DNA from: a virus
Lineage: Duplodnaviria; Caudoviricetes
Reading direction: 5' to 3' (one strand)
Virus record (IMG/VR): IMGVR_UViG_3300037222_000065
Location: 1 to 24,054 of that record
Length of the DNA stretch: 24,054 nt
Part shown: positions 1 to 24,054 of the stretch, one piece after another
Position numbering within the stretch: the first letter of the stretch is position 1
How the letters are laid out: every line of letters begins with the position of its first letter
Notes under the pieces: generated by a model
The model's input: only the letters and a program-made list of their open reading frames with translations
Told to the model about the DNA's origin: nothing
The model's database searches: none
Translations under genes and position numbers: made by a program

Positions 1-283
1 CTTTTTTTAGTGCCTGTGCGCCCCGTGCAGCTAATTGCAATTGAGCATCTCTATATGCACTTGCAGCACGCTGTTCTGGTGTTTTTGCGGCTTCGACGTT
101 GGCTTGATGTTGCGTTGCTTCTTCTTTGTCGCTGACGCATTTGAACATGAATGCCGATATAACAATGATGAAAATAATTTGTGTGATGCTGGTCGGTTTT
201 TTAACCTTGGCTCCGCAATTCGGGCAGGTTTTGGCATCAGTGCTTACTTGATGGTCGCATTCAGCACATTTGATAAGCGACAT
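1..283 (-). CDS. Zinc-ribbon membrane protein (truncated by window edge), downstream of cI
   Basis: Not in the ORF track. ATG at 283 with SD AAGGGGA; translates MSLIKCAECDHQVSTDAKTCPNCGAKVKKPTSITQIIFIIVISAFMF (CxxC-x10-CxxC then a TM helix); open to the window start. Confidence 0.8.
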   Translation of the reverse strand, partial: MSLIKCAECDHQVSTDAKTCPNCGAKVKKPTSITQIIFIIVISAFMFKCVSDKEEATQHQANVEAAKTPEQRAASAYRDAQLQLAARGAQALKK

Positions 284-333
284 TTTGTTCCCCTTAGAAA
301 TTGAAGGCTAACTGGATCTGCAACTGTAGCACA

Positions 334-717
334 TTATTTTTTCGATTCCTTGGCTTGCTCGATGAGTTGAGTTGTCGTATCAATTCCCCGTATATGATCG
401 GCGACCACCTCATCAGGCGCATTTTGTGCCGCTCGGAGTAAATTCATATAAAGCGGTTTAGTGATATAAACCAATTCACCGCCATCTTCGGCGTGTAGTG
501 TGTCCATCCATCCATTGGCTTTACCACATTTCTTTTCCATCGTGCGAGCGGTTTTACTGCCCATGCCGCGCGGAGTTTTATTGGCGCTGGGTGCTTGATT
601 GAGCAACTGGCTTAGATAAGCGGCTGCGATGCCGGTATGCTCAGCCAGCGCGACAATAGTATTGAGCTCATCCAAGAGAATGAGTAGGTTTTTTCGGCGT
701 ATTTCTTTGTTTTCCAT
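334..717 (-). CDS. Phage repressor CI-like (HTH), short, without S24 peptidase domain
   Basis: N-terminal IRRKNL...ALAEHTGIAAAYLSQLL...MGSKTARTMEKKCGKANGWMD, typical of phage repressors; divergent from the cro-like gene. Confidence 0.85.
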   Translation of the reverse strand: MENKEIRRKNLLILLDELNTIVALAEHTGIAAAYLSQLLNQAPSANKTPRGMGSKTARTMEKKCGKANGWMDTLHAEDGGELVYITKPLYMNLLRAAQNAPDEVVADHIRGIDTTTQLIEQAKESKK

Positions 718-730
718 AGTGAATGATTAG

Positions 731-797
731 ATAGCAAATTGCAAATTTGCGCGATGTGCAAAATGCTCTTGCATTACTGATAGCATTTTGCTATTAT
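731..797. promoter_or_regulatory. oR-like region: three 15-bp operators and pR promoter
   Basis: Perfect palindrome ATAGCA-TTT-TGCTAT (780-794) and degenerate copies ATAGCAAATTGCAAA (731-745) and TGTGCAAAATGCTCT (755-769); -35 TTGCAT (769-774), 17-bp spacer, -10 TATTAT (792-797). Confidence 0.8.
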
Positions 798-804
798 TTT
801 GCGG

Positions 805-1017
805 ATGGATGCTAAAACTTATCTTGAAGAACGTGGCCGAGACAAGGCCAAAGAGGTTGCCGAAGCGGCAGGGACATCGTTCGAATATTTCGGACAGATC
901 GCCAGCGGGCGCAGGCGTCCTTCTGTAAAGCTGGCTCTGAAACTGGTTGAGGCATCTGGCGGGGAGCTTGAATTTGTCGCGCTCCTGACTTCCAACCAGC
1001 AAACCGAGGCCGCATGA
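805..1017 (+). CDS. Cro-like HTH regulator (probably leaderless)
   Basis: MDAKTYLEERGRDKAKEVAEAAGTSFEYFGQIASGRRRPSVKLALKL: HTH; the ATG at 805 lies about 7 nt after the -10 box. Confidence 0.85.
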   Translation: MDAKTYLEERGRDKAKEVAEAAGTSFEYFGQIASGRRRPSVKLALKLVEASGGELEFVALLTSNQQTEAA

Positions 1018-1067
1018 TTTTCCCCCAACTGACATTAATAGGCTCCTCCCTCCCGTCAGTTGGCTTT

Positions 1068-1093
1068 GCCCTGCGCTTGCGCGGGGCTTTTTT
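1068..1093 (+). terminator. tR1-like intrinsic terminator
   Basis: GCCCTGCGC-TT-GCGCGGGGC followed by T6. Confidence 0.7.
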
Positions 1094-1111
1094 ATTTCAG
1101 TGAGGTGATCC

Positions 1112-1339
1112 ATGGCGCAAGACGGCAAAAGCGAAGTACGGTTCGACATCCCCCTCGAAGACATGGCTGTGCTGGATGCATATTGCTTATGCAATGGCGG
1201 TTTGTCGAGAACGGCGGTCATTTCAAAACTCCTGTTGGACTGGACGAAGGATAAACGTCATGAAGCCATGATGATCTGCCGCGTTGCCGGTATCAATCCG
1301 ATCAGGTCGGAGTCCGACTCCGATCGCACTCCGGTCTGA
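1112..1339 (+). CDS. Small DNA-binding protein (ribbon-helix-helix-like, at the cII position)
   Basis: SD GAGG; beta-strand EVRFDI followed by two helices (LSRTAVISKLL); position after cro/tR1. Confidence 0.55.
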   Translation: MAQDGKSEVRFDIPLEDMAVLDAYCLCNGGLSRTAVISKLLLDWTKDKRHEAMMICRVAGINPIRSESDSDRTPV

Positions 1340-1367
1340 CCGGAGTCGGACTCCGATCGGCGATCGC

Positions 1368-1571
1368 ATGACAAACGAAACCTCAACCGCAAGCGAACAC
1401 CTGCAGATGATCGAGGATTGCGAGACACGCGAATCTCGACTCACCGAATGGGATGCGCAGTTCCTAGACTCTATCAAGAACCAGCTCGGCAAAGGACTCT
1501 TCCCATCGTTGACGTCCAAGCAAGCCGATAAACTGGATGAGATATGGGAGCGCGCCACGGCGCAAGGATAA
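1368..1571 (+). CDS. Hypothetical phage protein
   Basis: MTNETSTASEHLQMIEDCE...LTEWDAQFLDSI...LTSKQADKLDEIWE; ATG at 1368 preferred over the track start. Confidence 0.7.
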   Translation: MTNETSTASEHLQMIEDCETRESRLTEWDAQFLDSIKNQLGKGLFPSLTSKQADKLDEIWERATAQG

Positions 1572-1575
1572 AAAA

Positions 1576-1767
1576 ATGACCACCGGCCGCGAACAGCTTG
1601 AGCATGCCTTAAGAATGTTTCTCGATATTGATCCCACCTTCACGTCTGCTTCATTAAAAATTGTAAAAGAAATGGCAGCCGATCCCAAAAACAAGATGGC
1701 ACGAGCAGTGCTGGCCGCACGGCTTTCGTTGGGCGAAGAGCTTCCCTATGAAGGGCTGAACTCATGA
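1576..1767 (+). CDS. Hypothetical phage protein
   Basis: SD AAGGA, ATG at 1576; stop overlaps the next ATG (ATGA). Confidence 0.6.
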   Translation: MTTGREQLEHALRMFLDIDPTFTSASLKIVKEMAADPKNKMARAVLAARLSLGEELPYEGLNS

Positions 1768-2030
1768 GCGGCGATCTATTTTCTTCTGAGCCCGTCGCCA
1801 GCACATCCTTTTTTGATGGGACTTGCGATTTGTGCACCGCTGCTGCCGGCATTTACAACTGGGGAAACCTTTGTTGTCGTGCGCGTTTTGTGACCAGCTT
1901 GCCGGGCATCGATTTGCGGCGCGGCTGGATGGCGCGCTGGAAGTCGCGCGAGACGCCGAGTTTCTATGCGGCCATTGCGCGTGCGGTAAAAGCGCAATGG
2001 GAAATTAAAACGGGGGTGGCACATGGCTGA
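1764..2030 (+). CDS. Hypothetical Cys-containing phage protein
   Basis: Translationally coupled on both sides; CxxC...CC motif. Confidence 0.65.
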   Translation: MSGDLFSSEPVASTSFFDGTCDLCTAAAGIYNWGNLCCRARFVTSLPGIDLRRGWMARWKSRETPSFYAAIARAVKAQWEIKTGVAHG

Positions 2031-4065
2031 GAAACCGCGCTCGGTATGGATGCCGATCTTGCCGATACCGGACGATGCGCCGGTGGTGCGCGTGCGGCAC
2101 CCGACTCGCGGCGAGCCGTTGCGGATTTTCTTTTATACCGATGCCGATGGGCGACCGCTCGGGCATGTATGCCGCTTCATGACTTCATCCGGCGAAGCGC
2201 TGCATCTGCCGCTCACCTGGTGCCAGGATCAAAACGGCGTCCGGGGTTGGCGCTGGATTCAGTTCCAGCGTTTACGCCCGCTGTTTGGCCTGGACAAGCT
2301 GGCCGCCGATCCGTTGGGGATGGTTCTGGTCGTCTTCGACGAAAACGAAGCTGATGCGGCGAGGAAGCTGCTGCCGAATATCGGTTGCGTTGTCTCATGG
2401 CCGGGCGGATTGCGCAAAATAGACGAGGTTGATTGGTCTTCATTGCGCGGCCACAAGATTGTGATCTGGCCGACGCTGACGATGGATCGATCCAAGGTCA
2501 AGCGTGGTGATGACAGCGGTGTAGTTCTGCCACGCGAGCGCCAGTCCGGTTGGCAGGCGGCGCTTAAGCTGGAAAAGATCGCGCTCGGCTATGGATGCCC
2601 AAGGGTGGACATCATCGATCCGTTTGGCAGTGATCTGCCGGATGGCTTCGGGCCCTCAATGGTGGATTTACAGGGTTGGGATGAAAAGCAGGTGTGGGAT
2701 TTCGTCTTTAAGCATGTCAAAAATGGTATCGGTTCCGATTTCGAACAGCGCGTGCGCAGGCTGCGTGGCGAGCGTTTGCCAGCCGAGCCGCCCGGCGCCG
2801 AAGTACAGCTCGCATCCGATGATGAAAAATGGCATCTGCATCTGCTGACCAAACACGGCGACGTGCTTCCTTGCCTGGCGAACGTGCATGACATTCTTGC
2901 GAACGCTGAAGCGTGGCGCGGCGTGGTGGCATTCGACGAGTTCGCGCAGCGCGTGGTCAAACTCAAAGCACCGGTATATATCGGCGGGAAGATGGGCGAA
3001 TGGGGTTCGACAGATGATTCCATGACCGCAATGATGCTCTCACGGTTATTTCAATTCACTCCTTCATCGTTAATAGTCGCCGAGGCCGTCGAAGTGATCG
3101 CGCGCGAGAACGGATTCCACCCGGTGCGAATCTGGCTGCGCACACTCAAGTGGGATGGCGTGCCGCGTCTGGATGATTGGTTGTGCGATTTTATTGGTGT
3201 GGAAAAAACGGAATATTCAAGGCGCGTGGCGCGCTGGTTTTTGACCGGAATGGTGGCGCGCGTGATGAAGCCAGGCGTGAAATTCGATTATTGCCTTGTG
3301 CTGGAAGGGATTCAGGGGTTGCTGAAGAGCGGCATGTTTGAGGCGCTGGCGGGTGAGTGGTTCAGCGATGCTGACATCGATTTGAGCAACAAGGATTCAA
3401 TGTCCGCTTTGCAAGGCGTTTGGTTGCATGAATTTGCGGAGCTGGGCTCATTAGCTCGGCATGAATCGTCCAGGCAAAAGAGTTTTATTTCTCGCAAGAT
3501 AGACAGATACCGCCCCGTCTATGGCAGGCGCGAAATCAGCGTTCCTCGCCAGGTGGTTTTCGGTGGGTCGACGAATGAGACATGGGACTGGAATAAAGAC
3601 CCGACAGGTGGGCGGAGATTCTGGCCTGTCCTGGTTGTTAATGAAGTAAACATCGAAGGACTGAGACTCGCGCGCGAGCAATTGTTCGCCGAGGCCGTGG
3701 TGATGTTCGATAAGGGTGAGAAATTCTGGCCCACCTTGGCGGAGCAACGCGAGTTGTTCGACCCTGAGCAGCTCAAGCGCGAGCAACAAGATTCGCTAAT
3801 CGATCTGCTGCACGATTGGGTTGCGAATCAGTATAAAGAATTTCCGCTGTCCGCCGCAGGAATAGATGGATTGAAGTTGGACGCGTCGAAGTTGACACGG
3901 GATTTACAAACGAGAATCGGCATTGCTTTGCGCAAGCTCGGCTGCACCAAAATTGAAAAACGTAACGGAATGACTCGCTATTGGTACAAGCCGCCAGAGA
4001 AAACGGCAAAGTCGATTGGCAGCATTCCGGTGCAATTATCGGGAGACGAACATGACGCGTTTTGA
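2023..4065 (+). CDS. Phage primase-helicase: degenerate Toprim-like N-terminus plus VirE/VapE-type P-loop ATPase
   Basis: FHPVR..L..LKWDGVPRL, RVMKPGVKFDYCLVLEGIQGLLKS (Walker A), WLHEFAEL (Walker B), PRQVVFGGSTN, DPTGGRRFWPV. Confidence 0.9.
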   Translation: MAEKPRSVWMPILPIPDDAPVVRVRHPTRGEPLRIFFYTDADGRPLGHVCRFMTSSGEALHLPLTWCQDQNGVRGWRWIQFQRLRPLFGLDKLAADPLGMVLVVFDENEADAARKLLPNIGCVVSWPGGLRKIDEVDWSSLRGHKIVIWPTLTMDRSKVKRGDDSGVVLPRERQSGWQAALKLEKIALGYGCPRVDIIDPFGSDLPDGFGPSMVDLQGWDEKQVWDFVFKHVKNGIGSDFEQRVRRLRGERLPAEPPGAEVQLASDDEKWHLHLLTKHGDVLPCLANVHDILANAEAWRGVVAFDEFAQRVVKLKAPVYIGGKMGEWGSTDDSMTAMMLSRLFQFTPSSLIVAEAVEVIARENGFHPVRIWLRTLKWDGVPRLDDWLCDFIGVEKTEYSRRVARWFLTGMVARVMKPGVKFDYCLVLEGIQGLLKSGMFEALAGEWFSDADIDLSNKDSMSALQGVWLHEFAELGSLARHESSRQKSFISRKIDRYRPVYGRREISVPRQVVFGGSTNETWDWNKDPTGGRRFWPVLVVNEVNIEGLRLAREQLFAEAVVMFDKGEKFWPTLAEQRELFDPEQLKREQQDSLIDLLHDWVANQYKEFPLSAAGIDGLKLDASKLTRDLQTRIGIALRKLGCTKIEKRNGMTRYWYKPPEKTAKSIGSIPVQLSGDEHDAF

Positions 4066-4069
4066 TCCC

Positions 4070-4308
4070 AAGGTTAGGAAGGTAGGGCAGAGGTTGGGAA
4101 CCCTGCAAGCCTCGCCCATGGCTGATGTTCCTAACCTTCCTAACCTTCCCTACCTGTCTCTCATGTGTGCGAGCATGCGCCCGCGCATATACGCGCGCGT
4201 GTACGTAACTCGTTTTACGTTGGGAAGGTTAGGAAGGTTAGGAAGATTGGCTTGTTTATTGGCTTGCAGGGTTCCCAACCTCGGCTTTAGGTTGGGAAGG
4301 TTGGGAAG
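4070..4308. repeat. Putative replication origin: AGGTTRGGA iterons in both orientations plus a 22-bp perfect inverted repeat
   Basis: GAGGTTGGGAACCCTGCAAGCC (4090-4111) and its reverse complement (4261-4282); multiple AGGTTAGGA/AGGTTGGGA/TCCTAACCT 9-mers; directly after the helicase gene. Confidence 0.75.
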
Positions 4309-4341
4309 CTGCTTAAATTTACAAGGAGATTTGCGATAACC

Positions 4342-4509
4342 ATGAGCGTGATTCTGCCACAACGGTTCTATGGCGATCCAGCCGAATGCGTGGACGAGTT
4401 GCGCAAGATTCATGAACAGCAAAAGCGCAAGGCGGATCGCACCAGGATTTACAAGGGGCAGCGCATCCGTGCGCTGGTGAAGCAAGTGATGAAAGGGGTG
4501 CGGCGATGA
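4342..4509 (+). CDS. Small hypothetical protein (55 aa)
   Basis: Not in the track. SD AAGGAG upstream; MSVILPQRFYGDPAECVDELRK...; TGA overlaps the next ATG. Confidence 0.65.
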   Translation: MSVILPQRFYGDPAECVDELRKIHEQQKRKADRTRIYKGQRIRALVKQVMKGVRR

Positions 4510-4949
4510 GAGTCGAGTTGGCTTGGGTGGATGCATTGCTGAGCCGTTGGGGACGTTGGGCGATCCGCTGCGAAAGCGGCGCGCTAGGGTTTGCGTCATC
4601 GTGCAGCATTGGCGGTGGTGATCTGCACACGAATGAGGATGGACACCATTCTGCTGAGCCGCGCGGACTGACAGATGATGATATGGAAGCAGTTGATGGA
4701 GCGGTGCGCAAGCTGCCACCTATATTGAGAATAACAATTATTGAGGTATACCAGCACGGGCAAGGAAAGTCTGATCGCCAGCAGGCAGAGGCACTGGGTG
4801 TTGATCGCAAGACGCTATGCAAATACGTTCTTTTGGCACATCGCAAAATAGCGCTTGACATTTCAATTCAATGTCCCCAGAATCACGCCCAATCTGCTAA
4901 TCGGGGAAGTTGTCTCGAAAGCAATCAACCCGTCACGGCCATCGCCTGA
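4506..4949 (+). CDS. Late antiterminator Q-like protein
   Basis: LLSRWGRWA N-terminus, AVDGAVRKLP, C-terminal sigma-4-like HTH (QQAEALGVDRKTL); lies before the late operon. Confidence 0.75.
   Translation: MRVELAWVDALLSRWGRWAIRCESGALGFASSCSIGGGDLHTNEDGHHSAEPRGLTDDDMEAVDGAVRKLPPILRITIIEVYQHGQGKSDRQQAEALGVDRKTLCKYVLLAHRKIALDISIQCPQNHAQSANRGSCLESNQPVTAIA
4855..4883 (+). promoter_or_regulatory. pR'-like late promoter inside the 3' end of Q
   Basis: TTGACA (4855-4860), 17-bp spacer, CAGAAT (4878-4883); inverted repeat GACATT/AATGTC overlapping the spacer. Confidence 0.65.
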
Positions 4950-4959
4950 CGGGTTTTTT
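4927..4959 (+). terminator. tR'-like intrinsic terminator
   Basis: AACCCGTCA-11 nt-TGACGGGTT followed by TTTT, just after pR'. Confidence 0.75.
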
Positions 4960-4962
4960 ATT

Positions 4963-5364
4963 ATGCCAATTGCAGCACAGCGACCATGCAGCAAACCAGG
5001 TTGCGGCGTGCTAACTGATGCTGGCCGATGCCCTGCACACCGTATCGAAGCAAGACAACAGCAAGATCAACAACGCGGTTCATCAACACAGCGTGGCTAT
5101 GGTGCCAGATGGCAGAAGGCTAGCAAGGCATACTTGCGCGCACATCCACTGTGCCAATGCCCTGACTGCGACGAAGGCCGCAAGCTCATCACCGTAGCAA
5201 CAGTCGTTGATCACATCATCCCCCATCGTGGCGACATGAAACTGTTCTGGGATTCGAACAATTGGCAATCGATGAGCAAGCCCTGCCACGACCGCAAGAC
5301 AGCGCATGAGGATGGTGGCTTCGGTCACCAGCTGTCGCACACAACACCCCGGGGGCGTGGGTAA
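4963..5364 (+). CDS. HNH endonuclease (terminase-associated, HK97 gp74-like)
   Basis: RGSSTQRGYGARWQKAS...HPLC...ATVVDHIIPHRGD..LFWDSNNWQSMSKPCHDRKT; ATG at 4963. Confidence 0.92.
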   Translation: MPIAAQRPCSKPGCGVLTDAGRCPAHRIEARQQQDQQRGSSTQRGYGARWQKASKAYLRAHPLCQCPDCDEGRKLITVATVVDHIIPHRGDMKLFWDSNNWQSMSKPCHDRKTAHEDGGFGHQLSHTTPRGRG

Positions 5365-5440
5365 ATTATTTTCGCCCGTCATTCTCTAGACCGTATGGGT
5401 AGTCAGATTTTTATGTGCGCGATATTGGGTAGGGGGGGGT
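5345..5440. other. Putative cos (cohesive end) region
   Basis: Intergenic region after HNH with G-rich flanks and GAC-CGTATGGGTA-GTC (5389-5404) followed by AGATTTTTATGTGCGCGA; position typical of HNH-associated 3' cos phages. Confidence 0.5.
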
Positions 5441-5464
5441 TGTGGGTATTAGAAAGGGTGATGG

Positions 5465-6800
5465 ATGTTGATTGAATACCGGAGCGTTGAGGCGTTGGTG
5501 CCTTATGCTCGGAACAGCCGGACGCATAGTGATGCGCAGGTTGCGCAGATCATGGCGGCGATGGTTGAGTTTGGGTGGACGAATCCGGTGCTGGCGGATG
5601 GCGATGGGATTGTCGCGGGGCACGGGCGGGTGATGGCGGCGTCCAGGTTGTATGAGCAGGGCGAGACGATACGGTTGCCTGGTGGTGATGAGGTTCCTGA
5701 CGGGATGGTGCCAGTGATCGATTGCACCGGATGGTCGGTAGTGCAGCGCAAGGCTTATATCATCGCGGACAATCGGCTGGCTGAAAATGCCGGATGGGAT
5801 TCGGCGATGCTGGCGCTGGATATCGGCGACCTGCGCGAGTGCGGGTTCGATGTCGGGTTGACCGGTTTCAACGATGCGGATCTGAATGCGCTGATCGCGC
5901 CGAAAGGAAATGCAGGGCTGACCGATCCGGACGACGTGCCGGAAGTACAGCCCGATCCGATCAGTAGGCTGGGCGACTTGTGGCTGATGGGCAAGCATCG
6001 GTTGATGTGTGGCAGCAGCACCGAAGCTGAAACGGTAGAAAGGCTGCGGGGGGGGGGCGATACCAATCCTGATGGTGACCGACCCGCCTTACGGGGTGAG
6101 CTACGATGCAAGCTGGCGCCTTGCAGCGGGCATAAATAAATCATGGCAAACCCGCGCTGAGGGGAAGGTACTAAACGATGATCGGGTAGATTGGTCAGAG
6201 GCATGGGCATTATTTCCCGGCGATGTATTTTATTGCTGGCATGCCGACCGGCATGCCAGCGCGGTGCAAGCGTCGATGGAATCCGCTGGGTTTGAAATCC
6301 GCTCGCAAATCATATGGGCAAAAAATTCACTGGTAATGGGCCGAGGACATTATCACTGGCAACATGAGCCTTGCTGGTACGCCGTGAGGAAGTCCGCGAC
6401 TGGGCATTGGGTCGGTGACCGGAAGCAGTCAACACTTTGGCAAATCGCAAACATGCATCGAACACAAGGCGATGTGGACGACGGCAAGACTAGTCATTCC
6501 ACGCAAAAGCCGATCGAGTGCATGAAACGCCCCATCGAAAACAACAGCAGTCCCGGCGATAGTGTTTACGACCCGTTCGTTGGCAGCGGCACCACGATCA
6601 TCGCTGCCGAAATGATGGGGCGTTGTTGCTATGCCATCGAATTGAACCCAGCGTATGTGGATGTTTGCGTGCGCCGCTGGCAAAACTTCACCGGCCAGCA
6701 GGCCACGCTCGAATCTGATGGGCGCACTTTTGATGAGATATCGGCAGAAAGGATTCAGGCAGCACGATGCGAGGCAGAACACCAACTCCAACCAAGCTGA
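5465..6800 (+). pseudogene. ParB-like nuclease domain / N6-N4 DNA methyltransferase fusion, frameshifted at G10 tract 6048-6057
   Basis: ORF 5465-6139: LVPYARNSRTH..FGWTNPVL..IVAGHGRV..ADNRLAENAGWD..GDLWLMGKHRLMCG. ORF 6072-6800 in the +1 frame: TDPPY, HSTQKP, VYDPFVGSGTT. G9 would give one 444-aa protein. Confidence 0.85.
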
Positions 6801-7258
6801 AATTATTGACGGGCAATCCCGGCAAGCGGCCGATCAACCTGGACACGTTTTCGCCTGCGTCCGAGATTCCGCGCTGCCCGGCTTTGCTCAAGAGCGAGGC
6901 GCGGAAGGAATGGCGGCGCATCACGCATGAGTTGCACCAGTACCACATGATCGCGGAAGTGGATCGCGGTTTGCTGGCGATGCTGTGCACGACCTGGGCG
7001 CGGTTTGTCGAGGCGGAGCAGATGATCGAGAAGGCATCGGCTGCAGGCGGCAGCGGGCTATTTGTGAAAACGCCGAATGGCTTCCCGGTGCAGTCGCCGT
7101 GGGTAGCAGTTTCCAACAAGGCGATCGAAACTTACAAATCATTATGCGCGGAATTCGGGTTGTCGCCATCGGCGCGGACGCGGGTGGCGCCGCAGACCAC
7201 TCCGCAGATGGACTTGCCCGGGCTGGAGCTGGTTAAAAATTCATGGGATCAGGTATAG
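6767..7258 (+). CDS. Terminase small subunit, P27 family
   Basis: MRGRTPTPTKLKLLTGNPGKR...ARKEWRRI...EFGLSPSARTR. Confidence 0.93.
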   Translation: MRGRTPTPTKLKLLTGNPGKRPINLDTFSPASEIPRCPALLKSEARKEWRRITHELHQYHMIAEVDRGLLAMLCTTWARFVEAEQMIEKASAAGGSGLFVKTPNGFPVQSPWVAVSNKAIETYKSLCAEFGLSPSARTRVAPQTTPQMDLPGLELVKNSWDQV

Positions 7259-8985
7259 AGCAGAGCTTCGGCGAGATCGCAACCCAGTACGCGCAAGATG
7301 TTGTTGATGGCAAGTTGCCGGCGTGCAAGTGGACGCGGTTGGCTTGCGAGCGGCACTTGCGGGATTTGGCGCGGGCGGCGGCATGCGAAGTAGAAGGCTC
7401 CGAGGATAACTGGCCGTACCGGTTTAATCCTGAACTGACCGACGTTGACAGCAAGGTGTACCGGCCGGCGGAGCGGGTGTGCCGGTTCGCGCAGCTGATG
7501 CCGCACATCAAGGGCGATTGGGCGGCGCGGCGCGAGCTGATTCATCTTGAGGCGTGGGAAGTATTCATCCTGGCATCGATCTTCGGCTGGGTGCATGTGG
7601 TCACCGGCAAGCGGCGCTTTCGCGTTGCGGATCTGTTTGTGCCGCGCAAGAATTCCAAGTCAACGCTGGGCGCGGTGATCGGCAATTACATGCTGGCGGT
7701 AGATGGCGAATTCGGCGCGGAGGTTTATTCCGGCGCCACTTCGGAAGATCAGGCGCTGGAAGTATTCCGCCCGGCGCGGCTGATGGCGCGTGCTACGCCG
7801 CAATACCTGGCGCGCTATGGCGTGATCGTCAACGTGTCCAACCTGTGCGTGGTGGACACCAACAGCAAATTTGAGCCGGTGATCGGCAACCCGGGTGATG
7901 GCGCGTCGCCTTCGTGCGCGATCGTGGATGAATATCACGAGCACAAGACGCCGCAGCTTTACGACACCATGAAGACCGGCATGGGCGCGCGGTCGCAGCC
8001 GCTGCTGCTGGTGATAACCACCAGCGGTTCGGATATCGCGGGGCCGTGCTACCAGCACCAGGTGGAATTGCAGAAGGTGCTCGAAGGCGTGATCGAGGAT
8101 GATCAGCGCTTCGGCATCATCTACACCATCGATGATGAGGACGACTGGACCAGCGAAGCGGCGCTGATCAAGGCCAACCCGAATTTTGGTATCTCGGTCG
8201 ATGCGGATTTTTTGCGCGGACAACAGCGCGACGCGGTGGACAATCCGCGCAAGCAGAACATATTCAAGACCAAGCATCTGAACATCTGGGTGGGAGCGGC
8301 ATCGCCCGCGTTCAACCTGCACAAGCTCAAGTTGCTCGGCGATGCGAATCTCAAGATTGAGCAGTTTATCGGCGAGACCTGCTGGGACGGACTGGATCTG
8401 GCGAGCAAGATCGACATTGCCTCGCGGGTGAAAGTATTCCGCCGCGAGATTGCCGGCAAGACGCACTACTACGCATTCTCGCGCAACTATGTGCCGCAGG
8501 CGCAGGTGGACAAGCCGGAGAACGCGCACTACCAGGGCTGGGTGCATCAGGGCTACCTGACCGCCACGGTCGGCAACATGATCAATCTCCGGCAGATCGA
8601 GGAAGAACTGGTGGAGGATTCCGAAAAGTTTGTGCAATCAGAAATATCGATGGACGCATGGGGCGCGCGCGAAATGATGCCGTCGCTGGCGGAGCAGGGC
8701 TTCACCGTGGTGGACATCCCGATGCAGACCCGGCACTTGTCCGAGCCGATGAAAGAAATCGCCGCGCTGATCGAGGACGGGCGCTTTCACCACGACAACA
8801 ACGAAGCGTTCGTGTGGATGATGTCGAACGTCGAAGTGTATCCGGACCGCAACGGCAACATCTTCCCGCGCAAGCAGCGCGAAGAAAACAAGATCGATGC
8901 CGCGGTCGCACTGATTGTGTGCATGTCGAGAGCGATGGTGGCGGCGGTCAAGGAAGAAAAGAAATACCAGTTGATGTTTGTTTAG
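7243..8985 (+). CDS. Terminase large subunit
   Basis: Walker A VPRKNSKST, Walker B AIVDEYHEH, nuclease GLDLASKID and KIDAAVA. Confidence 0.97.
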   Translation: MGSGIEQSFGEIATQYAQDVVDGKLPACKWTRLACERHLRDLARAAACEVEGSEDNWPYRFNPELTDVDSKVYRPAERVCRFAQLMPHIKGDWAARRELIHLEAWEVFILASIFGWVHVVTGKRRFRVADLFVPRKNSKSTLGAVIGNYMLAVDGEFGAEVYSGATSEDQALEVFRPARLMARATPQYLARYGVIVNVSNLCVVDTNSKFEPVIGNPGDGASPSCAIVDEYHEHKTPQLYDTMKTGMGARSQPLLLVITTSGSDIAGPCYQHQVELQKVLEGVIEDDQRFGIIYTIDDEDDWTSEAALIKANPNFGISVDADFLRGQQRDAVDNPRKQNIFKTKHLNIWVGAASPAFNLHKLKLLGDANLKIEQFIGETCWDGLDLASKIDIASRVKVFRREIAGKTHYYAFSRNYVPQAQVDKPENAHYQGWVHQGYLTATVGNMINLRQIEEELVEDSEKFVQSEISMDAWGAREMMPSLAEQGFTVVDIPMQTRHLSEPMKEIAALIEDGRFHHDNNEAFVWMMSNVEVYPDRNGNIFPRKQREENKIDAAVALIVCMSRAMVAAVKEEKKYQLMFV

Positions 8986-9224
8986 ACGTCTGCACCGGAC
9001 GTGGCCGCAGGTTGGGCAGGTGACGAAGGGCGGCACGAAGGTGATGCCGTGGAGTGGGATACTCAGAGAAGGCTAGTACACGCGGACCCGTGGCGTGTTA
9101 AGGGACTCGACGACAAGGAAGATAATGTTTACAATTTAGAGCTTAATTTACAAGCTCAGTATTGTGTGGGGTCTACGGACTGCCAAACCACTCCGGATGC
9201 ACTACCCGGAAAAAATTTATTAGT

Positions 9225-9250
9225 CCGCCAAAATTTGGCGGCCTTTTTTA
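9225..9250 (+). terminator. Intrinsic terminator-like hairpin before the protease gene
   Basis: CCGCCAAA-A-TTTGGCGG followed by CCTTTTTT. Confidence 0.55.
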
Positions 9251-9264
9251 TTTCCGGAGATGCC

Positions 9265-9927
9265 ATGAATCATAAAGCATACAGCCTGCTGACGATCAAG
9301 TCGGTGGACGAGCAGCGCCGCATCATTCGCGGCATCGCGAGCACGCCGACGGCAGATCGTATGGAAGATATCGTCGAGCCGATGGGTGCCCGGTTCAAGG
9401 TTCCAATGCCGTTGCTGCTATATCACAACAGCCAAAAGCCTGTCGGATCGATGGATTTTGCGAAGCCAACAAAAGAAGGTATTCCGTTTGAAGCCAGTTT
9501 GCCGAATGTTGTTGAACCCGGCGTGGTTCAAGACCGCGTAAACGAAGCATTTCATTCGCTGAAATATAAATTGATTGGCGCCGTTTCAATCGGATTCCAG
9601 CCACTCAAGGATGGCGTTGAATTACTCAAAAGCGGCGGACTCCGTTTCATGCAATGGGAATGGCTGGAACTGTCACTCGTGACGATACCGGCGAATCCGG
9701 AGGCCGTCATTCAAAGTTTCAAATCAGCAGATGCTGCACAAATTCAGCGCAGCCTCGGACTCAACCCGAGCGATGAAGCTCGACAAGCCTTAATCAAAAG
9801 CATTGACCTCGCGTTGCTTGCCGCGTCCGGCAATCGGCCACGCCAGGTTGTGCATTTGAAAAACTCCCCCGGCGTTTCGGGAAAACCGCCTGCGCGCCGC
9901 GCCGGTGTTGTTTATTTGAAACCATAA
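9265..9927 (+). CDS. HK97-family prohead protease
   Basis: SD GGAG, MNHKAYSLLTIKSVD..IRGIASTPTADR..LLLYH..SIGF..ELSLVTIPANPEA; the start at 9265 is preferred over the track start at 9001. Confidence 0.93.
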   Translation: MNHKAYSLLTIKSVDEQRRIIRGIASTPTADRMEDIVEPMGARFKVPMPLLLYHNSQKPVGSMDFAKPTKEGIPFEASLPNVVEPGVVQDRVNEAFHSLKYKLIGAVSIGFQPLKDGVELLKSGGLRFMQWEWLELSLVTIPANPEAVIQSFKSADAAQIQRSLGLNPSDEARQALIKSIDLALLAASGNRPRQVVHLKNSPGVSGKPPARRAGVVYLKP

Positions 9928-9939
9928 AGGAAAAAAATC

Positions 9940-11502
9940 ATGCAATTATCCCGAAGCAAATTGATTCTGGGCGTGATCGTGGCAATGGGCATCTTTGTCG
10001 CCTTCACATTTTTTGGCCATCCACAGCCATCGTTCGTCCCGCATGACATTTTTGGAACAATCAGCACCTTGGGTGTGATCCCGTTCGGATTTGGCCTCAC
10101 CAAGAGCATCGCTGAGCAGATTAGCTCTTTCGAAGCAAAAAGGGCGGCTTCTGCCGCGCGCATGTCCGAGATCATGGACAAGGCCGGCGAAGAAGGCCGC
10201 ACCCTGAACGACACCGAAACGCAGGAATACGACGGCCTGCAAACCGAAGTCAAGACCGTTGACGAACATTTGACCCGCATGAAGGCGCACGAAAAGCAAA
10301 TCGTCGCTACCGCTACCGCAGTCAAAGGCGTAGTCGATGCGGAGTCCGCATCACAAGTGCGCGGCGGCGTTTCTCACGACAGCCCGATCGTGCTGCGGAA
10401 CAACTGCGAAAAGGGTATCGGTTTCGCGCGGTATGTGAAAGCCATCGCCATGTCGCGCGGCAACATGACGCACGCCCTGGCAATCGCCGAGAACAACAAG
10501 CAGTGGCACGATCAAACTCCTGGTGTGGAACTGATGCTGAAGGCGGCGGTGGCCGGTGGCGATACCACCACGCCAGGCTGGGCGTCGGAACTTGTCTGGC
10601 CGGTGAACCTCATCAACGAATTCATCGAAGTGCTGCGGCCGGCAACGGTTATCGGCAGGATTCCAGGCTTGACCAAAGTGCCTTTCAACGTGCGCATCGC
10701 CGGCGCGGATCAAGGCACGTCGGCGAACTGGGTTGGGCAAGGCAAGCCCGCTCCGGTGAGCAAAATGCACACCATGGCAATCACGCTGGGCATCGCGAAA
10801 GCGGCCGGCCTGGTGGTGCTCACGCAAGAACTGGTGCGCAGCTCCTCGCCTTCTGCCGAACTCATGGTCCGCAACGACCTGACCAAGGCGATCGCGCAGT
10901 TCCTCGACCAGCAATTCCTGTCGCCGGACTACGCAGCGGTGACGAACGTCTCGCCCGCGTCCATTACCAGCGGCGTCAATCCGCTTGCTGCTACCGGCAC
11001 CACTGCGGCCACGCTGCGCGCGGACGTTCAAACGCTGTTCGGAGTGTGGATCGCTGCGAACCTCGACCCGACTGGCGGCGTCTGGGTTATGCCGGCAACC
11101 ACAGCCCTCGCAATCAGCCTCATGCTGAACGCGCTGGGTCAGCCGGTCTTCCCCGGCATCAGCATGAACGGCGGCACGTTCTTCGGTCTCCCTGTCATCA
11201 CCTCGCAGTCTGCGGTGATGGTCGGCAGCCCGGTGAGCGGCGAGGGCAACATGATCATCCTGCTGAATGCGCCGGAGATCGTGCTGGCCGATGATGGCGA
11301 AGTCACCATCGACGCAAGCGCGGAGGCCTCAATCGAAATGCTGGACAACCCGACGAACAATGCGGCTGCCGGCACGCCGACCACCATGGTCTCGATGTTC
11401 CAGACCAACGCCGTCGCGTTGCGCGCCACTCGCTTCATCAACTGGGCCAAGAAACGCTCGACCGCAGTGCAGTACATCAAAGATGCGGCTTACGTGACCT
11501 GA
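9940..11502 (+). CDS. HK97-fold major capsid protein with delta domain and an extra hydrophobic N-terminal extension
   Basis: Coiled-coil delta region, WVGQGKPAPVS, ELVRSSSPSAE..VRNDL, SMFQTNAVALRA; SD AAGGA. Confidence 0.95.
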   Translation: MQLSRSKLILGVIVAMGIFVAFTFFGHPQPSFVPHDIFGTISTLGVIPFGFGLTKSIAEQISSFEAKRAASAARMSEIMDKAGEEGRTLNDTETQEYDGLQTEVKTVDEHLTRMKAHEKQIVATATAVKGVVDAESASQVRGGVSHDSPIVLRNNCEKGIGFARYVKAIAMSRGNMTHALAIAENNKQWHDQTPGVELMLKAAVAGGDTTTPGWASELVWPVNLINEFIEVLRPATVIGRIPGLTKVPFNVRIAGADQGTSANWVGQGKPAPVSKMHTMAITLGIAKAAGLVVLTQELVRSSSPSAELMVRNDLTKAIAQFLDQQFLSPDYAAVTNVSPASITSGVNPLAATGTTAATLRADVQTLFGVWIAANLDPTGGVWVMPATTALAISLMLNALGQPVFPGISMNGGTFFGLPVITSQSAVMVGSPVSGEGNMIILLNAPEIVLADDGEVTIDASAEASIEMLDNPTNNAAAGTPTTMVSMFQTNAVALRATRFINWAKKRSTAVQYIKDAAYVT

Positions 11503-11543
11503 TCAAGCTGGTAGCTTGTAGCCAGTAGCTTGTAGCAAACCCC

Positions 11544-11614
11544 AAATCCCCCTCCGCTACGCTCCTCCCCCTTTGCAAAAGGGGGAGAGCTTGCGAGGGG
11601 GCCGAGGGGGATTT
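11544..11614. repeat. REP-like palindrome family B, copy 1 (intergenic)
   Basis: AAATCCCCCTC...TCCCCCTTT-GCA-AAAGGGGGA...GAGGGGGATTT; related copies at 21170-21240 and 22194-22227. Confidence 0.85.
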
Positions 11615-11631
11615 GTTTTTTGGAGAGAGAG

Positions 11632-11841
11632 ATGCCAGAACGTATCAGCAAGGTTGCCCATGAATATGCGGGGCGTCAGTTGTCCAAAGGAGACAAGTTC
11701 GAGTGTGAAGAACAGCATGTCAATCTATTGTTGGCCATAGGCCGTCTCGAGCCTGAAGAAGGCGAAGAAGGCTACCAGACGCGCGACATGCGCGCCGGCA
11801 AGGGCGGCGGATACAAGCGGAAGAACATGGAGGCGGCATAA
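11632..11841 (+). CDS. Small phage protein following the capsid gene
   Basis: SD GGAG; MPERISKVAHEYAGRQLSKGDKFE...YQTRDMRA. Confidence 0.75.
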   Translation: MPERISKVAHEYAGRQLSKGDKFECEEQHVNLLLAIGRLEPEEGEEGYQTRDMRAGKGGGYKRKNMEAA

Positions 11842-12009
11842 ATGCTCCAGAAGCATGAAGTCATCGCCGTTGCAATTTTCCTCGCGGCACTGTGCCTGTT
11901 TATTGCCGGCATCGCGATATTGTTTGGCGCCGGGTGGGCGATGCTGGCCGCCGCACTGTGCCTGCTGCTCGTTGCCATCGTGATCACAAGGGGAATGCCG
12001 CGTGGCTGA
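11842..12009 (+). CDS. Small two-TM membrane protein preceding portal (55 aa)
   Basis: Not in the track. SD GGAGG; MLQKHEVIAVAIFLAALCLFIAGIAILFGAGWAMLAAALCLLLVAIVITRG; overlaps the portal start. Confidence 0.75.
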   Translation: MLQKHEVIAVAIFLAALCLFIAGIAILFGAGWAMLAAALCLLLVAIVITRGMPRG

Positions 12010-13423
12010 TAATTCGCTGACCAAGGTATTGTTCAACGGGCTGATGCGCGCCAAAAGTCAGACCCTCAACGCCGTGAATTCCGGCGGCGGCTGGTTCGGC
12101 ATATTGCGCGAACCGTTCGGCGGCGCGTTCCAGGCGAACATCGCGATCGATGCGCCGCGCCGCATCCTGGCATTTTCCGGCGTCTTCAGTTGCGCCACCA
12201 TCATCTCCACCGACATCGCCAAGATGGGCATCAACCTGACGCAGGAAGATTCAGTCGGGATACACACCAAAGTCAAGACCAATTCGCCGTTCCTCGGCGT
12301 GCTGAAAAAACCCAACCATTACCAGACCTGGTACAAATTCATCGAGCAATGGATACTCTCCAAGCTGCTCACCGGCAACACCTATGCGCTCAAGTTGCGC
12401 GACGGGCGCGGCATCGTCACCGACCTGTATATCCTCGACTCGCAGCGCGTCACACCGCTGGTGGCGGACAACGGCGACGTGTATTACAAGCTGTCGAAGG
12501 ATTGCCTGTCCATCCTGCCCGAGCCGGTCACCGTGCCGGCCAGCGAGATCATCCACGACATGATGGTCAGCCTGTGGCATCCGCTGGTGGGCGTCACGCC
12601 GATCTATGCGTGCGGCGTTTCCGCCACAATGGGCAACCGCATCACCGCCAACAGCACCGCGTTTTTCGAGAACATGAGCCGCCCCTCCGGCAGCCTCACC
12701 GCGCCCGGCAACATCACGGACGAAACGGCTACCCGGCTCAAGGCGACCTTTGAAGAAAATTTCAGCAACGGCAAGCTCGGGCGGCTGATGGTTGCAGGCG
12801 ATGGGCTGGCATACCAACCGATGACCATCAACGCCATCGATGCACAACTCATCGAACAGTTGAAGTGGACCATCGAAGACGTGGCGCGCTGCTTCCATGT
12901 GCCCATGTACAAGCTGGGCGGACCGGAGCCGGTGCGCGTCAGCGTCGAATCGCTGAATCAGACCTACTATTCCGATTGCCTGCAAGGGCTGATCGAATCC
13001 GTAGAATCACTGCTGGACGACGGGCTATCGCTGCCATCCGGATTCCATGCCGAATTCGACCTCGACAACCTGATGCGCATGGACAGCGCGACACGCCTCA
13101 AGACCAATGGACAAGCGGTGCGCGATGGCATCCTCGCGCCCAACGAAGCGCGCGCGGTCGAAGATTTGCAACCCGTCAAGGGAGGCGATTCTGTCTACAT
13201 GCAGCAACAGAACTACTCGCTCGAAGCGCTGGCCAAGCGCGACGCGCTAGCCGATCCATTCGCCGGCAGCAACAAGGCGCCTGCAGAACCCTCTCCCGCC
13301 GGGGGAGGGCAGGGTGGGGGAGCGAACGATGCCACTGCGGCGAATGATGCCCAGGCAACGCAACAAGCTGCCGCACTCGCCGAGCTGATCATCAAGGGTT
13401 TGGCCGAACCCGCCATCGCCTGA
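12002..13423 (+). CDS. Portal protein, HK97 family
   Basis: VFSCATIISTDIAK, KPNHYQT, LLTGNTY, EIIH, FFENMSRPSG, DVARCFHVP, PNEARAVEDL. Confidence 0.95.
   Translation: MADNSLTKVLFNGLMRAKSQTLNAVNSGGGWFGILREPFGGAFQANIAIDAPRRILAFSGVFSCATIISTDIAKMGINLTQEDSVGIHTKVKTNSPFLGVLKKPNHYQTWYKFIEQWILSKLLTGNTYALKLRDGRGIVTDLYILDSQRVTPLVADNGDVYYKLSKDCLSILPEPVTVPASEIIHDMMVSLWHPLVGVTPIYACGVSATMGNRITANSTAFFENMSRPSGSLTAPGNITDETATRLKATFEENFSNGKLGRLMVAGDGLAYQPMTINAIDAQLIEQLKWTIEDVARCFHVPMYKLGGPEPVRVSVESLNQTYYSDCLQGLIESVESLLDDGLSLPSGFHAEFDLDNLMRMDSATRLKTNGQAVRDGILAPNEARAVEDLQPVKGGDSVYMQQQNYSLEALAKRDALADPFAGSNKAPAEPSPAGGGQGGGANDATAANDAQATQQAAALAELIIKGLAEPAIA
13285..13328. repeat. REP-like palindrome family A, copy 1 (in frame in the portal C-terminus)
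   Basis: AGAACCCTCTCCCGCCGGGGGAGGGCAGGGTGGGGGAGCGAACG; encodes EPSPAGGGQGGGAN. Confidence 0.9.
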
Positions 13424-13434
13424 CAAGGAACAAC

Positions 13435-14295
13435 ATGAATCCACAAATCGAGGCACTCGCCAACAAGATGATCGAGGCCATCAAGGGCCATGTGGCGCGC
13501 GCCGCAGCCGTGCTGTCGGAACGGCTGACCGCGCTTGAAAAGCGCATCGGCGAGATCCCGGCAGGGCCGAAAGGCGAACCCGGACAGCATGGAGAAAAAG
13601 GCGCGGACGGGTTGCCCGGCAAAGATGGTATCGATGGCAAAGATGGATTGCCCGGTCAAGATGGAGAAAAAAGCGTGGATGGGTTGCCCGGCAAGGATGG
13701 GCTGAACGGTAAGGACGGCGAATCGGTGCATCCGGATACCGTCAAGGTATGGCTGTTCGAGATGGTCGACAAGGCTATCGCCGCATTGCCCAAGACCAAG
13801 GATGGCGAGAACGGCCGCGACGCGCTGGCGCTGGATATTCTTCCGATGATCGACGAGACGAAAAGCTATCCGCGCGGCACGTTCGCAGAGCATCGCGGCG
13901 GCATCATCCGTGCGCTGCGCAACACCGATCCGGTGACCGATGGATTGGCCAAGGCTGGCTGGCTCGTCTGCATGAACGGCATCACCGCCGAGATCGAAGA
14001 AACGCTCGACGAAGGCCGCACCATCAAGCGCACCACGCACTACACCGACGGGCGCGAACTGGTGCGCGAGATCAAGACCAGCGCGATATTGTATCGCGGC
14101 ATCTGGCGCGAGGCTGCGTTCGACGCAGGCGACGTTACAACCTGGGGCGGCTCGGCCTGGCACTGTCAGGAGAAGACCAGCGACAAGCCGGGCACCTCGG
14201 CAGCATGGAAGCTCATGGTCAAAGAAGGCGCGCGCGGCAAGGATTTCAGGCCCAATGCCGAACCCGCCGTCGGCGCGCCGGTGCATCTGAAATGA
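13435..14295 (+). CDS. Collagen-like (Gly-X-Y) phage protein
   Basis: N-terminal coiled coil, GPKGEPGQHGEKGADGLPGKDG... triplets, C-terminal YRGIWRE..GDVTTWGGSAWHC domain. Confidence 0.85.
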   Translation: MNPQIEALANKMIEAIKGHVARAAAVLSERLTALEKRIGEIPAGPKGEPGQHGEKGADGLPGKDGIDGKDGLPGQDGEKSVDGLPGKDGLNGKDGESVHPDTVKVWLFEMVDKAIAALPKTKDGENGRDALALDILPMIDETKSYPRGTFAEHRGGIIRALRNTDPVTDGLAKAGWLVCMNGITAEIEETLDEGRTIKRTTHYTDGRELVREIKTSAILYRGIWREAAFDAGDVTTWGGSAWHCQEKTSDKPGTSAAWKLMVKEGARGKDFRPNAEPAVGAPVHLK

Positions 14296-14969
14296 AATTT
14301 ATACTGGAACGCACCGTCGATCCTGACATTGAACCAATTTTATTGGCCGAGATGAAAGCACATCTCAGGGTCACCGATACCGACAACGATACCCTTATCA
14401 CCGGGCTGATCACCGGCGCGCGCGAATGGGTTGAGGACTACACCGGCCGCGCGCTGATCGACCAGACCTGGCGGCTCACGCTGGCCGGCAAATATCACGG
14501 CTACATCGGCGGCGATAGCGTCGGCGGATACCGTCCGGGATATTACACCTACGGTGCCGGCACGCGCGACATGGAATACTGGATACGCGGCGGCGAGATA
14601 CTGTTGCGCAAAGCGCCGGCGCTCTCGCTGATCTCGTTCAAGTCCGTGGACAACGCCGGGGTCGAGACCGCCATCGACGCGGCTTATTATCAATTGCGCG
14701 AGATCGATTCAAAATGGCCGCGCATCGTGCCGCTGAACGGCGCGACCTGGCCCGCCTGCAGCGACCTGCGCATCGTTTACCGCGCCGGCTTCGCCGACCG
14801 CGATTCCAGCCCGCAACAAGACGGGGCAGCCGTTCCGTTCAGGTTCAAGCAAGCGATGAAACTATGGGCCGAAGCGAACTACGATCGCGATGATAAAACC
14901 ATGCAGCTTTACCTGGACACCGCCGAACTGCTGATCAAATCGGAACGATCGGAAATGGGAATGGCTTGA
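14292..14969 (+). CDS. Head-tail connector (HK97 gp6 / phiE125 gp8-like)
   Basis: EPILLAEMKAHLRV..DTLITGLITGAREWVEDYTGRALIDQTW..YRAGF..VP..FKQAM..YDR; ATG at 14292 overlaps the upstream stop. Confidence 0.9.
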   Translation: MKFILERTVDPDIEPILLAEMKAHLRVTDTDNDTLITGLITGAREWVEDYTGRALIDQTWRLTLAGKYHGYIGGDSVGGYRPGYYTYGAGTRDMEYWIRGGEILLRKAPALSLISFKSVDNAGVETAIDAAYYQLREIDSKWPRIVPLNGATWPACSDLRIVYRAGFADRDSSPQQDGAAVPFRFKQAMKLWAEANYDRDDKTMQLYLDTAELLIKSERSEMGMA

Positions 14970-14995
14970 CAACCTATCCCAAAATGGGATAGTAT
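14966..14995 (+). promoter_or_regulatory. Moron promoter with embedded operator
   Basis: TTGACA (14966-14971), 18-bp spacer, TAGTAT (14990-14995); palindrome CTATCCCA-AAA-TGGGATAG (14974-14992). Confidence 0.7.
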
Positions 14996-15050
14996 CCTCC
15001 TTGAGCAATAGCATTGGGCTGTTGCAGTTCTGAAGAAGGATGGAAATTAA

Positions 15051-15230
15051 ATGTCAACTCAGAATGAAAAAATGAAAAATAATCTTCTGGATATCGCAGA
15101 AGCTATTGACAAATTATTTGATCAAAACTTCGATGAAATATTAATCAATGAATATGGTGAGATAGTTGATTATCTATTACTAACCGCAAATGCTATAGAT
15201 CAAAAATTTGTTGTGGCTGCGGCGCGATGA
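15051..15230 (+). CDS. Small acidic hypothetical protein (59 aa)
   Basis: Not in the track. MSTQNEKMKNNLLDIAEAIDKLFDQNFDEIL...; AT-rich; ATGA overlap with the next ORF. Confidence 0.65.
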   Translation: MSTQNEKMKNNLLDIAEAIDKLFDQNFDEILINEYGEIVDYLLLTANAIDQKFVVAAAR

Positions 15231-15475
15231 ACACTGAAAATAAAACGAAGAATGATGAACCGCAGTCCCTCTCGACTGCTGAGTTGGACGCTGAGATTAA
15301 ACACTATCAATGTTTAGTTGAATTTGCAGAGCGTGAAGTGAATGCGGGTAATGAAAGAATTAGAGCTTACCTTGAAAGCTATGCGAATCATCGTGACTCA
15401 TTGCAAATACGGCGTAATGCAATGGTGGCTAACGTAGAGTTGAGCACCAGCCAACAGCGCGAGGAGAAACCATGA
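15227..15475 (+). CDS. Hypothetical protein, cassette-like ORF ending within attC
   Basis: 82-aa ORF; the C-terminus ANVELSTSQQREEKP is encoded by an attC arm. Confidence 0.65.
   Translation: MNTENKTKNDEPQSLSTAELDAEIKHYQCLVEFAEREVNAGNERIRAYLESYANHRDSLQIRRNAMVANVELSTSQQREEKP
15262..15289 (-). other. Truncated attC half-site (R''-spacer-L'')
   Basis: Minus strand GTCCAAC-tcagc-AGTCGAGA-GGGACTGC; no complementary arm visible. Confidence 0.55.
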
Positions 15476-15531
15476 GTAAAACTAAAGAACCTATCACGCT
15501 GTTGGCTGTGCGCTCGAACGCCGGGTTGGGC
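15427..15531 (-). mobile_element. Integron-type attC recombination site (105 bp)
   Basis: Minus strand: R'' GCCCAAC, 5 nt, L'' GTTCGAGC, stem GCACAGCCAACAGCGTGA / TCGCGCTGTTGGCTGGT, L' GCTCAAC, 5 nt, R' GTTAGCC; two unpaired bases in the R''-L'' arm. Confidence 0.82.
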
Positions 15532-15795
15532 GAAGTTTATGCCATCCCCGACTTTTTACGCAACCCTGCAAACTTAGCAAAGGAAAGAAAAATGGAAAAA
15601 GCAGAACTGCAAGAATTAGTACATGCCGCCCTTGGGGAACTCATCGACAGAATTGAATTGTGTGGAGCATCTGAAAAACTTACCCACGCTGTGACGCTTG
15701 CCGCTGACCTACGGCAGGCTGTTGGCAACCAATGGAACACACCGGATGAGTATGCAAAGAAAAGAGTGCTGGCGGTGTTGCCCAACGTAAAGTAG
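15472..15795 (+). CDS. Hypothetical protein, cassette ORF starting within the attC loop
   Basis: SD GAGGAG and ATG lie in the attC centre; the body is bounded by GTTGGGC (15525-15531) and GCCCAAC (15780-15786). Confidence 0.7.
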   Translation: MSKTKEPITLLAVRSNAGLGEVYAIPDFLRNPANLAKERKMEKAELQELVHAALGELIDRIELCGASEKLTHAVTLAADLRQAVGNQWNTPDEYAKKRVLAVLPNVK

Positions 15796-15804
15796 ACCCC
15801 TGTA

Positions 15805-15975
15805 ATGGAAGGATCGGAACTCAAAGCATTACGCAAAAAACTTAATCTGTCGCTCGCCCAGGCAAGCAGGCAGGTTGAGGTTTCCGTCTCGACTTGGTGC
15901 CGGTGGGAATCTGGCAAACAGAAAATTCCAGAGGGTGCGATGAAACTATTTAAGCTGCTGAACAAAATCAAATAA
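15805..15975 (+). CDS. Small XRE-family HTH regulator (56 aa)
   Basis: Not in the track. MEGSELKALRKKLNLSLAQASRQVEVSVSTWCRWESGKQKIP. Confidence 0.85.
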   Translation: MEGSELKALRKKLNLSLAQASRQVEVSVSTWCRWESGKQKIPEGAMKLFKLLNKIK

Positions 15976-15997
15976 CAACAGCAACACCACACACAAG

Positions 15998-16023
15998 GCC
16001 GTCCAGAATTGGGCGGCTTTTTT
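15998..16023 (+). terminator. Intrinsic terminator closing the moron
   Basis: GCCGTCCA-GAAT-TGGGCGGC followed by T6. Confidence 0.75.
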
Positions 16024-16052
16024 ATTGGAGAAAATATTTGGGAATTATATAG

Positions 16053-16502
16053 ATGACTACCATAAGAGAACTAGAAGGGCAATTACTGCGATGCGCTAAA
16101 GAGACAACTCAGGAAAAGGACGTGGATGGGAAATACGTGTTCAGAGATCCAGATGGCTCTATTCACATGTGGTCTAGTGAAGCAGAACATTGGGTATTTG
16201 AACGTGTTGATAAAGTTGCAGAATCGCACGGGATCAGCTTCTTGTGCCCCAAGGCATTCGCAAAGAATGGTGGGCCAAAGGGCACGCATTCCGTGTACGT
16301 GTTCTTCACAGGATCGCCCTACGCCGGCCACAATACTGCTGGGCAAGAGGTACGATGGCAGGTGGTCGGAGGTACGACGATTGACGATCTTGTATTAACG
16401 CCGTCAATTCAAGAACAAGATGAAGAATTGCCGCCTGAGCATCGGTGCAGTTGGCATGGCTTCGTAGGCTCAAGCGGCGTACCGCCCGGTTCTGCGGCAT
16501 AA
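16053..16502 (+). CDS. Putative Cys/His metal-binding protein (DUF6527-like)
   Basis: FLCP...H...W...DLVLTPSI...C.WHGFV motif set; family recognised by eye. Confidence 0.5.
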   Translation: MTTIRELEGQLLRCAKETTQEKDVDGKYVFRDPDGSIHMWSSEAEHWVFERVDKVAESHGISFLCPKAFAKNGGPKGTHSVYVFFTGSPYAGHNTAGQEVRWQVVGGTTIDDLVLTPSIQEQDEELPPEHRCSWHGFVGSSGVPPGSAA

Positions 16503-16509
16503 GGTAGTT

Positions 16510-17256
16510 ATGTATATAAATCCCAAATATTTGATCCTTCGGCGATTGCATGACCGCTTCAGCGAAGTCATCCCTGAATGGCAGGGCAAGACCGCCGTGC
16601 TGATCGGCGCCGGCGCCAGCCTCACCGCGATGCAGGTCGCCCAGGTGCATGCCGCGCATGTTGGCGGCAATGTCATGGCCGTCGCGATCAACGACTGTTA
16701 TTTATGGTGTGACTGGGCGGACGTGCATTACGCGGCGGATGCCAAGTGGCACAAGTGGCACACCGAAGGACTGGACAAACCGCTGCTCAGGATGACCGCC
16801 GCGCAGGTGCGCGAAGCATGGGCAACCTTCGCAGGGCAGAAATGCAGCATCCAGGACAGCATGGACGGCATCGCGGATGACACAGTGCACATCCTGCGCA
16901 ACAAGAGCTATCCGAACCACGCGCACGGACTATCGCGCGATCCGCAGGCATTGGGCACCGGCTGGCACAGCGGCTTCCAGGCGCTGAACCTCGCGATACT
17001 GGCAGGGGCGAAGACCATCATCCTGCTGGGCTTCGATGGCAAGCCGTCGCAGGAAGGCCGCACGCATTTTTTCGGCGAGCACCCAAGCCCGACCAACCCG
17101 GCGGTCTTCGAACAGATCCGCCGTTCTTTTTCGGCGGCGGAAAACGAGATCAAGGAATTGGGCGTGCGCGTGATCAACTGCTCGCCGGGAAGTGCGATCG
17201 ATTCGTTTGAGAAGATGGAATTGGGTGAAGCGCTTAGAAGCAGACGTAAGACGTAA
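16510..17256 (+). CDS. Maf/DUF115 (MptE-like) glycosyltransferase-like protein
   Basis: GKTAVLIGAGASL, AVAINDC, HYAAD, SGFQALNLAILAGAKTIILLGFD, VINCSPGS. Confidence 0.7.
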   Translation: MYINPKYLILRRLHDRFSEVIPEWQGKTAVLIGAGASLTAMQVAQVHAAHVGGNVMAVAINDCYLWCDWADVHYAADAKWHKWHTEGLDKPLLRMTAAQVREAWATFAGQKCSIQDSMDGIADDTVHILRNKSYPNHAHGLSRDPQALGTGWHSGFQALNLAILAGAKTIILLGFDGKPSQEGRTHFFGEHPSPTNPAVFEQIRRSFSAAENEIKELGVRVINCSPGSAIDSFEKMELGEALRSRRKT

Positions 17257-17277
17257 GTTGTTAAAAGGAAGAAAATC

Positions 17278-17568
17278 ATGGCAGAGATTAAAAAAATAGA
17301 CATCAAAGAATTTAGGGAACTCGGATTTTTACAGGAAATAAACCGCCTTTTTCTTCACCCTTTGGGCATGGCGCTAGAGGTGATACTTGAAGATGATGGA
17401 ACGGAAAAACTTGGTGGCATTTGGGACTATCGAGACGACCCAGAAGGAATGATTTACGGAGAAATGGACGACACAAGTAAATCTAAAATTGCTTTCTTCA
17501 AAGAATTTGCCGAAAGAAAGCACGCGGAGAGATTAAAGCGGCTTGGGTACATCATTCAAGAACCATAA
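17278..17568 (+). CDS. Hypothetical phage protein (AT-rich insert)
   Basis: SD AAGGA; IKEFRELGFLQEINRLFLHPLGMALEV..GGIWDYRDDPEG; codon usage differs from neighbours. Confidence 0.75.
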   Translation: MAEIKKIDIKEFRELGFLQEINRLFLHPLGMALEVILEDDGTEKLGGIWDYRDDPEGMIYGEMDDTSKSKIAFFKEFAERKHAERLKRLGYIIQEP

Positions 17569-17585
17569 TGACGCACGGGGAGCAC

Positions 17586-17666
17586 AACCCTCTCCCACCG
17601 GGGGAGGGCAGGGTAGGGGAGCGCTCCCTCACCTCAATCCTCTCCCGTAAGGAGAGGAAGCAAACG
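17586..17666. repeat. REP-like palindrome family A, copy 2 (long, paired form)
   Basis: AACCCTCTCCCACCGGGGGAGGGCAGGGTAGGGGAGCGCTCCCTCACCTCAATCCTCTCCCGTAAGGAGAGGAAGCAAACG. Confidence 0.9.
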
Positions 17667-17682
17667 TGAAAGGCATCACAAG

Positions 17683-18459
17683 TTGACGAAACGAATACGC
17701 GGCGGCAGCGGGCTGGGCGATTCGATCTACCTGCGCCCGCTGGTCGAGCAATTGATCGCGGACGGCGAACAGGTGACGGTCTGCTCCAATTATCCCGATG
17801 TGTTTATCGGCACCGGCGCGACGGTCGAGCCATTTGGGCGCAACAATATCCAGGTGCTGGCGCATTACACGGCAGGAAAGAGCGATCCGGCCACCAACCA
17901 GTGGCAGGACATCTGCCGCAGCGCGCGCATGACTGCCGAGCTGCGCTTCGCTTGGATCGTGCGCAACACCGCGTTGGCGGACAAACTGCGCACCCGCGCC
18001 TTCGGGCGCAAGATCATCCTGGTGCATGGCGGGCGCGCGCCGATGGGGCGCACTGACGGCTTCGGCGCGGAGTTGCTGCCGGACGCGCAGGCTTTTGACG
18101 CCGTGCTGCGCGAGTTGGGCGATTGCATGCTGGTGCGCATCGGCAATGGCGCGGAACTTTATCCGCTGCCCACCGAGATCAACCTGAACGGCAGCACCTC
18201 GGTATCCGACGTGCTCGATGTAGGCAGGATCTGCGACGGCGTGGTCGCGCAATGCTCGTTCGCGATACCGCTGGCCGAAGCGTTCGACAAGCCGCTGCTG
18301 ATCGTATGGGCCGCGCGCGGACTGGTTGCACGCGAAGCCTATGTCCGGCAGATCACCCCGCAAAAGGTATTGAGCAAGCCATCCTCGACGTTCGTGATGG
18401 ATGACTGGCCGATGGAACAGATACAGGAGACAGCACGGCAATGGCATCCCGGTTTATAA
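17683..18459 (+). CDS. GT-B glycosyltransferase, GT9/heptosyltransferase-like
   Basis: N-terminal GGSGLGDSIYLRPL; INLNGSTSVSDVLD..ICDGVVAQCSFAIPLAEAFDKPLLIVW. Confidence 0.7.
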   Translation: MTKRIRGGSGLGDSIYLRPLVEQLIADGEQVTVCSNYPDVFIGTGATVEPFGRNNIQVLAHYTAGKSDPATNQWQDICRSARMTAELRFAWIVRNTALADKLRTRAFGRKIILVHGGRAPMGRTDGFGAELLPDAQAFDAVLRELGDCMLVRIGNGAELYPLPTEINLNGSTSVSDVLDVGRICDGVVAQCSFAIPLAEAFDKPLLIVWAARGLVAREAYVRQITPQKVLSKPSSTFVMDDWPMEQIQETARQWHPGL

Positions 18460-19196
18460 ATTTCGAACAAGCTGCTGAAAGCCTGCGCGGCAAGTCGATT
18501 GCTGTGGTCGGCAGCGCGCCGTCGGTGCTGGACAATGCGCCGGGCTTCATCGATTCCCACGACATCGTGGTGAGGGTGAACAACTACAAGACCGGCGCGG
18601 CGCAGGGCACGCTCTGCGACGTACATTATAGTTTTTATGGTACGAGCATCCGCAAGCGCGCCGAAGACCTGCAAGCGGACGGCGTGCAACTGTGTATGTG
18701 CAAATGTCCGAACGCCAGGGCGCTGGAATCGGCATGGCATGAGGCCAACAACAAGATCAACGGCATCGACTTTCGCTACATCTACCACAACCGCAAGGAC
18801 TGGTGGTTCACCGATACATTTATCCCGTCAGTGGAGCATTTTCTGAGGGGATTCGAGCTGCTCGGCAAGCACATCCCGACCACCGGATTCTCCGCCATCC
18901 TCGACGTGCTGGCGTGCGAGCCCGGCAGCGTGTACCTGACCGGCTTCGATTTCTTCACCTCCGGGCTGCACAACGTGGATGAGGCATGGAAGCCGGGCAA
19001 CCCGAACGACCCGATCTGCCACCGCCCGGATCTGGAGATGGCATGGCTGCGCAAGAATCTGCACAAACATCCTGTCTCGTTTGATAAAAAACTGGGCGAT
19101 ATGCTGGTGCAGAACCCTCTCCCACCGGGGGAGGGCAGGGTGGGGGAGCGCTCCCTCACCTCAATCCTCTCCCGAGGGGAGAGGAGGCAAACGTGA
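18441..19196 (+). CDS. GT29 sialyltransferase-like protein
   Basis: Sialylmotif-L-like IAVVGSAPSVL..GFIDSHDIVVRVNN; S-like PTTGFSAILD..VYLTGFDFF; VS-like H..DLE. Confidence 0.72.
   Translation: MASRFINFEQAAESLRGKSIAVVGSAPSVLDNAPGFIDSHDIVVRVNNYKTGAAQGTLCDVHYSFYGTSIRKRAEDLQADGVQLCMCKCPNARALESAWHEANNKINGIDFRYIYHNRKDWWFTDTFIPSVEHFLRGFELLGKHIPTTGFSAILDVLACEPGSVYLTGFDFFTSGLHNVDEAWKPGNPNDPICHRPDLEMAWLRKNLHKHPVSFDKKLGDMLVQNPLPPGEGRVGERSLTSILSRGERRQT
19111..19193. repeat. REP-like palindrome family A, copy 3 (long form; forms the gene end, SD and GTG start)
   Basis: Near-identical to copy 2; ends GAGAGGAGGCAAAC-GTGA. Confidence 0.9.
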
Positions 19197-19747
19197 AAGA
19201 CGGAAACCCTTTATTTGAATACCATGGCGAACTGTTTCCGGAATACCTGAAACACGGTAACGCGATGCAATTCATCGCACCGGCGGCTCTGCAATTCTGC
19301 AAGGGCAACGGCCTCGATGTCGGCTGCAGCCAATGGCCGTTGCCTGGCGCTGCCGGGCATGACCTGAAAAATGGTACCGATGCAACCAACCTGCCGCCGG
19401 GCGAATGGGACTACATCTTTAGCTCGCATTGCCTCGAGCATGTGCTCGACCCGGTCACGGTGCTGGAGCACTGGAAGACGCGGTTGGTCAAGGGCGGCAC
19501 ACTGTTCCTGTATTTGCCGCACCCGGACATGACCTACTGGCGGCCGCAGCATTGCCGCAAGCATTTGCACCTGTTCTGGCCCGATGATGTCGCCGAGATG
19601 CTGCGCGCCCTCGGATTTGTAAACATCATCCACAGCGAGCGCGATCTCGCGTGGAGTTTTGCTGTCGTCGCGTTCAATGGAGCAGAACCCTCTCCCACCG
19701 GGGGAGGGCAGGGTGGGGGAGCAAACGTGAAAGACGAAAAACAATGA
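19193..19747 (+). CDS. Class I SAM-dependent methyltransferase
   Basis: GLDVGC, DYIFSSHCLEH, LVKGGTLFLYLP. Confidence 0.85.
   Translation: MKDGNPLFEYHGELFPEYLKHGNAMQFIAPAALQFCKGNGLDVGCSQWPLPGAAGHDLKNGTDATNLPPGEWDYIFSSHCLEHVLDPVTVLEHWKTRLVKGGTLFLYLPHPDMTYWRPQHCRKHLHLFWPDDVAEMLRALGFVNIIHSERDLAWSFAVVAFNGAEPSPTGGGQGGGANVKDEKQ
19684..19727. repeat. REP-like palindrome family A, copy 4 (in frame at the C-terminus)
   Basis: Encodes EPSPTGGGQGGGAN. Confidence 0.9.
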
Positions 19748-20298
19748 CGAACATGCACGACAAGATCGTCGCGCAGCACGGCCAGAAAATGCTGCGCAAG
19801 AGCGCAATGAATATTCGCGGTGGTGCTGGCGTATTCGAGCGCGTGCTGTCCGGCAAAGGGTATCGCACCGCACTGGAGATCGGCACCTATCGCGGCGTCT
19901 CTGCCGCAGAGATGTCGCAATACGTCGAGCGCGTGATCACCATCGACCTGCGCTACGGCAAGCTGGAATCGAATGGCGACAGCTTCGATCGCGCCATCTT
20001 CTGGTACGAACTGGACGCGAACAACATCGAATTGCAACTGGTGGACGACGACATCGAAAAGAAAGCGCTGATCGATGTGCTGGACTTCGATTTCGCCTTC
20101 ATCGACGGCGCGCATACCGGCGGCGCTATTGTGCGGGATTTCGAGATGGTGAAGCGCTGCGGAACGGTTCTGATTCACGACTACGACGACAACGGGCGCG
20201 GTCGGTTATTCAATGAGGCTTTCGATTTCGTCAACTCACTCCCGAAGGAACAAGTGCAAATATTCGATATCTTCGCGCTCTGGACAGCGCCATGCTGA
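19744..20298 (+). CDS. SAM-dependent O-methyltransferase (Methyltransf_24-like)
   Basis: ALEIGTYRGVSA, FDFAFIDGAH, VLIHDY; ATG at 19744 overlaps the upstream stop. Confidence 0.85.
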   Translation: MTNMHDKIVAQHGQKMLRKSAMNIRGGAGVFERVLSGKGYRTALEIGTYRGVSAAEMSQYVERVITIDLRYGKLESNGDSFDRAIFWYELDANNIELQLVDDDIEKKALIDVLDFDFAFIDGAHTGGAIVRDFEMVKRCGTVLIHDYDDNGRGRLFNEAFDFVNSLPKEQVQIFDIFALWTAPC

Positions 20299-20969
20299 AC
20301 GAGCGCATCCGGGCGAACGGCGATGAGGAGGCCATTGTCGGCGAGATCACCTTCGGGCCGTTTTCCAGCCCGCTGATGAAGGCGATCTTCAAGCGCTTCG
20401 GCAAGAAAGCGTTCGGGCGGTCGAGCGCGTGCGCTGAGTTCGAGAGCTTTCTTCACGCCATCGCTGACGAGCGAAGCGCGGAATTCGTCATGAAACGAGT
20501 GGGCAAGAAACCTCTCGGAGATTGCTGCCTTGAGATCGGCACCTTCCACGGTATCACCGCGATCATCCTGTCGCAGTTTTTCGACAAGGTGATCTGCGTC
20601 AGCGTTGACGAAATGCCGGTGATGAAGCGCGAGATTGTGGATTATCTCGGCATCAAGAATATCGCGTTCTACGATGCGAAGGACAACAAGGACAAGGCCG
20701 CGTTCATCAACGCCGCGAAGTTCGATTTCTGCTATCAGGACGGCGACCACACGCACGATACTTATAGCGATTTCGATCTGGTGAAGCGCTGCGGGCGCGT
20801 GCTGTTCCACGAATTTTGGCCGCTGCAAGCGCCGGTCTGGAACCTGGTCAACAGCCTGCCGCAGGACGAAGTTATTCATGCGCAATTCGATTGCCTCGCC
20901 TATTGGGAGAAGAACCCTCTCCCATCGGGGGAGGGCAGGGTGGGGGAGATAGGGTCGATCAATGGATAG
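20292..20969 (+). CDS. SAM-dependent O-methyltransferase, paralog of the preceding gene
   Basis: LEIGTFHGITA, FDFCYQDGDH, DFDLVKRCGRVLFHE. Confidence 0.8.
   Translation: MLNERIRANGDEEAIVGEITFGPFSSPLMKAIFKRFGKKAFGRSSACAEFESFLHAIADERSAEFVMKRVGKKPLGDCCLEIGTFHGITAIILSQFFDKVICVSVDEMPVMKREIVDYLGIKNIAFYDAKDNKDKAAFINAAKFDFCYQDGDHTHDTYSDFDLVKRCGRVLFHEFWPLQAPVWNLVNSLPQDEVIHAQFDCLAYWEKNPLPSGEGRVGEIGSING
20911..20948. repeat. REP-like palindrome family A, copy 5 (in frame at the C-terminus)
   Basis: AGAACCCTCTCCCATCGGGGGAGGGCAGGGTGGGGGAG; encodes NPLPSGEGRVGE. Confidence 0.9.
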
Positions 20970-22206
20970 GCTGATCAAGCGCCTAGACGCAACGCCTGAC
21001 GCCGACCTGATACTCTGTGCCGCGCATGGTATTGCGTACCAGGCCGACATGAAATCCGGCCGGGTGAAATACGACGCAAGCTATCTGGCCAAGGTCGACG
21101 CCTATGAGGGCGGCGCGATCGCGAAGGCCGTCAATGCCGGGCGCTGTGCCCTGCTGGGCAGACATCTGCAAATCCCCCTCAGTCCCCCTTTGGAAAAGGG
21201 GGAGAGCTTGCGAGGGGGCCAGCGCAGCGGAGGGGGATTTTCGGTGCTTGACGTGGGCTCCGGTTCGGGTGCGTTTGTCCGGGCGGCAAAGGCTGCCGGA
21301 TTCAATGCAAGCGGATGGGACGTTATTCCTGATGCCGTGGCAAGGTTGTTACAGGACGGGACGTATGCCGACGACCCCGCCACCTTCGACGCAGTGACCT
21401 TGTGGGATACGTTGGAGCACATGGAAGACCCGGAGCTGCGATTGCGCCAGGTGAGCAAGGGCGCGCTGCTGTTCGTGTCCATTCCGGTATTCGACGATCT
21501 TGGCAAGATCAGGGAATCAAAGCATTATCGTCCCGGCGAACACTTGTATTACTGGACCGCGCAGGGTTTCATCGACTGGATGTCGCTGTACGGGTTCCGC
21601 CTGCTGGAACAGAGCGATCACGAGACCGCGGCCGGACGCGAGAGCATCGGCGCGTTCGCCTTCTGTCGAGACCTGCCTGATTACGGGGAACACATTGTCG
21701 CTTATCGCGAAATTCACTCGACGCGGCACTATGGAAGCTCGGCAACAGATTTGCATTTGGCGCAGATCGCCAAGATGGTACAGACGTATGCACCAGCCTC
21801 GATACTGGATTACGGCTGCGGGCGCAGCGACCTCGCGGCGCACTTCTGGCTTGACGGCGCGCGCCGCATCGCGCGCTATGACCCGGCCATCCCGGCGTTC
21901 AAGACGATGCCAGACGGCCGGTTTGACATGGTGCTGGTCTGCGACGTGATGGAACACATCCCGATGGCCTCGGTCGATCGCGTACTGAAAGAGGTACACG
22001 AAAAAAGCAGCCTGGCACTGTTCACCATCAGCACCAAGCTGGCGCGCGCCAAATTGCCGGACGGCCGCAACGCCCATGTCACGTTGCTGACGAAAAGCGA
22101 ATGGATCAACTGGTTGGCGGACGAATTTGGCAAGGTAGAAGTGTTGCCATCCGAATGGGAACACGAACTTATTTTGCTTGCGGGTAGCAGTTCTCCCCCT
22201 TTGTAA
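20962..22206 (+). CDS. Two-domain class I SAM methyltransferase
   Basis: Domain 1 VLDVGSGSG/DAVTLWDTLEH; domain 2 ILDYGCGRS/DMVLVCDVMEH. Confidence 0.85.
   Translation: MDRLIKRLDATPDADLILCAAHGIAYQADMKSGRVKYDASYLAKVDAYEGGAIAKAVNAGRCALLGRHLQIPLSPPLEKGESLRGGQRSGGGFSVLDVGSGSGAFVRAAKAAGFNASGWDVIPDAVARLLQDGTYADDPATFDAVTLWDTLEHMEDPELRLRQVSKGALLFVSIPVFDDLGKIRESKHYRPGEHLYYWTAQGFIDWMSLYGFRLLEQSDHETAAGRESIGAFAFCRDLPDYGEHIVAYREIHSTRHYGSSATDLHLAQIAKMVQTYAPASILDYGCGRSDLAAHFWLDGARRIARYDPAIPAFKTMPDGRFDMVLVCDVMEHIPMASVDRVLKEVHEKSSLALFTISTKLARAKLPDGRNAHVTLLTKSEWINWLADEFGKVEVLPSEWEHELILLAGSSSPPL
21170..21240. repeat. REP-like palindrome family B, copy 2 (in frame, internal to the methyltransferase)
   Basis: Encodes QIPLSPPLEKGESLRGGQRSGGGF just before SAM motif I. 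Confidence 0.88.
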
Positions 22207-22227
22207 AAGGGGGACTGAGGGGGATTT
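22194..22227. repeat. REP-like palindrome family B, copy 3 (short)
   Basis: TCCCCCTTTGTAAAAGGGGGACTGAGGGGGATTT; contains the TAA of the methyltransferase and the G-rich SD of the next gene. Confidence 0.85.
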
Positions 22228-22229
22228 GA

Positions 22230-22583
22230 ATGAAAGCCGGAGCGTTGAACCACCTTATTACCCTGCAATCGCGCAGCACCAGCCAGGATGCCTCCGGTGG
22301 ACAACTGCTCACATGGTCCGACGTGACCACCGTGTGGGCCAATGTCAATCCGCTCAGCGGGCGAGAGTTGCTCGCCGCGCAGGCGGTGCAATCGTCCGTA
22401 TCGCACCGGATCACCATCCGTTACCAGACACAATTCGCCGATCCCAAAGTGATGGCGAAGATGCGCGCAACGATGGTCAAGGATGGCGTGACGCGCATTT
22501 TTAATATACACGCAGCGCGCGACGAAAACGAAGCGCGCCACAAAATCATCATGGATGCGGAAGAGGGAATCAACAATGGCTAG
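22230..22583 (+). CDS. Head closure / head-tail adaptor (SPP1 gp16-like)
   Basis: MKAGALNHLITLQ..QDASGG..W.DVTTVWANVNPLSGRELLAAQ..HRITIRY. Confidence 0.92.
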   Translation: MKAGALNHLITLQSRSTSQDASGGQLLTWSDVTTVWANVNPLSGRELLAAQAVQSSVSHRITIRYQTQFADPKVMAKMRATMVKDGVTRIFNIHAARDENEARHKIIMDAEEGINNG

Positions 22584-22743
22584 CGACTGCACGATCATGT
22601 TGAGGGTGAGCGTTGCATGGTGGGTGACGCCATATATTGCACTGACTAAGTTTGGCTTATGGATCGGGATGCCTTTGAATGTTGAGATTGTGCTGGAGGA
22701 TGTGCTGCGCGGCGTAATAATTGAGGAAGTGAAAAATGGCTAA
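22576..22743 (+). CDS. Small hypothetical protein
   Basis: Overlaps both neighbours; ATG at 22576; VSVAWWVTPY. Confidence 0.55.
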   Translation: MASDCTIMLRVSVAWWVTPYIALTKFGLWIGMPLNVEIVLEDVLRGVIIEEVKNG

Positions 22744-22996
22744 GATGAAATGTGGAACCGATGAATTCGATAGTGTTATGGCGAAGTTTTTGGGTTTGCC
22801 AAAAAACGTCAAGTGGTTTGAATTGCGCGTCAGTGTTGACGAAGTTGTGACCGTGAAATGCGCTTATTTCCCTGAAATCGAAGATACTGAATTGGTTGAG
22901 ATAACCAATCAGTTTGATGTGACGCGGATCATTGAACCGGAACAGGATATCACCACGCTGAACGATAAGTCTGCGGTGATTAAAAATGTCGGTTGA
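22736..22996 (+). CDS. Small hypothetical protein
   Basis: SD GAGGA; coupled to both neighbours. Confidence 0.6.
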   Translation: MAKMKCGTDEFDSVMAKFLGLPKNVKWFELRVSVDEVVTVKCAYFPEIEDTELVEITNQFDVTRIIEPEQDITTLNDKSAVIKNVG

Positions 22997-23468
22997 ACGC
23001 ATCGAAGGCTTGTCCGAACTGTCGCGCGCGCTGAAAGAATTGCCGCAGAACATCGGCAAGAACGTGTTGCGCGGCGCGGTGAATGCCGGAGCCACCGTCA
23101 TCCGCAAGCAAGCCGTGCTGAACGCGCCTGAATATCATGGCGACGTGTCGAAAGGACATCCGCCGCCAGGCACGTTGAAAAAATCCCTCTACCAGAAACA
23201 GATCCGCGAACAATCCGATTGGGCACACCAGGTGTTTTTTGTTGGCGTGCGGCAGGGACGGTCTGCCGGCAAAAAAGGCAGTTTTGCAAGATGGCTGCAT
23301 GATGCCTTTTATTGGTGGTGGGTTGAATTTGGCACATCAAAAATGCCCGCGCATCCGTTCCTGCGGCCCGCCTTCGAGACCAAAAAAATGGAAGCGGCCG
23401 AACGCATCAAGCAATATCTGACCGACCGGATTCCGGCCGAAGTCACCAAGCTAAATATTAAAAAATGA
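22986..23468 (+). CDS. HK97 gp10-like neck/tail-completion protein
   Basis: IEGLSELSRALKEL..LRGAV.AGA..GTLKKS..AFYWWWVEFGTSKMPAHPFLRPAF. Confidence 0.92.
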   Translation: MSVERIEGLSELSRALKELPQNIGKNVLRGAVNAGATVIRKQAVLNAPEYHGDVSKGHPPPGTLKKSLYQKQIREQSDWAHQVFFVGVRQGRSAGKKGSFARWLHDAFYWWWVEFGTSKMPAHPFLRPAFETKKMEAAERIKQYLTDRIPAEVTKLNIKK

Positions 23469-23481
23469 ATTTTCTACTATC

Positions 23482-23562
23482 AGAACCCTCTCCCACCGGG
23501 GGAGGGCAGGGTGGGGGAGCACCCTCACCTCAATCCTCTCCCGGCGGGAGAGGAAGCAAACG
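23482..23562. repeat. REP-like palindrome family A, copy 6 (long form, intergenic)
   Basis: AGAACCCTCTCCCACCGGGGGAGGGCAGGGTGGGGGAGCACCCTCACCTCAATCCTCTCCCGGCGGGAGAGGAAGCAAACG. Confidence 0.9.
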
Positions 23563-23589
23563 AAGCGCTGCGCGCAATAAAAACATATT

Positions 23590-23949
23590 ATGACCACCCC
23601 TGCCGAATCACTATTCACAGCCCTCACCGGATTGGCCTCAGGCGGCGTATGGGCTGGGGTGGCCGCAGAGGGCACAGTTGCGCCATACATTGTTTACCAG
23701 AATATCGCCAATCCGACTAGAAACACACTGGATGGCGCGAGCAATCTTCAGAACAACCGCACGCAAATCGATTGTTTCGCCACCAGTTATTCGGCGGCGG
23801 CGACACTCGCGCGCGCCATCGATACGACGCTGGCGGCGGTGGGTTCAATGTACATAAAGATCAACGATCAGGGCCCGATGTATGAGCCGGACACCAAGCT
23901 ATATCGGGTATTGCTCGAATACTCAATCTGGGCAACCGACGAAGCCTAA
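23590..23949 (+). CDS. Tail terminator (DUF3168-like)
   Basis: APYIVYQNI..RTQIDCFATSY..A..YEPDTKLYR; position after the gp10-like gene. Confidence 0.85.
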   Translation: MTTPAESLFTALTGLASGGVWAGVAAEGTVAPYIVYQNIANPTRNTLDGASNLQNNRTQIDCFATSYSAAATLARAIDTTLAAVGSMYIKINDQGPMYEPDTKLYRVLLEYSIWATDEA

Positions 23950-24010
23950 CCGTTTCACCACGCACCACTCACCGTTCACGATATATCCGTTCGTGGTGAG
24001 GTATCGAACC

Positions 24011-24032
24011 ACCGCCCTCCGGCGGTTTTTTT
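24011..24032 (+). terminator. Intrinsic terminator-like hairpin before the next (probably tail tube) gene
   Basis: ACCGCC-CTCC-GGCGGT followed by a T-run; an SD AAGGAG follows at the window end. Confidence 0.65.
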
Positions 24033-24054
24033 ATTTCTAAACTAAAGGAGTCTG

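Follow-up and report, generated by a model that had tools for sequence, protein, structure and literature searches.

Integrons are treated as bacterial devices whose gene cassettes face away from attI. The described systems that come closest to the phage locus analyzed here are the sedentary chromosomal integrons of Betaproteobacteria (for example L025, L053 and L115), which have the same attC boxes and spacers, the same attI core, the same complementarity between R'' and that core, and the same order of attI, cassette and attC on one strand. In contrast to these integrons, the locus has no intI or Pc beside attI, where an HTH gene follows instead; its genes are antisense to attC, with starts inside the attC loop and stops given by attI; the accessory repeats are absent; and its attC is 105 nt long, compared with 54-69 nt for most of the bacterial sites seen. 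Set against a complete integron, its promoter lies at the far end from attI and its genes are not co-oriented with attC. In the available sections of PMC8946536, the integrase IntI is described as recombining a folded bottom-strand attC with a double-stranded attI at G/TT, and intI as SOS-regulated.

Three further systems bear on the comparison. Qi et al. (2023) reported CALINs in phages, attC sites without an integrase, of which five phage attC recombined with attI1, as well as an attI heading the CALIN of the inactive Shewanella prophage M16-3 (PMC9892861, accessible parts). The phage cassettes in that work are bacterial-like, and the accessible main and supplementary text does not describe antisense genes, translated sites or a stop supplied by attI. 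The two-site rule for a CALIN leaves out the present locus, with one complete attC and a remnant, whereas it takes in phage records of 12-15 sites; a locus with one site and antisense genes, like this one, is missed by this rule as used in the published phage screen. According to studies of attG and Delta-attI sites, IntI can act on short or partial double-stranded sites (bioRxiv 10.1101/2022.09.11.507474 and PMC12901181, in the portions available); the attI-side site of our locus (site C) differs from a random GWT in being an attI core that recurs at the end of phage arrays, and its position is upstream of the cassette rather than that of attC. Lastly, acr-aca operons share with the locus a promoter with an inverted repeat, small uncharacterized genes, an HTH gene in last position and insertion among head genes (PMC13551039, available text), whereas no known Acr was found in the cargo of our locus, and its HTH protein matches only positions 1-52 of the 118 positions of Aca2_YdiL. 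We found no description of antisense translated cassettes or of attI as the end of a phage operon in the literature within reach, which takes in few of the subscription papers, and the available parts of PMC8876359 and PMC13676570 contain nothing on antisense cassettes or attI operon ends.

The locus works like an integron cassette at attI and is neither a complete integron nor, by count, a CALIN. It and its relatives show that phages carry the same attI core and attC family with reversed genes and with no integrase found. If host IntI acts on these sites, phages could gain and swap small accessory genes site-specifically, and some of the mosaicism of phages would be explained in this way. The exact bacterial attI match names the cognate integrase (L053/L115), and the idea is therefore directly testable with the 353-bp cassette of the locus.

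Phage setting and inserted operon

The window, the whole stretch of 24,054 nucleotides that was analyzed, has the gene content of a temperate phage, with VapE-like, terminase, capsid, portal and head-tail adaptor genes and a glycosyltransferase-/methyltransferase-like block. A record identical to it (G006) runs 6.7 kb further and carries a large serine recombinase beside tRNA-Glu and tRNA-Ala, and the window is therefore part of a prophage; the completeness of the prophage record is 44%. The attC-bearing stretch, with a GC content of 0.39-0.49 against ~0.6 around it, lies between the adaptor and a glycosyltransferase-like gene. Because these two genes abut in six of eight relatives (adaptor 45-64% identical), the operon stretch is an insertion among the head genes. 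One of the remaining two relatives carries a different insert that includes a reversed HTH gene, and in the other the contig stops before the junction; an attC was found in none of the eight. Since L010 holds at the same junction an independent insert (5695-6092, minus strand) of a small ORF and an HTH gene in reverse orientation, without attC, this junction may be an insertion hotspot. The elements of the inserted operon are as follows.

14966-14995, plus strand: predicted sigma-70-type promoter (TTGACA, -10 near 14990; 10/12 matches, a level common by chance)
15051-15230, plus strand: 59-aa ORF, first gene of the operon, its stop overlapping the next start
15215-15289, minus strand: broken attC (site A), with R'', L'' and inner stem present and L' and R' missing
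15227-15475, plus strand: gene 1, 82 aa, antisense to attC, stopping in the loop of site B
15427-15531, minus strand: site B, the complete attC of 105 bp, with its crossover at 15433/15432
15433-15785, minus strand: 353-bp gene cassette from crossover to crossover, its R'' an exact complement of the attI-side core (L100)
15472-15795, plus strand: gene 2, 107 aa, antisense to attC, with a leader encoded by the attC arm and a stop given by the attI core
15780-15800, minus strand: attI core by its sequence (site C), with R box GTTGGGC, 5-nt spacer and L box, without accessory direct repeats
15805-15975, plus strand: HTH protein of 56 aa, encoded last in the operon and predicted to be its autorepressor
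15995-16030, plus strand: hairpin resembling an intrinsic terminator, at the end of the operon

Between the promoter hexamers, at 14974-14992, lies a perfect inverted repeat that is the predicted operator of the HTH protein. This protein matches Pfam HTH_31 (E 1.5e-8) and, over the positions given above, Aca2_YdiL (E 2.6e-7), and finds 97 proteins at E<=1e-8; PADLOC matches are generic HTH matches or weak. Eight other viral loci, three of them from one phage, encode HTH proteins 69-83% identical to it, and the same promoter with its repeat precedes related HTH genes in five of seven loci tested with a pattern drawn from these same loci. The eight promoter-HTH loci carry quite different cargo without a detected attC, and neither attI nor attC was found in the related HTH operons. 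The insert is thus predicted to be a self-repressing accessory operon, one that is, by analogy, built like an acr-aca operon. Four of the loci with HTH genes (L084, L088, L090 and L091) have long GC-rich tracts of 5-nt repeats 200-400 nt upstream of the HTH gene, with cargo beyond them.

None of the three cargo ORFs belongs to a Pfam or PHROG family; Atlas matches of the 59-aa ORF at 0.8 are leads only. In one DNA run (X12), read depth was 249 over 15525-15819 compared with 90-112 beside it, and the contig ends carry library adapter letters. In RNA run X16, from one study with the strand not given, a single 310-nt contig (15496-15805, depth 445) begins at the 3' arm of the hairpin and covers gene 2, while its flanks are uncovered. 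This contig hints at expression over gene 2, and may be the amplification of few molecules or a library artefact; with z scores of +1.9 and +1.0 it is not a structured RNA.

A complete attC site in antisense to the genes

Site B is a genuine attC. Read on the minus strand from 15531 to 15427, it consists of R'' (GCCCAAC), a 5-nt spacer, an 8-nt L'', a 7-nt L', a second 5-nt spacer and R' (GTTAGCC), with L'' and L' pairing at 7/7 positions once the extra base is removed. The extrahelical G16 (15516) and T23 (15509), both on the bottom (plus) strand, fit the rule of Bouvier et al., which in the available text calls for an extrahelical G in L'' and a T 6-8 nt further on the bottom strand (PMC2727003). 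In the circular cassette R'' would face the native R' GTTGGGC, to which it is complementary at 7/7 bases; in the integrated R' GTTAGCC, six bases come from the neighbor. R'' and the native R' fit the attC core patterns RYYYAAC and GTTRRRY, and both spacers lie in the 5-6 nt range of attC sites. A structural scan of both strands of the 24 kb returned site B as the sole complete attC, and its DNA fold has z = -4.4 on the minus strand and -2.7 on the plus strand. We also built a covariance model (R1) from 25 bacterial attC sites that do not match the search pattern; it scores site B at 39.6 bits (E 3.1e-8) on the minus strand only, with the next best hit in the window at 10 bits, in a test that is not fully independent because the training arrays were found through sites like site B. 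The canonical boxes and two extrahelical bases that a first-pass annotation of this DNA had described are therefore present, and the score of our own covariance model agrees with them. The "attC array" of the same annotation was an overstatement for this locus, which holds a single complete attC beside the remnant of a broken one and an attI lacking accessory repeats.

A pattern taken from the arms of site B matches 22 stretches of bacterial genomes, mostly of Betaproteobacteria and many in arrays, and in four of five genomes tested among those with such sites an IntI scored over the family cut-off. Chromosomal arrays of Betaproteobacteria share the box and spacer sequences of site B as well. 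The same long type of attC is present with unrelated cargo in two other phages (L047 and L048), and a Shine-Dalgarno sequence (SD) and ATG stand at the same loop position in 3/3 phage versions; one pattern scan of genomes returned this long type, with its loop SD and ATG, from phage records only. Three compensatory stem changes separate the phage versions (three sequences only). The loop of site B is 2 nt longer than the others, and R'' is therefore crossed in another frame, which is still open into the cargo. Just inside the L box, site B has an A-C mismatch where both homologous phage sites have G-C, and its R box has a pairing probability of 0.27 compared with 0.99 and 0.70 in these two homologues.

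Rfam gave nothing at gathering level and four weak chance matches, neither the islet nor the attI junction had a match among annotated phages, and a plasmid search gave five short matches, one of which is an attC arm in Azoarcus. A match in L002/L003 (28 nt inside a DNA methylase-like gene) and a promoter match in L048 (17 nt, inside a gene) were set aside as chance.

The loop of site B holds GAGGAG at 15461-15466, ATG at 15472 and an overlapping TGA at 15473-15475, bearing out the earlier proposal that it supplies the stop of gene 1 and the SD and start of gene 2. Both ORFs also read through the attC arms, as had been claimed, and from the open frames these arms would be translated. Gene 1 crosses the AAC of the crossover in frame, and in gene 2 the AAC at 15784-15786 is likewise in frame. 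The orientation follows from gene 2, since its conserved domain protein is on the plus strand, opposite to attC: the cassette genes are antisense to attC. A 151-aa minus-strand ORF over gene 2 has no Pfam match.

After its leader, gene 2 carries a widespread helical phage domain of ~58 aa. At E<=0.001 it finds 97 proteins (itself included), nearly all over residues ~45-104, and this domain recurs among phages as a module attached to many different proteins. The predicted structure comprises three helices, with low confidence for residues 1-30, and had no fold match. No attC was detected at 20 viral loci encoding relatives of the domain (E<0.05), these being the loci scanned from a set of 22 that also held gene 2 itself and one other. 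Another possible start, preceded by an SD of its own, is present at 15592, near the start of many homologues, and for this reason the loop ATG (15472) may not be the main start of gene 2. A presumed resemblance of gene 2 to a Tad1/Acb2-type sponge was unsupported by Pfam, PDB sequences, Foldseek and the Atlas.

Gene 1 has no relatives other than itself. Its start and leader are supplied by site A, of which 12 nt are kept before the ATG. The first-pass annotation placed a truncated attC half at 15262-15289; such a remnant is present and is longer (15215-15289). Over 76 nt, site A shares 87% identity with a complete attC of a different phage record (G008, L081 5569-5660), which leads a gene unrelated to gene 1. 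With R1 it scores only 7.2 bits, and its R'' agrees with the next junction at only two of four variable bases.

An attI core at the end of the operon

On the other side of the cassette, GTTGGGC at 15786-15780 is the exact complement of the R'' of site B. The complementarity of this boundary had already been pointed out in the first-pass annotation, which missed its identity as attI, and likewise the operon of promoter, operator and HTH gene around it. Site C, which ends 5 nt after the stop of gene 2, is a 16-nt attI match whose motif occurred in 0/200 shuffles of the window. The motif was found 114-161 nt upstream of an intI 5' end in 10/10 bacterial rows (nine places in four genomes), namely eight copies in three genomes from a search of 151 genomes of the family of L053, together with two earlier rows, one row being a duplicate; only two of the nine places hold most of intI. 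In L053 the motif lies 115 nt upstream of an intact intI, facing away, with two direct repeats between. Because the same motif precedes an intI 5' end at all of the bacterial places, the boundary at 15780-15800 is, as judged by its sequence, an attI core. The idea that site C is half of a broken attC was dropped once the motif had been found upstream of intI. One bacterial genome (G004, L110-L114) holds six copies of the motif, five of them followed by only 5' fragments of intI.

The motif was found in 16 viral stretches, one of which is this phage. Of the other 15, an attC follows within 600 bp, on the strand expected, in ten; two are cut off by contig ends, and the remaining three are without an attC over this distance. 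At the attI junction of nine independent phage loci with different cassettes, the R'' of the first attC matches the core at 35/36 variable bases, compared with a shuffled expectation of 21.7 (p 1e-4). The comparison of related phages at G/TT that had been suggested thus gave different cassettes at the same attI across phages, and no such difference at this locus. Open frames of at least 40 codons run into the attI stop in 10/15 phage stretches, versus 2-8 codons in three bacterial ones, and the first ORF past the crossover is in sense in 9/10 bacterial attI rows. Accessory direct repeats are present in 3/3 bacterial rows and 6/15 other phage stretches. Since the other nine of these 15 also lack them (at <=2 mismatches), their absence at site C is not a sign of inactivity.

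To the left of the window, the extension of the identical record (L082 1715-1745 in G006) contains a second attI-like core, with AAT replacing AAC, which forms the end of an early gene of 83 aa (..P-N-V-K-stop) directly ahead of the serine recombinase. A nearby attC was not detected, and this core is possibly a decayed dock at the end of an early operon.

Mirror arrays in other phages and the search for an integrase

Other phage records hold longer arrays of this attC family, with 12 sites in G007, 12 in G008 and 15 in G011. Junction complementarity in phage arrays is 62/72 bases (35.1 when shuffled), and in bacterial arrays 71/76 (46.6 when shuffled). By a crude longest-ORF rule, the gene is antisense to attC in 12/18 and 11/17 phage cassettes versus 2/19 bacterial ones, and inspection suggests that some of the phage "sense" assignments are shadow frames.

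No IntI match was found in the window, in agreement with the first-pass annotation, nor in L082 (8 kb from the identical record) or G006. The same holds for 18 phage records (13 with the attI motif and five others), of which only two are at least 90% complete; one of these two (G016) contains 12 attC sites. The earlier suggestion of a phage-encoded IntI thus finds no support in any of these records. The broader claim of phage-adapted cassette shuffling holds for the presence in phages of attC sites, antisense genes and G/TT joints, and finds no support as far as ongoing shuffling at this locus goes.

Mirror arrays at L048 3628-3966 and L047 4343-5035 carry cargo that includes an MT-A70 methyltransferase and an ORF without a Pfam family, which we take to look like a Tad1/Acb2-type sponge.

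Origin of the locus

The account that we favor, and consider moderately probable, is that the locus represents the terminal part of a mirror integron array of phages, into which host IntI inserted the cassette at attI, and which was later copied into the operon. The end piece would comprise the broken attC, gene 1, the complete attC, gene 2 and the attI core. IntI would recombine attC, in the form of its folded bottom strand, with double-stranded attI at G/TT, and the host enzyme likely inserted the 353-bp cassette in this way at the phage-borne core. Because the genes face opposite to those of normal cassettes, each new cassette would come to lie at the far end of the operon. For a reversed gene, the loop of its own attC would provide the ribosome-binding site and start, and attI (..N-V-K-stop) or the next attC would provide the stop, so that a new cassette gene would be coupled to the preceding one. 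The array end was probably then copied into the HTH operon, keeping little beyond its translated part, and the promoter-operator-HTH unit would express and limit the cargo in the manner of acr-aca operons. We infer this order of events, since the relatives found include no close one in which the same operon is free of the cassette. Because both ends are cut close to the coding ends, further shuffling at the locus is probably slow, and we regard it as probably a transplanted, low-activity piece of an integron or CALIN.

A live miniature platform, whose attI core still captures and releases cassettes in place by means of host IntI, would be in keeping with the intact R and L boxes of site C and the perfect junction, and with the cassette removed, gene 1 would run in frame to the stop given by attI. 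Shortened attI sites are substrates of IntI1, with one construct giving no significant excision (PMC12901181, accessible part), and in the available text of PMC8946536 the DR repeats favor attI1 x attC recombination and are not described as essential. However, all matches to the locus are 100% identical copies, and no excision joint at the crossover was found in eight of the 19 listed runs (contigs only, and thus weak evidence). Site A is moreover broken, site B has its mismatch beside the L box and its low R-box pairing, and the related operons are devoid of attI and attC, all of which make continuing activity at this locus rather unlikely in our judgment.

We regard it as improbable that the locus is an ordinary bacterial cassette with an inverted ORF and a bit of attI, or an off-target insert at a GWT site (attG), with no phage-adapted system involved. 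The equality of boxes and spacers with bacterial arrays would be expected of such a cassette, IntI inserts at GWT sites in either direction (bioRxiv 10.1101/2022.09.11.507474, available part), and pieces of host integrons borne by prophages are known (PMC9892861, accessible parts). In contrast, the long attC with SD and ATG in its loop came only from phage records in the one genome scan, both leaders have homologues in phage arrays, site C extends over 16 nt of attI match and is not a bare GWT, and bacterial cassettes at this attI are in sense (9/10). Finally, that the hairpin is mainly an RNA element for translation control or processing, with a historical or chance likeness to attC, is very improbable: the mRNA strand across it does fold well (z -3.4) and the contig of X16 begins at its 3' arm (one study), but the site has the features of DNA recombination, namely its extrahelical bases, the spacing of its boxes, its model score and the complementarity of its junction, and an RNA role could add to an attC origin without replacing it.

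Returning to the origin from a phage mirror array, a wider scheme may be put forward tentatively, though we consider it rather unlikely: betaproteobacterial phages would keep an integrase-free mirror integron, in which a borrowed attI core closes the operon and gives the stop codon while each cassette brings its start within attC, and to which SOS-induced host IntI adds genes on infection or induction. At this locus the dock would be built into an Aca-like operon and would still swap anti-defense genes.

Other features of the window

The glycosyltransferase-/methyltransferase-like block (16510-22206) lies between the head-tail adaptor and head-closure genes and is kept in relatives. Direct and inverted repeats clustered directly after the VapE-like gene (4066-4309) may be a replication origin. 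REP-like palindromes occur at 13283-13328, 17579-17672, 19106-19199, 19682-19727, 20909-20954 and 23475-23568, with further ones at 11566-11603, 21169-21245 and 22189-22231, and several of them are read through as the ends of late genes (portal, modification genes). At the start of the glycosyltransferase-like gene, a 485-bp unit (16040-16524) with terminal inverted repeats is flanked by an 8-bp target duplication, AAATATTT. It holds a 149-aa ORF of no known family and no transposase, and its ends may resemble those of the IS1595 family. The same unit is present in contigs of runs X13 and X14, in another context and with a different 8-bp duplication.
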